Positions 1-64,000 of a stretch of DNA of 64,000 nt are shown here, piece by piece. The notes under the pieces were generated by a model. That model did not search any database. It was not told where the DNA came from and was given only the letters and a program-made list of their open reading frames with translations. Where the stretch lies: NCBI GenBank assembly GCA_008632985.1, contig QPGO01000038.1, positions 397,939-461,938 on the forward strand, written 5' to 3'. How positions within the stretch are numbered: the first letter of the stretch is position 1; each line of letters starts with the position of its first letter. A program made the position numbers and the translations under genes. The DNA comes from Psammoneis japonica (Eukaryota).

Positions 1-29
1 TGTGTCTGACAATATCAGAAAACGGAGAA

Positions 30-2338
30 TTGTTGGCTAACACAAACATACCCACATCCTTCAGACGAAACAAACGAAAGAAATGGATTCCCATTGATGG
101 TTTGTACGGGATTTACAATTTACCTTCGGGAATCATTGTTGTATTGATTACAGGCAGTCATGAGATTTATTCCAATCCACTCATGGGACAGATTCGTCGT
201 GTCGATTCCATGGAACTCTTGCACCTACCACGCACAACACCAAACAACAACAACAATAGATTAAAGCTGAGACAAATCAAGGAGGAAATGCGACAATTGA
301 AATTGTTACGACAAGCATTACGACAACACGATTTTTACTACATTCATCACTCCAACAACAACTCAACAAATACAAACAAAATGGACATGACACAAACACT
401 ACAACGATATTTTCGAGGCAGAAGACAAGAAGAAAACAACAATTCAGCGTGGTGGAACAACACAACCACTATTGATTCTCGATTCTTTTGGAATGAACCC
501 GCGGTACAACCTCTGCTGGACGATACTACAAACGGTCTTTCTACGCTCTTACCACATGTCCTAATCGTGACGGCCGCCTTTGTCGGAGTCCAAACCAACA
601 TTACACTGCTCCATGACGCTCAACAACAACAAAACAATGTTGTCTATGATGAATTGTTGATTTCACGCAAGAGTCGATTTCGTGCCGGAACACGTTTTAC
701 CAAACGTGGTGCCGATGGAACGGGTGCCGTGGCCAATTATGCCGAAACGGAACAATTGTTAGTTTGTTATAATTCCACAAGCAAGACAAGCATGATGATG
801 ACGAGTCATGTCCAGACACGAGGTAGCATTCCATTGCGATGGTCCAGTCCGGCCGATGTCAAGACGTATCGACCCCGTGTACGGATTGGAATTGATCCAT
901 TGGCACAAGCACGAGCCTTGCGAAGTCACTTGATGGAACAATGGTCCTTGTATGATTGTAGGAACACGCCCCAAACCAAACACGAACAAATTGTTCTGGT
1001 CAATTTGATTGACAAGCACGGTGATCAAGGACGATTGGGACGGGCGTTTGGAGCAGTGTTGGATGCAGTCTTGGATGTGTACAAGACACGCAACGACAAT
1101 GACACAAGAATCGACTCGTCGCGTCGTATTCAACAGCAATGGTCGGTTGCTCCTGATATGATTCGACACGTGTGGTTTGACTTTCATGCCGAGTGCAAGG
1201 GTGGGCGTTACGATCAATTGAAGTATTTGCTCAAGGATGTATCATCAACTCTAGACGAGCAAGGCTACTTTTGCGCTGTACCCTCCACCAGAAATGACAA
1301 CGAGTGGAACATTACAAAACTCCAACGTGGTGTAGTACGAACCAACTGCATGGATTGTCTGGATCGGACCAATGTCGTGCAAAGCATTTTTGGACGGTAC
1401 ATGTTGTTTCGTCAATTGCAAGAACAGCCTGGAATCGCCGTGACTACGAAAAAGCGAAACTTGCCTCTGGAGTATGCGTCACGGTTTCGACTAGATGGTC
1501 TGTCACTGCCATGGTCGTCGGGAGAAGTGGCACACCGACTCGTGTGGGCCGACAATGCCGATGCCATTTCGCGCTTGTACGCGGGTACTCCCGCATTAAA
1601 GGGAGACTTTACACGAACCGGAAAACGCACCAAGCGAGGTGCGCTCGATGATGGAATGAATAGTTTGCAGCGATACTATCTCAACAACTTTTTGGATGCC
1701 GATCGACAAGAGGGAATGGACTTGTTGGTGGGTTACGCTGATTTTGCCATTGTCGATGATGATGATGACGACGATGGCGATTCCTTAGTAGCTTTAGATG
1801 ACACAGAGGAAACTGCCTCATCTGATGTTAGATCAATGTCGATTCAAGAAGCAGCTCGAGCCATGATGCTGGGTTTACCAACGAGTAGTATAGCAGATGA
1901 TGATGAAAGAAGTCATGCTCGAATCAAGGTAAATTCACAAGGCTCTAGTCGGCGACCATTGGGGCTTCGTTGGTTACCTGGTGACCTTCAGAGTCACATG
2001 AGAAGTCGTGCAGCAGCCCTTGGTGACGAACCCATTCTTGGATCCAAGGCAATAGCTACTGGTTTTTCGACCTCCATTGCCCTCGAGGCAATCGACCGTC
2101 GTGCAGCATCAGATCAGCCTTGGTGGGTGACTGTTGATTCATCTGATGATGATGAAGCCGGCGAGGATGTTGAGTCAAAAGAGAAGCTAGGTACTCGGTC
2201 CGCGAATGCTGGTCACTTGCTAGGTGGGTGGTGGCAGCCTTTCAAATGCCGATTGCGACTGCAGTCGCAGTTGTCTGCATGATGGTCCCCAGTGTCTGGG
2301 CAACCACGCAGAATTCTGAGAAGAACAAAAAGAGCTGA
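30..2338 (+). CDS. SAC1: SAC1-family phosphoinositide phosphatase (5' end possibly outside the window; 1-nt frameshift near 2225)
   Basis: Motifs RAGTRFTKRG, G.VANYAETEQ, QTRGSIPLRWS, the CX5R(T) catalytic RTNCMDCLDRTNVVQ and SRLYAGTPALKGDFTRTGKRT. An alternative frame after ~2227 gives a hydrophobic tail ending KNKKS* at 2338. Confidence 0.93.
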
Positions 2339-3076
2339 CAAGGGCGCCAGATTATGGAGTGTCGAAATAAAGGGGACCTTATCATTCCCCAGTGTCTACT
2401 TTTCTTGGCACGATTTGTGCTAATCTTTAGCAGGACGTGGCACTCTCCATTGTCGTATTCGAAAAAGCTCAGAATTATCGCTTGCCTCATCTAGAGACTG
2501 TTAATTCGTACAAGCGTAAGCATAGTCTCTATGTTAGAGTCTATCTACCGTAAGTAGTCTAGAGTGTCGAGACCCCCCTCAAACCTCACGCGGCGAAAAT
2601 GTCCGAATAGGTGCAGTGGACAAAATACGCTATATTTTTATGTAGGAAGATAATTTAAAATAACGCCTCTGCGAACTGCGAACACCAAAATTTCAAAAAT
2701 CTGCTCTGATCTTCTCCATCATCTCTCGGGGAGGAAGCGAGTGACCCGTGTCGTATTGCTGCCCCAAGTCGGTTTTGTTTTGTAGTTTTCCTACTTGCTT
2801 CCTCTTCTGCAGTCGAGAACAGAAAAGGAAGCACCATACAATCACCCGCACGCACGATCAATAAATGAGCCTCGACGACAAGGTGTGTCGTTGTCCGTGT
2901 ACACGCGTTCCCGTTTGCGCCGTTGTTTTCTACGAAGGATACCGCCCAATCCCATCAAATTGTTGTGCGCAGAGCGAGTGCGATAGAAGCGATTTCTTTT
3001 ATATTCTATCGGGCCACAAAAATCCTGGGCACTGTTCTCCTGTTGAGAAGTCGTTCCCAAACTTTTCAAGGGGAAC

Positions 3077-4654
3077 ATGATTGAAAGAAGAAGAAGAAGA
3101 AGCAAGCCGTATTGTCACCCAATGGGATTAGGATGCGCCATCTTTCTTCTTTTTTCTTGCAAGCGCGTCCAATCTCGAACGACGATTGTGATGAAACACC
3201 ATCCAAAAGGTTCCGCTATGCCACATTATGAAGGTATGGCTCAACGCTCACTCACTGAAGTGCATCGCCTCTTAAAGGGTAAGAAGGAAAAAGAAAAGAA
3301 AAATAAGGATGAGAAGAAGAAGACTGAGAAGAAGAAACCTTCGCCGAAGAATCCGAAACAGTCACCAAAGCAATCTCCAAAGCGAACATCAAATCCGCAA
3401 CCTACGGCCAAGAGGGCTGAAAAGCAAAAACCTGCGAAACCCACTCCAAAGCCGACCAATAAAAGAACCTCGACTCCTCAACGAGCGCAAACTCCCGAGC
3501 CTACAAGGAAAAGGACAGGAAGGCCTACTGCGAAACCTACCCAAAAGCCCACTGCGAATCCTACCAAACGACCGCTGTCGACACAGGAAATGCTCACACC
3601 GAATCCAACTCCAAGACGTTCTCCTCCGACACGCAAACCCACAAGAAACCCAACCAGAAGGCCAACACAGAATCCAACTCCACCCCAAGCTAATGATCCA
3701 CCGCCTACGGCATTTCCCGCAGGAGAACCATCTTTGTCTCCATTCTCTGCCCCTACAATAATCACTTCCTATCGACCTTCCACTGTACCTCCATCCGTGA
3801 TCGAAACAGAGCCGCCTTCTGGATCAATAATGTCAACAGATGAAGGAATCTTGCATTTATGTTCCGCTTATCCAGACGAACAAGAGACTTCCTTCAGAAG
3901 ACTTACCATTTCCTATGCAATGCATCTCCAAGCCGACTCTAACCCACGTCTTGTGCTTGACAAAGTACACGACACGTTTCAAACCACTCTCTCATTGTTT
4001 GTTTGTACCTTTGGTTCCTCGGCTGCTCGTAGTTTCAAAGACAGACCAAGGTTTCATTCGGTGGTGTTCACCCCATCTCCATCTTATTCTCCGAAACAAT
4101 GTTCTTTGACTTTTGAGCGGAACGAAGACTGCTATCTTGTAGATACTGAATTTGGCGTGTCCTATGCCGGATCGCCAGTTGCTGACTCCACTCTCGTGAA
4201 TCGACTTGGTCCGTACTTTGTGGCGGAAATGAGTGATTTTGGGCAACTTGAAGCTAGTCACCCAAACATAACTGGTCTTGTGTTTCGTGGTTTTGTTAAC
4301 GTGGACAGTGGTGAATTGAACGAGACAAATGCTACAGAGGAAGGCATGAACTCGAGTGATTCGGATAGCAACTCGGTGGCTATACGTGCGTTGTTAATTG
4401 CAGTAGCCTCCATTGGTGTTGCCCTATCAGTTTTCGTGCTCGTTTATCTTTATCGGAGGAAAGAACACTTCCAACGACAAGCGATTGATTTGGCTGACCA
4501 AATTATTGGTGCAGAAGACCACAGGATGCAAGAAAGTGAGCCCAATCCAGATGTAGTCCAGGAAGTTATGTTTGACAGGTCTGGCGGCGACGTATCCTCA
4601 ATTAGCGACTCGGCATTTGAAGAATCCTCTTCTCACGAAGGGGTTATAACATAG
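3077..4654 (+). CDS. Type I membrane protein: signal-like N-terminus, RxL + Lys-rich block, Pro/Thr/Arg repeats, Cys-containing domain, TM; paralog of 6994..9579
   Basis: 525-aa ORF with HRLLKGKKEKEKK, PT(R/K)xPT repeats and TM ALLIAVASIGVALSVFVLVYLY-RRK; its ~160-aa domain aligns by eye with 6994..9579. Confidence 0.85.
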   Translation: MIERRRRRSKPYCHPMGLGCAIFLLFSCKRVQSRTTIVMKHHPKGSAMPHYEGMAQRSLTEVHRLLKGKKEKEKKNKDEKKKTEKKKPSPKNPKQSPKQSPKRTSNPQPTAKRAEKQKPAKPTPKPTNKRTSTPQRAQTPEPTRKRTGRPTAKPTQKPTANPTKRPLSTQEMLTPNPTPRRSPPTRKPTRNPTRRPTQNPTPPQANDPPPTAFPAGEPSLSPFSAPTIITSYRPSTVPPSVIETEPPSGSIMSTDEGILHLCSAYPDEQETSFRRLTISYAMHLQADSNPRLVLDKVHDTFQTTLSLFVCTFGSSAARSFKDRPRFHSVVFTPSPSYSPKQCSLTFERNEDCYLVDTEFGVSYAGSPVADSTLVNRLGPYFVAEMSDFGQLEASHPNITGLVFRGFVNVDSGELNETNATEEGMNSSDSDSNSVAIRALLIAVASIGVALSVFVLVYLYRRKEHFQRQAIDLADQIIGAEDHRMQESEPNPDVVQEVMFDRSGGDVSSISDSAFEESSSHEGVIT

Positions 4655-4888
4655 AAAAGAACAGTAGATCGCAGTACAGCTAGCTTTAACTAATAGAAGC
4701 GCTACTCTAGATGGGGAGTAGAGCATTCCTCCCGGTCCTTACCCTGTTTCCCTGACTGCTAGGAAACGAATTGTGATACGGTTCACATGTGAGACTGACA
4801 TTGCTACATCGGGAGATACTACTTGGGCTTGCAAGTACATTGAGGGGCCCTCCGTTCCGACCCCCCCCTAATCAATTTGTTTCTGCAC

Positions 4889-6478
4889 TCATTTTGACAG
4901 CTCAATGGCTTGTAGAATGCGTTCTGCTGCCAACCGCGCTCCGGCAATATTTCTAGCGGATGGCCCTAGCTCCAATTCTGCAAGGGCACCAGCTACAAAG
5001 ATTCTGGGATGCCACAAGAGATTCTCATCACATATGGGATATCCACAAAAATCACTCACTTTCAAATCAGCAAATTCAATCAGATCCTGGATTAATTTCC
5101 CTCCGGGCCGTTTCTCCCCAAAACCAGTAGCAAGTAAAACCTTATCCACCCCGATTGTTTCTCCACAAGAAAGAGTAAGTTCTATTCGTGTCCTGCCAGA
5201 TTCGTCTCTCGAACCATCAGTCTCCTTATTAACATAGCGTTTCTGCAATACTTGAGCTTGATGCCATTGAATATCTCCATTTTCAATCGCATAACACAAA
5301 CCATGATTTCCCCTATGAATCGCCGGAGTGACGGTACCAGGTACTCGCTCTTTAGCAATCGTCATTCTTCTCTCTTTCCAACCACTTGATGAGAATTTGC
5401 GCTGGCGTTTAGGTATTCCAGATCCTCCTCCCTCTTGGCTCCTTATAGATGCTGCTCGATCCATCATCCAATCTTGATGAGTGTCAAATTGCTGTTCTTG
5501 TATCGGGTGACGGGAAATCAAATGAATAGTACTACTATGGGAAGAGTCGGAGCCAGCAGCCGCGTTTTGTTTGGCACGAACCAATTCCAACACCTTGTGA
5601 GATCCCGAAAGACCCGCTCCAATCACAGCCACATCACCTAAAGCAAGGTTTCTAACATGGGCTTCGGCATAATTTTGATCAAACAAATGCTCCACCAATC
5701 CCTTGTCGATGTCATCTTCATTGACCCATTCTTCGTACGTAGGATCATCATTTCCCAAAGCAAGTATTACATTTTTTGCTGTGTAAACGACAGTCCTATT
5801 CTTCGTTTCATCACTGTCGAGCAAAGATACAACGACTCGGACAAGATCATTTGTGGGTTCAATCCTTGTCACCACTCCCCTCGTGTGCAATTTATTCAAT
5901 CCATACTTTTCCACAACCGAGTCGCAATGCTGATTAAAGACATCCAGCCGGGGACGTTCGTAATCGTTTGAGAATACGTTTTGATTCTTTCCAACAAGTG
6001 AGACACGAGATTTCTTCTTCTTCTTTTTCTTGTTTTTTCCTCGGGAAACGTCTTGTCCAAACTGCCGACGAAGGGAATGTTCGTCAAGATCTAAATGAAA
6101 TCCTGCCGAGGAACGTAGATATTCCATTCCGGTCGCCGCCGTTCGGGATTTCCACTTTTTCAACAAGGATTCATTGTCGTCCACAATGCACAAATGTGAT
6201 GGCGAAATGCCACCATTTCCCAATAGACGAGTGGCAATATGGACTCCGTGTATGCCTCCTCCGACAATGAGCCACGGTATGTCAATAGTACTAGCCTCTG
6301 CATGTTTATGGGCTTCCTGTTGATGTCTGCGGGTAATGGTACTCGTGGTAACAGTTGTGTCCGTGCTGAATGAAAGCACAAGCCCAACAACGGTGAAAAG
6401 CAGTGTCATCAGAATACATGAGCAGCTGAATAGAGCTTGAACATGGACGGAATTCCTCCTAACCGACAGTAATATCAT
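4889..6478 (-). CDS. FAD/NAD(P)-binding oxidoreductase (bacterial-type, flavin monooxygenase-like) with N-terminal hydrophobic segment
   Basis: WLIVGGGIHG Rossmann motif, second VAVIGAGLSG, LLATGF and C-terminal GALAELELGPSARNIAGAR; intronless 529 aa. Confidence 0.85.
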   Translation of the reverse strand: MILLSVRRNSVHVQALFSCSCILMTLLFTVVGLVLSFSTDTTVTTSTITRRHQQEAHKHAEASTIDIPWLIVGGGIHGVHIATRLLGNGGISPSHLCIVDDNESLLKKWKSRTAATGMEYLRSSAGFHLDLDEHSLRRQFGQDVSRGKNKKKKKKKSRVSLVGKNQNVFSNDYERPRLDVFNQHCDSVVEKYGLNKLHTRGVVTRIEPTNDLVRVVVSLLDSDETKNRTVVYTAKNVILALGNDDPTYEEWVNEDDIDKGLVEHLFDQNYAEAHVRNLALGDVAVIGAGLSGSHKVLELVRAKQNAAAGSDSSHSSTIHLISRHPIQEQQFDTHQDWMMDRAASIRSQEGGGSGIPKRQRKFSSSGWKERRMTIAKERVPGTVTPAIHRGNHGLCYAIENGDIQWHQAQVLQKRYVNKETDGSRDESGRTRIELTLSCGETIGVDKVLLATGFGEKRPGGKLIQDLIEFADLKVSDFCGYPICDENLLWHPRIFVAGALAELELGPSARNIAGARLAAERILQAIELSK

Positions 6479-6993
6479 CGTTCCCTTCGCTTTTCTCTTT
6501 CGTGCGATGATGATGTTTATGTCTATGCACTTCGCGCTTTGTCTATTTTCTGCAAGTGAAACGCGTACAAGATGGGACTAAAAATATCCTTTAACGGTTA
6601 TCATTCGTGGAGGGAGAGTCACGATCCGACAACGGAAATTTCAAACGGAAACTAACTGCGACACGCGAAAGAGGCGGGGCATTTTTTTAGCACGGGTTGA
6701 CCATGACAACAGAAGACAGGCCTGCAGCCGACGTGCATGCATCCACCATGTCTATTTCCTTTTCACCCAAAACGATTTCTTGCTCTCTCGGTCAACACTC
6801 ATCGCATGGATAAAAGAGGATGATGTATGTGCTTCATCATTTTTTTTGTGCAAGTTCATCCGAAGCACGACTCAATTGTAGCCAGTATGGCTAGAAGTGT
6901 ACCTGCTCCCGCGATCGGGTTCACATTAAGGCCAGTCGAGACAAAAAGAGACAAAGGCAAAACACTTGCCATTACCGCAATGGAAACACAGCA

Positions 6994-9579
6994 ATGACGA
7001 GAAGAAGTAGATGCAAATTCCCACTCTGCCTGACTTTGATTCTTCTTTTCTTGTTTGCAAGAACGACTGCCTCGGATCAACATGGTCGGTCCCTTGAAAA
7101 TGAAGAGGGGATGAATTATCACGGGAACAAAAATAAGCAAGCACAAACGATCCACTCGGCAGCGCTTCGAGAAACATCTGTTACTTCCGAACGATCGCTT
7201 GATCCAAGTGCACCGTCTTCGATAACACCTACGATCTCGGCAATACCTTTGACGACAAGAAAAACCTTACCTTCAGCTACAGAATCAATAAAGACGTTGG
7301 CAGGACCGCCAGCTTCTACCTTGAACCCAAGTTCCAAGCCGACGTCATTGCCAAATACTTCTCCGCCAACTCTGTTGCCAAAAACTGCTAGTCCAACCAA
7401 ACAGTTGCCACCAACGACCCAGCCCACCGCGACGACGACTCCTGGCCCAACCAAGCTCGTCACGCCAGATCCGACGTTTGAACCGATAGCGCCACCGACG
7501 AGTGCTCCATTGACATCGAATCCGACGCTTCATGCTGCCCAAGCGACAGAAAGTCCAACCCCGCTCCCATCTTTACCTCCTACGTTTGGTTCTCTACCAA
7601 CTATTCAGCCTACAGCGACTCCAACAGGAGCGCCAACGACAAGATCACCCACCTCTCGTCCATTGGCTGGAGACGGTGTAACTGCTATCCCGAACGCGGC
7701 AAGCCCGACTATACCGCCTGGTTTTGTGACTCCGGAACCAACGCAGATGGCTGTATCAACCCCTCCACCTACAAGCGCCCCAACTGTAGCTCCGTCAACT
7801 CAGCCGCCTGTTTCATTTCCGCCTACTCTTCAAGTTGAAACTGCACCCCCGACTTCAAGCCCAACACCCAGTCCAACGGAGGAGGATACTCCGAATCCAA
7901 CTGTAACACCAACAAGCGCTACTCCTACGCCAACAGAGATACCCCCACCTACATCAGAACCTACACCAAATCTATCACCAGCGCCAACTGTATCACCATT
8001 GACGCCGGTACCAACTACGGCGACGACTCAGAGCCTGACCGCGAGCCCAACAACTGCTAGTCCGGAGCCAACAGCTACTAGCCCTAATCCGACACCAAAT
8101 CCCTCAGCAAGACAGACCGCAAGGCCTTCAAATACCACTCCACGTCCCACCCGAAGGCCTACGCCGCAACCTACACGTCAGCCGACATTGCTTCCTTCAA
8201 GTCCCCAAGATGGGACTGCGTCACCAACGCAACGATCGACCTCAAGACCCAGTTCAAACCCGACTCGGAGGCCAACAGGTCGACCTACCCGCCAGCCAAC
8301 GGCGTCTCCAACTGCCCCCCAGGATAAAATTGTGTCGTCAAACCCAACTCGACGACCAACCCGCAGACCCACTCCAAATCCGACTCGGAGGCCCACACCA
8401 CGACCCACCCGCCAGCCATCGCTGCCTCCTTCTGTGCTCCAAGAAACGCCGCGACCCACAGCAGGGTTATCATTAAATCCAACAAGAAGTCCAACACCTG
8501 ATCCATTCGAGGCTTCATCCAGCCCTACCAAATCTCCCTCGTCGTCACCTCAGCCAACTTTTCGACCATCACAGTCCCCGTCGTCAACACCCGGATCCTC
8601 GGTGGCTCCTACCGTTTCCGTAGTCATTGATGAAGGCCTTGTCTCTTTGTGTCTAAACAACCCTGCAACTGAACAGACAACATCGTCTTCGAGAAGACTG
8701 GAGATTTCCTATGCCATGCGCCTCATTGAAGGATCTGACCCCGAGCGTGTGCTTGAGACTGTACATGACACATTCCAGGCTACATTCTCGGTGTATGTCT
8801 GTAGTTATGGGAAGGTAGAAATGCAGCGTATCAACAATGGCGTTGATTTCCTGTCGTTGGAGTATTCACCATCGCCGTCCTTTTTACCAGCATCGTGTTC
8901 GCTCGGCACTGAAGATTGCTATCTTGTCAACACCGATTTTGGGGTAACGTACGTTGGCGATCCTGTTCTTGATACCGTTTTGGTCACGTCACTCGGGCCA
9001 TACTTTATTGAGCAAATGAGCAATGACAGGCAACTCGAAAAGAGTCAACTCGAAAACAGCCACCCAAATATCACCGATCTCGAGTTTCGTGGTTTTGTTA
9101 ATGTAGGCAGTACAAACTCGGGCCCTCCTGAAGCCAACAAAAATGGTTCTTCCCAAGATGATGACGGTCCAGGCACTATTGGGATTCTGCTGATTACCAT
9201 TGCCTGTACAGGGGCGATCGGGGTGCTTATTGGTTTTATTGTTCTTCTCCGCCGTCAACAAACAGCTGCTAGGCGAGATTATGATGACCTTGATATATTG
9301 AACGAGCTTACTATTTGCAACGAGCTTAATGCTCGCAACGAGCCCAGTGAACCCCAACAAGCGGTTGAGGGATTTGAAGGGACGATTGAAGTGCCCCGTG
9401 ACCCACCTGAAGACATATCTTCCTTGGGCGAATCCGGGCTAAAACCACAGTCTATAGCCAGCATTATTGACGGAGACACGCCCAAAGAGAATGGGAATGA
9501 TCACAACGTTCAAGACGACGCAGCTGATGGTGCGGAGGATTTGAGAGCATCTTCCGAGGATGCAAATAAAATAGAATAA
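6994..9579 (+). CDS. Mucin-like type I membrane protein (signal peptide, RSL, long Pro/Thr/Ser stalk, Cys domain, TM)
   Basis: 861-aa ORF with signal peptide, ~450 aa of PT repeats, EDCYLVNTDFGV..LGPYF..HPNITDLEFRGFVNV and TM IGILLITIACTGAIGVLIGFIVLL-RR. Confidence 0.87.
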   Translation: MTRRSRCKFPLCLTLILLFLFARTTASDQHGRSLENEEGMNYHGNKNKQAQTIHSAALRETSVTSERSLDPSAPSSITPTISAIPLTTRKTLPSATESIKTLAGPPASTLNPSSKPTSLPNTSPPTLLPKTASPTKQLPPTTQPTATTTPGPTKLVTPDPTFEPIAPPTSAPLTSNPTLHAAQATESPTPLPSLPPTFGSLPTIQPTATPTGAPTTRSPTSRPLAGDGVTAIPNAASPTIPPGFVTPEPTQMAVSTPPPTSAPTVAPSTQPPVSFPPTLQVETAPPTSSPTPSPTEEDTPNPTVTPTSATPTPTEIPPPTSEPTPNLSPAPTVSPLTPVPTTATTQSLTASPTTASPEPTATSPNPTPNPSARQTARPSNTTPRPTRRPTPQPTRQPTLLPSSPQDGTASPTQRSTSRPSSNPTRRPTGRPTRQPTASPTAPQDKIVSSNPTRRPTRRPTPNPTRRPTPRPTRQPSLPPSVLQETPRPTAGLSLNPTRSPTPDPFEASSSPTKSPSSSPQPTFRPSQSPSSTPGSSVAPTVSVVIDEGLVSLCLNNPATEQTTSSSRRLEISYAMRLIEGSDPERVLETVHDTFQATFSVYVCSYGKVEMQRINNGVDFLSLEYSPSPSFLPASCSLGTEDCYLVNTDFGVTYVGDPVLDTVLVTSLGPYFIEQMSNDRQLEKSQLENSHPNITDLEFRGFVNVGSTNSGPPEANKNGSSQDDDGPGTIGILLITIACTGAIGVLIGFIVLLRRQQTAARRDYDDLDILNELTICNELNARNEPSEPQQAVEGFEGTIEVPRDPPEDISSLGESGLKPQSIASIIDGDTPKENGNDHNVQDDAADGAEDLRASSEDANKIE

Positions 9580-10476
9580 AGTGACTTGTTAACGTAGAAG
9601 AACGCGCCGACCCTCTCCCACCGCACTTTCAAAGCGCGAGCGTCAATCATTCTGACACAAAAGCATGGTTTTAGTCGGTGTTTTGTCTTTGCATCCCTGC
9701 TGAGCAGAATAGCATGGTTTTGAAATAACCAACAAAAACGACAGCTCCATGTACCATGTAGAAGTGGAGAATGAGAAGAGGGTAACGTAAGTTTAGTCAG
9801 AGACTTTTATAGAACCATAGTTCCTTTATTGCGAGAGGAAGTAGACTATAGTCTAGTGTATTGAGAGGCTCTCTACTCTCTCTAGAGAGCTAACCTTAGC
9901 TCTTTTCTCATGACGCGTGGTCCATCTGCCTGCAGCCAGAAGGAATAGGGAGTTTTGCGAAACGCCATTGCAAGTGGCACAGCGACAAAACCTGCTTCAA
10001 CAAAGAAACAAAAGTGCCACGTCGCTCGGTCTCTCGGCGCCACCTCACCAACTCACAAGGAACAACATAAAACATACGTGGTCTCATTTATGGGCGTTCA
10101 AGTTAGTTTAGATGTGTTTCCAATCATTCACAAGCTTTTTCGCTTCTTGATATTCAATTTGATAAGGAGTCGGTCACGAATCGAGTCATCGACCGAGCAT
10201 TGACATTGTTCGCAGATGCTGTATCGTGCCACTCACGTCTTCAATTCACAAAAGTGTGCGTGAGAGAGGATGTTTGAATGTTGCCCTCTTCGGTCACGAA
10301 TCAGGGAGAAGGTACAGTATGATACCGCGTATTGCTCGTTCGTTAATCCTTGAGCCCCATTTTCTCTTTGCTGCTGAGGCATTTGCATCGTTGATTGCGA
10401 ATTGCGACCGCCACACTTTTTTAGTTCTTCTTCCAACCAGTCGCAACTTGAACTAAAATCTTGTGAAGGGAGCAAC

Positions 10477-12955
10477 ATGCTTCTATCTGCTCTTGTTTCT
10501 CTCTTGTTATTGTTACCCCAGTGCTCGGGTGTGGGACTCTTGGCACAGCTGTTTGGCCATACTCGTAATGCCAACGGGGTTTCCTTTCATCCCAATGCCA
10601 GCCGGCTGTTATCGTGTGGTAGCGACTGGACTGTGCGACTATGGGACACTCAAACCTTTGAAGAGCTCGAAGTTTTGCGTGGACACGAGCTTCCGGTTCG
10701 GGCTGTATCTTACAGCCCCGATGGCAAGTGGTTTGCGACTGGATCAGAAGACACGAATGTCAAGATTTGGGATGTATTAAGCTTGCAGGTTGTTCGCACG
10801 CTCACCGGACACGAGGATTCAGTTACGTCTTTGGCATGGAGTCCCGATAGTACCAAGCTATTATCGGGAAGCGATGATGATACGGCTAAACTATGGGATC
10901 CAATAAATGGAGGCGAAGCGATACATTCTCTGTCTCATCGCTCAAGGATTACTGGATTTTCATGGCACCCCGATGGAAGCTCCTTCGTGACGGGAGGCTG
11001 GGATGGCAGAACGAGAATCTGGAATGCGACAACGGGAGCCCTCACACTGTCTATTTTTGAGGGGAACAGTAATATTGATGATGTTACGTTCAATCGCGAC
11101 GGAACGCAGATTGCTGTCAGTTATAACGAAGCCATTCGGATCCGTAGCACGGAAACGCTCGCGTTGATATCGTCTTTCCAAACCGGGGATATTCGTCTGG
11201 TCAACAGCGTGGTATACAGTCCAGACGGCCAAACCTTTGCTACCGGAGGCGCCAGTCGGACTGTCAGACTATGGGATGCCACAACTTTTGAGCAGTTACA
11301 GACGGCAGCCGTACAAGGTATTATACCTCAGCTACAATTCAGTCCTGATGGCAGACACCTGGCGGTGGCGTGTTTTGACGATTCTGTCTATTATATGGAC
11401 CTGAACGAGAATGCCACACCCGCTCCAACCCCAAACCCTCCCGCGCCTGCGCCAGCATCAACGGTAGCAAAACGATTTACCGGGCACACGGGCAACGTCT
11501 GGAGTGTTTCGTTTAGTCCTGATGGCAAATTTATTGCTTCCGGCTCTGTGGACAGCACGGTCAAGATTTGGGATGCAACTGGTGAAAATACTTCGGCACT
11601 CCAAACGCTTGTCGGGCACACCAACGGTGTTGCATCAGTTGCTTATAGCGAAGATGGTACGAAAATTGCATCTGCCGGGGGCGGTGACTTTGCCATTCGG
11701 GTCTGGTCGACCGAGTCATTCGAAACGATTCAGGTTCTTACTGGGCATACCGGTGCTGTTTATTCGGTTGCGTGGAGCCCGGATGGTACCAAGTTGATTT
11801 CTGGAGGTGCAGATGACACTGCCAGAGTATGGAATCTTGCATCTGGCCAAATACTGTACACAACGAATGCTGGTTCACGCGTTTCGGGTGTTGCCTGGAG
11901 TCCAGCAGGCGACAAAATAGCCACAGCTAGCTTCGACGGCAACACTCGTGTCTATAATGCGGATACGGGTGAACTGTTGTGGCGGGTCGTTGAAGGCCTT
12001 GTCGCTGCAGACAAGGTTTATTCAGTCTCTTTCAACACCGACGGAACACATGTTGCCAGTGCCGTTGACACTAGTCTTACTATTCGAAACTCGGATGCTG
12101 GAAACCTTGCTCTTCCGAGAATGTTTGGTCACAGATTCGAAGTGCGATCCGTGGCCTACAGTCCGGACGGAACACGTCTCATTTCTGGGAGTGTTGATGA
12201 AACTCTCAGGATCTGGTAAGTCTTGCCCTAGAGTACAATGTTATAGGAAGGATTCTTCTCTATTTTCTAATTTTTCTTTTTTTCTTCGATACTTCCTTTT
12301 TGTTAGGGATGCTCGAGTCAACAACCACAACTACGCTCTGGAGACATTGTCAGGTCACACAGCAATCGTCAGGGGCGTGGCGTTCAGTCCCGACGGAAAG
12401 TATGTTGCCTCTGCAAGTGATGACGGTGTCATTATGTGGGAGCTCAAAGGAGAAAGTGTAGCAGCAACGGCTCCACCAGTTACGGGAATCCCTACAACGA
12501 GTTCGCCAGTTGCGAGCCCAGATACTCTTTTTCCGACTGTCTTTGCGCCAACGACAACGCCTCCCGCAGTTACGGCTGGTCCGGCGTCGAGCATGCCAAG
12601 TGCTAGCTCCAGTCCATCCCTTGCTCCGACCGCATTAGCCTCGCCACCCCCATTGACCGCCGCCCCAACGACGACGACAGCAGCCCCGTCTTCCGTAACG
12701 ACAACTACTGTAGCCCCGACGGTATCAACCACATCTCCACAGATGACAGCAGCACCTACGCCAACAACGACGTTGGTCCCGACGACACTAGCCCCGAGTA
12801 GTGTATCGGCAACTACACCGCTTCCTTCTGAAGCTCCAAGCGATGGTGGTGGTGGTGGTGGAGGAGGAGGAGGAAATAGCGCTGCCCCATTGTTCAGAAA
12901 CCTTGTTTGTGTCAGCCATGTCGTGGCAGCCTTGTCCTTGATGCTGTTCGTATGA
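10477..12955 (+). CDS. Secreted, probably GPI-anchored tandem WD40 (about 14 repeats) protein; exons 10477-12215 and 12307-12955
   Basis: Signal MLLSALVSLLLLLPQCSG; many GH..V..V.(F/W)SPDG..WD repeats; intron gtaag(12216)..ttag(12306) restores IWDA; then PT stalk, poly-Gly, NS and a hydrophobic C-terminus. Confidence 0.9.
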
Positions 12956-13109
12956 GCTGAAGCGATGGCGTTCTAGCGTAACTTCTAAAAAGGGAATCGA
13001 TTTATAATCACTAGATTCCGTCGGCTTGACTTCTGTTTCATCGCCTTTCAATGTGTTGATCGACAGCATGGTTTCAGCTTGTCGAACAAGTTTAGTGATG
13101 TGGGATACT

Positions 13110-14750
13110 CTCACACCAGTTCGGCTCACATGTCTGGTCATTTTGGCGAGCACACATTGGCAGGTCTTCCCTCCGCGCCATTCTCGTTCCCTGCTCTAGC
13201 TCTGGCAGCTAGTGGCAGGGCCCAACACAATTGTGCAGTGCACCATGTTGGTTTGGCATGAATTGAATGATGATTGTGCATTGATTGCAGGAAGAACTTC
13301 ACTTGGTTGGAAATTTTCTCACTGTCATGAGAACATTCACCGCAGCCATGGTGGTTGAGTGGTGGAAGAGTCTGCTTTAATTTCAGAAACTGTTTTTGCC
13401 AACACACCCATTGTTGCCCATTGCATTTTTTGTTGAACACTTGTGTTGTGTGACATTTGGCTGCATTCCAGAGAGCTGGCCAAAACAGTGGTGCTGACCA
13501 GATTTTAGAATGGGTGCAGTGGCACATTCTCTGGTGGCTCCAATTGACCAATGCAGAACACCAAGTGCAACAGCAACAACAAAGCTCAAATGCACACCGC
13601 CAAAACACTCCACTTGGGCTGCACAACAATTGTGCCACAGAGAGAGCAGGCCAAGCCAGCAACTGAGTTTCAGAGCAGGTGTGAGAAAAAATGCTTTCTC
13701 TGGCAACTGCAGCTAACAAAGGCAAAACATCAAGTGCAACACAGCAAAATGATCATTTTGTTGGCACCCAGCAAGTGAACATTGTCAAAGCACACAAAAA
13801 TCAAGCAGAGATGTTCCAACCCAGGAGTTCACAAAATGTGCAAGTGTGTCTTGTGCTAATCAACACAATGCAAACAAACAATTGGGTGGTCAAAGCTGGA
13901 GAATGAAATTGCAAATGAGAGATTGTGCCAGGAACAAGCACCTCACAACAAATGAGCATTTTGTGAGCACCGCGCAAATTCGTTCAAAGGCAATGATGAC
14001 AAACAGCACTGTCTGCAAAGCAAGAAACAAGGAGGGTTGGCTTTGCAAAATGGTGATGGCAGCCTGTTGCATGGTGCTCAGCTCTGCTGTGTTGCGCTTG
14101 TGTGGCCACTTGTTGGTGTCACAAAGCAAAAGCTGGAACACCCTCAAATGGCCTCTCACGCTTTTTCTCTTGTGACAAAATGACAACCTTTTCCCATGAG
14201 GACAAGCACAAAACAGACATCTTCATTTGTTTTGCTGGAGCAACAAAAATGCTCAGCCATTGAAAGCGAATGAAGTCGCCCTCTGCGTGGGGCGCGGGGC
14301 CAGAGCCAGCTCGCACACACCTGTGGAAAGCTGAAGAGCTCGAGAAATCTTTGAGTGTCTTTGCTCCCCACATCCATGAATCCTCTCTGTTGGGAGGAAC
14401 ACAAAACTGCATTCACATTTGCCATGGTCAAAAAGTGCTGAAAACAATGACTTTTGTGCGGGGAGAGCGACAGAGCTCTGCTCGAAGGCTCCCAGACTGT
14501 GCCCCTCTGGCGGCAAGTGAGTCAGGAGGAGGCAGCATTTCTGAGCATTTTGGGGCACCACCCTGCAAGCTCCCACAGTTTTTTTTTAATTGTTTGGAAA
14601 CTCACAGTGTCCTTTCATTGGCTGCGACTTCAGTGTCAGATTCAGAATGGAGCTGGAGCCGCGCTTCCAGTTGTCGCCACTGCCAGTGGTCGGTCCTGAT
14701 GGGTCGCACGCGTCTGCTCGCTCGTGCGGTCGTTTTCGCTCACCAGGGAA
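13110..14750. other. TpA/CpG-depleted, TpG/CpA-rich degenerate tract A
   Basis: About 7 TA dinucleotides in ~1.6 kb by manual count, all YTAR; few CG in 13200-14250; translations within the tract lack Tyr and are Cys/His rich. Confidence 0.9.
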
Positions 14751-15140
14751 GGCATAAGGGATCGTTTGTCATAAGTCATTTCGCTTTAGACATATGTATG
14801 TCTACATGAAATGCCAGTTTCAGCATAAGTATTTTAAATCATATATCACCTTTTCCGCGAATGAGAATAATGATCATGTCTTGCTGTTTTTCGGAATGAC
14901 TTCAGGACATTTCATTCGTTAAGTAAATACTAAATTACGTCGTGGCGATAGTGCGAATGTGACAAATTAGTCAGTCACAATAAAAAATGATGTTGTGATC
15001 ATTTATCAAACGAGAATTCGAGAGTCTTTCGAGACCACTTCGTCAAATCACTTCTCGTTTCTCTCACAAAAAAACAAAATCATAAAGAGAGAACACTTAC
15101 GAGAAACCCATAACGTTGACTCTTCACTTTTTAGACAACC

Positions 15141-16468
15141 ATGCGTTTCCTTTCCCTTGCTTTCCTGTTGGCCGCTTGCGCCATTGGCGTCAGTGGATCG
15201 GTCGCTGAGGACAACAATGCCTCAGTAAGTGCTACATGAAAAACGGAGTCTTTCTCATATTGTATTATCCCCGTTCTCATTTGCATTCCTTGCTCGCCTA
15301 GCAGGTGCAGCTTGAAGACCTATATGAAGGTGGTCCTGTTGAAGAAGAACAAGATGGCGCTGTCGTCTTGGAAGGAGACGAGCAAGAGCATCGGAATTTA
15401 CGACGTACGCGACCCTCTCAAAGGAATAGAGGTGTCTTGCCCAAAGGTGTCAGAAAAGTGACGAATTCCGATGGCACGAGCACCTATATAATGAGTGTTT
15501 ATGTCTGGTACTGGTTGGGGGCGAAAGACTTGTGCATCAATCCTATCGAGTGGTGCAACTCTAAAGTTATCGAAGAGTTTGAATTCGCAAATTTGTACCA
15601 AGACGAACCTGATGCGAGTGCGGTCTACGCAATGGTGGAAGCTGGGGCCACCTGCTGGGCACAGGCTAAGTCCCTCACAAGGCTGAACGCCATGGTTCTT
15701 GGGCAAGCCGAACTCACCGTCAACCAAATAGGACGTATCGGGCCAATTCCAGAAGTCAATTTCAAATCGAAGTTGCACACGTGTACACTGTCTGTGGCAT
15801 TCGCCCGAAGTGAGTCCGAAGCTGCAGCTTTCTCCCAAGGGACAGCTGGTGCAGCGGTTGAACCGAATGCAATGTGCCAAAACCTCCCGCGTAATCACAG
15901 GTGGATCAGGCATCGTATGTGTACCGAAGGATATGGGGAAGTGGAAGCTACTGGCGAGGCTGATGCTGTCAGCACCTCTTCCGCTTTTTCCCGTTCGCTT
16001 GCAGAGTCCAGAAATTCTCAGCTAGTAAGCGTGATATCCAAAGGCAGGAGTATCAATTTCTTTGAGGCTGTTGTGGTAGGAGGAGCGTCGAGCTTCACTC
16101 AGTCCAGAGCCAAAACGGTTACTTCTGCCATCACAGACGTCGTCGCCGATGCAGATGGTTACACTTGGATTCAAAATTGCATAGAGTGGCTGGTGGATTT
16201 CTGCGGTAGCCACCCGTTCCCTTGGTGCAAGCCAGTTAAAATCGACGAGTATTGTAGAGATGCAGAAGCGGAGGCCTATACCAGGGTCAGCGCCAAGGCC
16301 GACGCTTTTTCCAAGGCTGTTGCGGCATCATTCGGAAACCTCGAAGTTTCAGTTGCATTGAACGCGTATTTGAAACGCAACGAAATTACGGGTGCAATTG
16401 ACATGGGCTTGAACAAGGATTCCGGTTTTTCTGCAGGAGTCGTCACCACCTGTAGAGCTAAGACCTAG
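15141..16468 (+). CDS. Secreted Ala/Ser-rich Cys-containing protein of unknown function; exons 15141-15224 and 15305-16468
   Basis: Exon 1 MRFLSLAFLLAACAIGVSG is a signal peptide; phase-0 intron gtaagt..gcag (80 nt); acidic pro-region ending RNLR. Confidence 0.85.
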
Positions 16469-17359
16469 AAAGAACGATGGAATGCGTTGAGCGAACAGGG
16501 GCGATGAGGTCGTCTTTTCGCTGGGTGTTGAACGATTGTTTGGAAGTGCATGTTTAGTGGAGATCATTAGTAAAAGATGGAGTTACTCAAACGGTCTCAT
16601 CGTGAGTGACACAAGTTGATGGGAGAAGATGGCTTGAATATTGTCTCGCAAATTGATATTACGTAGTTTAGCAAGTATTTGTCTGTGTTCAGTAGTGAAG
16701 CTAAACTTAAAACTCTAGAGTATTGATAACCTTAGGATCTGATTGTGGGCAGTCCCGATCCAACGACCGCAACAACCCCACAGCGACGATGGCGATGGTG
16801 TTTGTTTGCTGTGGGGGAGTGTGTGGAGGCGCCGATGAGATGCGAAGGGCTGCAACATTCTAGAGGTGATTGCTGGGTGACTGTAGGAAGGAATCTCCAT
16901 ACCTGTGATACCGTATTTCATGGCAAGGAGGATCGAATGGAAATAGAGCAGTCCTGGCACTCTATGTTTACTCTCTAGTAGCTGCTCTAGAGTAACTACT
17001 CTCTAGATGGTAGAGGCTCTTATTGGAGAGTAGAACACCTTCACTTTATCAACCGTATACCGGTACGTCGTCCGGAACCACGATTCACAACCGCAGTAGA
17101 GGTGATCACGGGAATAGATACATCGACTGGCATAATGAATATGATCATAATTTCCACGATTGAACAGCTCACACAAATCCCGGATCGGGCAAGATTTGGC
17201 TCCAATGAAGCTGCACCTTCGACAAAAGAAACTGTTCGGCAACTCTTTGCACCAACAAGAGTCCCATCCTTTACAATGCCATGCCTCTTTGACAATCGCT
17301 TTTTCAAGAGATGTGTTGAGAGGGAAGTGCGCGACATGCAACATTCGTTTGCCCCGCCG

Positions 17360-18400
17360 ACGATGACAATCATTGAAACATTGATGCTCCTTGTGTGGTG
17401 CATCATTGTCACATTGACTTCGCTGCCACACTTGGTCCTGCATGAGGAAAATGTGTTTAAAGCAACACAGGATGGCGATGCAACCAGGGTGCGAAGCAAG
17501 CAATCTCGGCATTCAAGCCGTGTCTTGCAGTGGCAGCGGCAAGAAGGGTGGCAAGAAGGGTGGCAGTGGTGGCAAGAAGGCTGGCAGCGCCAGCAACAAG
17601 GAAGGGTGCATCACCGTGCCCTCTGCGACAGCGGCACCGACAACTGGTCCAACGCCAAAATTTGCCCTTGCACCTCCATTGACAGACCCGATTTGAGTGA
17701 CCTCATCGCCGTCACAACGTCCAACGTCTTTGCCGACACCTCCTCCAACACCGCCACCGTCACCTCGTCCTGGTCCTCAGCCAACACCACAGCCATCACC
17801 TCATCCCACTCCTCAGCCAACACCACAGCCATCCCCAACTCTGACCACAAGGCCCGCACCCAACCCTGCATGCCCTCCAATGCCTGGACCAACAACACCT
17901 CCCCCTGCAATGCCGATTGTGCCACTGATGCCTTCGCCATTGAGCATTTGAACCTAACTGCCAACTCCTCAACTGTCGCTTCCTCCACTGACATGTCCTC
18001 ACACTTTAAATCCAACAGAAATGCCAGTGCCCCCACCAGTGCTGCTGCTGCCAACAAAGCAACCGACTGCCCCTCCAACTCCAGCACCGATGCCTCCACC
18101 AACTCCAGCACCGATGCCTCTGCCAACTCCACCTCAAACAATGCAACCAACACCCCCACCAAATCTAGCACCATCACCACCACCCACAAAAGAGAGCCAA
18201 CAGCTCCTCCAACACCACAGCCAACCCCACAACCAATGACGGAACCAACGTCCAGGCCTGCAAGCGCTCCAACCAATGCTCCGACGGGGGTTTCTGACAC
18301 AATCTCCTTCAAAAGCACCATCCAAATCACCTTCTGCAGCACCGAGTGACATGCCGTCATGGTTGCCTTCCTTCTCATGGAAGATTCTCGTTGCATCTCA
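17360..18400 (+). pseudogene. Decayed silaffin/mucin-like cell-wall protein gene (RxL, GKKGGKKG, Pro/Thr repeats)
   Basis: Hydrophobic N-terminus, SRVL, SGSGKKGGKKGGSGGKKAG, then PT repeats across frameshifts with Met/Leu at expected Thr/Pro positions. Confidence 0.7.
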
Positions 18401-19310
18401 TGACAGCTTGGATTTGGGATGCGCGCAACACAAATGGTGATGCCTGGCATGATGATGTTGTTGTTTGATTTTCTCAAGGCAAGTGCAGCTGAGTGGCTGA
18501 AGGAAAAAAGGAAAGGACAAAAATCACACCACACATGATGATGCTCAGCAGTGGAGCAACAGGTGTTGGAGGACAATCTTGGGATTTTTGGCCAGCTTCG
18601 TTGGATTGAGAAGTGAGCCCAAATGGAGCAGCCATGTCAAGCCATGCAGGGGTGAGGAAAGCACTCATGATGCTGGAGCAACAGAGCTGCAATGCTGAAG
18701 GAGGACAAAAGAGCTCATCCTCAAAGTGCTGCTGCTCCACCTGTGGATTGAACTCACAAATGCTGATGCCAGATCAGGCAAGAGGCTTGTTGTAGATTTT
18801 CAGATTCTGTGCACAAAATCACAGAACCTTTCATGCATGGCAAATGGCAGCAACAAAAGGCCAAACACGATGGGGGGTTGCTTCACCCAGACATTCAAAT
18901 CCATCAACTCTGATGTCAGTGACAAAATCAGGGATGCATCATTGAAGATTCAAGGTTGGTGAGTTGCATCACCATTTTTTGAATGATTTCATCATTTGCA
19001 CATTTGATTGAGCCCCACCCTCCTGTGCCATCTGTTGACAGGGGGTGGACAATCCTGAAGACTTGCAGAAATGGAGAAGGAATGGGAGCAGCTGAAGCAA
19101 CAAGCTGGGGCTGCAGAGACAGACACCAACATGGATGGCTTTTTGTTGGTGGGAGATGCACCCAACTCAGGCTCCACAAGTGATTCTCAAGGTTCTAGAA
19201 GAGACACAATGGAACATCAAGGATCATCATTGACTTTTGCTGCTGTCGAGCAACTGCCATCACTGTCACTCAACATTGTGATGGGTTCAAACCAAGATGT
19301 CTCCCATCAT

Positions 19311-19557
19311 TCTGATGCACCAGCTCCAGAAGGAATGAACATGGAGATGCCAGCATCCAACTGCAGTGCACAACTTGAACAGCAGAAACAAATCCTGACA
19401 TTGGCACAGTGGCGCGCACTTCAATGCAGATGCCAAATGCACTTGACCAAGAATCTTGTGGAGTCAAGCCTCAACATGCAAGTGGCTTCTTCAGATGCAT
19501 TGGCTCCAGAAGGAATGCACATGGAGAAAACAGCATCAAACTGTGCAGCGCACAATG
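19311..19557 (+). repeat. Diverged ~65-bp direct repeat pair, 180-bp period
   Basis: tctgatgcaccagctccagaaggaatgaacatggaga (19311) versus tcagatgcattggctccagaaggaatgcacatggaga (19491). Confidence 0.85.
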
Positions 19558-21189
19558 ACCTGGCACCACTCTTGCTGCTGCATTAGAAAGAAACACCAAC
19601 AGTGGCAGTGGCACACATTTCAACAATGATGCCAAATGCACATGGCCAACTGTCTCACACCATTTTGCATGTTTCTTGTGTGGAGTTCAGACTCAAGAAT
19701 CAAACAACTTCTGATGATGGCAATGAGCACCACACAGACACACCCAGTGACAAGATCACAGGAAATCCCAAATTGCCACCTCAAGCTGCTTTGGAATCAA
19801 CAAAGTCGCTGGCATCCAACTGCCATGACATCCAGCTGTAGAAGCCACTGGCAACAACTCTGTGCTGCCATGCATGAGGCAACCATGAGTCAGCAAACTT
19901 GCCAGCAGCACATGCTTTGAGTGTTTTAGAAGGGTTGCAATGCCAAAACAAATTTGCAACAAAATGATGGCAAGCAAGCCTGTCAAAGACCCAGAGAAGG
20001 GGTGTCTTCCAAGTCCAGCAATGCCTGCACATCTGTGCAGAAATTGCCAGAAATGCAGACAGATTGTCTCTGCAGATCCTGCGTGTTCTGTGCACGCTTG
20101 CTGTTCAACAGTGCATTGATTTTACAACAGGCTGCAAATTGGATTTTGTCTTGTTCATGAGCAACATTGTTTGCACCATGAGGTGCTGGGGTTTTGTGTG
20201 CCAAATTGTTGGGTTCTGTGACTGTGTGGTTTCTGTGCAGGTGCCGCACACCATTTTGTTCCACATGTTGGTCTGCCCATCCATCCATCACTTCTGTCAA
20301 TTGTGTTTGTGCAGTGGCTGTGCTGCCCCAAAAGTCCTTTTTCTCATTTGTTGTTGCTGGCCATTGTTGCAGCAGACATTGCCTGCCATGAACATGCAAG
20401 AGCTCTGGCACAGCCACACACATGTGATTGCTGCTGGCTGCCATTGTGCCCATGTCTCCAGAGGTGGGAGAAGTGGACAAGGGGAGCCACAACACCAAGG
20501 CAGTGGCTGCATCTCTTCAACTCCTTTTTGAAGAATTTTCAGCGGACAGATGATGGATGCTTGGCTCCTCATGATGCAGACCCCTCTTCATTTCAGGACC
20601 AACGACCACCAATGCTGTTGAAGCCTGTGTCAAACTTTCTGAACACCTTGCAGCTGCCTGAGCAAGATGCCACAATGGACTTTTAACCTGAAAACATTGG
20701 TGATGCCATGGATGAAAGCAGAAAAAAAAGAACGAATGCCCTGACAAAACATCTGAGGGCAATGATGAACAGAAACAAAACAGAGCCAGACAATGAACCA
20801 TCAACAATGCCAGAGCATGTGGCGCACACTTGCCTTGTCAGTGTGGTTGATTTTGTGTGCTGGCCAAGGCAACACCAAGCCAGGTGAGAAAGTTCCTTGG
20901 CACTTGCTTTGCCAATGCAAGGTCAAAAAACCTGGCATTCTTGGAGAAGCAGCAACATGCAAGGTGACTGTGCTGCAGGAATTGAAGCCTCAAACACTGC
21001 AAACAAAAGCAACACATGAACAACACCCACCAATCTGATTTGCACACTGGCGCCCATTGTCATGACCATTTTGTGTTGCAAGCAAAGCCATGGTTGGGGC
21101 CCAGTCATTCATGGAGTCAGCACTTGAGAGGGTCAAGGACAGAAGTGACACAGGAGAAAGCAAAGCTGTGTGTGCTTTTTGGTCAGTGA

Positions 21190-21430
21190 GTCAGTCTTTG
21201 GACAATTCACTTTGGGCATTGACCGATGGTGAGCTTGCCCAACTGGCCAATGATGAGCTTTCAAAAATTGGGTTGGTGGAGACCAATCAGCTGTGGATGG
21301 AGTGGTGCACACAGGGTTCTGCAGGCTTGTCCTGTCTTTTGTGAAACCACCGAGAGGCCATTGAGATGATCCATGAATGTGTCGCCACATCGTTCACCAG
21401 TCTTCAGACCACAGGATGGGATGGTGGTCA
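21190..21430 (+). pseudogene. Fragment of the C-terminus of a bacterial-type FAD-dependent oxidoreductase (protoporphyrinogen-oxidase-like, PRK07208-type)
   Basis: LWALTDGELAQLANDELSKIGLV..VDGVV..RVLQACPV..IHECV..LQTTGWDG matches the recalled family pattern LW..SDEEL..LA..EL..IGL...VDG.VVRVPKAYPV..IREY...LQTIGRNG. Confidence 0.65.
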
Positions 21431-22005
21431 GGGTGCCTCCTTTCAAGCCTCTGCCTCCATCTCCACAAAGCTGTCCAACCAACAGACAAAACGGCAGACA
21501 CACCCGGGCTTGGTGCCCACAGCAGCTCTCAGTCGTGTGCATGGAGATCTCCTCTGGCTGACGGGGAAGCTGAGCCGTGTCCCAAGCCACGCAGTTGCTT
21601 CAGCTGCAGACCCGGTCCTCCGGCGTGGTATCCGAAATCATGGGCTGTTTCCCAGTGCCGGAAGTGCCCCCCGCCCCGGCTCATCATGAAGACCGGCTAC
21701 ACCCGCTGCCCTTCCTCTGGAAGATGCCGGGCGAAAACCCAGGCAGAGATTTTGCATTGAGCATTTTAGAACTCAAATCGACCGTGGTTCGGCAAAAACA
21801 GTCAGTTGAAAATGTAATGACACATTATAAAGCACCAATTAAAAAGCAATTGCGGCTACAACAAACCGACAACCGCAACATACAACACACAACATTGTGT
21901 GCTTTCTTTGGTTGACAGCACACCGGGGACATTAGTCCGACTAGTTCTTCATAGCACAAACTGAACCATCCCTCGGTCAACCAAGGGCACCATCCGCGCG
22001 TGGTT

Positions 22006-24471
22006 TCACATCTTATCCCAAACAAGAACTGGACAGAAGACACCTCTCTTTGCATGGACTGGAATACAATCTGAACACCTTGAAGGATGCGCCTTCACAC
22101 CTTTAGCTTTACGCACGGTGAAAGTATCCTGTGAAGGTTTCTGCGCAAGGGACGCGACCGTTTCGCTTGACAAACTCCCTGCCCAGACATAGACTTCATC
22201 AATGAGTCCTTCAAAGTTTTCATGTTTTGAGAGGGCAGGGTCGGTATAATTCAGGTTGGTACTGTAACCCAAGCCACCAACACTAACGGCGCCTGAGAGG
22301 GCAAAGAATAAATAACTGTCTTTTCCTTCGACATGCGTTGGGACCTGCTGCCCATTCACATACAGCTGGACTTCCGAGAGTCGACAATTGTTTCTTGGCA
22401 TAGAAACGGCCACGTGTTGCCACGCATTGGTAGCCAAGTTCAAGCTCTTGTCAATTGGAACCAGCTTCATGTTAGATACAGTTGATTTTGCATAAACCAC
22501 AGGGACGCCCTCATCTAATGTGAGAGTGAAAACGAGATTCCTGTACCTGAGGTTCCCGTACCTCGCCTCTCCAAAATATATTTTCAAGATGATGCCATAG
22601 TGAAGTAAAATCTGGTTGCGCGAGGAGAGTGGGGTCTTGAACCAGAGTGCATAGGATACTGCGTCACCTCCACTGTGGGGACCACGTCTGTATGATGATA
22701 TCAAGCAGACAACGTTATGCATCAGGATTTATCATCCGCACACGTTCTGATTAAAACTGAAGTAGGAGCGAATCTCTTCACTTACCCATGAATAGCAACA
22801 CAACTGCTAGATTTGAACTCCGCTGCCTTTCCCTTGATGCCATCATCTCGAAGGACAACATCGCCAACTTGCGCATCATATGTTTCTATATAAGACAACA
22901 CGACGGCAACCGCAGAAAAGGTTAGAGACAAGAATGCAGATGTTGCAGAAGACGTCAGGTAATACTTACGGCCGTATGCGCCCGTATTTTGGAAAGAGTC
23001 CCAACATGTTGTGCCTCGTATAGTGATCTTACGTTGTACAATTGTTTCCTTGTACTCATCATGCCGCAATGCTAGAACCGGTCGATCCGACAAATTAAAA
23101 AGCTCGTCAAATGAAAAGTGAATCATTGGTTGGCTCCGGTCAAGGAGTTTTAAGGATCCCTTTGATTCGATCCTAGTCTTGCCTCCCGACTTGTCGATAA
23201 TCAATTCTCCATAGAATTCATAGTTATTATTTTGTGATTTCGTTTCACTCCAATTTCACTGTACTGAGTGAACTTGATCACATCATTTGAAACGTCAACC
23301 GTGATAAAATTCTGAGCTAGAAGTCCTCTCGACACCACTTGAACAGCATTGGATTGGTCGTCTTTGGTAGCAGTATTCGCGTGGACCTAGGAGTACAAAA
23401 ATATGAAGATTGGTATCAGGTAAGAAATTCAGGTTCTTTGCAATAGAATGGTGAACTTACTTCTCCTGCTAAATATACGTCAACGTTATAGTCTCGCATC
23501 GCCTGGAAGAAGCCAGACGATTCGGCTCCATCCATAAACTGAACGCTGCATTGTATTTTCCCTACGGGTTGTTAGTATCGGCAAATGGGCCTGCACAAAG
23601 ATATGCTTGATGGTAGCATCCTTACGTGCTTCGCGCAGGACGTTCTTAAACCACTTCAAGTGTTCACCGGACACGTTGCACGTCACTGTCCCTTCTCCTC
23701 CTTGACCTTCGCGCAACCAATGAAAATCTTCGTCTAGCTGTTCAAAGGCGTCCACAGTCACGAACAGCACATTCTTATGCCGATAAGCATAGGATGTGTT
23801 CTCGTAGAGAGTCCCAATGGGATGGGAGCTGGCAGCTAATTATCACAAAGAAGAAGTGGAGACAAGAGATGAGACAGAAGCGAGAGACCAGAATAAGCAT
23901 TTTCATTCTTCTGCAAAGACACGTACTTCCGATGTTTCGACGACGAAACTGCCCGTCTGCGTCGCGGTTGAATCCCTTGGTAAAGGCGAAAGCCTGGTAC
24001 TTCATTTGTACCTCTCTCACCCTTCACCCAAGGATTCCCACCAAGCTCATGATCACCCACAGCCATCAAAAGTTTGGAAAATCCGGCCTGTTTAAATGCA
24101 AAGTTCATTCCTTGGTAGCATCGTTCTCCAGCTAGGTGCACAGACTGATGCGCCGTTTTTACGTTAAGCACATCTTGAGTTTCCTGTTTGTACCACGTTC
24201 CGCCGTTCGAGTCACCGGATTAAACCACTAATTCTCCTCCGTAATTTTTGTGGATGTACTTTGTGTTTTCACGTGTCGGGAGGTGACGTTGAAATGATTT
24301 GGGATCGTCCTCTACAATCCAAATCGGGTGCTTTACGAATGGCTCTACACTATGCCAATCCGCAATTACAATGAAACGCCATGGATCTTCGCTCTGAACC
24401 TGCCAGCAAAATGTTGAGAGGAATAAGAGTGTCGTTGAAATGGAGAAGAACATTGTGCAACAATTCCTCAT
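22006..24471 (-). CDS. Secreted calcineurin-like metallophosphoesterase + C-terminal LamG/concanavalin-A-like domain (multi-exon, several frameshifts)
   Basis: Signal peptide, RFIVIADWH, MAVGDHELG, FVQAHLP; LamG WQHVAVS..LYVNG..FEGLIDEVYVW; intron about 23388-23460. Confidence 0.75.
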
Positions 24472-25426
24472 TACTGTATTTACCAGGGTGCATGCGTTGA
24501 TGCGGTTGCGATGCGGGAAAAAGGAAAAAGAGATCAGATCGCGTCGCGGCGGCGGTAGCTACAGTACTGTACAGTAGGTGAGCTCGGAGCTCGATGACCA
24601 TAATGACCCTTCGAGATTTGCAAATAGGAGAAAGAAGTCTTTTGTGACTATCGTGTTAAATATTTTGTTATTAAATGTTTAGAACATTTAACAACTATAA
24701 ATGATGACAGATCAGCGTTTGGCTTCTCTTTCGACACATCTACGTGTCTTTCACGAGTTTGTCTTATGACACTTGTAAAGCCCTTTGGTGGAAGAACCAA
24801 GCTCGAAGAGGAAGAAGAAAGAAGAAGCCTTCACCCAGAAAGCAAAAGACGCAACGAAGGCGAGAGGACCCAAAACGCAAATAACACACAATGTAAGTAC
24901 CACCATGGAGGCTGTCACACTGTCTCCCTCCATCCTTGCACCAGAAAGTTGAAGCGAAATATCCAATCCCGATAGATTTTTTGAGTTGTTCTTCAAAACA
25001 TGCCGCGACATTGAGATCTCGCGCTGGTTGTTGGTGTTCTCGTTGTGAATATCACTGCGGTGTGCACACAAAGATGAATAATACGAATACTCTTCCGATG
25101 TGTCACGGCGCTTCTTTCTCTGATATACTTACGGTCCTGGTCACCGATCGTCGAGATAACCGTCGCAGCAATGCTGTAACGCAGCTCTCGCAACACAGCA
25201 TCATCAGGGTTCTCATTGACGAGATGCCCTCGTGAAATCTCGTCTTATCGTCATCCGATGTTTCTCTGATCACCTTTTGATCCGCATCATGATGTATTGA
25301 CTACACCGCCATTATTTGCTCACAACGTCTAACTATCCGCTGTTGTCTGTATTCATTCCTATTCAAAACAACACACTTTTTTAACAACGAAGAACGAAAA
25401 AGAGCAGAATCCACGACGAGATCATC

Positions 25427-27400
25427 ATGAAAGGAAACTCCAATCTACGAGTCGGTGCCTTCACTCGAGTGTGCTTTTTACTCGTAACGAGCCGGTGGAT
25501 TGTACTACCATCAATGGCAGAATTTGACAGTAATTGCGGGACAGAAGGTAACGAGCCGTGTAAGATTTGTACTTATGAAGATTTGAGAAAAGTCGACAAG
25601 AATGGAGCCGACAAGCACTACGTTATGATGAACGACATTCGAGCCCGTGGTAACTTTGTTCCTATCGGTAGTGACAGTAGAGGTTTTAGGGGGATTTTTG
25701 ACGGAGATGGGCACACAATACATGACTTGCACATTGATTACACCGTGGAACATGGACATGGTCTTTTTGGACATGCTTCTCGCTCTGCAAAGATCCACAA
25801 TCTCATTCTCAGAAACCCAATCGTGCGATCTCATGAAAACGCTGGCGCCCTTGTTGGATTCGTCAGCCATGGTGAGGTTACCATCCAAAATGTCATCATC
25901 TACAACCCTACAGTGACTGGTGAACTAGGTGTGGGCGCCCTTGTAGGACAAATTGAAATGCGGCGCGTCCATGACTACAGCGAATACATGGAGTTTTCTA
26001 TCTCAAACTGTCATGTGTTTGGTGGAACCGTGAATGGCACAAGAAATTTCTCCCGCGTCGGCGGACTCGTGGGAGATTCCAATCATGGTATCATCAAAGA
26101 ATGCAGCACTGAATCTGTGGAAGTTAAAGGGAATGGAGTTAATAGCGATTGCGGGGGTTTAGTGGGCCGACTGGGCTTTGACGGAGTGATTGACAACAGC
26201 TTTGCAACAGGCAGTGTCAGAGATTGCAGATACGCTGGGGGGCTTGTGGGAGACTCAGTGACCGGTGCCTCCATTACAAACAGTTACGCTTTGGGTGACA
26301 TCTATGCTGTGGAATACATCCATGGTAGAGGCGGTGGTGGGCTCGTTGGAGGAGCACACAAGTCAGATATTCACAATAGTTTTGCAATCGGTGCTGTCTC
26401 TGGGAAGGGAACAATTGAATTGGGTGGTCTATTGGGCAGTTGGGTTCCTGGGAAGTATACTACGGTGCGAAATAACTATTGCGTGATGGACCCTGCAGTC
26501 GGAAACTATGATGTCGAGGGTATCAATGACGTTCAAGTCGTTGACGACCCTAGTTACTTCTTCAATGAAGAAAATGAACCCATGGTTGGGTGGAACCGTT
26601 CTGTTTGGAAGTTTGCAGAAAACAAGTATCCGACGCATAGGCACACGATGGAGTTGAGTGCAGGAGGACCGTACCGTGGGATTGTAGGCGAGGCTATCTA
26701 CCTGAACCAAGCCGTGGGCTTAAAAGGTGCAAAGTATTTTTGGACTGTCGATAATAGCAAATGTACCCTCGGGGACGATGAAGTCCTCCATCCAGTCCTT
26801 ACCTGCAGGAACATGGTCCGTTATCCTGCCACTGTCGGCGTTTGCGTGAAGATCATTGGCCGAGACCTGTTTCGGGACTGCACAGATGTTGCGATCACCG
26901 CGAGACTCACGCCGTCGTTTCCAGTCAAGCTCAATGAGGTTACGTGCGTTTATGCTTCCTGTGTTGGCAAAGTGCTCAGAAAGTACGGTGGACGCACCAA
27001 GTTTGGCAACGCACAGAGCACATATAAAGAATCCAAACGCAAGGCAGCCTATTCCAAAAACCTGATCCAGAATCATGGCAAAGCTAGCAAGTCACTTAGA
27101 AGGCTTAAAGAAGCCATGGCCGCAATCGAGGAGCTCAGGAAGACCGCTCCTGAATTTGCCAATACCATTGGCAAAATCTCAAGCGGTTGTGCAGTTTCTC
27201 TTGTCGATGGTTTCCTCGAAGCTTACAGAGGCCAGGGAATCCTTGACGAAGACTTTCTTGACGAAGTGCGCGACACGAAATTGGTTGTCGCAAAGGCAAA
27301 AAGGAAGGCCAAACAGTGGAATAAAAGTGTCGTCTATTGCAGTGGTGCCATTTGGAAAATGATGAATGAGTTAGGCAAAGAGACGGTTCCGGTTTGCTAG
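25427..27400 (+). CDS. Secreted GLUG-motif repeat protein with PKD-like segment and basic helical C-terminus
   Basis: F.PIG....F.G.FDGDGHTI..L, GLFG, repeated VGGLVG/GALVG..I.NS(F/Y)A.G.V and AGGPYRG; intronless. Confidence 0.85.
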   Translation: MKGNSNLRVGAFTRVCFLLVTSRWIVLPSMAEFDSNCGTEGNEPCKICTYEDLRKVDKNGADKHYVMMNDIRARGNFVPIGSDSRGFRGIFDGDGHTIHDLHIDYTVEHGHGLFGHASRSAKIHNLILRNPIVRSHENAGALVGFVSHGEVTIQNVIIYNPTVTGELGVGALVGQIEMRRVHDYSEYMEFSISNCHVFGGTVNGTRNFSRVGGLVGDSNHGIIKECSTESVEVKGNGVNSDCGGLVGRLGFDGVIDNSFATGSVRDCRYAGGLVGDSVTGASITNSYALGDIYAVEYIHGRGGGGLVGGAHKSDIHNSFAIGAVSGKGTIELGGLLGSWVPGKYTTVRNNYCVMDPAVGNYDVEGINDVQVVDDPSYFFNEENEPMVGWNRSVWKFAENKYPTHRHTMELSAGGPYRGIVGEAIYLNQAVGLKGAKYFWTVDNSKCTLGDDEVLHPVLTCRNMVRYPATVGVCVKIIGRDLFRDCTDVAITARLTPSFPVKLNEVTCVYASCVGKVLRKYGGRTKFGNAQSTYKESKRKAAYSKNLIQNHGKASKSLRRLKEAMAAIEELRKTAPEFANTIGKISSGCAVSLVDGFLEAYRGQGILDEDFLDEVRDTKLVVAKAKRKAKQWNKSVVYCSGAIWKMMNELGKETVPVC

Positions 27401-27751
27401 AATGAATCTAATTGGATGTTAATGTTGTGCTTGAAACAACAGTTGGCAACGTTCTCCTCCCGACAGCATCGGTCCCATCCTGCTGCAGGTATCTGGTAGT
27501 CTATTTTGAAAGCACTTTTGGGGTGTTCATTGCTTTACGATAATTGCTTTTTACACGACGAATTACCCACATCTTCTCTCTACATTGTAGTAATCAGCAT
27601 ATGATGTAGTGCAGGTTCGACTGCACTGAAAGGGAAAAGAGATCGGAGCTCGCGTCGTCTGTGGATGGTAATATCGAGAATACTGTGTTAACGCAATCGA
27701 GTTCCCAGTGTTCAAAGAGAGAGCCCCTCCAATTGGAGGCGCATCTGGCGT

Positions 27752-28324
27752 TTGGAGGGCGAAAGGGCCGGCGGTGGCATCAGTTCATCTGCTTTTGCTC
27801 CCGCATTGATAGCTTGGGGCGCTGTGGGAGTGGTTTTGGTTGGGTTGCTGGTTGTGCGAAAACGCCATTCAATTGATCGCTACTTTCGTCACGAAGTTGA
27901 CGATTCCGGCACAGTCGACCGATACAGGGAACCCGTCGATGACCAGGAAATGTCAGATTCTGAGGTTTCTTATTCACAAGACATTGCGCCATCCTCTACC
28001 GGTACCAGCGGCAGCTCGATCCACCAATGGAGCATCCCTATTCCAGAAAACACAAAAGGTGAATCCATGCTGACGGAAGAAATCGAGGTGTCATATCAGG
28101 GCAATAAGTCCTCTGAGGTGCCCTTTGTGAAGGCAATGTTGCTTTCGGGCGAGGAAATTGACGATATCATTAGAAACATTGACGCTAATGCCAACGATCG
28201 ACAGTATAAAGCATCTCCCGACACTCTGTCGACCTCTAGTCATTGGATTCGAATGCCATCGTCTCGAGAAGAATACAACATGGTACTCAGAGCTTTCATA
28301 TTGTTTTGGTACAATTGTCGGTGA
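27752..28324 (+). pseudogene. C-terminal (TM + cytosolic tail) fragment of a type I membrane protein with no obvious 5' part
   Basis: ALIAWGAVGVVLVGLLVV-RKRH followed by an acidic Ser-rich tail; no ATG or signal peptide in frame. Confidence 0.45.
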
Positions 28325-28510
28325 TTCTTGAAGACAGATTCGGAGCTTGTGAGACCTGGCTATGACGTGATTTTTCATCCAGTTCAATGCAGCCATTCGT
28401 TGAGCCAGTTTGATTTAGTTTCCTTTTCCACGAGATACCCTAGATTAATTGTTGACTAGAGTGTACATAACAAAAGTAACTGGCTCTTCTATACCTTGTG
28501 TCTATAGTTT

Positions 28511-30470
28511 TTAGACTTGTGCTTCATCGCAGAGTCGTTGATACTCTTCAAGGAACCAACCTAGGAACTTATCTGCGTCGGGGACTGCCCACTTGTCGGC
28601 CGTGACACTCAACGTCAAGGTTCCAGCGTAGCTGGCTGCGACAATCCCGATAGGAATACCGGGAGGAAGCGGCAAAAATGAGCCCTAACGAAACCAAACG
28701 GTAAGAAAAGTAAGAAAAAGAAACAAATGTACATAACATCCGCACGTTAGCACCATGTTTTTCCTCACCGCTGACTCAATCGGACGTCCACCTAAATGCA
28801 GTTTCGTCGGTGGACCTTGCCCGGTATTGGACACGACAAACGAAGCACCAGCATTTGCGTTTTGGAACAAACGCTGAGTAATGCCAGAAGGAAGCGTGGA
28901 AGAACAAAATTTGGCAAACATATAGGAAAGAAGCGGAGCAGGAGTCCTTTTGATTTCGTACAAGACCTTGTGAACCTGCTCGAGGCGGTTTGCTGCACAA
29001 GTCTTGTTGTTGTCGGTTGCTTGACTCTTGATGGCGCACGGTATACGTGCGACAAACGCACCAATATTGTTACCCATGGACTCACCAGGCAACAAGACAC
29101 CGCCCGTCAAGTGAACTGGAATGGCAACATTCACGTGATCCAGGGCCTCCTCAGGTAGAATCGGCTTTTTGTCGTCTTGTTGAAGAGTAGCAATCATTTC
29201 TTGGTGGTGTTGTAATTGCCGCGACACAGCGTATGAAGTACAGGCGACAATAACATCATTGACTGTTATTTTTGGTCCAAAGTGTTTGGCCACTTGCTTG
29301 ACTTGGTCAATGGGAGCCGCATCACACCACGACACGGACCGACCAAGCTCCACTGGTGGCAAGTGCGCCTTGATTACGACAAATGGACTCTCCCCATGAT
29401 GCCAAAACAAGCGAAACTGATACACGACGGCACGAACCGAGCCCGATAAGAACCAGAGAAGAATTTTGAGCTTCTTCAAGAGCCGTTCCATAAAGGTCAA
29501 GGATGACTTTTTTCGCTTCTTGAGTTCCTCCTTGATATAATCACGAACTTGGTCTGCTTCATCACACAAGTCCGTCATGGCTGCAGTAATGGAAACACCG
29601 TCGGCCAAGGCATGATGGAATCGAAAGACGAGTAGCGATTCGAGACCATGACTTGGCTTGTCTTTGAGTATCTGTTGAGCCTTGGCTTTGGAAATGGCTC
29701 CGCTCGTTCCAATGGGTCCATGAGACAATTCCATTTGCCACAAGTGCGAGAAAATGGGAAATTCTCGAAGCAACAACATTTGAATCCGACTTCTTAAGTC
29801 CTCGCGATATACAGAAGGGAAAATGGATTCGGTACAGTGCGACTCTACGAAATGTTCGTCTTCTTGTTGTTGTTGAGTTGGTTCAAAGTGACCAGGATGG
29901 TCTTGCGAGATTTTATAGTGAAATCGTGGGTGACGGTGTGCCATGTCTCGTTCTTTCCATAGTTTAGCGAATTCTGAAACAGTCAGTGGTGTTTTCCCCG
30001 ACAAGGCCATGAATACAGCAGGGACAGACGGATTTTCTTCGGTTTGAGATTCGAGTGCAAATCGACCAATCGAAGTCATCTACAGTTGTAAGAAACACAG
30101 CAGATAAAGCAAAAGTGATACATTAGTTTTCGATATATAGAAGTCTGCCTTTCCGCTTCATACAAAATCAGCATTTCAACTTACCCTCGTTTTGATGTTG
30201 GCGGGTGATGTCTTTTTGGTTGCTGGAGCATTTTCGCAGTCGGTTCGCAGCGTTGTTGTTGACGTCTTGTACAAACCATAGGAAGCAGTTCCAGTCAGAG
30301 CCATCCAACCAGCACTGGCGTGCCGCAGCGGAAAACAGGTGTGTCGTCATGGTAGCAATAGACTTAACTGTCAACAGCGCTAGGGATTAGCAACAGCAAC
30401 AGCGCAACTTGGAGGTTTTGGCGTCCCCTCGCCATGGCATGCATGGATGGTTCGGTAAGCTAATCTCATG
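28511..30470 (-). CDS. Wax ester synthase/diacylglycerol acyltransferase (WS/DGAT); introns 30080-30184 and 28685-28768; start uncertain
   Basis: FRFHHALADG catalytic motif, TVNDV, GNNIG; last exon GSFLPLPPGIPIGIVAASYAG..EAQV* ends at 28511. Confidence 0.9.
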
Positions 30471-30550
30471 CTTGATGTACCGGTTAATACAGACTTGAAT
30501 CTTTGTGTGTCTTTGAGTCTGTTTGATGGGGGTGAGGTTCCCGAAAGATT

Positions 30551-30600
30551 GATAATAATATATTTATATATATATATTCATATTTATTTATATGTACTAT
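30551..30600. repeat. AT-rich (TA)n-like microsatellite
   Basis: ataataatatatttatatatatatattcatatttatttatatg. Confidence 0.8.
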
Positions 30601-30892
30601 CGTAGTTCACAATCAGAAGCCTGTACTTTGTATGTTTTATATCTATTCGCTTTGGATAATAGCAAATCCGTAACAGTCGAGAAACTGGATTTTATCTTGT
30701 TCATGAGGAACGTTTACACCACGAATAAATGTATTTACTAATGGATAAATACGTATAAAAGAACGGATGTCAAACCATACGGATTTTGAATCCCACGTCT
30801 CCCACGCTCACCTCCACCCCCAAAGCCACACATCAAGGATCATCTCACTTTCTCTCTGTTGTTGTGATCGATAGAGCAAGTACTGTCACCAT

Positions 30893-31585
30893 ATGCTCAA
30901 GATGGCCATTATGGCCATGCTTGTTGCTACTCTAGGCATGAAGATCGCACTCGGTTTGTTCGGCTTCGTTGCCATCACGAAAAACATGGCCGTCCTCGTT
31001 ATCCTGGTTTTTCGTCGTATCATCACGAAAGCCTCGAAAGTCAAAGCGTTACTTCTGAAGGGACCTGAGCCAGAGATGGATTCATCCACATCCACAATCA
31101 CTCCCATTTGTGATGCCAAGACTCTCCGACGTGAACGCCGAATTGATTTGATGAAACGCTACCACAAGTATCAAGAAGAGCTGTATGGTCGGATTACCCT
31201 TCAAGAATTAGCGAGCCGTAACAAGCGTCACGGCCAAATTCGCAACACGTTGAATCTCTTTTGAAAACCGTTGCCGAAGATTCGACAACTCGGCAGCCCT
31301 GCTTGCATCTTCCATACGGCGCTCGTAAACTCAAGGCTCTGAAACGTGAGCGACGCATGGTTTGAATTATCAATACTACAAGGTTCTCGAAGAAATGCAT
31401 GGCAAGTGGACGCTTCAAAAAGCTGCAGACATCTAAAGCGCAAGGGCGCTATTTGCAAAATGTTGAACCACCACGTCGAAAAAGTTATTGTTAGAGACTA
31501 CGCCTTGCGTGAAAAACTCCGCCAAAACGATTTGGACCCCGAAATGGTGGAACTCCGGCAGATGATGCAGGCCATGAAACTATAA
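30893..31585 (+). CDS. Small unknown protein with hydrophobic N-terminus and basic helical C-terminus (frameshifted)
   Basis: ORFs 30893-31264 and 31346-31585 look like consecutive parts of one gene; poly-G at ~31592-31606. Confidence 0.4.
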
Positions 31586-32049
31586 GTCATCGGGGGGGGG
31601 GGGGGGATCAAGGCAACGATTTAGATGAAATACGAATCCATGGACTTTGTCAGCCGTCTTTCTACCTTTGGATCAACGGTGTGGGCGTCAAGAAATCAAA
31701 AATATTGGTATCTACTGGTATCCGACTCAGTGCGATGGTGCAAAATACAGATTCTGTTGAGTAGCAAGAAGCCATCGAGTCAATTTTTTTTTTGACGTTT
31801 GCACCGAAGATTTGCAGGAAATAAGAATGAAGAACAACATCCAGGATACGACAAAGTAAATTTAGAAACATATATATTGTTAACCGCAAGCTGACATATC
31901 ATAACGTGCCGTTTAGAAGCGTCAATGTACTATTGTTCGGATCAATGGAGTTGTTTGTTGACATACTTGCTGCTCTGGTTTGCGGTAGACAAAATTCCTT
32001 CAATTCTTCCCACCAAAGCATCGATTGGGGCCGGTGCTATCATCCTTCA

Positions 32050-33700
32050 GCGCATTCTAATTTTCTTCGTCTTCAAAAAGAGACGGAGAAGCTAAGACGA
32101 GTTTAACACCGCTTGAATAGCGGCCGACCACTGGAAAGCCAAAAGTTGCGACTAGCCGATGACACCACCGCACCCTAATCGGGCTCTCGGCCTGATATTG
32201 GAAGCCAGCAGGAGCACGATCGGGTCCTTCTTCTTCAATATGACTATACAGGATTTCTTCATTCTTCACTTCCGAAGCTTGTGGAATCCATGCTTGCTTC
32301 CGTTGTTTCCACCTGGTGTGCTTAGCTCGCCGATCTGTTTCCAACTGTCTTTGTGATAGCACTACTAGACCACCAGGATGGCCGGGACGTGACAGATTTC
32401 CCCCCTACTTCGATGTCTTTCAGAGAATTGCTTCTCCATAATCACAATATGACAAAGTGCCATGACGAAGGAATATTTCGGCGTTGGACGTGAGCTTATC
32501 GCCCGAAGAAAGGGAGGGCATATCATCTTCACCAAACTGTCCAGCTTCGCCCAAACTATCCAGGCCATCACTAGGTTTACAGCTTTGTAACGACTCATCA
32601 GCATTGATACGGCCTAGAAAAGTTGATGCAATGGATGAAAAGGGGCCTGCTCTTCCTCCCTTGCCACCTCTCCTTACGTCCCGCATCCACTGAACAACGC
32701 CTAGAACGCAACAAATTCTGTGTCTACGTTCCCGTCTTGTCGCTGAAAATCACTTGCCCGAGATATGTCACATTGGTACTTCGCGCAACAGCTCGAGCGT
32801 CGGTCTTCTCGTGATACACATAATATCTTGGTCCAGATTAAAACCAGAAAGATGGTACAAAATGTCCCCAGTTCGACAGTGATGTGGAGACTCAACGGGA
32901 TGAAAATACTCAACAGCATCACGTAAAGGAAGAATGGTTGCGCGTAGTTTGGATTCGTGCCGTTCCATTTCAAGGGAGAATCACCAAATGATTCAACTGG
33001 AAGGTAAGGCCATGGTTCCGATGTGTCGGTATTGAATCCAAGGTAACAAGCGCGACATCGTGTAAGAAAGATTAATAAATTTTAGGAAATACCTTGAGAA
33101 AAGCTCCACTTACCATAGATCAATGTCAGTGTTATTATTGGCGCAGCCGTCGCAAAGCCTGCCAGGCATCCAATGCAAACGGCTCATGACGATCACAATC
33201 AGCTTCACGGTCAAGTTCATTAGTTTGTCGAGCTTTGAGAATTTGGACAAGATGGTGTCTCAAAAGAGTTCCGCACCAGTTTAGTATCCGTCCCAGTACG
33301 TAAAAACCGCCAAACCAATGACAAGTTCAGTATTTTCTCAGCAAAGCTCCGCGCAACAAACCATTCTCGGCGTTGAGAGAAATGAAAACCCGTAAACGTG
33401 AGTTTACCTCTACAAATGTTGACCGAAGCATTGGGTGGCTCCGATGTCAGCGCGCCAACATAATGCTTAGGACCACCCTCGTCCTCTGGACCAAGTTCAC
33501 GGGCAGCATGACGACGCTCTATCTTCCCTTCAATGTTCTTCAATATCAGCCGAATCTCACTCGAACGCTTCTACAGGATTGGCTGGATTCTCCACCGCAG
33601 GAACACCGTTAGGATACGCCAGATGAGAGAAGTGTTCAATGCACTTGGCAGCTTGCTGTAGACTTTCCACGAGTGCTAGTGTTACTGTTTCACATCATGA
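32050..33700 (-). pseudogene. Truncated, degenerate P4-type ATPase (phospholipid flippase)
   Basis: EPPNASVN, DTKLVRNS..TPS, FIPLSLHITVE, ARSTNV.YLGQVIFSDKTGT (about 32727-32741) followed directly by TAG, and YQAESP; many stops and frameshifts. Confidence 0.85.
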
Positions 33701-34592
33701 CCGAGTTTTTGTAATATTGTCGCCTTGGATGGAGCGAGACACGCATGAGCATTGCAGATTGCAGCTTCTCCACATCATAAAAGACATGTTTCCACCGACC
33801 AAATGACCGCAATCGATTCCCTTTTCGAAAAAAAAAAATCGCTCATGGACAAACTGAAGCAGTTATCCGTCTTCTCCTTGTATCGATAAAAAGAATGAAT
33901 CACAGACATTTTGAGGGACGCTTGCGCTTGACTGACGATGACACAAAGCAGGTCTTTCCGCTTGTGCGTCGAGCCCAACGGACGATCGTCCCGATTTGAC
34001 TATCAGTGCCCATCGCATCTGACTCTCCACCCGGAAACGTTATCTCTATTCAACCCTTGTCTTAAAGAGCCCCTTTAATGATTCCGCCAGCGCACCTTCT
34101 TGGTCTGTCGACGCTCACGCCACGTTGATGCGGGTGCCGCGCAATAAGCTCTGCGGCGGCGGAACTTCATTTCTCAACACCTCTCGCGTCACAACATTGC
34201 ATGATTCTTCAATAAGAGAGGCAAACACACCACAAGAGCACACAGTTGGGGATGAAAGTCAATGAATTGAGTATTCAAGAGCAGGAGAAAAACGCAAAGA
34301 GCGAGCTCTCTGGGGATGATGGTGAATGAAGAAGGTGATGTCGGCTAAAAAAATATTTTGAAATTTTGATGCTGACGTATCGCGCATCGCGCCCGCGCGC
34401 GGTGTATCTATCCCCGCACAACACACAGACAGCAATGGTTGAAGACGTGATGAAAAGATGACGGCGGGGAAGGTTTGGGTTGTTGTTGCTTTCCATTAAA
34501 AGATAGATCTCTATTGAACCTCTTGCAATTTTTTATCAATAACTCATCGTGGATCTGAGAAACAATACTTGTACGAAAAATACGAGCTAAAC

Positions 34593-35794
34593 ATGATGTG
34601 CAAGCAACGACGAAACGTTCTCCTTTTTGTATTGGCAGTTGGATGCGGTGCATCTATGATTCACGGTTTTTCTGCTCCTCATCCTTCCGAACAACGTTGC
34701 GCCAAAGAGGGAATGTGTTTCATGAAGAAAAATTGTCTATACATACTGTGCTGAATATGAACAAAAACGAAAATACTCAACAAGTACTGAAAGAACAAGA
34801 AACAAATAATGATGAATCGCTGTCGTGTTGGGACCCAAACCTTCGTCGCATCATGGGAAGCGTTGCCACACTTGGTTTTGCCGAAACCGCTTTTTTGACA
34901 TATGAAAAGTATGCGGGACACTTGTCGAGTTTGTGTGGTACCGACGGGACGTGTGAATCCGTCTTGACGGGCCCTTACGCCACGCTACCGAATGACATTC
35001 CCATTTCGGTGCTTGGAAGTGTGGCCTATGGCGTCGTGGCTGTGTTGGCCTTGGCGCCACTCGTTATCAAAACAATGGACGATTCGAATAATCGTGTTGC
35101 GCTTTTGGCAGTAACGACAGCCATGGGAACCTTTTCCACCTTTCTCATGAGCTTGCTCTTTGGTGTCTTGCATGCATCCTGTCCGTATTGTTTGGCGTCG
35201 GCGTCCTTTTCGTGGACCTTGGCGGCTTGTGCGTGGTTTGGTGGATGCTTACCGTCTCAAAATCCAATTCAAACAAAGAGCGGTATTCAATACAGTCTTG
35301 CCAGTTTTGCAGCGACAACCTTGGCTGCCATTTTCTTTTTTGTCAGCGTTGACGACACGACGTCGTCCATCATGGCAACCAATTATGCGGGGAGCAATCC
35401 TGCGTCGGACAAACAACAAACGCTCTTGGCAAGCAGTGGGAATATCCAAGTACCTCCCGAAGGATTAATGCCTCCACCGATTGAATCCACCTCGTCACCG
35501 CGTGCCTTGACTCTTTCTCAAGACTTGTCGCTGCTAAATGCCAAAATGTACGGTGCGTATTGGTGCTCGCATTGTTATGATCAAAAGACAACACTGGGCA
35601 AGGAAGGTTTTTCCAAGATTCAATATGTGGAATGTGCCAAGGACGGTTATCATAGTCAAACATCCATGTGTAAGGCAAGAGATGTTCCGGGATATCCAAC
35701 ATGGGATATCGACGGTCAATTGTATCCTGGCGAAATGGGTCTCGACGAATTGGAAGATATTGTGCGACAAGCAATGCTAAGCAGTAAACAATGA
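34593..35794 (+). CDS. LTO1: Plastid VKOR + thioredoxin-like thiol-disulfide oxidoreductase (LTO1-like); frameshift in the presequence
   Basis: Signal + IHG-F; C....C.SVL.GPYA, HASCPYCLAS, YGAYWCSHC and GYPTW. Confidence 0.9.
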
Positions 35795-35808
35795 AAAACA
35801 AAATTCTA

Positions 35809-36390
35809 TTAAAAAGACTCCTTGACATCTGCCAATAGCGTTTCTGCATCGCTCGCTGCGTCGTCAACGACATGAAAGCTCTTGACAATACCGTCCTTGG
35901 CGATCAAGGAGAACCTCTCGGAACGCACTCCCAAGGATGCACCGCTGTAGTCTCGGTCCAATTCATACTCTTTGGCCCACAAAGCATCGACATCTGCCAA
36001 GAATGTAATATCATCAAAATTATTGTCCATGGCCTTGGCCCAATTGTAATGCGCGTACGGATCCGACACGGTATAACAAACAATCGTGTCGACACCGGCT
36101 TTTTTGAAATCGTCCGCCAGCTTTTTATAGGGAGGATAGTGTGCCGTTGTGCACGTTCCTGTAAAGGGCGCAGGAACTCCAAAGACGGCCACCGTCTTGT
36201 CGGTAAAAATGTCCTTCATACTCAACGCATTGTCGACGGCAAGGTTCGAAGATCCGTCCATGTGCCAAGGACGCGACGATTGCCATGTGTTGGTGGACTT
36301 GGTCAAGTCGGTTCCAATCGCAATGTTGCGAATCTGACTCTTTTGAGAGGTTGACAGTCGTCGACACGTGGATAAGATAGCCGTGCGCAT
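35809..36390 (-). CDS. Type II peroxiredoxin (Prx5/redoxin family), mitochondrial-type presequence
   Basis: VFGVPAPFTGTCT..H.P, VSDPY, FLAD and LGVRSERFSL; N-terminus MRTAILSTCRRLS. Confidence 0.92.
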   Translation of the reverse strand: MRTAILSTCRRLSTSQKSQIRNIAIGTDLTKSTNTWQSSRPWHMDGSSNLAVDNALSMKDIFTDKTVAVFGVPAPFTGTCTTAHYPPYKKLADDFKKAGVDTIVCYTVSDPYAHYNWAKAMDNNFDDITFLADVDALWAKEYELDRDYSGASLGVRSERFSLIAKDGIVKSFHVVDDAASDAETLLADVKESF

Positions 36391-36661
36391 TGTTGAAAGG
36401 AACAACAAAAGACATACACTGTGTATCGATAAGAATGCTCTTGTCACATCATGGCTCGATAGACGGAGGCATTTTTTTGAAAAATCGTTCCGACATCGAC
36501 ACGTCACCATTGATGACGTCAGTAGCGCATATTCTTTCGCGCGCGCGAAATCGAATCTTGTCTGTCTGACGTGCGGCAACATCGGAAGCATCCATCAACG
36601 CAACACAAAAAAGAAAAGCAACGATACATACTACGCATCCGAATCCAATCCATCATCGACC

Positions 36662-39023
36662 ATGCCGTCGTTCTACTTCTCCGTCGGCTGGACCTGAACC
36701 AGTGTTGATTTCTCGAAAGCAAGTAGATGCTCTCTATGAAATCATGAAGGCCGTGGTACAAGCACTGCAAGAGCTCCAAGTGTCGTATATCGTCACGGGT
36801 GGCTCACTTCTCGGTGCGGTACGACAACATTCGATTTTGTTTTGTGACGACGACATTGATATTGCTATTCTTGAACACGAGTCGTATGAATTGGTTCGGA
36901 ATCAATTACAAGAATTGTTGGGGTCGGAATTTAGTTATACAATCAATGCATGGGAAGGAGGAGATCGGGTTCGATATAAACGCGTGTCGAATGTCTTTTT
37001 GGATGTGTTTTGCATACGAAAGTATCAAACAAAAGAAGAGTTGATTTCTGTCATTGGAATCAAGAGAAACGGACAAGCGCAGAGCGAGGAATACGTAAAC
37101 AATATTATGAGCACGATTGAATCAGCCGGAATTTCACAAGACGAGCCAACTCCACTCTTTCCGTGTTGGCACTTTTCAACACGAAAAGCCGTCGAGCTAT
37201 GGCCCAAGGAGGTGTATCGAACCGACGAGCTCTTTCCCATTTCCTCGGAATACAAGTTTGGGCCCCTAGAAAATATCTGCGGACCGCGTATGCCTGTGTT
37301 ATTGTTGAAACGAGCCTTTGGGACGATTGTTTTCATGTTTACTACCAATCTGGGAGTCATGCCGATACCAACAGCAACCACCATCAAGACGATTCTACAA
37401 AGGATTTAAAGCCAGTTGTGTTTACAGGTGGTACATGGGATGGCGGTCAGAAAAAGACACTACAGCCCGAGCAATACATACCTATGCAACCTACATCACG
37501 AGCCAAACGACGGCCGACTATCCATTGTCGACAACAACTCGAGGAGTACTTGCAACAACAATCGGCGCGAGAACAAGAGCTCATGACGGAAATGCTAAAG
37601 CGGCATCTCGCAACAAATCGACCCAGACGTACAGTGTACATGGATGGTGTGTTTGATTTGTTTCATATTGGCCACTTGGAAGCCATAAACAGTGCGCAGC
37701 CTTGGGAGACCGCGTCATTGTTGGAATCACGGGTGATGACGATGCTGCTGGTACAAGCGACCTCCCATTTTGTCACAAGACAATCGCATTGCCGTCGTGT
37801 CGGCATTACGATACGTGGACAAGGTAGTTTGTCCCTGCCCATTGATTGTGACGGAGGAATTCATGACGGAGCAGGGAATTGATTTGGTGGTGCACGGCTT
37901 TGCCAATGACGTGGATGCCGAAAAACAACGAATGTTTTTCGAAACTCCAATGAGAATGGGACGTTTTCAACGAATATCCTATTACAGAGGATTGAGTACT
38001 ACGGACATTATTCAAAAGATTCAATCAATGCCAACCGAATCTACGACAAAAAACTCAAACTGGTTTGGATCTTCGCTTGCGGCTGCGACTGACAATTCTC
38101 CTTGTATTCCTACCGACCCGTTCCCACTCGAATTGCGAAAGGTGGTCGAACCACATGTTCGAAAAGCTACACGACGCCGATCACAAGCCCTCGAAGCAAT
38201 ACGCAAAGCATCTGGCCTGACGGAATGTGAATTCCAGGACATGATGATGACCGTCCGTGGAAATGAAGGAGATTTTAATTTTGACGTGGAACGACATGCT
38301 CTCCTTCCTTTGTTTCTCCAGTCTTGTGGACTGCCCAAAGATATGGACCTTACAAAGCTACATCTTAATGACGGGAATGCTACAAAGGAATCACTCTTCA
38401 TGACGCTCACAACCAATTATCAGGACTTTCAACGGGTCTATGATGATTTTGTATTGACAGTCTGCGCACCCAAAATGGCAGCTCTTTATGACTGCAACGG
38501 GGAAATTTACTACCAAGCATTTCCTTGCACTCGAGTTGTCCAGCCGGGAGAATTTAGCATTGGACCACATGCTGACGTTGCCTATGGACACCATCCGTGC
38601 AGCATAAACTTTTACGTTCCCTTTACGAGAATCGGTGGAGCGGCTTCTCTTTTTTTGGAAAGCAGACCTGGAAGTGAAGATTGGCATCCCATTACAGGAC
38701 AGTACGGCGACGTCAAACAGTTTGCTGGTGCCACGTGTTTACACTGGACCACGGAAAATACCACAAATTACACCCGAGTATCTATGGACTTTCGAATGAT
38801 TGCGGGGCCCATGTTTGATGCATTAGCCTGTGGTGCAGGAAAGGAGGGAGGACAAATGGACGTTTTCCGACAGACTCCGGGATACTACAACCGCTGTCGA
38901 TTGAAAAATGGAGTTTGGGTACGCGAGGGAGAACTGTTGCCCCCGGATGCCCGAGTTGGGTTCCCCTGGACGGTTAAGAACTGGGACACGTACGTGAAAA
39001 AGAAAGCAAAAACTACATCTTGA
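36662..39023 (+). CDS. Fusion protein: LicD-type phosphotransferase + cytidylyltransferase (HIGH) + Fe(II)/2OG-type dioxygenase-like domain (1-nt frameshifts at ~36671, 37320, 37688, 37751)
   Basis: GGSLLGAVRQHSILFCDDDIDI; VYMDGVFDLFHIGHLEAI..GDRVIVGITGD..YKRPP..R...V.ALRYVDKV..GLSTTDII; YYQAFPC.RV..PHAD..YGH....NFYVP..LHWT.EN.T..TRVSMDFR. Confidence 0.85.
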
Positions 39024-39067
39024 TACCACTCTGGCAATCATAAATCTCAAATGTAAAAATACGCAAG

Positions 39068-40625
39068 TTAAATTCTATAAAAGTCATCGTCATCGTCCAC
39101 AATGCCATAGTCGTCCTCAACTACCTCAAACTTGAGGTCATCTCGTTTTAGCAATTCGATTTCAGAAATCTCCGCAAGCGTACCACCACACAATTCGAAA
39201 ACTAAAGGACAAACATGGCGAAGTTTAGTGAGCCGAAAAGATAAGAAGTGCCGTACGAGACAGCTGCCATATCGCAAACTTACCTTCATGCCAAAGTGGT
39301 TTTGGAAGGGCGATACATTGCTTCAAACTTAGTGAACGAGCACATGCCACCGGTTGATACTTTCCAAGGACAACCGACAAATCCAATTTGCTTTCTGAGT
39401 ATTCATGTCTACCGACAAAGAATCGAAAATCCAAAGGATTGTATTTGCCAGCTAGTACTCCATCGATCGCCGCGTCCAACCCACCACGATAAATGTTGGA
39501 ACCGGGCGAAATCTCCTCTGCTCCCTCCAAATCCTTGATTCCATGCACCAAAATTGCCGGCTGATCCTGTCGATCGGGTCCACCCAAGTATACGGCAATG
39601 TCATTCCCAAACGCCATGATGAGCTTGGTCACGTCTTTTCGAAATGTCGCTTCATCGCTACTTGTCATCATACCACCAATGAGTAGCTTTGCAAGATCGG
39701 GAGACAACTTTCGGGCCATGGGGCGGTTCAAGACCACCGTCGTGGCGGTTCCCGCACTCTCGTCGCGTTCCAACACAAGACAAACCTCTTGCCATGATTC
39801 CTGTAACGAAGTCGTGGAACAATAGCACGGTGTGAGTTTCGCTTTGTAAAACCAAAGTGCGCCTCATTGTTATATCCAATCCATACAAAGTCTTACCTGG
39901 TTGTCAAGGAACAATTGAAGCAGATTGGAATTTTCCGTGCTCAATTTTGTAGCATCCACCGTTCCGTCGTCCGCCATTAACGCAATCGCTTGCATTTGAT
40001 CGGAAACTAACTTTTGAGCCTCGCTGTACCATTCTGCCGTTTCCAACGGAGCTTCGTAATCACTGTCATTTTCGGGATCTTCAAAAAAAGCACTCGGTCG
40101 TTCTTGTTTTTTATTCGTTTTCGTTCCGTGTTTCTTATCGAGTCGTTGATGAAGCAATTGTCCAATCACATTGTGACGGTAGTTTCTGTAAATCTCCGCT
40201 TCCAGTGGCAATCGACACACCAGTCCACCTACTTCGGGTGTCGCAACCTCGTGTGCCCAAACACCCTTTGCATACTCTTGTCCCAATTGTTTGTTTTGTC
40301 TCATGAGCAATTGCTCGTTCGCCTTGGAACGTCGTTGTTCTGCTTGGTTATTCATGCTGTTGTTGTTGTCAGGTTTATCGTCGTCTTGGGCAAGAAGACT
40401 GTTGCGAAAGGCACGCCAATCTCCGAGTGAATCGGCGTCGATATTGTCGTCATCGTCATCATCTTCTTCTTCATCTTCTTGAGAGTAAAATGACGATTTG
40501 AGTTCCATCAAAATTCTTGAATGAACACGAGATTGACATGCTTTCGAATAAGTATTGGGCTGAAAGGCTTGGGCACACTCAAATCCTGCCAGAGCAAAAA
40601 GTGAGGCTGAAAGTACGAGTCTCAT
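39068..40625 (-). CDS. Plastid-targeted DUF179/UPF0301 (AlgH/YqgE-like) protein with two introns (~39803-39896, ~39203-39283)
   Basis: Signal + AQA-F; DWRAFR..L, WAH....PE.G, VVLNRP, VYLGGP, FRFFVG and LW.EV. Confidence 0.85.
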
Positions 40626-41445
40626 TTTTCTTGTTGAGAGGCAATGAGAACGGTGGCAGATTAAATTCTTTTTCTCGTCGCCTCTGGTATCGGCCAAGAG
40701 TACTGTAGCTGGAACGCAATGCAGAAGGCAAGATGATGTCGTGCATTTGCAATGAAAACGCGTGGATGCCATGCAGGGATCATGCGTTGCTCTTGTGTTG
40801 TTTGTTCTCTCTGGTGTCATCGCCCACGTCACTCGAACGAGTTCGCATCCTACGTCATCTGTCTGTCCGTCAATGCGCGTTGCGATGATGGAATTGACGA
40901 AAAATCGCATGAACCGCTACATTCAACCCAAGTTTCATCAAGTGGTTCTATTCGTCGCCGAAAAAGGGATATCGCATTCACCAGTGGCAGAAGCAAAGGA
41001 AAAACAACAGGTTTTCGTTTTCCGTCGTATTTCTTTCACGTGCCTTTGACGGCCCTCTTGTTTGTCCCTTTTTATCTTGCTTCTCAAGTTTCAATGTGGC
41101 TTTAGAGGTGTAAAATTTTAGTTTTGGGTCACAAAAATGCGCTAAGCTATGGCCCTTCGAGTAGCCACTATGCTCTAAAGCCTCCTCATCCGCAAACGCA
41201 AGAGAAGCCACAAGACACAAAATGTGAGAAACTGCAGAAAGCTTGAAGTAAGCGTAGGTGTCACGTAGCCTTCAGTACTGAGGAAGATTCTAATTAGGGC
41301 GGGGTTCGCTGATGACGTTCAAAAATTTCAATTTCAGGCGCAACGGAAGCACGGAAACGCGATGCGAAAGAACATGAGCATTTGGTAAGGAGCCAACGCC
41401 AGCCCTAACAACAAGGCGATTGCACATTGCAACTAAGGCAACAAC

Positions 41446-42818
41446 ATGACACAACAATATATTGACCCGTTCGCCCCTTTTTGGGAACTGCACTTTATTC
41501 GTCTGTTGCTGCACTGGCAAGGATCGATCTTTCAGTTCTTTTGGATCGAGTTTGTCGTTGTTTCGGGCATCTGCGCCATAATTTTGGCATCATGGTACTA
41601 TTCTCTCGACGATACCCATGATAACCGAATCAGCGAAGCGTATGAAAGCGTCTTTTTGGCATTACAATACATCCATTCACGGTATCAGTCAGCTATATCA
41701 CTCATGCTTGGATTCTACTCGTCCGCGATTTTCGGTCGATGGTGGCAAGCCCGAAAAGCAGAAGCCGCGCCGCTGGAGCAGTCAAGGAGCTTGCCCTTCA
41801 GATTGCAGTCTTGATAACAGACCAAAACGCGGAGGACAGTAACGAATCATTATCCCAATCAGCAGAGCCACCGATTGTATCTCCTTCCTCCACAGTGAAT
41901 TCCGCTGCTGAGAAACAACAAGAGGAGCAACCCCGCGAGTTTGGGCGGGATCAAATTGGACTTTCCCAGTTGGGTACCCCAGGCAAAATCGTGGATTCGA
42001 ATGGCTGTGAATCTCCCAGTGGTCCAGTGAAGGCCGCGGACGTTCAACTTGCTCTTGTGCGGTGGTTGAACTTGTCCCATGCGCTTGTCGTGGGAGAGCT
42101 GTATGAAAAGAAGTCCAACTTTTTCAATACAATCGATAGCCTTCGCGACATTGGGCTATTGACCGACGACGAATTTGACTACATGTCAAAAACAGAAGGC
42201 TCTGGATATGGTGACCCTTTGCTTTGGTTTTTAGACACGATTAGACAATTGCGAGACGAAAGCATGTGTGGTGTTGTGGACGGTACAATTGTTATAACAA
42301 ACAAGAACATTGGCAGTCTTCGAGCTGCACTCGATAATTTGACTCTATTCAAGAGTACCCCAGTCCCGTTATCCTATCGACAACTTGTCAACTTGACTGT
42401 CCGATTGTACATGGTCATCACGTTTGTGTACATCAGCATCAACGACGCTCAGCGTGACGAAGACATTGGCTTTTCGGAGGATGTTTACTATCTGCTCATT
42501 CCATTTTGCTTTGAATACTTTTGCTTTGTGGGTTGGCTCAGTGTGGCTGATTCTCTGGCCAACCCCTTTCGGGTCTGGGCAGATGGGTTTGATTGGGAAG
42601 ACTATGTCTTGGACACGTTGCGAGAATCAACCAAGTATGTTACCGCGACAGCGCGAGCTTCACCCAACGTGAGGAATCTACGAGGTGTTAGAATTGACAC
42701 TAGCACCCTACACAATGAGTTTCGTGGTTGTAGAAAAGTGAAAAGAAATGCAACTGGATTTAACCGCTCTCAAAGATTGCCAACGTTGCAAGATAAGCAA
42801 AGTCTCATTCTTTACTGA
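41446..42818 (+). CDS. Bestrophin-family anion channel (frameshift near 41765)
   Basis: SLMLGFYSS.IF.RWW, RWLNL, GLLT.DE, PVPLSY.QLV and VGWL.VA..L.NPF. Confidence 0.85.
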
Positions 42819-43113
42819 TTGCCTAGCCGGTTGCTCGTCACTCTCTTTCTTACAAGCATGCGTTGCTTTTGAGCGAGAGAATGGAATTGAAATTGTATTG
42901 TATGAGCCACTATGGCTATAGATTTAGAACAAAAGCACTGCTTTCCCATCTGTTATCCCAAACGAGCGTTACGGTGTACTAATGAGTGCCTTGATTATAA
43001 GATCAAAATTTCTATATATCGATCTACCTATGAAGAGAGACTTTTTAGACTCGATCGGGTGGGAGTGGAGTCATGCTATCGGTCCGCCGTACCCGTTAGT
43101 TTCAGATAAGTAC

Positions 43114-44173
43114 TCATAAATCACCTTCATAATATTCGTTCTGACCACGGTTACCACGTCCATTGTTTCCATGCTGCTGCCGCTGTTGCCGACCGGTATT
43201 TGAAGAATGGTATTGGTATCGTATCGATGGGCCATTTGTAGTGATGCTTTTAAAACCTTCCAATCCTGCAAATAGGAAGATTCCTGCCACAATGCCAAAG
43301 ATGACTATTATAAATAACATTGCAAAACAAGCACAGACAGCGCCCCCTCCTGCACCACCGCTTCTTGGTCTTGAAGAATTTCCAGCTTTCCCGACGCCCA
43401 TATTTTCTGGCTTGTGAGATTGAATGTAGAGAACACCGGGTCCTTCAAACTCGCAATGCAAACCCTCTCCGCTGGTCATACTGCCAAGAATACCACCTCT
43501 TGACGTTGCAAATTTCATTTTATACTTCATCGATGCCGTCCATGCCACCAAATGACCATTGTCTACCATTCGCGTTTGACCTGGTGTCAAGACGAATTTG
43601 TGCATGGAACCGTACGCCGAAATGGCAAGGTTGCCTCGTCCCGAAGCGTGCAAAAGGAAGAATCCGGTCCCAGAAAGCAAGGAATTACCAAATTGACCCT
43701 GCATGGTGCTATCCACATGCACTCCCTCATCCGCTGCGAGATAGGCTCCACTCGTAAGAAACATATCGTCCATTACGCTTTCGCTACGGAATTTATGCAA
43801 CGCAATCCCTCCGGGATCCGATGGTGCAATCAGAACATCACCAGACGCTTCCATGGATGTGTTTTCAACCTTTGTAGTAAAGAAGCTTTCTCGAGTGAGA
43901 AAGATTCGAGCAAATCCAGCGAGTAGTCCACCCGACAATATGCCTCGGACGGTGACACTCTGAGACATGCTAACTACAGCATCTGATTCGCAGTGGATGG
44001 ATGTGTTGGGAGGCAGAACAACACTGACGGACGCAAAACTGCCCTCGTCCTTCACTATCCAAGTGGGTGAAGGGAGGAGGGTGATGACGACGAGGCTCGT
44101 GCAACCATTTTCTTCTGTAAGGAACACCAATAACAACACCTTTAGCTACTTCTGCCGGTAGATCAATCGCCAT
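43114..44173 (-). CDS. AIM24/DUF124 (TIGR00266) family protein with C-terminal TM (frameshift near 5' end)
   Basis: ESDAVVSMS, R.FLT.ESFF, GAYLA, SGTGFFLL, VDNGHLVAW and SGEGL.C.F.GPG..YIQS. Confidence 0.88.
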
Positions 44174-44360
44174 TTCGCTTCGTGTTGCGAAACAAGTCGG
44201 TCTGACCGTCTCTACCATCATGCGATGCACAGAAAGAAAATCGCATCGCACATCGCAGATCGCAGCGCAACACCGCAACACATAAGATCGATACATTTTG
44301 TACGACTAGTCTATTGTTGCTGTCTTGTTGTTCTTGTTCATACTTCTATGAAAAGCCATC

Positions 44361-45698
44361 ATGAAAGCATCATCGCAAGAGGAGCAAAAAGTGACTGACG
44401 ATGCGGAACGGGAAACGCCTGCTGGTCCTAACGACTTGACACCGGTAGTAGTATGTCCTCCCTCCTCCGCAGCAATTGAAGAAGCGGCGGGTGCCAATAA
44501 CGCATCGACAAAAAGCACACGAGAAAGAATCATGCACTGCCTTATCACCACGCCCAGTCGCTTTGCTGAAAAGTATCCGAGGCTTTTCCACGTAATATTT
44601 CGAATTCTCGTCCCCATTTTGCTATTGATTGCCGTATCGTTCTTTTGTGGTTTCTTTGTTGCCAAGGCCGAATCTGGCCCTGAAATGTCTTCGAATGATG
44701 CGATCATATCCGCCATGTTTGAGAATCGAATATCCATGGCAAACATTACATTGGAGGAGACTGAACAATTTATGGAATCATCATCGTGTCTGCCTCCCGA
44801 GTTTTACTTCGACAATGAGACATTCGCCTCGACGAACGCAACAGAGCTCATTTATTTTTTGAAGCGTTGTCGAAAAGACTTGGTCGATGATTCAGTACAA
44901 GGCAGTCCGCTGCATGAGGAGCAACTCACATTTGATTGGATATTGTGTGGGGGTGAGGAGATGCCTGGTAGATTGCAAGTTGAGCCGGTGGTTGATGCTT
45001 GGATGCATGATTACTTTCGATTGGTTGATCTTTATAGCGACAACATGACGTTCCTCGAAGCTCACAATGTAGCCTTGGCAGAAGCGACGGGGAGGGAGCC
45101 TTGTGAAGTGCATCTTGCAGCTGGGGCACTCTTTTGGTTTACAATCATGACAACCATCGGGTATGGAAATTTCTCACCAAGCACTACTGCTGGACGTGCC
45201 CTTGTGTATACGCTGGGGTTCTTGAGTATCCTCATGTTTGGAGTAGTTATGGGGTGGTCGGGAACAATAGCGCTGGCGGTGTTTGATGACTTTGCAATTC
45301 GACGAAGGGCCCACTTTTTAACACGAGGTATTGGAGCACCTCTCTTTTGGCTTGCAGTTCTTTGCCTTTGGTTGCTCATTTTGGCGATAATCCTCGTAAC
45401 GTACGAAGCGTCCCGTGACGAAGGGACGGAACTTGAAACTCTCTCGGACTCGTTTTGGTTTGCCTATATATCAATCACTACCGTCGGCTTGGGAGACTTT
45501 TATATTCGACCCGACCTCTTTCGAGCCCAAGACATGTTCTTCTATCCGTTTCTCTTCCTCTTGGGGATGGTTGGTGTCGCGAATTTCCTTTTGAAGTTTT
45601 CACTCTGGTTGTCCGAGTCGATTCCACAACACGGAAAATCACTTGAACAAATCCTCGAAGAGAGACGGAACGCTGATCATGATGATTCCGATGGATGA
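44361..45698 (+). CDS. Two-pore-domain potassium channel
   Basis: Two pore loops FWFTIMTTIGYGN and FWFAYISITTVGLGD with four TM segments. Confidence 0.92.
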   Translation: MKASSQEEQKVTDDAERETPAGPNDLTPVVVCPPSSAAIEEAAGANNASTKSTRERIMHCLITTPSRFAEKYPRLFHVIFRILVPILLLIAVSFFCGFFVAKAESGPEMSSNDAIISAMFENRISMANITLEETEQFMESSSCLPPEFYFDNETFASTNATELIYFLKRCRKDLVDDSVQGSPLHEEQLTFDWILCGGEEMPGRLQVEPVVDAWMHDYFRLVDLYSDNMTFLEAHNVALAEATGREPCEVHLAAGALFWFTIMTTIGYGNFSPSTTAGRALVYTLGFLSILMFGVVMGWSGTIALAVFDDFAIRRRAHFLTRGIGAPLFWLAVLCLWLLILAIILVTYEASRDEGTELETLSDSFWFAYISITTVGLGDFYIRPDLFRAQDMFFYPFLFLLGMVGVANFLLKFSLWLSESIPQHGKSLEQILEERRNADHDDSDG

Positions 45699-46893
45699 TT
45701 AGAAAGGTACGCCATACTCAGTATGAACGAAGCTCCACCTGCAAGACAACTCCTCGAGCTGCTCTTTTCTTGGTGACGATTGAGAAATGATATTGTGGAT
45801 GTAGACCCGGATGACAGGTCTTTCAACAGTCGTCCATATGTCTCAGGAATACAGCCTTCGATAGGATTCCATGATGTAATCGAAACACAGAGGTAGTCTA
45901 CTAGAGTGGTATTTTTGAGTTTGAAGAAGCTATGGCGAATGATATATCCATTCTTAATAGATGCACCACAACACTGAACTTTTTGACGCGTCTAGCTAGG
46001 GTGAAGTTTCAGGTGTACGCGATTGACTGCAGCACAAGAAAAGTGTGGGTTCTGTCGTGGTGGTGCGAAAATGTGAGCGCAAAGGCAACTCTCAATCCGC
46101 AATCAGGAATGTTGCGCTGGGGAGGACTGCTTCTACATCTTAAAAACAATTTCATTGCCATTACTAAACGACTGATGGTTAAAACTGATGTTCCTCGTGA
46201 GTACTTTCAAAGATGGCGAGGGAAGCACGATTTGACACGTGTCAAACATGATTGAGAACTCAGGTTGAAGCGCCCTGTGAAAGATTGGGCACCGCAGAAG
46301 GAACTTCATTTTTAGATTTCATTTGCAACTTGGTTTTTGTTTGAAATAATTCTCGCTTCGATATCTTCATTGGATAATGCAACTTCATTCAATGTACATA
46401 CAAGAACATGTTGTGTTGGCGAAGGGGAGAGGGAGAGAAGACGCCGAACGCCGACGGTACTGGGGTGTGTGATAGGTATTGACCCTACGCAGTTCTACGT
46501 AGAGCTCACTCGTGGAAGAAAACGCGATGGGAATGCAAAGAGTGAGAGACAAAATATTTATCCATATATATGCATCTGTGTGTTTAGTTATATCGGTGCA
46601 GCTTGCGCCATCGCCAAATCAGTTGTACGTCAGTGCTGGTACATTTTCTACCACGTAGTCACGAATCATCTTCATCTTCTTCTTCAGACATTTGGTTGAA
46701 ACATATTTTTGAAACTTTGGTGTGACGAGGTTGCCTTTTTGATCACGTTTTTTGCTCGCCACAACGTGTTTAGCGCGCACGTCAGGGGGCCGTTGAAATG
46801 AATGGCGCGATCGACGCTCATGCGCTTTTGCGTTGCGTTGTTCTTCGTTCATTTTCTTTTCAACACCAATCCCGTCAGTCAGTCATAATCACC

Positions 46894-47616
46894 ATGTGCC
46901 GCTCTACCGATACCACCCAGTCGACGCAACGAAAGCATGTCACCAACAAGCATGCTACAACTCTCCGTCGTGTTAGAACGGAGCATAAGCAAGTATCCTT
47001 TCAGGACAATGCCACAGTGTTAGCGACAGTCGATCCGTGCATGGACGAAGAACGAACCGAAATTTGGTACTCGAAAACCGAACTGGCACGGTTCAAGAAA
47101 CAAGTCCGTGACCTGACACGTCGAGTACGATCGCGTCTTGAGGTTGACGAATGCACCCGTGGCTTGGAACGACGTGTATCACTTGAACGTCAACGATGCA
47201 AGAATAATGCGATTCGAGACATTTTGGAAGCTCAACTTTTCGGACGTTCCGAGGAAGAAATCGCTTCTATCGCACTCAAGCGGGCCTTACGAGCCAAGGA
47301 CTTGGCTCTCGAGGCGGCGCAGGGTGACTACATTACTGTTTATCATCCCGAGAAACTGGAAAATGACGAAAATCATGACCCCGTGGACGACAGTGACGAC
47401 GATAGCGATAGCAGCAGCGACGATGAAGAGTACCTTCCAAGATCATCCAAGAGGACGCTCCATATGACTCAGTGTCCCCGCAATGTTCGTCGTCGCATCT
47501 CGCATCAGACACTTTCCAGCAAAAAGACTGCTGCCTCCCAATGGTCCACCTGGCGTCGATCGCGAAGAGTTCCCATGTGGCAACCAGAATCATGGGTTTC
47601 CGTCACTTCTTCATAA
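46894..47616 (+). CDS. Diatom-type unknown protein (VSF..WYS..E...FK..CTRGLE family)
   Basis: KQVSF.DNATV, IWYSKTEL.RFK, ECTRGLERR, I..IL..Q, A...A..D pattern recalled as a diatom-expanded family. Confidence 0.7.
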   Translation: MCRSTDTTQSTQRKHVTNKHATTLRRVRTEHKQVSFQDNATVLATVDPCMDEERTEIWYSKTELARFKKQVRDLTRRVRSRLEVDECTRGLERRVSLERQRCKNNAIRDILEAQLFGRSEEEIASIALKRALRAKDLALEAAQGDYITVYHPEKLENDENHDPVDDSDDDSDSSSDDEEYLPRSSKRTLHMTQCPRNVRRRISHQTLSSKKTAASQWSTWRRSRRVPMWQPESWVSVTSS

Positions 47617-48570
47617 TCAAAAGAAGTTATGTCTCTCATTGGGGGAAGTTTTGTTCTAGAAAGCTAGCTTATTATAAAGTATGCCAACGTCTACGGTATG
47701 AAACTGCTGTATGTCTCTCCAGCGAGATTATCATGTGTTTGTTTTCTATGGAATGAAAAGAGGAAGAGTTGAAGGAAAGAGCGTACAGAATCGTTGCATA
47801 ACCATCTTAGTAGAGATGTTACTGTCAAGAGATAGAGCTTCCAGCTAGAGAATGCGTGCTTTATGATTATTAACCAGGGTGTGATGTTTCTGATTTTTCC
47901 ACGATTCAGGCATTGATAGATGACTGCTCACCAAGAATACTGTAAGAATCCGGCGAAAGGCAAAAGATGAAGACAACTGATAACTTATGGCGATGGCTAT
48001 TGATGGATAGATCTGTACTGCATATAATTTTTGGCGGAAACGCTACTGTAAGGAGTGTTACATTTTTATTTCCATCTTTTTCATTGGTTCGAAGAGAAGC
48101 GAAAGCGTTGCGGAAGTTGCATGCGATGAGAGGGTTCGTTTTTGTGCACTTCCCTGCGCCACCGAGTTGGATGCCAGGAATGAATTTTTTGCTTTTGGTC
48201 GTGAAGAGCGGTTACCTTAAATCTTTCCGCCGTTGAAGATGATTTTTAGTCTTCATATTCGAAGACTTTGGAACCAATGCCATTCTTCTTAAGTCGTGTT
48301 GGCGACCAAAATTTTTGGCGGGGTTGTCCACCTACAGATCTTACGTAGAATCCTACGAATTCCTATTCTTGGTGGTGACAAACGCCACCACAATTTTCGC
48401 AGGTTGACGTCTCGTTGCTTGTTCAGTGTGTTGGTTCGAGTGTGCGTTGTGCACTCGATGCCATGGCCGAGGCCGTGCTCTGCGTGCTGCCGCCGCCGCA
48501 GGGCCCCCAGACCACAACCAACGAACAACGAACCTAAATCCTCCTAACCGTGAACATAACGTCGGGTGAA

Positions 48571-51517
48571 ATGAGAAGTGGCCCATCACTGTTGTGCACA
48601 AGAAAGCTTGTGCCGACTAGAACGGCTGTGCTTGTAGCGCTAACGATTTGGACCTGCTTTTTCTGGCTGCTTTATCGTCGCAATGCCACGAGATACATCG
48701 GCAATAATGGTTCCAAGAAAGAACGACAACACGTCTTTGCTCGCGTGGTTCACATGGAGGACAGAGTTGCTGCAGCACGCAAGATACAAAACGAAACCAG
48801 TCTGAATCTCGACAATCCCACCAAGCTCAAAACGGAACCTGTTCCTCGCCAACAGTGCACTCCCAAACCTTGGTTGACTTTGTTCCACTCAAACTGTAAC
48901 GATGTGCATTCGCTTGGCAATATGAGAAATGTGCTTATCAAGAGTGAAAAGACACTACATCGTCAGGGACTTGTTCAAATTTACGAAACTGGGGGAATGA
49001 GGATGGGAGGGCGTTTGGTGCTGAACGATGGCGATGATGCTGTCATCTTTAAGATTGAGAGGTTTGACCGCGACTTTTCGTTAAGAAGACTCGAGAAGAG
49101 TCGCGTTGAGGCCCTCATATTGGAAGAACTCGACTCTTCAGTTGATGTTTTTGCTTTTTGCGGAACGTCATCGATAACCGAGTTTGGCGACGGTGGTCAG
49201 CTTTATCAAGTTTTGTGGAACAACACAAAAAGTGGGAACAAAACGATTACTCCAGCAAAGAAGCTACAGTTTGCTGTAAATATATCGCAATCTGTGGCTA
49301 ATTTGAACTCCATGGGTATTATACTTAGAGATATAGAGGAATCCAACATTGTTTTCGTCCAAGGAAGGATCAAATTGATCGATTTTGACTCGGCCATCCC
49401 TATTCTTTGGAACAAAACGACCCATCGGCCATGCTATCCATCAAACATGACGAATCCTCGCCAAATAGCGACGCTAGCGCCTGAACGGTTGAGAGGAGAG
49501 CAACTTTCCGAAAAGGTAGATGCTTATGGACTTGGTGCTATATTTTTCTTCATCTTGACAAACACAAAGGTATACTACTGCGACAGACCGCGAGGTGTCT
49601 GCAGCAGAAACAACAGTATGTCCGAAAGTGAGCTCCGAACAATCAAGAACAACGGCACGTTGCCCGCCCTGCCACCAGAAATCGAAGAAAGCAATGACCC
49701 TGCAACTAAAGCCATTCGGGAAATAATGAAACAGGCGTTACAAATGGATGCAGGACAAAGACCCAGCACACAGGAGGTTAGCGAGGCACTTGAGAGCACT
49801 TTGAAATCAATGGAGGGTGCCAGCATCGGGAAACGGACCCCCTCCAATCAGAACGAAACAAGTTGTGGGTTACTAAACACAGAGAGAAAGATCATCCCTG
49901 AGCCAGTTTATGTTGCTTCATATCCAGGGAGTGGCTCCGAGCTCACCCTTAATCTCATCGAGGCACTAACTGGAGTGAAGACTTTAAGCTATGGAGGAAA
50001 ATGCGACCCTCCACCGAAGCCATACGACTATGTAGCCTTGAAGACTCATTACCCATGGAGCTGCAAGGGTCAGAATCAACATGGCGTTCTCTCCCGTGCC
50101 CTTGTTTTGATAAGGAATCCGCTTGGCGCACTACCGTCGAAGGCCAACCGAGATTTTGAAAGCAACCAACATTTAAGGGCGCACTCAGTTCAAGCATCCG
50201 AGAGTTACTGGTTGGAATGGCGAGATAAAAATGTCAAAAAACATGTTGCTCTTTGGGAGGAACTGGTTCGCTATTGGATAGACAGCTATGATCCTGAGGC
50301 TCGTATTGTCGTACCGTATGAGAAGCTAGTTGATGAGAGTTCAGGACCAGAGCTTGCGCAAGATGTTTCAGTTCTTCTCAACAGCAGGGGCAAAAACGTG
50401 TCGGTGGTCGACAAAGATTTGATCACGTGCATCTGGAAAAATGTTGTGGTGAATGATAAAAGCCCCCGCCGCTCTAACACACATCGCAAGAAGAAATACC
50501 AGCCAGATTTTACCCTCGAGCAGCTCGACGAGATCGCTAGCGTCTTGGCCAGACTGGCAACTCAATATACGAATACGAGCTACGGCCAAATACTTGCTGA
50601 ATACCGACAAGAAGTGCAGCGGCGCCGTAAAGACTTTCCTTCGACTCCAGACATTGCTTGGCTCATGTCCTACCCTAACTCCTACAACACCCCAATTAGA
50701 CGGCTCCTTCAAGTAACGACAAACACTACCGGAGGAACAAATTATGGAAGAGAAAGCATCAACATTTACGGAAAGCACAGCTTCAACTCCACCAGTGTAC
50801 CTCTGTTTCCGGGTGATAACAACGGTCCATTTCGCATATGCAACGACTTGCCCCTGCCTAGCGGCGGGTTTGTCCTGACTAAAACGCACTGCGGAATCGA
50901 CGGCTGCTTTGAATGCAATGTCGCATCTCCAAATCATTTTCTGCGTGAATGCACAAGAGGATACATGGTATCAGAATCAGGAAAAGTTTCAAGCACCAAC
51001 TACGAATCGAGCAAGGTGAAGAAGGCGGTGCATCTGTATCTTCATCCCTTCTCTAATATCATAACCCGTTTTCGCGGTGACCCGTCCTATGAGAATTCAA
51101 GAGAGGGATTTCTGAAGTGGTGTCGAGATTATGATGATAAGTTTGTACGAGGGGGTAGGCATGCAAGTCTTGTCCCCAACGAAGTGCTTGAAAGTGAGGT
51201 TTTGTGCCATTCAGAAATTTTCAAGTATGTCCAATGGCACAACAATGCGGCCAGTGTCATTAATGAAATGAATCTCCCTGTGCACATACTTTATGCGGAA
51301 GAATTTGGTAGCGAGAGCTTCGAGGATACCGTGACAAACTTGTTGAACTTTCTTGGTCTAGAACGAGTTGAAGAGGGGAACGCCTTTCGAAACTTCAAAC
51401 GTGATTGACGAGTACTATACACTCGATGAATTACGCGAGATTGCTGGATTTATCAAACATTATGCTTCAGAAGAAGTGTGGGCGACATTGAAAGCTACGT
51501 ACAATATGTCGATCTGA
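48571..51517 (+). CDS. Type II membrane protein: secretory-pathway-type kinase domain + two sulfotransferase-like domains (frameshift near 51400)
   Basis: TM near N-terminus; CN.VH, K, E, LRDI..SN, IDFD, APE, KVDAYGLG; ST1 VASYPGSGS/KTHYP/LIRNP; ST2 WLMSYPNS/LTKTHCG/YVQWHN. Confidence 0.87.
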
Positions 51518-52325
51518 TGCTGGACACATGAAGTGCTCCTATTTGGGCTGCGATTGAGCCACGGTAGTTGCAAATTATCCACGGCTTATCTGGCTTGTAG
51601 CGCACGATGACGCCCATATTCTCAACAGCAACTCGCAAATGGAGGAGTGGGGATTCGAGAAAACGCAAGGGACTGCTCCCCTCGTTCGTCCTCGCAGGTT
51701 GAGTGACATGGGGTAGACCCTAGATGGCATCTAAGTTCTACCGCTGGATTCGGCAAATTGAGCATGATGGCTGCTCTTGATATGGATACGCAGCAACATA
51801 TCGAGTAGTTTTTGTTTATGCACAAGGATACCTCTAGTATCTCTACTGAGCTGTTGCTCCTCCCGTGAGGGACAGGCCTAGATCGCCCCCCGTGCACCAG
51901 CACAAACAGTCCAGCGGTCAACCTCTCTCTAGCTATAGTAGACTATAACAGTAAGATGGGTCTTCAGCACCTGCAGGAGCAGATGGCTCTCTCGAAACTG
52001 ATTCAAAGCAATAGGTTCGTCAAAAGTCGAGCACACTGCACATGTCTGTAGCAACAGGTTCATCTACAGATTATCTTGCACTCTGTGAAATATCTCACAC
52101 CAAGAATCAACGATTGACTTTTTCTCCCTAGAGAGTGCCAGTATGCCGACAACAACAAAATTGTCTCTGTTTCTGACTTAACGAAGCCTAGAGGCCCTCG
52201 CTAGATCACACACACGGTCTTTGACATCAAATTATCGAATAAGTATTGACAAGAACTAGACAAGGTATGAAGCCAGCAAGTATTCCTCTAGCAAGAGGTC
52301 AATGTCTCCACAAATAACACGTTGT

Positions 52326-52766
52326 CTATACCTTTCTCGCAGTGAGAGCCCAACCATTGTCTCCCGCCATCCCCTCCGACTCGAGTCTCAGACCCGACAA
52401 GACGAGTGATGTTCGAATACCATCGACATCACCCGCTTGCACGTCTGCTGCTCCATGGCCAGCACTGCTCATGACGTGAACCGTTGTTTCTCCACCCACC
52501 TTGAGACACGGACCAAAGGTTGTAACAACCTCATCGTCATACAACACGGGTATCGACGAGGCTGTAATTATAACGTGCACCGAATCGAGTGAGGCGGTCG
52601 TGACACGTTCCTTGGCCTTGGAGAGTGTGGACGATAATTCGTCTTTGGAATGAATCTTGACGGACAAGACTTCGGACGCTCCGCTCGGTTCAAAGTGCAA
52701 GGCGTCGCCCAGGACAATCAAAACAGTCGTTATAGGAGAGTCGTCTGTTTCTTGTTCGTTTGTCAT
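52326..52766 (-). CDS. Anamorsin/Dre2 N-terminal (methyltransferase-like) domain-like protein
   Basis: SLDSV, LK.GG...V, I..SLVLSGL and terminal LTARK resemble the anamorsin N-domain; no Cys cluster found. Confidence 0.45.
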   Translation of the reverse strand: MTNEQETDDSPITTVLIVLGDALHFEPSGASEVLSVKIHSKDELSSTLSKAKERVTTASLDSVHVIITASSIPVLYDDEVVTTFGPCLKVGGETTVHVMSSAGHGAADVQAGDVDGIRTSLVLSGLRLESEGMAGDNGWALTARKV

Positions 52767-53155
52767 GGTGCTTCTGAAAAGGATGGTATAATAATCTGTT
52801 CTTGCCTTCTAAATCACAGCAACTGCTCTATTACATGCCGCCCTTTCCTTCTTCTCTCTTCGTTAGAGCAGGGCGACAGGGATGACAAAGGAAGGAGCAG
52901 GATTGATTTTATTTGAGGATTTCGAATTTTTCTGTGGTCGTCGGTGACCCGTCTGTCCTTCGCCATGTCGCTTGAATTTTTAATTAAAGTATTCGTGACT
53001 GTATAGCCATATCATTTTGCGGTTCTCATCTCACATCTCACAACATCTTCAATCTCATCCTGAAGCAGTGGCGATGATGGGTACAAGTAGGCCGCCGCGA
53101 TGATGTTAATGTCGGATTTCGAGTCAGTCAGATCCGCAACGCAAGTCATAATCTG

Positions 53156-54508
53156 ATGACGACCATTCTGTTATTTTTGTCAGCATGGAGTAGCGTGATT
53201 TTGTTGTTGGCACGACCATGTTGCGTTGCACTCGTTTTCCCACCTTGCATACCAATTGAAAGCCTCCGAGGAAGCAAATTGCCAGCAGATCGAGATCTGT
53301 TTTACACGTCTCTCTACAACATTTCATATATGAATGCTGCCACATTGGGACCAATGGCACGTCCAGTGTTGGAATGTGCTGTAAAAGTGTGGGAAGATCT
53401 TGAAACGGATCCTCACAATAACTATCCTTGGTGTAATGATTTCAACGATGAATCATCCTCTCTCGACGCCGTGCGTCAACAAGCCGCAGACATGCTTGGT
53501 TGTCACTTGGACGAGTTGTCCTTGACGCCGTCCACCACTGTCTCGTTGAATCTCGTCGGTGAAGGGCTCGTTGCTACTGGATACCTCAAGCCATCGGATC
53601 GTGTTCTCACTACCGATCAAGAGCACAATGGTGGTCTTGCGGTATGGGAACATTGGGTCAATAATAAGCGGTTGAGCGGAATCGACCGAGTTTCATTGCC
53701 TGTAGGTGATGACTTGACACCAGATTCCATTATAAACGCGTTTCAGCAACAGATACACGTAGCACAGATCAAAGGGATACGATACAGCGTTGTGGCCATA
53801 TCACATGTTTTAACAACGACAGGAGCCAGGCTGCCTCTGTCGCAGTTGGCAATAATGGCACATGCAATGAATGCTCTTTTCGTTGTAGACGGAGCCCAAG
53901 GCCCTGGCAATGTCAATGTGAATCTCGCTGAATGCGGCGTGGACGTTTACACCGTATCGGCGCACAAGTGGCTTCTTGCGCCAAAAGGCACCGGGCTGCT
54001 ATACATCAAGAAGGGATATCCACAAGATGTGATTCGTCCGGCTCAACTAGCAAGAGGCTTCCATGGATACTCTCAAAATGCTGGAACTGTCCCACTGCAA
54101 AGCATTGCTGGGCTCAAGTATGCTCTAGACCTGATGGATGCTTTTGGTGGTCTTGACGCCGCTGAATCTCATGGCCTTGCAATGGCAAAACTCACTCGAA
54201 ATGCTCTACTACGTCATCTCCCCGACGATGTTTCCATTCTTTCACCCTCACCAAACTCGGGTGCCGAGTCTTGCATTGTTACCGTTTCGTTACCATCGCG
54301 GCTGTCCAATGCGGAGGTCGCACGCCGTCTCAGATTGGAATTTGGAGTAGTGGTCAAGGAACTTTCGGATCATCAAGGCGGTTCACCACTGATTCAAAAC
54401 TGCATTCGTGTGTCACACAGCATTTTCACGTCAAAGTGGGATATTGAACGATTCATCTCTGGCTTGATTAGCATCCTGAAGGAAACAAGGTGCCCCGGTA
54501 ATGACTGA
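53156..54508 (+). CDS. Class-V PLP-dependent enzyme (cysteine desulfurase/isopenicillin-N epimerase-like) with signal peptide
   Basis: YMNAATLGP, STT, TDQEH, SHV...TG, VDGAQ, SAHKWLLAPKGTG, GT and IRVS. Confidence 0.9.
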   Translation: MTTILLFLSAWSSVILLLARPCCVALVFPPCIPIESLRGSKLPADRDLFYTSLYNISYMNAATLGPMARPVLECAVKVWEDLETDPHNNYPWCNDFNDESSSLDAVRQQAADMLGCHLDELSLTPSTTVSLNLVGEGLVATGYLKPSDRVLTTDQEHNGGLAVWEHWVNNKRLSGIDRVSLPVGDDLTPDSIINAFQQQIHVAQIKGIRYSVVAISHVLTTTGARLPLSQLAIMAHAMNALFVVDGAQGPGNVNVNLAECGVDVYTVSAHKWLLAPKGTGLLYIKKGYPQDVIRPAQLARGFHGYSQNAGTVPLQSIAGLKYALDLMDAFGGLDAAESHGLAMAKLTRNALLRHLPDDVSILSPSPNSGAESCIVTVSLPSRLSNAEVARRLRLEFGVVVKELSDHQGGSPLIQNCIRVSHSIFTSKWDIERFISGLISILKETRCPGND

Positions 54509-54784
54509 TGATGTTTCGATTCTGATGGTTTGCTTGCGTTCCAAAAAAAATAGTCATCATAGATCCGTCACAAGAATTTTGACCCTACTCCTATCCCTGA
54601 TGACAACGAAAACGCGGGGATTGATGGATCATTGACGCAAACTTTCTTCTTGTCTGCGCCATGTAGTGGCGTTCAATAGTCTTCGTTTCAGCAATGATTG
54701 GAAACATACGAGGCTTCCATTACCCGCTTTCAAAGCACTCTCTTGCTATCTAACTCTAATTTATAGGTGCAACGTTTAATTAAC

Positions 54785-56407
54785 TCACTCATGTTCAGCG
54801 CTACTACGCTCGCCGTCCAAATCATCAAGCCAGTCTCCAATAATGGTTTCGATTTGCTTGAACGCTTCCTTCACGTCTTCCGTGTCACGCTCCGACGGAC
54901 CTTCATGCGTCAAGTCGCTGTGGTGCGCCCCATTGATCATGTTGATGGCAAGCACGCTCTCGGACACGTTGTTCATAATCGACGCCACAGACCAGCCGTC
55001 ATTAATGCCATTGGTAAACAAGAGACGCGTCACATGGCTCAAATCGTCAAACCCGAACTGGTCTACAAGTTCATTAGTGTCGGGAGTCCAATCAAATCGA
55101 CGCTCGCAGTAATTCGTCATCCACGACTGTGACCATGGACGAGGAGGAAACATGCTTGACGCAGACATGCCACATTCTGGAATCCAAATACAGGAAAGAA
55201 AGTCCCACATGTATCCAGAGTTGCCGTCGCCCACTCCAGACCAATCGGACGCAGAAATGGTGGCGTGTGGTCCTGGTGGGAGGTCGGACGTAATATCAAA
55301 ACATTCTTCGTCGTCCTCACCGTGTATGGCCAAGAACGAGCCGATCTTTTCGGCCCAGTTTCGATTCTCTTTTTGAAAAGCCTCACACCCTTTCACCAAA
55401 AGCCGTTCGGACGACGGAGGATAGAAATCCATATTGTCTTCGGCAAAGTAGTTTGCAATCACCATGTTGACTTCTTGAGATAAAAGTGCGGCACTGTCGA
55501 TATAATCAGGAAGCGTATCGAGGCAAATGCCCATGACAGACGCAAAGTCGCGGACAGAAGACTGTGACGGCGTTTGCATTTTAGCTTGTCCTTCCATCAA
55601 GGCTGTTTTGACAGCTTGCTTGCATCCTGGAGAAGCAGATTCAGCCACCTCTGTAACTTTTTCGTAGTATGCACCCTGATCCACGTTGTGCGAATAGAGA
55701 TGAAGCGGGGCGGAACTCGCGTATCCAATATCAACGACATCTGGGTAGACAATGCGCATCAAGGCTGATAAGAACCCCGGATAACTAGCTCCGACTGAAA
55801 TGACGGGACAGTATTTGTGACTGTTGCGGTCGAGGCTGCACCCAAACTTTTTTTGCTTGTGCTGCACTATTTTGACAGCGTCAAGCATGGCTTGTTCTGG
55901 AGTCAAGAGCCGTCCAAGTTCAGCGTTTGTGGGGTGTTTGACAGGCTGCGACGTGCCGAAGAAGCGATGTTCAACGCACATGGTATAAGCACCGAATCGC
56001 TCTGCTAGATTCTCGGAAACAAATGGATACAGAATCTTCTCGAGTTCATCCTCTCCACCGAGAATTAGAAAAATGGGACTTCCCGGGCCCTTGAAGTAAT
56101 CCAACGACTCGTAGTACCTCTGAGTGTACTTGCCAGAGTCCGGATCATGGTGATCAACAATTTGGTGATGATAGAAGAGTTGACGTTCTGGATCAGACTT
56201 TTTTAGACCCAACATTGGCACAGTCGACAAGTTAGCCGAGTTTGCCCTCAAGAAAGCGCAAACCCCGACAAGTCCGAGTGCGGCCACCGCAGCAACATGC
56301 CATCTACCCGTCGGTACGTCTTCGCCAGTTCTCACTGGCGGATCTCCCCCTTCGCCAACTTCCACTTTCTTCGCAGCAGCTTCGATACTCCCGTAGCCTT
56401 GCGCCAT
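54785..56407 (-). CDS. Peptidase S28 (prolylcarboxypeptidase-like)
   Basis: Q.VDH, YTQRY, LGGE, EHRFFG.S.P, GASYPG nucleophile elbow, ASSAP, FTNG.NDGWS and AHHSDL. Confidence 0.92.
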   Translation of the reverse strand: MAQGYGSIEAAAKKVEVGEGGDPPVRTGEDVPTGRWHVAAVAALGLVGVCAFLRANSANLSTVPMLGLKKSDPERQLFYHHQIVDHHDPDSGKYTQRYYESLDYFKGPGSPIFLILGGEDELEKILYPFVSENLAERFGAYTMCVEHRFFGTSQPVKHPTNAELGRLLTPEQAMLDAVKIVQHKQKKFGCSLDRNSHKYCPVISVGASYPGFLSALMRIVYPDVVDIGYASSAPLHLYSHNVDQGAYYEKVTEVAESASPGCKQAVKTALMEGQAKMQTPSQSSVRDFASVMGICLDTLPDYIDSAALLSQEVNMVIANYFAEDNMDFYPPSSERLLVKGCEAFQKENRNWAEKIGSFLAIHGEDDEECFDITSDLPPGPHATISASDWSGVGDGNSGYMWDFLSCIWIPECGMSASSMFPPRPWSQSWMTNYCERRFDWTPDTNELVDQFGFDDLSHVTRLLFTNGINDGWSVASIMNNVSESVLAINMINGAHHSDLTHEGPSERDTEDVKEAFKQIETIIGDWLDDLDGERSSAEHE

Positions 56408-56743
56408 TCTAAATAGTGTGATATCTTGTCACCTCTCTTCTCTAAACAGGTCTTACTCAACGCGTTGCACTTGCAAAAGAGACGATCTGTCAAATGCAAA
56501 AATGTGAGGCCGTCAACAAATCAATTTATATTTTCCTTCATAACTGTATATGGAAGAATAACCTGGTTTCCGGAGTGAAGAGCACACACGCCTGCGCTGC
56601 TCTACCGCCATTATGATTACGGTAGGAAGACGCAGGCGAAGGAAGAAAGCTACCGTAGGCAACCAAAACAAAAACCCATCGCTCTAGAGCTCAAGCTAGC
56701 TTCCAAAAAGATAGGCTTATGGTTGCAATACATTATTCCTGCA

Positions 56744-57928
56744 TTACACAACACCGTCGGCCCTTAAGTTCCCCTGAATAAATTTCGGTTCCTCCATTGT
56801 GTCAGGGCTTTTTCGTGAAAACGTCACAGTCGGGAGCAATCCCATTTCATCTTGGGCATAGCACAAGTACTGAAGAAAAGTTTTGGACATTTCAAATGGT
56901 TGGTACAGAAATGGGTGCATTTCATCAATAAGAATACAGGGTTGATCTGCTCCGCGAGCTTCGGCAACGCCAAACATGCGTTCTTCGAACCCAAAGGTCA
57001 AAGTGATGGCCTAGAGCCACGAAGCACATTAGTGATTTCCCACAGCATGTTTGATACTTCTTCTTCATAGTAGAGTGCAACATCAGCAACGGTTGTCGGT
57101 TCCGATCGAACAGCTCCTACTAAATTAAAAACGGCATCCAAGACTGTTTGCTCCCACTGCAAGAATCGTTTCGAGGCATAAGAGTGAGGGCCTGAAGAAA
57201 AGAATACAATTGGCGTTGGCATATGCATCACCTATTGTATACTCACCATAGTCGCTTCCATTCCCTGTAGAAACCAGTCTTGCATCGAATAGCGTTTGAT
57301 TCTAGTCGATTTTCAATAGCTCCGCACCATTTCCCGCATGCTGCACACTCTCCGGCCCACTTTTCGCTCCCATCTCCAGCAGTGCCAAGATTCACAGAGG
57401 TATCTTCATCAGAGTACCAGAAACTTTAATACCTGGTATGAGAACTTGCGTCATGGAGTCCCGAGCATACCCAAAGTCTTTTAGGACAGCTTCAATGTTT
57501 CCGCATTCCAATCCGCCAGAAAAGAATACTAAATCTTCTCGGCGAGATTTTAACCCCTCGGGCAGATTTTTGAGATACTCCTTTAGTTGAGTGGGAGGGA
57601 TTGTAATGTAGATTGGGAAAGATCCACTGGCATCAGCTGGAATGTCCTGATCCGGCGTCAGAACCATGTCATCGCCTTGACCCATGCGGACAAGAGCGTC
57701 TGCTACGGTTGTCGGTCCTTCCAAAGGCTTGACAATGACACAAGGTCCATCTTTTGCTTTTTCAATCTCTTGCTTTCCTGACTGTAAGAACGCTTGATAC
57801 TCCATCGTCGCTCTGTTGTCAGACCATGTTGCCTGCAACTGACTAGTGCTGGAGGCGGTCCAACCCGCCGCGGTTGATGCGGGCGAAAATCCAGTAGCCT
57901 CTTGCAACAGAAACGCCGCGGAAANCAT
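56744..57928 (-). CDS. Plastid-targeted ketopantoate-reductase-like protein (At1g16080-like family); intron ~57157-57246, frameshifts, N at 57925
   Basis: ATG-F-SP presequence; PIYI, R.DLVF, GKW, WE..V.....LVGA, TV.DV...Y..EV and F..EER. Confidence 0.6.
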
Positions 57929-58355
57929 GATCGCTTCACCGTTATAGACGATAAGTGAACATTGGACAGGGTTTCTTCTTTTTTAGAAGCACAGAATGAT
58001 CGCAACCGGCAGATGCGAAAACGCAGTTCTCGATCCGAAGCTTTTCAACACGTCATCGTGAAGCGCGCAACAATCGCGGGGTTTCGTGATGGCGGATTGC
58101 GACTGCACGAGTCGTGTCTTTTGAAAATTCCAAGTCGCATACATGTATGTACACATCTATCTAAAGGTGTGTTCTATTTTATCGATACTGTACGATCAGT
58201 ATCACTTTTGCAGACACATATTGCGCGATGGGAATAAAATCTAAATCGTGGAGGAGGAGGAAGAGCACAACTTGGCAAATCTCGTCCCGCCACAATTGGT
58301 TCTCATTACTTTTTCAACTCAATAACACAACATCATCATTAGTATCAGATTGCTG

Positions 58356-61300
58356 ATGAAAGTTCGAACTCTGTTGCTAACAGGGATAGCAAGCTACGCA
58401 TCTCATGTGCATGCTACCGAGGACACCGCCTATTTTGATTCGGGGACAATCAATGAGTTCGCCCACTTTCTATTCGGTTCGGTTGGTCAAACCGGCTTTA
58501 TGCGACTCAAAAACCCAGTTCTCGATGAGAGCAATTCAATCCAGTGGGGCTCAGACAAGGAAGAATCCCCCGATAGCTCTCAGACCCGTCTTGTTTCCCC
58601 ACCCGAATTCAAGCAAGTTGGGAACAATCAGTTCTACTCGTACAATGCAAAATATGAAATGCCGGAAAACAAGGATCTCTCGTACCAGTATCTCTACTTT
58701 GACTTTTTACCACTTGGTTCTACCTTTGACCAAATGCAACCAAGTGTAGCCTCAAGGAAATACTTCTCTATCTGGACAAAGTCATCCGTGGCCCAACGCC
58801 TTCGGGTGCAGCTGCACTATGAAAACGACCAACCAGAAAAGTCTGACGTTTGGAAATCCCAGAATCATCCATTTTCTCAATTGGAAATCCCCGTTCGAAA
58901 CAAGGGTCGATGGTGTGGAAGGTTAGCATAATGATCATTGATGCTGTTCCAGGGGAGCAAGCGGTGGAATTTGCACTTCTCGCCTTCTCCGATACCCAAG
59001 ATACCATCTCACCTTTCCAACTAAGCCATTTGGGGACACCGCACTCGAAGTAGTACCTGCGCCATCCGATTGTCGCAACCACTACTCTGACTTTCTGAAT
59101 GAAATCACACCCTATGCGCTATATCGCATAAGTGATCCCGTTCCGAACGAATCACATCACAAGCTCGCAGTTTTAGAAGCTGGTGGGAAGATTATTTCCG
59201 ACACGCTTGATTGGCGAACAACAGGACAGCATCTTTCAGGAGCATTTGCAGTCAAGACACACTTCGCACTGCCGAGCTCTTCCTACATTTACTTTCGCAA
59301 CTTTTATGGATCAAAGAAGATTTCTGACCAGGCTCCACCTCCAGTGGATGCATCGGATTTCGGAACTCACGTTTGCCTGTGGATTCGTTTCCCAGAGAAG
59401 CATTTCATTGACATCACGCTTATTTCGAACAGCACTCATCAATCTAAGCAGCAAACCTATATTGACAAGTCGTATTGGAAGAATCACTGCTTCAAGATTT
59501 CCTCCATTCCTGCAAAGAGAGACAATCCAGTTGATCTAACTTCCTTGTCGGAGATTCTAATCAGCTTCACGAATCCAGAAAGTTCAGAGGCGGATTTTGT
59601 CCTCGAGTACACAATGATCTACTTCGCAAGGCATCCAAAGATATACACGGTAATTCCAGCTGTGATGAACCCTGCGTTGGTGCTGCGCAAAAGTAAGGAG
59701 GGCGACTGTGAATACCTTAGCGGCCCGGAGCAAACAACCACTCCACCAATTCTAACTCCGCTCAAAACAACGCTATCAGATTACAAGAGGTCATACAAAA
59801 CAAGCTTTCCGGCGAATAATCGGTTGGCATTACTCGTCATCGACGAAAATTCACAGTGGCTTGCCTTAGTGCATGCTATCAAGATTATGGGAATCCCCCT
59901 CACCGTCACGACCAGTTGGGAGGATGCTATTCTGCACAAGACTGTCGTCGTGTACCCCGAGGCCAACGACGTCCGCCTCTCCAGAAGAGCGGCCCGGAAG
60001 CTTGCAGAGCATAGTCGCAGCAACAAGGTGATTTTCGTTCGATTGAACACCGACACGCTACATGATGCATGCGGCGTGAAACAAACACTCGAATCCAACA
60101 GAGATTACGCTCATATCAAGTTCGAACCAAAAGTTGCGGATTCGCCTGCAGCGTTATTTGGTTGTGAAGTTGGTGCCATGCTAGCTGATTACGATTGTCC
60201 GTCTGGCAGCGGGGACAGCGAGCGATACATCAAAATTTGGGAGGATTGGTCCTTACAACTACGGAAGCGGAAGGCCGGCACAAAGCATAGCTCTGAAAGA
60301 AGATGCGGAAGCTATTGCAACCTACACTCGGCGAAGTCCCATGTTGACGGCGAATGGCGAGTACATGTACGATGAACATCAGTTCGTTCAGTATACGGAA
60401 GAAGATACTGAAGACGTCGCCGTCTCAAAAAATGCAGGAGAAGATGGCGGTTCCTGCTACGTAGTCGGAATTGACCTTGGAGAGCTGTGTAGCGATTCTA
60501 GGAACTACGACTTTGGGGCGATTTCCAGAACGTACTCGAGCTCCTATGAGCCTGGTCTCGACATGCTCATTCGCATGATCAAGAATATATACACTTCCGG
60601 TCAAGATTTCGTCACCTTGCACCCCATTCCGCATGGCAAACGACTTGCGGTTATGTATACTCATGATGTCGATGCGAATGCCCCCGAAATTTGGAGAGAC
60701 TTCGCAGTCAAGGAAAGCGAAGCAGGGATAAAATCGACGTTTCTACTATTCACAAAGGTGACAAGGGATGACTACGACATCCCATTCTTCCTTGAGAACG
60801 AAGAGGCTCTCGTTGAGCTAGTGAAATAAGGACACGAGCTGGGCTCGCATTCCGTTAGCCATTCACCAAATTTCTTTGCATGGAATCCAGATTTTAACAA
60901 CTTTCCGATTGGCGATGGGACAGAGCAATACTCTTACGGAAGTGGCTATTCACCCAAGATCACCTGCACAGATGCGTCCCATTTCTTCGTAACGCATCCA
61001 CTTTCAGAGGAGAGTGTCTCTGTCTGTGACCATCCAGCATACAAAAATTCTGACCTAGTGTGCAACTACTGGAGGAGGATGAATGGGTCAGACCGAGAAT
61101 TCACTTGCGGCCTATATGAGACTTCTGGTGGAACGGTGTTGGGTGAGCTCCGTGCTAGTAAATTCTTGATAGATTCCGTATATGAGCAGGCCGGGCTGCC
61201 CGATAAAAAGGCTCGCTCTTTCCGGCCCGGCCACTTGAAGTACCCTTCGACACTTAATGAAGCTCTCGAGGCCACAGAATTCACGGTCAGCTCGATAAAC

Positions 61301-61909
61301 CAGGCGAACGAATTGTCGACACACCTCTATTTCCGGATGCTGTTCGGGCATGACGACGCTGCGAGGGATCCCGGTACAGCATCGGGCGTCAACGTCTTTG
61401 AGATGCCAATCCAGTTCGAAGATACAGTGAGCTTGCCACTTCGTTCATCTGAATCGGAAGGAAACATAATGTCTATCTACACCCACCACATTGCAGCGCG
61501 CATTGCCAAGTTTGGAGGCATCATTGTTATCCTTACGCATCCAACAGATGAATTCGAAAGCAAGGACGGTCTTCCGTACACTGGTCGCCACAAAATTGAA
61601 TGGGAGATTGAGTTTAATGATAACATCAGGGAATACGCATCAGTTCTCACGCTGAGTGAGATGGGAGACTTTGCCGCTGCACGAGATGTTGCCGAAGTTG
61701 ACGTCAAGAGTGACCAGGGTGACGGACACATGATACAAGTCAAGCTTCCAGTTGACATCAGTGGTCTCACGTTAGAGGTTCCTTCAGCGTGGACGTGCTC
61801 AATCGGTGAATCCATGCTTACCCAAAGGCCGGATCATCTCGACACATCCATAAGCCTCGTCGTTTTCGAGCACCTAGATGCTGGTATACATATTGTCGAA
61901 TGCGAGTAA
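58356..61909 (+). pseudogene. Large secreted bacterial-like protein with C-terminal NodB-type polysaccharide deacetylase domain; disrupted
   Basis: Signal peptide; YTHDVD, KSTF, GHELGSHSVSHS, FRPGHL, E.P...ED, L.HP; several frameshifts plus an in-frame TAA at 60827-60829. Confidence 0.7.
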
Positions 61910-61993
61910 CAGTAGAATAAGGCAAATAGGACACAGACTGTCCAGACAGCAACCACCTCAAAATTGCGGTCTGAACTGCCGCGGCCGGACAAA

Positions 61994-64000
61994 TTAAACT
62001 TCCATGCCAGTGCGTTTCCGAATGTGACCACTCTGAAAGTTAGCCCGCGTCAGTATTCCAACAACTGTGCCTGATGGGCCAAGGACAACGGCATGTCGCA
62101 ATCCAAGCAAAGCAAAGAGAGAATGCGCCTTGGAGACAGGACAAAACTCTGTTACACAGTACGCGCCACGATTCATTACCGACGACACGTTAACCCTATG
62201 TCTGCGGTAGTCAGGATTAAGCCACGGGATAACAAGCGTACCGGAGTCGTTGATGCCAACAGTGGCATATCCTGTGGGTGCCGAGTGCGAAGAAGATCGA
62301 GAGGATCCGCGCGACAACGCTTTTCCTCCATGAACATTTTTGGCGGATCTACTCTGAACTGCTTGAAGCAGATTTGCAGCTGGAAGAGGGGGGAGGGAGT
62401 CGTCGCCAATCACGGAGAATTTCGACTCGGAATCGTCCATACCGGTTACATTCAAAGCTGGCAGAGAATCTAAGTTGGTGCGCATAGAAAGGAGCCAGGC
62501 ATGGTCGTCAAATTCATCGGACTCTTCCATGATGGCGGAAGCGCGTCGGACGTAGTCATAACGGTCGTCCTTGATATGATATGCCCAATGCATCATTGGG
62601 CTCTTGCCAACTCCAGGTGATGGAGTCCACGATGGGCTGGGACGCATGCTACCACTGCCAGCGCTGCTGGATGTTTCGTCGTCGTCGGGTGATTCAAATA
62701 TGCCGCATTCAAGCAGGGCAGCAATTTGATCTCGACGAATCAAACCAAGAAAGGCGTTGGTACTTGGGTCAACCACGGGAAATCCATGGTGTGTTGAGTG
62801 GTTCAACAAGTGTACAAGCTTCTGAGCTCGCTCTGTAGGGCCGATGGTGCGCACTGGCTCACTCATTATGTCCTTCGCTTGGACAATGTCATAACGTTTC
62901 TGCTCTTCGTGCGTTAGGTATGGGTATCCTTTAAGTTCCATGGCTGTCTCATAGATTCCCTCCGCATGGATCAGCTGAGCGACGTATCGTGCCACAATGA
63001 CCGTGATAATTACAGGAATCAGCACTTTTATCTGACCCGTTCCTTCCACCAGTATAACGCAAAGGCTGACAGTAGAACGCTGCACTCCGGTGAGAAGAGC
63101 CGCCACTCCCAGTAACGCGAAAGTTGCCGGCGTAATTTCGGGATCAATGAAATCTTGAAAAGAGAGCCCAGCGGCACCACCCAACGATGCGCCGATTAGA
63201 ACCGTGGGCATAAAGACGCCAGAAGGCAAACATGTTCCAAAAGTCAACGTCATCAAGAAGAAGAAAAGAATACCAACAGTCATCAACGTCTTGATCTGAA
63301 ATTGAGAAGGATCGGTCAAGATTCGTTTAATGGCGACATCGCGGGACCCCAAAAGGATAAACGCCAGCTCATTGATTTCTCCTTCTTCACAAAAGAACTG
63401 GCGTTTTGCCATGCTGGTATCGCTGTCCATATGCATCTCGCTGCCCTCTACGTTCTTACACGGCCATCCCATGCAAGGCAGACCAAACAGGAGCGTAGAC
63501 GTGACAAGACTCAGAATGGCCACTTCCAATAGCTTTCCATTGGCACCACGGAATTGCCGACTTGAAATGTGCGTTTTCAAGAACCGAAAGCAATAGCAAA
63601 ATACGCCACCCATGGCTCCTCCAATGATGCCAATCAAAACGTAGAGAGGAACCTCTTCAAAGCGATTGAAGAAAATATTGCCGTTAGGTGAAGTAAAGGT
63701 TCCCAAATTGATAACGCTGTAGTCCGACAAATCGCCATGATGCACCGCCAAACAAAACGTGCCAATTGCATTGGCGACCAACGTTCTGAGAAACATGTTT
63801 TTGGAAAAGTAGCTTGAAATGTCATCGAGAACGAACAACAATCCTCCAATGGGCGCTCCAAAGGATGCGGCGAAACCACAAGATGCCCCAATGCTCACGA
63901 GATCTCGTCGCTCGGCATCTGTGGCAAAATGAGACAAATCTGTCGTCGTCCACGCCCATAAACTGTGCAGCCAACTTTCCCGAACGCAGCAAGAGGAAGA
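61994..64000 (-). CDS. CLC chloride channel/H+ exchanger with CBS domains (5' part outside the window)
   Basis: GFAASFGAPIGGLLF, PSGVFMP, IYE, H.GFPVV and LGLRH..V..VVGILTR. Confidence 0.95.
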   Translation of the reverse strand, partial: SSSCCVRESWLHSLWAWTTTDLSHFATDAERRDLVSIGASCGFAASFGAPIGGLLFVLDDISSYFSKNMFLRTLVANAIGTFCLAVHHGDLSDYSVINLGTFTSPNGNIFFNRFEEVPLYVLIGIIGGAMGGVFCYCFRFLKTHISSRQFRGANGKLLEVAILSLVTSTLLFGLPCMGWPCKNVEGSEMHMDSDTSMAKRQFFCEEGEINELAFILLGSRDVAIKRILTDPSQFQIKTLMTVGILFFFLMTLTFGTCLPSGVFMPTVLIGASLGGAAGLSFQDFIDPEITPATFALLGVAALLTGVQRSTVSLCVILVEGTGQIKVLIPVIITVIVARYVAQLIHAEGIYETAMELKGYPYLTHEEQKRYDIVQAKDIMSEPVRTIGPTERAQKLVHLLNHSTHHGFPVVDPSTNAFLGLIRRDQIAALLECGIFESPDDDETSSSAGSGSMRPSPSWTPSPGVGKSPMMHWAYHIKDDRYDYVRRASAIMEESDEFDDHAWLLSMRTNLDSLPALNVTGMDDSESKFSVIGDDSLPPLPAANLLQAVQSRSAKNVHGGKALSRGSSRSSSHSAPTGYATVGINDSGTLVIPWLNPDYRRHRVNVSSVMNRGAYCVTEFCPVSKAHSLFALLGLRHAVVLGPSGTVVGILTRANFQSGHIRKRTGMEV

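Follow-up and report, generated by a model that had tools for sequence, protein, structure and literature searches.

Survival of TpA by flanking base in two TpA-poor tracts of Psammoneis japonica suggests a domain-restricted mutator

In Neurospora and other ascomycetes RIP marks silent DNA with densely packed transitions at a particular dinucleotide; the edges are sharp, some transitions reach into neighbouring sequence, and the direction is from CpA to TpA. Among adenosine deaminases, the native target of TadA is U-A-C-G, and the native targets of ADAT2/3 mostly carry a purine after A34. The system that stands closest to the locus described here comes from the rhizarian Bigelowiella natans, where integrated giant-virus and virophage DNA is hypermutated from TpA to TpG or CpA (Mettrop et al., bioRxiv 10.64898/2026.01.13.699255); the preprint reports direct measurement of de novo TpA to TpG/CpA mutation, publishes 231 de novo mutations, names ADAT2/ADAT3 as a candidate and describes long-term clusters in the same genome that are poor in TpA and rich in CpA and TpG. 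Deaminase activity on DNA has contexts of its own: the TadA variant ABE8e A48E edits within 'YAC' (PMC13109818), and amphioxus BjADAT2 deaminates both A and C, in the contexts 5'-GAA-3' and 5'-TCG-3' (PMC10354150). Two marks also invite comparison. Dinoflagellate 5hmU, a TET/JBP-type modification, resembles the present case as a thymine mark that prefers TA (and TC), lies on repeats and silences transposons, and differs from it in being described as an epigenetic mark and not a mutator (PMC11572971), while 6mA, in the species studied, marks active genes and goes with no depletion of ApT (PMC12695648).

The window analysed here – the whole 64-kb stretch of DNA – is gene-dense with long open frames, among them members of eukaryotic families (SacI domain, AIM24, peptidase S28, CLC channel and bestrophin). 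Two tracts, A and B, depart from this setting (Table 1). DNA outside them has a G+C content of ~47%, a CG o/e of ~1.0, a TA o/e of ~0.58 and 0.0403 TA per base, and serves throughout as a stand-in for the ancestral composition of the tracts, either as a whole or as a non-ORF proxy from which stop-to-stop frames of at least 150 codons have been removed. At this outside density the 6128 bases of the two tracts together would carry ~247 TA; they carry 19.

Table 1. Position and composition of the two TpA-poor tracts and the block between them (window coordinates)
Feature	Position	Strand	Remarks
Tract A	13107..14754	.	TA-poor; 7 TA, all YTAR; TA o/e 0.06, CG o/e 0.37, TG/CA o/e 1.74
CpG-poor core of tract A	13186..14267	.	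7 CG, o/e 0.12
TA-normal block between tracts	14755..17148	+	TA o/e 0.69, CG o/e 0.95
Secreted orphan protein gene	15141..16468	+	ATG 15141; exon 1 15141-15224; GT..AG intron 15225-15304; exon 2 15305-16468; structure read from sequence
Tract B	17149..21628	.	TA-poor; 12 TA: 8 YTAR, 2 TTAC, 2 GTAG
Tract B left flank	17149..18424	.	TA o/e 0.08, CG o/e 0.57, weaker CG loss; 12/24/36-base repeats
CpG-poor core of tract B	18425..21350	.	16 CG (o/e 0.10), 7 TA (o/e 0.04), TG/CA o/e 1.94
Tract B right flank	21351..21628	.	0 TA, CG o/e 0.50, partly retained

Relative to outside DNA, TA stands at 0.08 inside the tracts (12-fold down) and CA/TG at 1.54. CG is depleted as well, and neither this loss nor the 1.5-fold rise in TG/CA had figured in the preliminary description. 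The edges at 13107, 14754 and 17149 are resolved to within ~100-170 bases, with genes on either side at TA o/e ~0.5-0.8. At the right edge of tract A, 168 TA-free bases (14587 to 14755) are followed by 5 TA in 43 bases; at the left edge of tract B, 14 TA in 17004-17148 are followed by 5 in the next 1276 bases. The window contains no further tract of the same kind, its largest other TA gap being 171 bases. The TA-poor span exceeds the CpG-poor cores by ~80, 490, 1276 and 280 bases (CG o/e reaches 0.63 in the TA-poor segment 14268-14754 beside the core of tract A), and from these differing footprints it follows that TA erasure and CpG decay are separable. TA erasure appears to be tied to a chromatin domain. 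CG survival itself varies by flank relative to outside DNA (ACG/CGT 0.22, TCG/CGA 0.28, CCG/CGG 0.38, GCG/CGC 0.52), a gradient that matches, as expected, 5mC decay running faster beside A/T.

A central question is which TA survive. Tract A retains 7 where ~66 would be expected at the outside density, as CTAG (tetramers starting at 13196 and 13209), TTAA (13377, 14586), TTAG (13505) and CTAA (13713, 13856). The preliminary description, which had noticed that every survivor in this tract is YTAR, had placed all seven correctly, and 13107-14754 contains no other TA; its approximate tally for tract B (about 8 of 12 YTAR, the rest TAC, none TAT) proves exact, with 8 YTAR, 4 that carry TAC on one strand (GTAG being CTAC on the other) and TAT/ATA at 0. 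Outside the tracts YTAR makes up 383 of 2307 TA sites (16.6%), and in non-ORF outside DNA 183 of 832 (22%). Against these two backgrounds the 7 out of 7 in tract A have binomial p values of 3.5e-6 and 2.5e-5, and the 15 out of 19 in both tracts 4e-9 and 2e-7, so that counts of NTAN inside and outside the tracts, the check proposed at the outset, give residual contexts that differ from the background. Survival by trinucleotide is 0 for TAT, 0.03 for TAC, 0.15 for TAG and 0.17 for TAA. The YTAR survivors comprise 5 TTAA, 4 CTAG and 6 TTAG/CTAA, roughly the proportions seen outside, and a hand count of these 15 gave no effect of wider context (the next base 5' is Y in 11 and the next base 3' is R in 6, 17 of 30 in total).

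These counts lend themselves to a simple kinetic treatment, in which TA sites are sorted by the number of strands that have a pyrimidine after the A and each strand is hit independently. For YTAR, with no TAY strand, 15 sites are observed, 41.0 are expected from the ancestral composition and 15.2 are predicted by a two-rate model; for YTAY and RTAR, with one such strand, the corresponding figures are 4, 129.8 and 3.7; for RTAY, with two, they are 0, 75.9 and 0.2. With outside DNA as proxy the fit gives kY·t=3.07 and kR·t=0.50, a ratio kY/kR of 6.2 (95% CI 3.4-12.9), and a single rate is rejected (LRT p=4e-10). Substituting the non-ORF proxy lowers the ratio to 4.0 (2.5-6.8; p=3e-8). The survival of a TA thus depends on its two outer neighbours multiplicatively, strand by strand. 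The flank rule that emerges, a per-strand rate of loss at TAY that is about 4-6 times the rate at TAR, can be stated with high confidence, and rests on 19 survivors in total. The preference had at first been ordered as TAT>TAC>TAR: the step from TAY to TAR is borne out by the rejection of a single rate, and the step from TAT to TAC comes down to 0 versus 4 survivors among sites with one TAY strand (p=0.054).

Survivors are equally compatible with a rule that concerns the A before Y and one that concerns TA with R upstream, and the products were therefore used to decide. Steps followed by a pyrimidine number 757 TGY and 638 CAY, a TGY share of 0.543. With ancestral frequencies taken from outside DNA and CG decay split evenly, change at the A next to the pyrimidine predicts a share of likewise 0.543, the unbiased case one of 0.509 (p=0.013) and change at the far T one of 0.475 (p=5e-7). 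The TG/CA products lean to TGY/RCA, as they should if it is the A next to the pyrimidine that changes; RTG shows no enrichment (OR 0.98 and 0.91), and the opposite assignment is rejected under the assumed ancestry. The lean becomes weak when raw outside ratios are the reference (Fisher p=0.056 and 0.12); it is missing from the CG-normal flanks (share 0.52), and the gains of single trinucleotides (TGG 1.96, TGC 1.95, TGT 1.47, TGA 1.12) fit no simple model. An attempt, by hand, to balance the losses and gains of single trinucleotides with outside DNA as reference was discarded: it sent more than 100% of TAC to TGC, gave TAA a negative share and varied with the proxy.

Evidence that the tracts acquired their composition by mutation comes from homologous sites. 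In a comparison with contigs from three runs on one sample (contigs only), a related contig, 85-90% alike, spans 18193-18373. Among the 18 of its 22 differences that were listed, the TG at 18260 (CTAC>CTGC) and the CA at 18340 (GTAC>GCAC) of the window both face TA in the contig, and the reverse case, TA in the window and TG or CA in the contig, occurs 0 times; the same listed differences include two adjacent doublets at which TG faces CA (18237/8 and 18323/4) and at least 4 sites with CG versus TG/CA. Old internal duplicates in tract B (19310/19490, 19407/19606) differ by TA/CA, TG/CA and CG/CA, and internal duplicates in both tracts show differences of the same kinds as the related contig. 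The surviving TA at 13506 and 13714 lie opposite CA or TG in a sister repeat unit. TG and CA are, moreover, finely interspersed (z=-0.74 and +0.08 in a runs test; the outside mean is -1.24), and mixing without long one-strand runs implies that both strands were hit. The base at 19480 is A in the window (TGCAAGT, with CA) and G in the one contig of run X1 that covers it (TGCGAGT, with CG); no other variant of the tracts was seen among the contigs, of whose 458 differences 40 were listed.

We put at about 0.55 the probability that both tracts are old silent DNA reworked by a domain-restricted mutator, which turns TpA into TpG or CpA, strand by strand and in dependence on the flanking base. Such a mutator would strike the A:T pair of each strand separately, and faster where T or C follows the A (5'-TAY-3', which is 5'-RTA-3' on the partner strand); YTAR, slow on both strands, therefore persists, and RTAY, fast on both, is lost. 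The agent would probably work on one strand at a time, through base flipping or in unwound DNA, reading a trinucleotide, and its recruitment would depend on chromatin state, not on copy number. CpG decay, presumably 5mC deamination, would be a second process limited to the narrower cores.

The parallels with Bigelowiella are close. The same dinucleotide is affected, with the same products on both strands, and the effect is confined to discrete regions: here too the change is A:T>G:C at TpA, giving TpG/CpA (read indirectly), in discrete regions with ordinary neighbours. There are also differences. Bigelowiella belongs to another supergroup lineage, whereas the present locus lies in an intron-poor eukaryote and its TpA loss is coupled with CpG decay; TA o/e here is 0.04-0.08, a near-complete erasure, against 0.45 in the B. 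natans NCLDV region (bioRxiv 10.64898/2026.01.13.699255); and the Bigelowiella targets are viral, whereas our tracts gave no viral or transposon domain or homologue. A Pfam search of 17 tract ORFs and of the six-frame translations of each tract, with X carried through the stops, found nothing credible and no transposon or viral domain, its only three matches at E<=0.1 being sub-threshold, of low complexity and within 17102-18576. The tracts contain no Rfam family, a homologue search with the frame 17006-17512 (minus strand) and residues 1-200 of the frame 17102-18349 (plus strand) gave no match, an index search gave no look-alike, and when the tracts were compared with the remainder of the window by tblastn and blastn, internal duplicates alone came up. 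A TpA mutator is already in print, in the 2026 preprint on B. natans; what is added here is a fit with two rates, a test on the products, a test of the Pol-eta idea and a comparison of enzyme contexts. The available text of that preprint holds no flank analysis (bioRxiv 10.64898/2026.01.13.699255), and a full-text literature search found neither a flank rule for a TpA mutator nor a report of such a mutator from a diatom. The flank profile of the Bigelowiella mutations would bear on whether machinery is common to stramenopile and rhizarian.

Comparison with RIP is instructive for a different reason. Both leave dense dinucleotide-specific transitions with sharp edges in silent DNA, yet TpA is made by RIP and destroyed here, where TpA is 12-fold down and CpA is up. 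Furthermore, RIP targets any duplicated sequence, whereas the block between our tracts (14755-17148) is spared although multi-copy. Summed contig depth is 182-535 over this block and 62-112 (single-copy) over the tracts, and at one position of the block as many as 6 contigs differ from the window; this high depth, together with the variant contigs, indicates that the sample holds several related copies of it. Given that the multi-copy block nonetheless keeps its TA, duplication alone does not seem to be a trigger.

As to chemistry, we think it most likely, at roughly even odds, that adenine is deaminated to hypoxanthine and read as G at the next replication. The preliminary description had pointed to TadA/ADAT-type deaminases acting on DNA, a likeness that turns out to be weak: the editing of a TadA variant within 'YAC' speaks for it, and the measured GAA context of ADAT2 on DNA against it. 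TadA-derived deaminases share with the proposed agent A>G change via inosine and action on single-stranded DNA, but they are engineered enzymes, and the loss of TAT in these tracts is no weaker than that of TAC. ADAT2 has in its favour that it is a natural eukaryotic enzyme acting on DNA; its measured preference is, however, GAA and not TAY, and CG loss in the tracts is not T-specific (ACG 0.22 < TCG 0.28). The 35 window ORFs scanned contain no deaminase or TET/JBP domain, and none of them joins an HxE-PCxxC motif to a part that would target chromatin or DNA. Decay of ApT 6mA had been set aside at the outset, reasonably so: AT is retained at 0.82 and AAT at 0.92 of outside, though GAT is at 0.72, and the loss concerns TpA in gene-free tracts where 6mA of the AMT1 type would concern ApT in active genes. 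Over-repair by a T:G glycosylase (VSP-like) was considered and rejected by reasoning, for at CpG it would create CG, yet CG is depleted.

The trinucleotide rule offers a quantitative target against which candidate enzymes can be measured, namely a per-strand TAY:TAR ratio of ~4-6 with TGY/RCA products, and it counts against ADAR-like, ADAT2/3-like (GAA) and Pol-eta-like sources. The survival of TAR versus TAY could also be used as an index, in the manner of RIP indices, to tell this process from plain TA avoidance in other genomes. A further-reaching proposal, which we offer tentatively and hold to be rather doubtful, is that TAY >> TAR is the fingerprint of an undescribed DNA-modifying enzyme – a TAY adenine deaminase or an RTA thymine oxidase – recruited to silent chromatin, acting on one strand at a time and common to this alga and Bigelowiella, an old 'reverse-RIP' genome defence of SAR. 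If that were true, its spread past the CpG-methylated cores would mean that the enzyme tracks chromatin state and neither 5mC nor copy number.

Among the alternatives to adenine deamination the best placed is thymine oxidation, in which a TET/JBP-type dioxygenase would oxidise the T of 5'-RTA-3' in silent chromatin to 5hmU/5fU, and mispairing with G would yield TA>CA (TA>TG on the other strand). Deamination of A in TAY and oxidation of T in RTA change the same base pair and are therefore inseparable by sequence; oxidation, which had not been considered in the preliminary description, fits the sequence data as well as deamination does. We know of no TET/JBP gene and no modified base in this organism, nor do we know 5hmU itself to be strongly mutagenic, and overall we consider this route unlikely. 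The dinoflagellate precedent is nonetheless suggestive in its preference for TA and TC, its presence on repeats and its silencing of transposons (PMC11572971), and 5-formyluracil gives chiefly A:T>G:C (PMC7051996). A weak TC>CC side activity would suit the TC/GA and CC levels of 0.82 and 1.12 relative to outside, although this shift is unpolarised and possibly reflects ancestral composition.

Returning to deamination and oxidation alike, both treat the present TA as survivors. It might be argued instead that they are new, made from CA/TG by C>T change (for example 5mC deamination at CAG/CTG), and that their context reflects this origin. By hand count 12 of the 19 do carry TAG on one strand, and CpG decay in the cores testifies to C>T pressure. 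We regard this as improbable, however: Y__R flanks occur in only 23% of the TG/CA steps in the tracts, so that 15 of 19 would have p=4e-7; five TTAA and two TTAC are impossible products of CAG/CTG; and 5 of the 19 TA lie in the CG-richer flank 17149-18424. A fresh TA would in any case still need the slow-YTAR rule to persist, non-YTAR sites being short-lived whatever their origin.

The preliminary description had also raised Pol-eta-like error-prone repair (WA>WG), set off by T:G mismatches in methylated DNA, and had named a rise in AA>AG as its test. A>G at TA does belong to the Pol-eta WA spectrum, and the tracts do show CpG decay. The test, however, lends no support, with AA at 0.96, AAA at 1.03, AAG at 0.90 and AG at 1.08 of outside; TA loss runs 80-1276 bases past the CpG-poor cores, and a 92% loss of one dinucleotide is far above the noise of repair patches. 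The idea is already near refutation and slightly less probable still than that of newly made TA.

Fainter again is the prospect that no mutation is involved and that the tract DNA avoids TA and CG through source composition or selection. The tracts are single-copy by contig depth, which leaves room for such a reading; against it stand the TA vs TG/CA and TG vs CA differences at homologous sites, in the related contig and in the internal duplicates, in tracts without a gene, Pfam family or Rfam family. To our knowledge a TA o/e of 0.04-0.08 lies outside that of any natural genome. ADARs favour a G following the A, and TAG is among the most resistant contexts here. A route through RNA, in which an ADAR-like enzyme edits double-stranded RNA that is then reverse-transcribed and inserted, has in its favour the preference of ADARs for U before the edited A (discussion in bioRxiv 10.64898/2026.01.13.699255), but it predicts one-strand marking where TG and CA are intermixed without runs, and with the loss including the sharp-edged flank 17149-18424, of which a related copy is present elsewhere in the sample, we find it the hardest of all to credit.

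Several features of the region deserve mention in their own right. The gene in the spared block encodes a secreted orphan protein; its first exon codes for 28 signal-like residues and its second has 387 codons, and the latter (15305-16465) matches no Pfam family and has no homologue among a 5.8-billion-protein collection. A 27-base stretch of a neighbouring gene had no match in an exact search of metagenomes, and a metagenome scan for the CLC channel protein turned up 206 matches to the pattern, 0 of them confirmed. The window has one N, at 57925.

Composition shifts beyond TA and CG are also present. Across both tracts GA/TC stands at 0.82, CC/GG at 1.12 and GC at 1.40 of outside, and the gains of GCC and GCT exceed what conversion of TA and CG can explain; they reflect either a different ancestral make-up or a weak extra T>C at TpC (A>G at GpA). 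The related contig has GA where the window has GG at 18242, 18256 and 18287, among the differences listed.

In place of the 385 bases of 16791-17177 a related contig carries 468 other letters; the replaced span takes in the left edge of TA erasure (17148/17149) and ends ~30 bases past it. Further on, 17535-18260 consists of arrays of 12-, 21-, 24- and 36-base units, with plus-strand frames rich in Ser, Thr, Asn and Pro (ORF 17102-18349, 415 codons), and is possibly a defunct copy of a gene for a surface protein. On the minus strand, the frame 17003-17512 crosses the edge: its unmutated last 48 residues contain 7 Tyr, and its mutated part contains 0 Tyr and is rich in Cys and His.

Follow-up and report, generated by a model that had tools for sequence, protein, structure and literature searches.

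Hypermutation restricted to TpA has been described for viral DNA integrated in the genome of a rhizarian alga, Bigelowiella natans (Mettrop et al., bioRxiv 10.64898/2026.01.13.699255). The preprint puts forward adenine deamination by an adenosine deaminase as a hypothesis, with an ADAT2-like protein as the candidate, and reports mutation-accumulation lines in which the rate was raised about 1000-fold. The locus described here, from a diatom, shows the same kind of TpA loss with a matching gain of TpG/CpA in local blocks: the apparent change is TpA>TpG/CpA, TpA-poor windows rich in CpA/TpG are clustered, and the DNA is silent. It differs from the B. natans case, as far as the preprint describes it, in its host, in the near-complete erasure of TpA, in a paired loss of CpG, in a flank rule, in sharp borders and in covering a copy of a host gene. 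Hypermutation of TpA to TpG/CpA is already described in the rhizarian, and the feature here is real; this window adds a border-by-border quantification and a test of rate versus reach. The main text of the preprint contains no occurrence of 'CpG', 'diatom' or 'context', and the mutation table of its supplement may bear on the flank rule and the borders. Beyond this preprint, searches of the literature outside subscription journals listed nothing on TpA hypermutation in diatoms or on nested TA/CG borders.

In diatoms, islands of transposable elements (TEs) carry DNMT5-dependent CG methylation (PMC9998398). The tracts resemble these islands, as described there, in being isolated and silent within a CpG-normal genome and in the conversion of CG to TG/CA, which has left their cores with 0.10-0.12 of the expected CG, as for decay of 5mCpG; however, such decay cannot remove TpA, and the tracts, unlike the methylated islands, are known here from sequence alone. 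RIP (repeat-induced point mutation), which leaks into single-copy flanks (PMC9453070, PMC2621366), likewise directs transitions at silent or repeated DNA, favours particular dinucleotides and spills into neighbours. However, RIP as reported changes C:G to T:A, mostly at CpA, and creates TpA, whereas the tracts have lost TpA (o/e 0.04) and show no CpA>TpA change with TpA gain, so that RIP is ruled out as the cause. Adenine base editors derived from TadA prefer YAY over YAR (PMC12528748); according to that report they convert A to G in DNA where a pyrimidine precedes the A, and less strongly where a purine follows it, in agreement with the survival of YTAR in the tracts. Unlike the process seen here, they are engineered and also edit CA. 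The likeness may serve as a lead to the enzyme class and is not an identification.

All of the analysis is confined to one window, by which we mean the whole 64-kb stretch of DNA, with two tracts (A and B) and their four edges. The window is eukaryotic, gene-dense and about 47% GC, with a single N in the assembly at 57925; no tRNA was found in it. Its AIM24 protein gave 119 matches, the named ones, a minority, being mostly from diatoms (Thalassiosira, Cyclotella, Cylindrotheca, Amphora, Seminavis), also from Rhodomonas and Polarella. A likelihood scan retrieved two strong TA-poor segments, 13213-14753 (score 50) and 17155-21626 (score 155), the next best scoring 8, and two strong CG-poor segments, 13192-14261 (score 47) and 18426-21487 (score 133), with 17771-18237 third at 10.9. 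Both tracts, A at about 13.1-14.75 kb and B at about 17.15-21.63 kb, are depleted of TA and CG and fill intergenic space, with gaps of about 150-700 bp to the neighbouring coding regions (Table 1). TA density within them is 2-3 per kb versus 40 per kb, and they are the only two strong blocks in the 64 kb.

Table 1. Features of the two tracts and of the DNA between them (observed counts are given over expected counts)
Feature	Position	Strand	Remarks
Left rim, tract A	13107..13190		Susceptible TA 0; CG kept (n=5); weak alone
Core, tract A	13215..14260		TA 4/45.0, CG 7/60.7; converged on TG/CA
Right margin, tract A	14261..14753		TA 1/18.8, CG 24/24.7
Unconverted intact gene between tracts	15141..16468	+	Secreted-type protein; inferred intron 15225-15304; several paralogs
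Outer left margin, tract B	17152..17760		TA 2/25.5, CG 32/35.4; sharp TA border at about 17150
Broken gene copy (secreted Gly/Lys- and Pro/Thr-repeat protein)	17363..18373	+	In-frame stops, frameshifts
Inner left margin, tract B	17761..18430		TA 3/27.3, CG 18/37.8 (half lost)
Core, tract B	18431..21340		TA 7/122.8, CG 16/165.2
Right margin, tract B	21341..21627		TA 0/11.5, CG 12/15.2

A sequence-only reading of this DNA had described tract edges in which CG is still frequent and TA already absent, quoting the words cggatcgggc, cccgccgacg and gtcgcacgcg, all three of which are present. Against a background of 22000-64000 (o/e of 0.57 for TA and 1.01 for CG), the counts hold with two qualifications. 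TA is nearly rather than wholly gone from the edges, with n=2 (o/e 0.06) in 17160-17760, n=0 in 21340-21620 and n=1 (0.04) in 14260-14745, and CG, with n=31 (0.74), 10 (0.43) and 24 (0.67), respectively, is not uniformly intact: relative to expectation it stands at 0.90 when the outer margins are pooled, 0.48 in 17761-18430 (outer versus inner, p=0.02) and 0.10 in the core. The cores lack both dinucleotides, as had been claimed (TA n=7, o/e 0.04, and CG n=16, o/e 0.10, in 18450-21340; TA n=5 and CG n=7, o/e 0.13, in 13200-14260). The TA counts of the margins are not due to chance, because no background window of margin size gets so low, the minima being 8 among 5595 windows of 490 bp, 11 among 5560 of 606 bp and 2 among 5656 of 288 bp. 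Within the right margin of tract A, CG is at 0.64 of expectation in 14261-14650, and a CG-rich rim occupies 14651-14753; this rim, upstream of the 15.1-kb gene, has 12 CG versus 5.8 expected and is without TA. Beyond the right margin of tract B lies a fuzzy fringe, 21627-21810, with 3 TA for 6.5 expected.

The losses of TA and CG are balanced by gains of TG and CA. The four YR steps (TA, CG, TG and CA) total 22-25 per 100 bp both in and out of the tracts; per kb, the margins have 42 more TG/CA with 38 fewer TA and 6 fewer CG, and the cores have 95 more with 38 and 50 fewer. In the tracts, the o/e of CA+TG is 1.5-1.95. A constant YR density with a matched gain of TG/CA is the pattern expected from the transitions TA>TG/CA and CG>TG/CA; for TA, which way the change went is something that we infer here. 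In the outer margins pooled, 1 susceptible TA (one outside YTAR) is left where 46.6 are expected, versus 68 CG for 75.3. TA is thus missing from DNA whose CG is close to the background level, and its loss is not a by-product of CG decay, a point on which the sequence-only reading was right.

The two losses also differ in their flank rule. Surviving TA lie in YTAR in 13 of 17 cases, versus 384 of 2317 in the background (p=1e-7), and none lies in RTAY, where about 75 would be expected, whereas CG shows no comparable sparing, with YCGR making up 2 of 23 core CG and 817 of 3193 in the background. Taken together, the counts and the flank preferences support two separable processes acting on TA and CG, as had been proposed. 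Survival of YTAR is the same in margins (5/13.8) and cores (8/26.5). The products are asymmetric, the edited A being followed by a pyrimidine, in the cores (p=1e-4, or p=0.028 with invariant flanks only) but not in the margins (p=0.31-0.78), so that a strand rule with TAY as the target is only suggestive. One surviving CTAG, at 18165-18168, reads CCAG in a paralog snippet and may be a newly arisen TA kept in the spared context. Counted on both strands, tract B has 11 TAA, 9 TAG and 0 TAT, versus 100, 79 and 104 in an equal control stretch. Two long frames, 16991-18349 (+, 452 aa) and 17611-18636 (-, 341 aa), are probably by-products of TA erasure.

Base composition was compared in several ways. 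GC-matched background windows contain on average 16.5, 21.1 and 7.9 TA versus 1, 2 and 0 in the margins. Compared with GC-matched windows, CG in the outer margins is lower still (0.51-0.79), a comparison in which the conversion of TA itself raises GC. An intact Pro/Thr-repeat gene in the same window has TA at 0.88 of expectation. The o/e of AA+TT is 1.23 in the margins, 1.21 in the cores and 1.14 outside. Mutagenesis of the WA type by polymerase eta produces A>G at both TA and AA; as AA/TT is not depleted, such a repair-polymerase signature is ruled out.

We next consider the borders. Change points fitted separately for TA and CG fall at 14755 versus 14267, 17155 versus 18426 and 21629 versus 21351, so at three of the four edges the loss of TA extends further out than that of CG, by about 490, 1,270 and 316 bp. 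On the left of tract A the two borders coincide (TA 13213, CG 13192) when all TA are counted. When YTAR is left out, the offsets, from left to right, are 85 (95% interval -26 to 205), 488, 1212 and 272 bp, with point estimates nested at all four edges; the first of these is weak by itself, as susceptible TA is lacking in 8.7% of background windows that are CG-rich and 85 bp long. The border at about 17150 is sharp: susceptible TA number 9 within 100 bp on its outer side and 0 within 100 bp on its inner side. TA is over-frequent just outside two of the borders (20 versus 11.4 expected in 14755-15000, and 25 versus 11.2 in 16900-17152), and this TA-rich, promoter-like or UTR-like DNA makes the edges at 14755 and 17150 look sharper.

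When sites from all edges are binned by how far inside the TA border they lie, susceptible TA stands at 0-0.07 of expectation in every bin, part of the zero in the first bin being an artefact, as the first ~30 bp of each rim are TA-free by construction. CG is at 29/22.2 in the first 100 bp, 0.23-0.57 of expectation at 100-1,300 bp and 0.08 further in. The rim CG number 5, 12, 5 and 7 at the individual edges versus 5.6 expected per 100 bp, and the pooled 29/22.2 differs from 47/~111 in the next 500 bp with p=6e-6 (p=0.003 without the CG-rich right rim of tract A). At the left of tract B, the loss of CG is better described by steps than by ramps (AIC 349.5-352.1 versus 358-360); at the right of tract A, a two-step fit comes ahead of a single step and a ramp; at the right of tract B, the models tie. 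By AIC, two steps give the best fit both at the left of tract B and at the right of tract A. A smooth ramp of CG loss is disfavoured at the first of these edges and poorer than two steps at the second.

Most of tract B's left margin is taken up by the gene copy with Gly/Lys and Pro/Thr repeats, and paralogous contigs help to trace the origin of the sequence. Two sets of contigs, X1 and X2, come from one sample, which may be the one that the window itself derives from; X1 therefore does not count as independent support. The places covered by X2, which has no RNA record, resemble a transcriptome but are not taken as a sign of expression. A paralogous contig on 17067-18038 has 65+40 differing letters and frame-changing indels, and its divergence is higher inward (65/689 versus 40/247, p=0.007). 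However, intact paralogs, which differ by 12.7% (168/1320), are as divergent as the outer margin (65/689), so the contig is not a clean parent and the inward rise is weak. Among the 40 of 843 paralog differences listed, none lies in the margins, and the sites polarised are CG sites, 18175 and 18187, and no TA. Aligned by eye, both are CA in the window, CG in one paralog and TG in another, which would most simply reflect independent decay of CG.

Homology to the paralogs stops at 18373 in both X1 and X2. The CG step at 18426 is about 50 bp away, so that the largest CG border tracks a shift in where the sequence came from. At 14255, adjoining the CG border at the right of tract A (14264-14267), an X1 contig comes to its end. 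The TA borders behave differently. One paralogous contig runs from 17067 across 17150, another joins 16538-16791 to 17177-17327, and a second X1 record, on 14555-14680 and 14872-14988, carries the homology past the right TA border of tract A into the unconverted flank. Because the TA borders at 14755 and 17150 lie inside homologous segments, we read them as domain edges that cut host-derived DNA.

The parent protein of the broken copy was found among neither 8000 nor 160 candidates (proteins of 134-429 residues). As for a foreign origin of the target, as in B. natans, the cores gave no Pfam match in six of six frames each (12 of 12 together), and a gene copy of host type makes up the left margin of tract B; a metagenome scan found no relative. 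The core of tract B contains an old internal duplication whose period is about 180-200 bp (19310-19373/19490-19555 and 19384-19450/19585-19649, 75-82% identical), and 20136-20181 in the same core has a weak similarity to the unconverted 30682-30724 (83% over 46 bp, E=4.5e-5). The gene between the tracts has paralogous contigs in X1/X2 and otherwise only 15 distant relatives, at 21-29% identity; its protein has no Pfam match. A 388-aa protein had no usable match in Atlas.

The sequence-only reading had called the TA process faster or wider-reaching, and of these the first is favoured. Under one shared exposure, the outer-margin counts give a TA:CG rate ratio of about 37, and of at least 6 on conservative limits. 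When a single ramped exposure was simulated on the real background sequence, a ratio of 1 gave no offset, whereas at ratios of 10-1000 the median offset came to about 100-700 bp and the upper tails extended to about 1,250 bp. One domain in which the TA rate is at least 6-10 times the CG rate therefore reproduces the nesting; a wider reach is unneeded, and nesting alone is no proof of a wider footprint. High ratios are plausible because the numbers in the B. natans preprint imply, by our computation, about 1.2e-5 changes per TpA per generation (bioRxiv 10.64898/2026.01.13.699255), compared with a base mutation rate of 4.77e-10 given for Phaeodactylum tricornutum (PMC6604790).

We consider it reasonably probable that a fast TA mutator saturates a silent domain, that slow CpG decay trails behind, and that stepwise outward growth leaves margins of differing age. 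Two mutational processes of very unequal speed would then act on the same silenced intergenic domains. One would be a targeted A:T>G:C process, probably adenine deamination on DNA, that turns TpA into TpG or CpA, spares YTAR and saturates quickly wherever it is active, so that the TA border would be the high-water mark of the domain. The other would be the slow, ordinary decay of presumably methylated CpG to TpG/CpA, integrating the silent time of a block. The domains would have grown outward stepwise into host-derived flank, namely DNA upstream of a gene family and a gene copy that is dead, and the blocks added later, with all TA but only 0-50% of CG lost, would produce the nested footprints. 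Two observations run counter to this reading of rate and age. More-exposed cores should keep less YTAR, but its survival is equal in margins and cores, which fits only if YTAR is assumed to sit at a floor. Furthermore, the CG-intact rim of about 100 bp at all four edges resembles a fixed spatial offset; it fits an overreach of about nucleosome size as well as recent creep. Equating the loss of CG with 5mC follows the CG-methylated TE islands of diatoms (PMC9998398) and is itself conjectural, since methylated C is reported not to be more mutable in Prasinoderma (PMC11884799).

The rim may be a true overreach of the TA process, and the nesting as a whole could have the same cause. A chromatin state (for example H3K9me/H3K27me3 or a lack of transcription) that outreaches the 5mC domain by about 100 bp to 1 kb would recruit the TA mutator, so that the margins would be edited while un- or weakly methylated. 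The retention of rim CG at every edge and the like survival of YTAR in margin and core are consistent with this, as is the reported overlap of 5mC with H3K27me3/H3K9me in TE islands of P. tricornutum (PMC9998398). We nevertheless regard it, the main rival, as rather unlikely: the widths of the margins are spread about 14-fold (85-1,212 bp), the margin itself shows CG decay (0.48 at 17761-18430, and the two polarised sites), the biggest CG step falls where the sequence origin changes, and the TA-free first ~30 bp of the rim are a matter of construction.

Improbable in our judgement is a pure mosaic of insertion ages, in which younger pieces, already or soon erased of TA, were inserted beside old cores with no spread into host DNA. 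The distinct gene copy that ends near the CG step at the left of tract B, the end of the X1 contig next to the CG border at the right of tract A and the preference for steps over ramps all agree with it; however, the TA borders are not junctions, as three paralogous contigs span or bridge them, and the tract ends carry no terminal or direct repeats (six of six comparisons within the shuffled range). Duret and Galtier are said to have described, in 2000, an artefact of TpA/CpG o/e in vertebrate isochores. That the pattern here arises artefactually from composition, or as a side effect of CpG decay or T:G-mismatch repair synthesis (a polymerase-eta-like WA signature), is very improbable, for although the margins are 53-59% GC and their borders were set with hindsight, absolute TA counts in the tracts are down 15-20-fold, and the GC-matched windows, the AA+TT values, the TA-normal Pro/Thr-repeat gene and the margin counts, with TA lost where CG is intact, contradict it.

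If fast TA loss followed by slow CpG decay is the correct reading, how far silencing has ever reached would be marked sharply by the TA border, with no need of a methylome, and the level of CG behind that border would be a clock, so that the spread of heterochromatin into host genes would become testable from genome sequence. The flank rule would provide a fingerprint by which a natural DNA adenine editor could be sought. For annotation there is a warning, in that the loss of TAA and TAG yields long false open reading frames without tyrosine. A speculative and rather doubtful extension is that diatoms carry a natural TadA/ADAT-like DNA adenine-editing defence directed at 5'-TAY, recruited independently of 5mC, which acts first, reaches at least about one nucleosome past the methylated domain and kills neighbouring host-gene copies; were it true, the survival of TA and of CG would together form a two-hand clock for the leading edge and the age of heterochromatin, readable without any methylome. 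More generally, TpA hypermutation would not be confined to viral inserts in one rhizarian but would also shape the silent DNA of a diatom, mechanistically apart from CpG decay.

Follow-up and report, generated by a model that had tools for sequence, protein, structure and literature searches.

In a 64,000-nucleotide stretch of the Psammoneis japonica genome (assembly GCA_008632985.1, contig QPGO01000038.1; hereafter the window), two neighbouring domains have lost nearly all their TA and CG dinucleotides, while TG and CA have roughly doubled. This raises the question of what kind of process can purge both dinucleotides from delimited chromosomal DNA, and it is addressed here for one locus within this single 64-kb window. 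With background densities of 40.4 TA and 55.3 CG per kb, the larger domain (domain 1, 17149-21628, 4480 bp) holds 12 TA against 181 expected (Poisson probability 6.9e-61), and its CG-purged core (18425-21350) holds 16 CG against 162 expected (Poisson probability 6.3e-49). The purge is therefore real and far above the chance level. In 1-kb windows from 18501 to 21500 the observed/expected ratios are 0.02-0.06 for TA and 0.09-0.17 for CG, as opposed to 1.85-2.16 for TG and 1.70-2.03 for CA; per kb, the core has 2.4 TA, 116.9 TG and 124.4 CA. Both edges of the domain are sharp, with a TA at 17148 followed by the next at 17272 on the left, and a TA at 20684 followed by the next at 21629 on the right. 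TA-free gaps of 388-945 bp, the seven longest in the window, are confined to the two domains, outside which such gaps reach 171 bp at most, and a three-state HMM run over the 64 kb recognised just two regions of this kind. These recounts bear out a preliminary description of the same DNA, which had reported about a dozen TA in some 4.4 kb, about 15 CG in 18450-21300, abundant TG and CA, and sharp boundaries.

Within domain 1, the HMM separates a TA-poor part that retains CG (17149-18425) from a part poor in both dinucleotides (18426-21559). The left margin (17149-18424) contains 5 TA, yet 50 CG, and consists of a Pro/Thr/Ser-rich repeat with 12- and 36-nt units; its purine/pyrimidine skeleton has a strong period-3, which gives it the look of DNA that codes, or once coded, for protein, and a diverged copy of it is present in the same DNA sample. 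The right margin (21351-21628) has 0 TA, with CG at normal density again. Domain 2 (13211-14754) has 5 TA in 1544 bp against 62 expected, and comprises a CG-purged part (13186-14266; 7 CG against 60 expected) and a TA-poor margin (14267-14754) with 1 TA and 24 CG, the corresponding HMM segments being 13213-14261 (poor in TA and CG) and 14262-14754 (TA-poor with CG). In both domains the CG-poor zone is narrower than the TA-poor zone; domain 2 and this nesting are additional to the preliminary description. The margin of domain 2 and the left margin of domain 1 both face a central segment of normal composition (14755-17148), which holds a multi-copy gene on the plus strand (ATG at about 15142, intron at 15226-15301, stop at 16466-16468; summed contig depth 180-536, the baseline being about 65). 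Its product is a secreted protein of no known family, and a metagenome scan with this protein returned no relative.

Such a composition could in principle originate in base-calling, polishing, library chemistry over modified DNA or chimeric assembly, and a check on the reads had already been proposed for this purpose. The Logan contigs of a DNA run, the sole run containing the stretch, carry the same TA/CG-poor sequence, with 0-1 differences from the domain and a depth of 62-75 equal to that of the flanks, and one contig of 5.3 kb spans the right boundary; the assembly may have been built from this run, so that the two are not fully independent, which is the one point in favour of an artefact. 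The run nevertheless differs from the assembly in the letters at 17123 and 19480, and the context rules described below are too specific for random error. An artefact is thus regarded as extremely unlikely.

The fate of the missing dinucleotides can be read from a mass balance. Per kb, the combined loss of TA and CG amounts to 87.9 and the combined gain of TG and CA to 94.6, the gains being strand-symmetric (45.2 for TG and 49.3 for CA). When all TA and CG of the flanks were converted in silico, the flanks reached 122.3 CA and 120.2 TG per kb, as compared with the observed 124.4 and 116.9, and the correlation of the 16 dinucleotides with the domain was 0.96 for converted flanks versus 0.69 for unconverted ones. 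At 249.2 per kb in one core and 254.0 in the other, the density of YR steps is unchanged from that of 100 background windows (241.7 +/- 6.7), whereas about 213 per kb would be predicted if a third of the removals were transversions, which argues that the change took place by transitions only. The composition thereby supports transitions on both strands as the route by which TA and CG became TG/CA. The direction of this change is read from composition, under the assumption that the ancestor resembled the flanks. Two excesses are unexplained by the conversion model, namely those of GC dinucleotides (75.2 versus 53.7 per kb expected) and of GCTG (35 versus 16.7).

For CG alone, the balance could be explained by decay of methylated CpG, and it could be argued that 5mC deamination is the sole special process here, the poverty in TA being a by-product of low complexity or of Pro/Thr-rich coding. 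The conversion of CG to TG/CA via 5mC is established biology, and the left margin is indeed Pro/Thr-rich repeat DNA. The TA purge, however, extends beyond the repeat across the high-complexity core and domain 2, and exceeds the CG-purged zone in width; moreover, the Ser/Thr/Pro-rich tail of the neighbouring gene (12500-12955) has 15 TA, a normal density. CpG decay as the only special process can accordingly be given hardly any credence.

The few dinucleotides that escaped, and the products of those that did not, carry information on sequence context. Among the surviving TA, 13 of 17 are in YTAR, compared with 16% in the flanks (p=6.6e-8), and 0 of 17 in RTAY, compared with 31% in the flanks; expressed per strand, TA survival is 0.00 for TAT, 0.03 for TAC, 0.12 for TAG and 0.18 for TAA. 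On the product side, the share of YTGY+RCAR in the sum of YTGY, RCAR, YCAY and RTGR is 0.600 (312:208), or 0.641 and 0.584 in each core separately. Conversion directed to TAY and simulated on 95 background windows gives a share of 0.599 +/- 0.021, while simulated unbiased conversion yields 0.515 +/- 0.023 and never exceeds 0.572. Survivors and products, as two independent signatures, agree in supporting A>G in 5'-TAY-3' on either strand as the probable form of the TA change. For CG, 7 of the 23 survivors are in GCGC, versus 4.4% in the flanks (p=4.4e-5), and survival per strand is 0.257 for GCG, 0.067 for ACG, 0.068 for CCG and 0.064 for TCG. Survival of GCGC could reflect local protection rather than an enzyme preference, because four of the seven sites sit in two CGCG clusters.

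These context rules also bear on whether the dinucleotides were avoided rather than mutated away. Selection could have acted on functional DNA, or on a selfish element, that avoids TA and CG, with ordinary mutations being fixed, and escape from a nuclease, from a methylation/modification system or from TA-targeting transposons could be the reason. The near-complete and sharp-edged purge is compatible with this proposal, as are the palindromic classes of the survivors (YTAR and GCGC), which would be expected of avoided double-stranded recognition sites, and the fact that diverged copies are free of TA and CG too, in the 91 nt that are visible. Selection would, on the other hand, draw on transversions as well and so lower the YR density, which is unchanged, and avoidance alone predicts no product skew, while the observed skew fits A>G at TAY quantitatively. 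The searches described below brought up no coding, RNA-family or repeat function. A selective origin is considered unlikely, and a mutational one is favoured instead.

Pfam searches with 104 ORF fragments of >=45 aa from both domains and with 12 stop-read-through frames returned low-complexity or chance matches, none of them at cut-off and none to a reverse transcriptase (RT) or integrase. The best match of a phmmer search of PDB with the three plus-strand read-through frames of domain 1 (E=0.087) was a low-complexity one. A word-indexed homologue search with the ORFs at 19059-19583 and 16991-18346 found nothing, and HMMER gave 0 matches for the former ORF among 1.84 billion representatives; these blank homologue searches say little, because the collection seems to be without the proteins of this genome (the best match of a housekeeping protein being 54% identical, and the nearest one with a name coming from a pelagophyte, at 35-37% identity). 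Rfam likewise gave 0 matches on 12500-22500 at E<=1. To the eye, 21066-21690 (plus strand) resembles the C-terminal end of an FAD-dependent oxidoreductase in which Tyr has been replaced by Cys, but no search supported this likeness and it is rejected.

A third proposal is that the composition was imported, the domains being relics of a virus or mobile element whose editing took place off the chromosome, in an RNA, cDNA or episomal form, or else DNA from a biased donor. Insertion would have followed, so that the edges are insertion boundaries. The sharpness of these edges would fit, and over most of the domains a host-like coding signal is absent. Summed contig depth lends further support: the baseline is about 65, but some bins of both domains reach 121, which hints at extra diverged copies of parts of both domains in the same DNA sample. 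The repeated pieces are 17177-18104, about 19060-19115, 20600-21125 and 13170-13835. Editing of a single-stranded intermediate should, however, be strand-asymmetric, in contrast to the symmetric TG/CA gains and survivor contexts, and the domains yielded neither terminal repeats nor target duplications, nor any remnant of a transposase or reverse transcriptase. In addition, the nested CG-poor zone and the CG-bearing margins by the neighbouring genes resemble local chromatin and not an insert. Importation is therefore judged improbable. The 7-nt direct repeat GGCATAA (14751-14757 and 17129-17135) is not taken as a target-site duplication. The chance of a 7-mer match in stretches of this kind is about 5%, and the purge begins only after two further TA to the right of the second copy, one of which is in RTAY context.

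The copies themselves offer a further view of the process. The core of domain 1 contains an internal duplication (19310-19363 with 19490-19543, and 19407-19450 with 19606-19649), whose 139 aligned columns include 3 TG<->CA swaps and two CG/CA differences; with 16 of all 29 differences being transitions, these duplicates are not transition-rich. Between a diverged contig and the domain, 16 of the 18 visible differences are transitions, and 2 are TG<->CA swaps. Swaps of this type are what would be expected if an ancestral TA or CG had been resolved independently in each copy. No further duplicates were found in the window by blastn, nor were any revealed by purine/pyrimidine-coded seeds (3 and 9 seeds versus 0-9 in shuffles). 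The preliminary description had regarded homologues equally poor in TA and CG as evidence against a mutational reading. The 91 nt visible of diverged copies are of this kind (0 TA, 0 CG), with no unmutated relative seen among these pieces, but all copies may themselves be mutated, so that these pieces do not count decisively against that reading.

Rewriting in place remains the explanation that we favour, and we hold it to be somewhat more probable than not: two delimited chromosomal domains of ordinary composition would have undergone two context-specific transitions, affecting both strands of the DNA itself. One of these, A>G at adenines in 5'-TAY-3' (T>C in RTA on the other strand), would remove about 97% of TA across the whole domain. 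The other, C>T at CpG, weakest at GCG, would account for the loss of about 90% of CG from a core lying within the TA-purged zone. Its simplest explanation would be that this core was silenced and its methylated CpG deaminated. Since each transition yields TG/CA, these steps would double. The action in situ, the targeting and the enzymes of this scheme are inferred. The interpretation put forward in the preliminary description stands as regards the transitions from TA and CG to TG/CA on both strands, which mass balance, YR density and symmetric gains support; its dedicated locus-targeted silencing system, with repeated or silenced sequence as the target, goes further than these data. A dedicated repeat-targeted defence system, with enzymes behind the purge, is likewise hypothetical. 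The broader idea is of a eukaryotic system, linked to genome defence or heterochromatin, whose hypermutation of chromosomal DNA would strike adenine (A>G in TAY, both strands alike) as well as CpG cytosine and erase every TA and CG of the targeted domains; it is put forward as a rather doubtful possibility.

Context-specific hypermutation of delimited DNA is known in fungi (RIP), and CpG decay is universal. A process by which DNA loses TpA is not known to us, and a full-text literature search found no description of a joint purge of TpA and CpG. If true, the broader idea would describe the first naturally occurring pathway for adenine hypermutation of DNA, one that mirrors fungal RIP but lies outside the fungi. 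The signature is simple to screen genome-wide, since every YR step is TG or CA and the survivors are YTAR and GCGC.

RIP in Neurospora and other ascomycetes is the closest parallel, being like the present case a DNA-level, both-strand, transition-only and dinucleotide-specific hypermutation in delimited stretches, and one that can approach saturation. Ascomycete RIP, however, changes CpA to TpA, hence producing TpA and consuming CA/TG, whereas here TpA is destroyed and CA/TG results, the change includes an A>G component and the organism is not a fungus; the RIP signature of TpA gain with CpA/TpG loss is contradicted by the core values (TA 2.4, CA/TG 124/117 per kb). RIP in ascomycetes also acts on duplicated sequence only, before meiosis, and needs a homologue of the RID/DNMT4-type cytosine methyltransferase. 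A diatom DNMT4 has been reported as RID-related, with its function unknown (PMC9998398). In repeats of Pucciniomycotina, TpCpG hypermutation has been described, with C>T strictly at TCG (Horns et al. 2012, PMC3318451); in the accessible text of that paper no TpA change is mentioned and the term "TpA" occurs 0 times. The two patterns share C>T at cytosines before G, as far as that text describes it, but here ACG, CCG and TCG are purged equally (0.064-0.068) and GCG alone lags.

Deamination of 5mC causes CpG decay in vertebrate and plant DNA and in methylated transposons. The present loss of CG with a matching, strand-symmetric gain of TG and CA is that expected of such decay, the CG-unbiased component of the model fits, and the CG-poor core could be fully explained in this way. 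Decay of 5mC leaves TpA alone, whereas here the TA purge exceeds the CG purge in both strength and width.

When ADAR edits retroelements (A>I on dsRNA), clustered A>G transitions are left fixed in genomic copies. The marks of both APOBEC and ADAR are strand-asymmetric, with APOBEC preferring TC or CC, and ADAR a 5' U or A and a 3' G. APOBEC edits retroelements by C>U on cDNA, and clustered C>T/G>A changes become fixed in genomic copies (PMC4866542). Such editing resembles the present pattern in placing C>T/G>A and A>G transitions in genomic sequence, and differs from it in that the latter is strand-symmetric and follows TAY; symmetric TG/CA gains, palindromic survivor contexts and the lack of RT or integrase among the translated frames are at odds with an edited retrocopy.

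Suppression of CpG and UpA in cytoplasmic RNAs and RNA viruses is mild and ascribed to selection on RNA. The two dinucleotides are under-represented together in these molecules (Simmonds et al. 2013, PMC3829696). The same pair is jointly depleted at this locus, but with observed/expected ratios of 0.02-0.17, strand symmetry and, for the most part, no coding signal.

To our knowledge, no natural TadA/ADAT-type enzyme acts on chromosomal DNA, and we know of no enzyme that makes A>G changes in eukaryotic nuclear DNA. TadA and ADAT are RNA enzymes, bacterial TadA acting on U-A-C-G of the tRNA-Arg anticodon loop, and the T(U)-A-pyrimidine preference of these adenosine deaminases resembles the inferred TAY rule. 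Should this rule reflect an enzyme, adenine in chromosomal DNA would be open to change by a naturally occurring activity, which would matter for non-fungal genome defence, for the old question of why TpA is under-represented and perhaps for base-editing tools.

Between 17149 and 21628 only 12 TA dinucleotides remain in 4480 bp, against 181 expected (Poisson P 6.9e-61), and the core of this first domain (18425-21350) retains 16 CG instead of 162 (Poisson P 6.3e-49), the expected counts being derived from background densities of 40.4 TA and 55.3 CG per kb. The scarcity of both dinucleotides reported at 17150..21620 in the preliminary description was thus correct and even understated. In 1-kb windows across 18501-21500, observed/expected ratios were 0.02-0.06 for TA and 0.09-0.17 for CG, while those of TG (1.85-2.16) and CA (1.70-2.03) bore out the abundance of these steps also noted there. 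A second domain, absent from that description, lies at 13211-14754 (5 TA versus 62 expected), with its CG purge at 13186-14266 (7 CG versus 60). Ranked by length, the top seven TA-free gaps in the whole window all fall within purged regions, the longest outside measuring 171 bp, and a three-state HMM run over the 64 kb found no further purged region beyond these two. The same model revealed a wider TA-poor zone with the CG-poor zone nested inside it, leaving TA-poor margins with CG retained at 14262-14754 (domain 2) and 17149-18425 (left of domain 1), both facing the normal DNA between the two domains (14755-17148, 2.4 kb); a similar margin occupies about 21351-21628 on the right of domain 1. 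Mere CpG decay combined with a compositional accident is contradicted by the high complexity of the core and by domain 2, and is very improbable.

The sequence occurs in a single DNA run, whose k-mer contigs reproduced the domain with 0-1 differences at a depth of 62-75, equal to that of the flanks; one 5.3-kb contig extended from 20899 past the right boundary as far as the neighbouring gene and showed zero differences. The run may itself be the source of the assembly. The two are not letter-identical, since all contigs covering 17123 carry G where the window has T, and at 19480, inside the purged core, they carry G instead of A, which gives the run a CG where the window shows CA; these differences are either assembly errors or polymorphisms. 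An artefact is an unlikely cause of the purge, and we give that explanation very little credence. The assembly also contains a single N at 57925, within a minus-strand ORF.

Diverged copies are present in the same DNA sample, as indicated by extra summed depth in some bins of both domains (up to 121, the baseline being about 65) and by contigs of depth 28-33 that align at 85-95% to pieces of both. In one of these contigs, homologues of 17177-18104 are joined to one of 16538-16791, meaning that the gene-plus-margin arrangement itself has been duplicated. Within domain 1, an internal duplication (19310-19363 with 19490-19543, and 19407-19450 with 19606-19649) displays three TG<->CA double changes and two CG/CA differences in 139 aligned columns. 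A diverged contig over 18193-18373 shows two such double changes among 18 visible differences, 16 of which are transitions. Such swaps would follow from separate resolution of an ancestral TA or CG in the individual copies, and they would also arise with TA and CG as transient intermediate states.

Together with these copy differences, three properties of the domains point to a composition arisen through conversion by transitions. First, the combined loss of TA and CG (87.9/kb) is balanced by the gain of TG and CA (94.6/kb), and in silico conversion of every flank TA and CG yields 122.3 CA and 120.2 TG per kb, compared with 124.4 and 116.9 observed. Second, the density of pyrimidine-purine (YR) steps in the two cores (249.2 and 254.0/kb, versus 241.7 +/- 6.7 in 100 background windows) is unchanged, which argues against removal partly by transversions, as these would lower it. 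Third, the gains are symmetric (TG 45.2/kb, CA 49.3/kb), which favours a process that acts on duplex DNA over one that edits a single strand of RNA or cDNA. Of the RIP-like dual hypermutation originally put forward, it is the transition of TA and CG to TG/CA on both strands that these data support; the rest of that interpretation does not share this support. The core 18425-21350 also departs from the conversion model in its excess of GC (75.2 versus 53.7/kb expected) and of GCTG/CAGC (35 versus 16.7), and in its low TC (47.9 versus 64.9), which no corresponding decrease in GA accompanies; these deviations may reflect an ancestor unlike the flanks or a further process.

The TA that survive obey a context rule. 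Thirteen of 17 are YTAR (TTAA, TTAG/CTAA, CTAG), versus 16% in the flanks (p=6.6e-8), and none is RTAY (31% in the flanks), with survival per strand of 0.00 for TAT, 0.03 for TAC, 0.12 for TAG and 0.18 for TAA. Were new TA to arise at random from TG or CA, only about 23% would stand in a YTAR context, so the survivors are not simply fresh mutations. A single rule, conversion of the adenine to guanine in 5'-T-A-Y-3' on either strand, covers all three survivor classes: RTAY, exposed on both strands, has 0 left; YTAY and RTAR, exposed on one, have 4 left of about 127 expected; and YTAR, exposed on neither, has 13 left of about 39. An independent expectation for the products follows from this rule: YTAY would become YTGY and RTAR would become RCAR, so that YTGY+RCAR should outgrow YCAY+RTGR. 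The observed gains (37.0 and 15.4 per kb, respectively) agree with TAY-directed conversion (35.8 and 14.5) and not with an unbiased model (25.2 each). Likewise, the YTGY+RCAR share in the cores is 0.600 (312:208; 0.641 and 0.584 for the two cores apart), compared with 0.599 +/- 0.021 when TAY-directed conversion is simulated in 95 background windows, 0.515 +/- 0.023 (maximum 0.572) under unbiased conversion and 0.525 +/- 0.027 in untouched background. Selection for TA and CG avoidance fits poorly with this directional skew and with the unchanged YR density, and is accordingly an improbable origin of the domains.

Among the surviving CG, 7 of 23 are in GCGC (4.4% in the flanks; p=4.4e-5), and GCG survives at a per-strand rate of 0.26, compared with 0.064-0.068 for ACG, CCG and TCG. 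Since 4 of the 7 lie within two CGCG clusters, the sites may have been protected locally instead of being disfavoured by an enzyme. The remaining CG are concentrated in GGCGC/GCGCGC motifs, TGGCGCGCAC for example, at 18420-18427, 19410-19417, 19547-19551, 20820-20825, 21048-21053 and 13969-13975, and the motif may be a protected protein-binding site.

Searches for the content of the domains returned nothing meaningful in Pfam (104 ORF fragments and 12 read-through frames of both domains) and no match to PDB sequences (three plus-strand frames of domain 1), to Rfam (12500-22500), in word-indexed protein searches with ORFs 19059-19583 and 16991-18346, or in a full HMMER search with the former. 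The protein blanks weigh little, as the collections seem to lack proteins of this genome: even a housekeeping aminotransferase finds a best match only 54% identical. Imported, already edited mobile DNA is a doubtful source, since no element hallmarks were found and it would account poorly for the strand symmetry and the nested zones. Codon periodicity was sought in the purine/pyrimidine skeleton, which transitions leave unaltered. It is strong at 17400-18600 (scores reaching 38.1; coding median 6.2), a Pro/Thr/Ser-rich 12- and 36-nt repeat, moderate at 19051-19800 (4.6-5.8) and absent (about 1) in the remainder of domain 1 and throughout domain 2, so that most purged DNA shows no coding signal. 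The left margin of domain 1 looks like a mucin-like coding region, present or former. GCAAGT (after AAG, 18479-18484) and GTGAGT (18959-18964) are the forms expected of a TA-purged GTAAGT, the local splice-donor consensus, and a pyrimidine tract with AG follows at about 19020-19041.

Exactly between the two domains lies a plus-strand gene (15142-16468) for a secreted protein that has a signal peptide and belongs to no Pfam family. The gene contains a single intron of 76 nt (GTAAGT...TAG, 15226-15301), and its summed contig depth of 180-536, the baseline being about 65, places it in a multi-copy family. Upstream, a plus-strand WD40-repeat protein gene (10378-12955) runs on in a second frame, which encodes a stalk rich in Ser, Thr and Pro, then 11 consecutive Gly and a hydrophobic tail. 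This continuation could be due to a frameshift or an intron, or to the presence of two distinct genes. TA density in this stalk is normal, unlike that of the similar repeat at 17500-18350.

The best reading, which we hold slightly more likely than not on the composition of one locus whose ancestors are inferred and not observed, is that two transition processes rewrote the domains in situ. One would be C>T at CpG within the core, which could be accounted for by deamination at methylated CpG of silenced DNA alone; this would also explain why CG is kept in the margins beside neighbouring genes. The other would be A>G at TAY on both strands, over a wider zone; described equivalently as T>C at R-T-A, it would fit a mispairing thymine modification. 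We know of no precedent for A>G at TAY in chromosomal DNA. Of the enzymes known to us, TadA-type adenosine deaminases, which act on U-A-C in a tRNA loop, come closest in specificity and offer a lead only. Repeats, chromatin or transcription units may confine the processes to the domains, and a dedicated adenine-hypermutating defence is a conceivable but rather unlikely reading.

In its effect the process resembles RIP, but the defining chemistry differs: RIP converts CpA into TpA, but in these domains TpA is lost and CpA/TpG build up. The process differs also from the hypermutation of Pucciniomycotina, restricted to TCG according to PMC3318451, in that ACG, CCG and TCG are purged equally. The CG part corresponds in composition to methylation-driven CpG decay; DNMT4 enzymes related to fungal RID are reported in diatoms (PMC9998398) and, if the organism is a diatom, would be candidates for it. 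In the literature as far as accessible, no description was found of TpA and CpG being purged together, or of DNA domains hypermutated from A to G. Hypermutation of delimited DNA in specific contexts is the known part of the phenomenon, and the mechanistically unprecedented adenine component is the new one.

Follow-up and report, generated by a model that had tools for sequence, protein, structure and literature searches.

Loss of TA and CG dinucleotides from two bounded islands of a diatom chromosome, and the oxidoreductase gene relic that one of them contains

The window analyzed here, a 64,000-nt stretch of a chromosome of the diatom Psammoneis japonica, contains two islands in which the dinucleotide TA has been almost erased (22 TA in both islands together vs. 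about 250 expected) and in which the gain of TG and CA matches the combined loss of TA and CG. A dead scrap of a PRK07208-type oxidoreductase gene lies at the right end of the second of them, a 4.6-kb intergenic island, and it is very likely that this scrap and its surroundings have been rewritten by two context-specific transition processes, one at TpA and one at CpG. Both processes would have acted on this island and on the other one, 2.5 kb upstream. The first would have converted A:T to G:C at TpA (TA to TG or CA) nearly to saturation, about five times faster at TAY; the second, separate from it, would be ordinary methylated-cytosine decay (C>T at CpG), far advanced in the island core alone. 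A preliminary description of the relic had listed six codon changes relative to a presumed family pattern, and had stated that all of them fit two rules: A>G at TAY on either strand, and CpG>TpG. The strong evidence for the direction of change comes from the surrounding tract and not from the relic.

Identity and extent of the oxidoreductase relic

Judged by its sequence, the segment 21201..21425 (forward strand) is a frameshifted relic of a bacterial-type gene coding for a PRK07208-type NAD(P)/FAD oxidoreductase, corresponding to columns 382–455 of 524 of a family profile. The homology to this family, which had been proposed in the preliminary description, holds: aligned with an HMM of 75 members while allowing for frameshifts, the segment 21201–21425 gave 48.8 bits, against 18.9 bits elsewhere in the tract, 18.6 bits for the reverse complement, and 20.0 bits for the reversed sequence. 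Our own HMM, built from 75 family ORFs, matched one frame (21.1 bits, E 4.9e-9 at Z=1), and the NCBIfam model NF005548 (PRK07208.1-4) matched with an E value of 7.8e-5 and 21.4 bits over profile positions 353–429 of 488, below its curated whole-protein cut-off of 389 bits. In an Atlas features search with the relic, 26 of the 30 matches belonged to the amino-oxidase set.

The reading frame is broken near 21292, 21308, and 21347, and the starting frame runs into a TGA at 21342. All blocks lie on the forward strand. The first (21201..21293) is in the frame of ORF 21090–21344 and reads ..LWALTDGELAQLANDELSKIGLVETNQL. The middle block (21293..21347) occupies the two other frames, reading VDGVV at 21293–21307 and HRVLQACPVFCET at 21310–21348 in the frameshift-aware alignment, and the last block (21348..21425) returns to the first frame, with one additional codon at 21390, and reads HREAIEMIHECVAT-FTSLQTTGWDG. 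The 225 nt of the relic contain 0 TA, 4 CG, 28 TG, and 22 CA.

The relic is collinear with the C-terminal block of the family (LW..D..L...A..EL...G.....V.DG.V.R.PKAYPVY...Y ... GRNG), and the signature of PRK07208-type proteins (NF005548/NF005545; amino-oxidase fold PF01593), W..sD.eL...a.EL..lGl...v.dG.VvR.pKAYPVYd..Y......I..yl...nL...GRNG, can be recognized in it. It differs from these proteins in its three frame changes, in its score (21 bits vs. 389), and in its length, keeping about 74 codons of a protein of about 480 residues. The N-terminal 380 and the C-terminal 70 residues went undetected: searches of the six frames of 19000–22000 (hmmsearch --max) and alignment over 17200–21700 returned only noise outside 21201–21425, and the HRYNNQDH block and the N-terminal GxGxxG FAD-binding fold (six-frame profile search, 19000–22000) are missing. 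The closest homologs found are cyanobacterial, with 30–31 of 74 columns identical, and the median identity to the relic was 27/74 for cyanobacterial sequences versus 22/74 among 75 diverse members; a column-frequency likelihood did not favor the cyanobacterial assignment (–291.7 vs. –255.1). The relic therefore seems most like the cyanobacterial clade, to which we assign it tentatively. It is short and old. Since the nearest intact homolog found is only about 41% identical, the ancestral codons are reconstructed and not observed.

No Pfam family matched the fragment or the six-frame read-throughs of either island. Likewise, a sequence search of solved structures with the fragment gave no relevant match, a word-indexed search with the 84-residue ORF returned zero homologs, metagenome contigs held no close relative of the fragment, and the island DNA had no paralogs among the ORFs of the window. 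Searching 1.84 billion representatives with the 137-residue read-through (phmmer) produced a sole match, P0003; this repeat protein, with MerR-type hits, is unrelated, and the match was therefore considered spurious. Tblastn against plasmids gave chance matches only: the one in Ensifer was an unrelated 1016-residue ORF, and NF005548 found on that plasmid record only N-terminal Rossmann-type matches under the cut-off. An alignment allowing any TG or CA to revert was uninformative (175 for the real strand, 44–157 for controls).

Ancestral residues and substitutions in the relic

All six codons listed in the preliminary description are present: CTG at 21319 and TGT at 21328 in the middle block (frame of 21310–21347), and CAT at 21372, TGT at 21378, ACA at 21411, and TGG at 21417 in the last one (frame of 21348–21425), which also carries a Tyr>His change at 21348. 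The ancestral residues were assessed using 75 diverse family members and 120 cyanobacterial-type homologs, representing the nearest clade. Two ancestors are firm: Tyr at 21328 (column 424; 74/75 diverse members and 120/120 of the nearest clade) and Arg at 21417 (column 453; 75/75 and 120/120). Agreement is moderate for Pro at 21319 (column 421; 45/75 and 95/120) and for Tyr at 21378 (column 441; 20/75 and 82/120), and the case of Arg at 21372 (column 439) is ambiguous, this residue being Arg in 58/75 diverse members but Gln in 108/120 of the nearest clade. The proposed Ile>Thr change at 21411 (column 451) had to be abandoned, since Thr already occurs in 42/120 nearest-clade sequences and in the nearest single homolog (L060); from this alignment, Thr is probably ancestral at the site.

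The conserved tyrosines of columns 424, 427, and 431 (74/75, 74/75, and 71/75 diverse members; 120/120 each in the nearest clade) correspond in the relic to TGT (Cys), TTT (Phe), and CAC (His), and the invariant Arg of column 453 to TGG (Trp). Traces of the TpA process would be Tyr TAT>TGT (Cys), Tyr TAC>CAC (His), and probably the second Tyr>Cys. Those of the CpG process would be Arg CGG>TGG (Trp), Asp C/GAT>C/AAT (Asn) at 21204, a CpG-type change, and probably Pro CCG>CTG (Leu).

The statement that all changes fit two rules turned out to describe a selected subset. Taking as conserved those columns with the same residue in at least 75% of the homologs, 11 of 23 were changed in the relic when the diverse set was used (12 of 23 being retained), and 23 of 46 when the nearest clade was used. 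Rule-type changes accounted for 5 of 10 (diverse set) or 6 of 20 (nearest clade) of the single-step changes at these columns; depending on the reference set, 5–14 single-step changes fitted neither rule and 1 to 3 sites required two or more changes. Three more rule-type changes were found in addition to the six listed. The rule-type share was higher than a context-free expectation of 5–11% (P 7e-5 to 0.018) but not higher than the 25–43% expected if CpG transitions are 10 times faster, and TA-type changes alone amounted to 2/10 or 2/20 (P 0.02–0.24). Reversions restoring the family residue showed no excess per opportunity (6/46 for the rule type vs. 6/45 for other transitions); the mean column-frequency change favored rule-type reversions (–0.72 vs. 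–2.51, P 0.004). Since non-rule changes occur at conserved sites and rule-type changes had been missed, the fragment by itself backs the direction of mutation only modestly. The direction that had been deduced from it, TA>TG/CA plus CG>TG/CA, is right; the TAY flank rule is borne out by the whole tract, but not by the fragment, in which the Tyr>His change at 21348 (CTAC>CCAC) runs counter to it.

Composition and borders of the TA-erased islands

Island 1 (13200..14700) was counted over 13150–14750 (1601 nt) and holds 7 TA, against about 65 expected, together with 34 CG, 167 TG, and 182 CA. Island 2 (17200..21780, 4581 nt) holds 15 TA, 84 CG, 469 TG, and 564 CA, where about 185 TA and 255 CG are expected from the background density of the window; the expected counts for the islands assume that the tract was formerly composed like the genes of the window. 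The borders, near 13200, 14700, 17200, and 21770, are sharp on a scale of about 100 nt, and TA is normal in the flanking ORFs. The longest TA-free run of the window (945 nt, 20684–21629) lies in island 2, versus 171 nt outside the islands. Between 18 and 21 kb the observed/expected ratio is 0.03–0.06 for TA, about 2 (1.8–2.2) for TG/CA, and 0.09–0.25 for CG; for TA in the whole genome it is 0.54.

CpG is nearly gone as well in the core of island 2 (18400..21500; 0–3 CpG per 100 nt). The left part (17300..18400) has 0–1 TA per 100 nt and retains most of its CpG (1–8 per 100 nt), and the right edge (21500..21770; 63–64% G+C) has 0–2 TA and 5–8 CpG per 100 nt. The zones 17300–18400 and 21500–21700 are TA-free yet CpG-rich; TA loss thus reaches beyond CpG loss, indicating that two processes acted. 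The left part carries Pro/Thr/Ser-rich repeat coding debris and spurious long ORFs on both strands. Debris in the island resembles the window's own Pro/Thr-rich genes.

Analysis of the dinucleotide balance revealed a TA deficit of 218 and a CG deficit of 233 (450.5 together), matched class by flank class by a TG+CA excess of 480.5. From these end states we infer that the changes were A:T>G:C at TpA, giving TpG/CpA. Among the surviving TA, 14 of 18 (78%) are in YTAR, versus 16.7% in the background (P 2e-8), and survival is 36% in YTAR and 0–3.5% in the other flank classes. The strand choice of the products agrees with this (an excess of 173 for YTGY+RCAR vs. 82 for YCAY+RTGR), confirming a preference of about 5-fold for TAY over TAR. 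Diverged internal repeats at 19270–19670 and 13480–13850 were also aligned; their small number and many gaps precluded a site count of TG versus CA.

The genes neighboring the islands are intact. To the right, island 2 is limited by a host ORF on the reverse strand (22006..22722) coding for a concanavalin-A-like/laminin-G domain, with normal TA and CG. The two islands are separated by an unconverted segment (14700..17200) with normal TA and CG and related copies elsewhere, whose summed contig depth is 216–584, versus about 62–81 for its flanks. ORF 15305–16468 in this segment matched no Pfam or PHROG family, and no terminal repeats bounding the 14.7–17.2 kb segment were found. The depth of the islands (62–107) is close to that of single-copy flanks and the multi-copy stretch 14838–16841 (216–584) is unconverted, a comparison that registers only copies above a likeness threshold of 80%, which ancient copies may have fallen below. 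Contigs from a public run, which may be the source of the assembly itself, matched 13359–14255, 17247–18637, and 20899–22500 with 0 differences and 19033–20674 with 1 difference, at depths of 62–73. For 20516–21183 the reads give a hint of another, related copy.

Comparison with known systems and alternative explanations

Targeted hypermutation of DNA from A:T to G:C is nearly unknown: the only description retrieved by our full-text literature searches is a preprint of 2026 dealing with an unrelated alga, and diatoms yielded none. In two viral inserts of Bigelowiella natans, 230 of 231 new mutations were A>G or T>C, all of these at TpA; the targets were integrated giant-virus and virophage DNA, the mutation rate in living lines is reported to be raised about 1000-fold, and ADAT2 was proposed as a candidate (Mettrop et al., bioRxiv 10.64898/2026.01.13.699255). 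A search of the main text of that preprint for the terms trinucleotide, flanking, CpG, and diatom found none of them (bioRxiv 10.64898/2026.01.13.699255). As far as its main text describes the system, both cases share A:T>G:C changes restricted to TpA and yielding TpG/CpA (deduced here from composition, watched there in mutation-accumulation lines), bounded regions beside normal genes, a single-copy target, and a long-term low TpA with high CpA+TpG, also in scraps of non-eukaryotic origin. They differ in the host, a chlorarachniophyte there and a diatom here; in the extent of TA loss, near saturation here (0.03–0.06) versus a Rho of 0.45 reported for the viral insert; in the target, no viral or transposon domain having been found in the diatom island; and in the CpG decay overlaid in the core and the TAY preference seen here. 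By analogy, the TpA process would be an enzymatic mutator directed at DNA that is silent or foreign, of the type observed in action in B. natans, its chemistry most likely being deamination of adenine within DNA.

Other known systems share some features with this pattern and differ in others. Repeat-induced point mutation (RIP), which operates in Neurospora and other ascomycetes, converts CpA to TpA, raises TpA, and requires duplicated DNA. It resembles the present case in that dinucleotide-specific transitions saturate bounded stretches and wreck reading frames, but its outcome is the opposite (here TpA is 0.03–0.06 and CpA/TpG 1.8–2.2), and the diatom island is at single-copy depth while the adjoining multi-copy segment is untouched. 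Diatom transposons are CpG-methylated, and methylated CpG decays by deamination; such decay, methylation being presumed, would account for Arg>Trp, Asp>Asn, probably Pro>Leu, and the CpG-poor core at 18.4–21.5 kb, but it leaves unexplained the TA loss, which extends over the CpG-rich margins too. The tRNA adenosine deaminases TadA and ADAT2-ADAT3, and likewise the DNA base editors derived from TadA, target an adenine after U/T (U33-A34 of the anticodon loop in the tRNA). The bacterial TadA substrate is UAC, in agreement with the TAY preference, whereas in most substrates of eukaryotic ADAT2/3 a purine follows A34, and a role on the chromosomal DNA of algae is hypothetical.

Since TA is its own complement, an A>G change and a T>C change on the opposite strand look alike in composition. 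An origin of the TpA loss in the thymine is in our opinion unlikely; it would go either through enzymatic oxidation or modification of T at TpA (5-hydroxymethyluracil-type bases) with subsequent mispairing to G, or through error-prone repair at TpA, each of which yields T>C. Dinoflagellates carry 5-hydroxymethyluracil in place of T, with a preference for TpA and TpC. The flank rule reads simply as A followed by Y, and a reading as T after R fits the data equally. Plain pseudogene decay with CpG methylation, in which TA poverty would be the genome-wide under-representation of TpA and the fit to the rules a selective reading, is very improbable. The genome TA ratio of 0.54, the per-opportunity counts without an excess of rule-type reversions in the fragment, and the unremarkable rule-type share under 10-fold faster CpG transitions agree with it, but it is already contradicted by the tract statistics, namely the TA ratio of 0.03–0.06, the borders of about 100 nt, the TA-free run of 945 nt versus 171 nt, the TG/CA gain that equals the TA+CG loss in each flank class, the predominance of YTAR among surviving TA, and the zones that are TA-free and CpG-rich.

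Just as improbable is the arrival of the island as imported DNA (from a virus, a bacterium, or another genome) already poor in TA and CG, without mutation in place. The relic family is of bacterial type and the sole precedent, as presented in that preprint's main text, is integrated viral DNA; however, the relic lacks three Tyr (TAY) and one Arg that its relatives retain, and a TA-devoid source could not encode tyrosine. In addition, six-frame read-throughs showed no viral, transposon, or retroelement domain by Pfam, the oxidoreductase family appeared in just one locus of the scanned viral collection, and the island also holds debris resembling the Pro/Thr-rich genes of the window. An origin at the RNA level, in which double-stranded transcripts would have been hyperedited in ADAR-like fashion, reverse transcribed, and reinserted, has a similarly slight probability. 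ADAR acts preferentially where the edited A is followed by G, whereas it is TAR that is spared here, and ADARs are not known outside animals. The preference of ADAR for U before the edited A, mentioned in the discussion of the preprint (bioRxiv 10.64898/2026.01.13.699255), does fit the 5' T. Against RNA editing also stands that the island is a sharp-bordered intergenic block over unrelated scraps, without a retroelement domain. Least credible of all is a sequencing or polishing artifact in which heavy modification of the DNA caused TG or CA to be called in place of TA and CG. Base modifications can give systematic miscalls on some platforms, but the k-mer contigs of the public run, at depths of 62–73, showed 0–1 differences over pieces of 0.9–1.6 kb, the relic has frameshifts and many non-rule substitutions as well, and the neighboring genes are intact.

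For the TpA process, a possible reading, though with less than even probability, is a chromatin-directed adenine-deaminating mutator of diatoms, distinct from 5mC decay, whose preference of about 5-fold for TAY would suggest an enzyme that is TadA/ADAT-like rather than ADAR-like, and which would be aimed at silent single-copy DNA including bacterial-type gene scraps, and not at repeats as such. The TpA signature is saturated here in a diatom, over ordinary CpG decay, and the flank rule could aid identification of the enzyme; the relic gives the direction of mutation an anchor in an ancient family with tyrosines and an arginine fixed across bacteria. If the mutator reading is true, TpA editing would, together with the Bigelowiella case, amount to a widespread genome defense of SAR-clade algae. 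Such a defense would bear on diatom silencing of foreign and mobile DNA, on the hunt for natural DNA adenine deaminases, and on the annotation of such DNA: TAA and TAG are impossible in TA-erased DNA, so that spurious long ORFs arise.

Identity and relatives of the oxidoreductase relic

At 21201-21425 (+ strand), the window contains a decayed fragment of an NAD(P)/FAD oxidoreductase of the PRK07208 type. The read-through of 21090-21500 matched the NCBIfam model PRK07208.1-4 (NF005548) collinearly over profile positions 353-429 of 488 (E 7.8e-5, 21.4 bits) as well as two sister NCBIfam models, and an Atlas features search with the fragment placed 26 of its 30 matches in amino-oxidase clusters (top 0.96). 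Family sequences were collected by scanning genome_contigs with a degenerate version of HRYNNQDH, which we take to be a family motif located outside the fragment; 120 loci were returned, the 75 whose ORF was 430 residues or longer were kept, and the other 45, being truncated, were excluded. An HMM built from these 75 diverse ORFs matched the fragment in a single frame at 21.1 bits (E 4.9e-9, calculated for a single sequence), and a codon-level frameshift-tolerant alignment scored 48.8 bits over profile columns 382-455 of 524, the frame shifting close to 21292, 21308 and 21347 and an additional codon lying at 21390. The same codon-level procedure gave 18.9 bits elsewhere in the island, 18.6 for the reverse complement and 20.0 for the reversed sequence. 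Because of these matches and the margin over the controls, homology of the fragment to the family named in the preliminary description is secure, and the relic is genuine; the family pattern given there was also near the real consensus of the homologues.

The relic spans approximately 74 of approximately 480 residues, and no remainder of the gene was detectable. Pfam gave no match in the fragment or the island read-throughs, and neither did the solved-structure and word-indexed protein searches with the fragment. The sole phmmer match among 1.84 billion representatives was a repeat protein, judged spurious, and chance matches from tblastn of the fragment against plasmids were discarded. Such failure of most standard searches is expected of wrecked DNA.

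Between the fragment and the 75 diverse members, the median number of identical positions was 22 in 74 columns, and the highest, 30, was found with a cyanobacterial homologue (L060). The matching region of L060, used as query, retrieved 7988 proteins; among the best 120 of these, taken as the nearest clade, every organism-named protein was cyanobacterial, and the fragment shared 24-31 identities with them (median 27). Val416, Arg432, Thr444, Gln449 and Thr450, typical of this clade, are common to the fragment and the cyanobacterial-type homologues. On identity the relic may be placed with that group, though tentatively, because the column-frequency likelihood does not favour it. No closer or eukaryotic copy was found in the homologue searches, and no close copy in a metagenome scan with the fragment. 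The viral collection held a single oxidoreductase-family locus, at 5001-5507 of L128, its sole contig coding for a family member (56% identity to the first sequence of the query alignment).

Codon changes in the relic and their weight

The preliminary description had read six codons against the family pattern and had explained all of them by TA>TG/CA or CG>TG/CA changes (here called rule-type). The codons CTG (21319), TGT (21328), CAT (21372), TGT (21378), ACA (21411) and TGG (21417) are indeed present, but not in one shared frame: RVLQACPVF at 21313-21339 is offset by one base from the frame of the upstream LWALTDGELAQLANDELSKIGL and downstream IEMIHECVATSFTSLQTTGWDG. Comparison with the homologues made two of the proposed ancestors firm, namely Tyr at 21328 (TAT>TGT; Tyr in 74/75 diverse and 120/120 nearest homologues, Cys in none) and Arg at 21417 (75/75 and 120/120), where TGG would be a transition from CGG or, alternatively, a transversion from AGG. 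Pro at 21319 is moderately supported (45/75 and 95/120), Leu being already present in 1/75 and 4/120, and so is Tyr at 21378, where the nearest clade has Tyr in 82 and Phe in 38 of 120, but the diverse set has Trp in 29, Tyr in 20 and Phe in 13 of 75. Arg at 21372 is ambiguous: it occurs in 58/75 diverse members but in only 7/120 of the nearest clade, which has Gln in 108/120, and from Gln the change to CAT would be a transversion. At 21411, Val (51), Ile (19) and Thr (2) occur among the 75, and Thr (42), Val (40) and Ile (38) among the 120; the nearest homologue reads LQTTGRNG, with Thr already in place. Judged by these residues, Thr is probably ancestral there, so that the claimed Ile>Thr change encounters what the preliminary description had itself named as contrary evidence, a close homologue already carrying the new residue. 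Three other rule-type changes had escaped its list: Asp>Asn at 21204 (C|GAT>C|AAT over the codon border; Asp in 72/75 and 115/120), Tyr>His at 21348 (TAC>CAC; Tyr in 71/75 and 120/120) and Ala>Val at 21276 (GCG>GTG; Ala in 101/120).

The weight of these changes was assessed at conserved columns, in which one residue is kept in at least 75% of homologues. Against the diverse set, 12 of 23 such columns were retained and 11 changed (5 rule-type, 2 other transitions, 3 transversions and 1 two-step); against the nearest clade, 23 of 46 were retained and 23 changed (6 rule-type, 4 other transitions, 10 transversions and 3 multi-step). A context-free null model, with the ancestral composition of 13 ORFs of the window and kappa 1-4, predicted that 5-11% of replacement changes would be rule-type, giving P values of 7e-5 to 0.003 for 5/10 and of 4e-4 to 0.018 for 6/20. 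CpG transitions are elevated in any methylated DNA, and when they were made tenfold faster in the null the expected share rose to 25-43% and the excess was gone; TA-type changes alone amounted to 2/10 or 2/20 (P 0.02-0.24). Per opportunity, counted on the present-day sequence, which is rich in TG/CA, the commonest family residue was restored by 6/46 rule-type reversions, 6/45 other transitions and 23/233 transversions; the mean column-frequency shift alone favoured rule-type reversions (-0.72 vs. -2.51, P 0.004). Since the CpG-aware null and the per-opportunity counts erase the excess, the fragment by itself illustrates the mutation direction and is not proof of it. Its force is logical: three family-fixed Tyr codons now read TGT, TTT and CAC within a TA-free run, and a Tyr that is fixed across bacteria cannot be encoded without TA. 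The relic is a small witness, partly over-read in the preliminary description, whose observation is confirmed in part and whose interpretation is supported in part; the surrounding island carries most of the evidential weight.

Erasure of TA in the two islands

Island 1 (13150-14750) contains 7 TA where approximately 65 were expected from the rest of the window (40.4 TA per kb), and island 2 (17200-21780) contains 15 where approximately 185 were expected. TG and CA reach about twice their expected number in the islands, whose longest TA-free run, the one holding the Tyr codons, is 945 nt vs. 171 nt outside. When sites were sorted by purine/pyrimidine flanks, deficits of 218 TA and 233 CG faced an excess of 480 TG+CA, matched per class. 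The lost TA and CG turned into TG and CA with unaltered flanks, and the direction proposed in the preliminary description was right. CpG is kept at 1-8 per 100 nt in the TA-free stretches 17300-18400 and 21500-21700, only 18400-21500 being CpG-poor. TA loss and CpG loss differ in extent, and therefore two processes acted, that on CpG behaving like ordinary methylated-cytosine decay. The right island edge (21500-21770) is near TA-free, with 63-64% G+C, 5-8 CpG per 100 nt and no protein family match.

An assembly error does not account for the island sequence: contigs of depth 62-73 from a public run, which may be the assembly's own source, showed zero differences over 13359-14255, 17247-18637 and 20899-22500, and one over 19033-20674. 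A second contig set over 17283-18091 differs from the window at sites such as TG/CA (17694-17695), TG/CG (17698, 18091) and CG/CA (17726), among the 11 of 724 differences listed for this part, as independent conversion of two copies or alleles would be expected to leave.

The further claim that TA is lost faster where the target A precedes a pyrimidine (TAY) is supported by the tract. Of the 18 TA surviving inside 13200-14700 and 17250-21600, 14 are YTAR, the sole flank class without TAY on either strand (background 16.7%, P 2e-8). Survival was 36% for YTAR, 3% for YTAY, 3.5% for RTAR and 0 of approximately 73 for RTAY, in keeping with a roughly sixfold faster rate at TAY than at TAR. As an independent check on strand choice, YTGY+RCAR products were in excess by 173 vs. 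82 for YCAY+RTGR, or about 5:1 for TAY:TAR if CpG decay divides evenly between both product classes. Within the fragment the rule is uninformative: of the three Tyr changes, TAT>TGT at 21328 agrees with it, TAC>CAC at 21348 goes against it and the one at 21337 (TAT>TTT) is a transversion.

Content of the islands and comparison with known systems

The window comes from a eukaryote; WD40, laminin-G-like and GLUG-motif proteins are encoded by its long ORFs, and the named homologues of its S28 peptidase are all from diatoms, including Amphora, Cyclotella, Mayamaea, Seminavis and Bacillariaceae. Contig depth in the islands (62-107) is at single-copy level. Between them, 14700-17200 is unconverted, with normal TA and CG, and its summed contig depth of 216-584 vs. 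approximately 62-81 in the flanks indicates several related copies elsewhere; its ORF at 15305-16468 (387 residues) matched no Pfam or PHROG family, and no terminal repeats were found. Besides the relic, the islands hold diverged internal repeats and Pro/Thr/Ser-rich debris resembling the window genes 3077-4654 and 6994-9579, and Pfam recognised neither transposon nor viral domains there. The trigger is apparently not repetition itself; a plausible one would be the silent or foreign status of the DNA.

The ORFs 3077-4654 and 6994-9579 each carry a Pro/Thr-rich region, then a C-terminal domain that is similar in the two (..ISYAM.L......P..VL..VHDTFQ...S..VC..) and a membrane anchor, and they seem to form a local gene pair. 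Repeat debris with 12- and 36-nt periods, Pro/Thr/Ser-rich and similar to their mucin-like parts, lies at 17102-18576, where each strand has a long ORF (415 and 321 residues) within TA-free DNA; both look like artefacts of missing TAA/TAG stops. Diverged direct repeats of approximately 170-200 nt (76-83% across the best 44-54 nt) occur at 19270-19670 and 13480-13850 and were not detected by Tandem Repeats Finder. At 20516-21183, a contig depth of 95-107 vs. approximately 65 and joints 20603>20941 and 20928>21123 suggest a second, rearranged copy elsewhere in the genome. The window has a single N, at 57925.

A full-text literature search returned one description of a TpA-targeted process, and none for diatoms. 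In that study of mutation-accumulation lines of Bigelowiella natans, two integrated viral regions are reported to have gained 231 new mutations, 230 of them A>G or T>C and each of the 230 at TpA; the rate was approximately 1000 times that of the genome, and one target was confirmed as single-copy. An ADAT2-like adenine deaminase is proposed, and the words trinucleotide, flanking, CpG and diatom are missing from the main text (Mettrop et al., bioRxiv 10.64898/2026.01.13.699255). The diatom tract has a like signature in another lineage, but it is saturated, has CpG decay superimposed and shows a flank preference. Compared with fungal RIP, both chemistry and outcome are opposite. The natural substrate of bacterial TadA reads UAC, and ADAR favours G after the edited A; by this analogy, the TAY preference would lean towards a TadA/ADAT-like enzyme.
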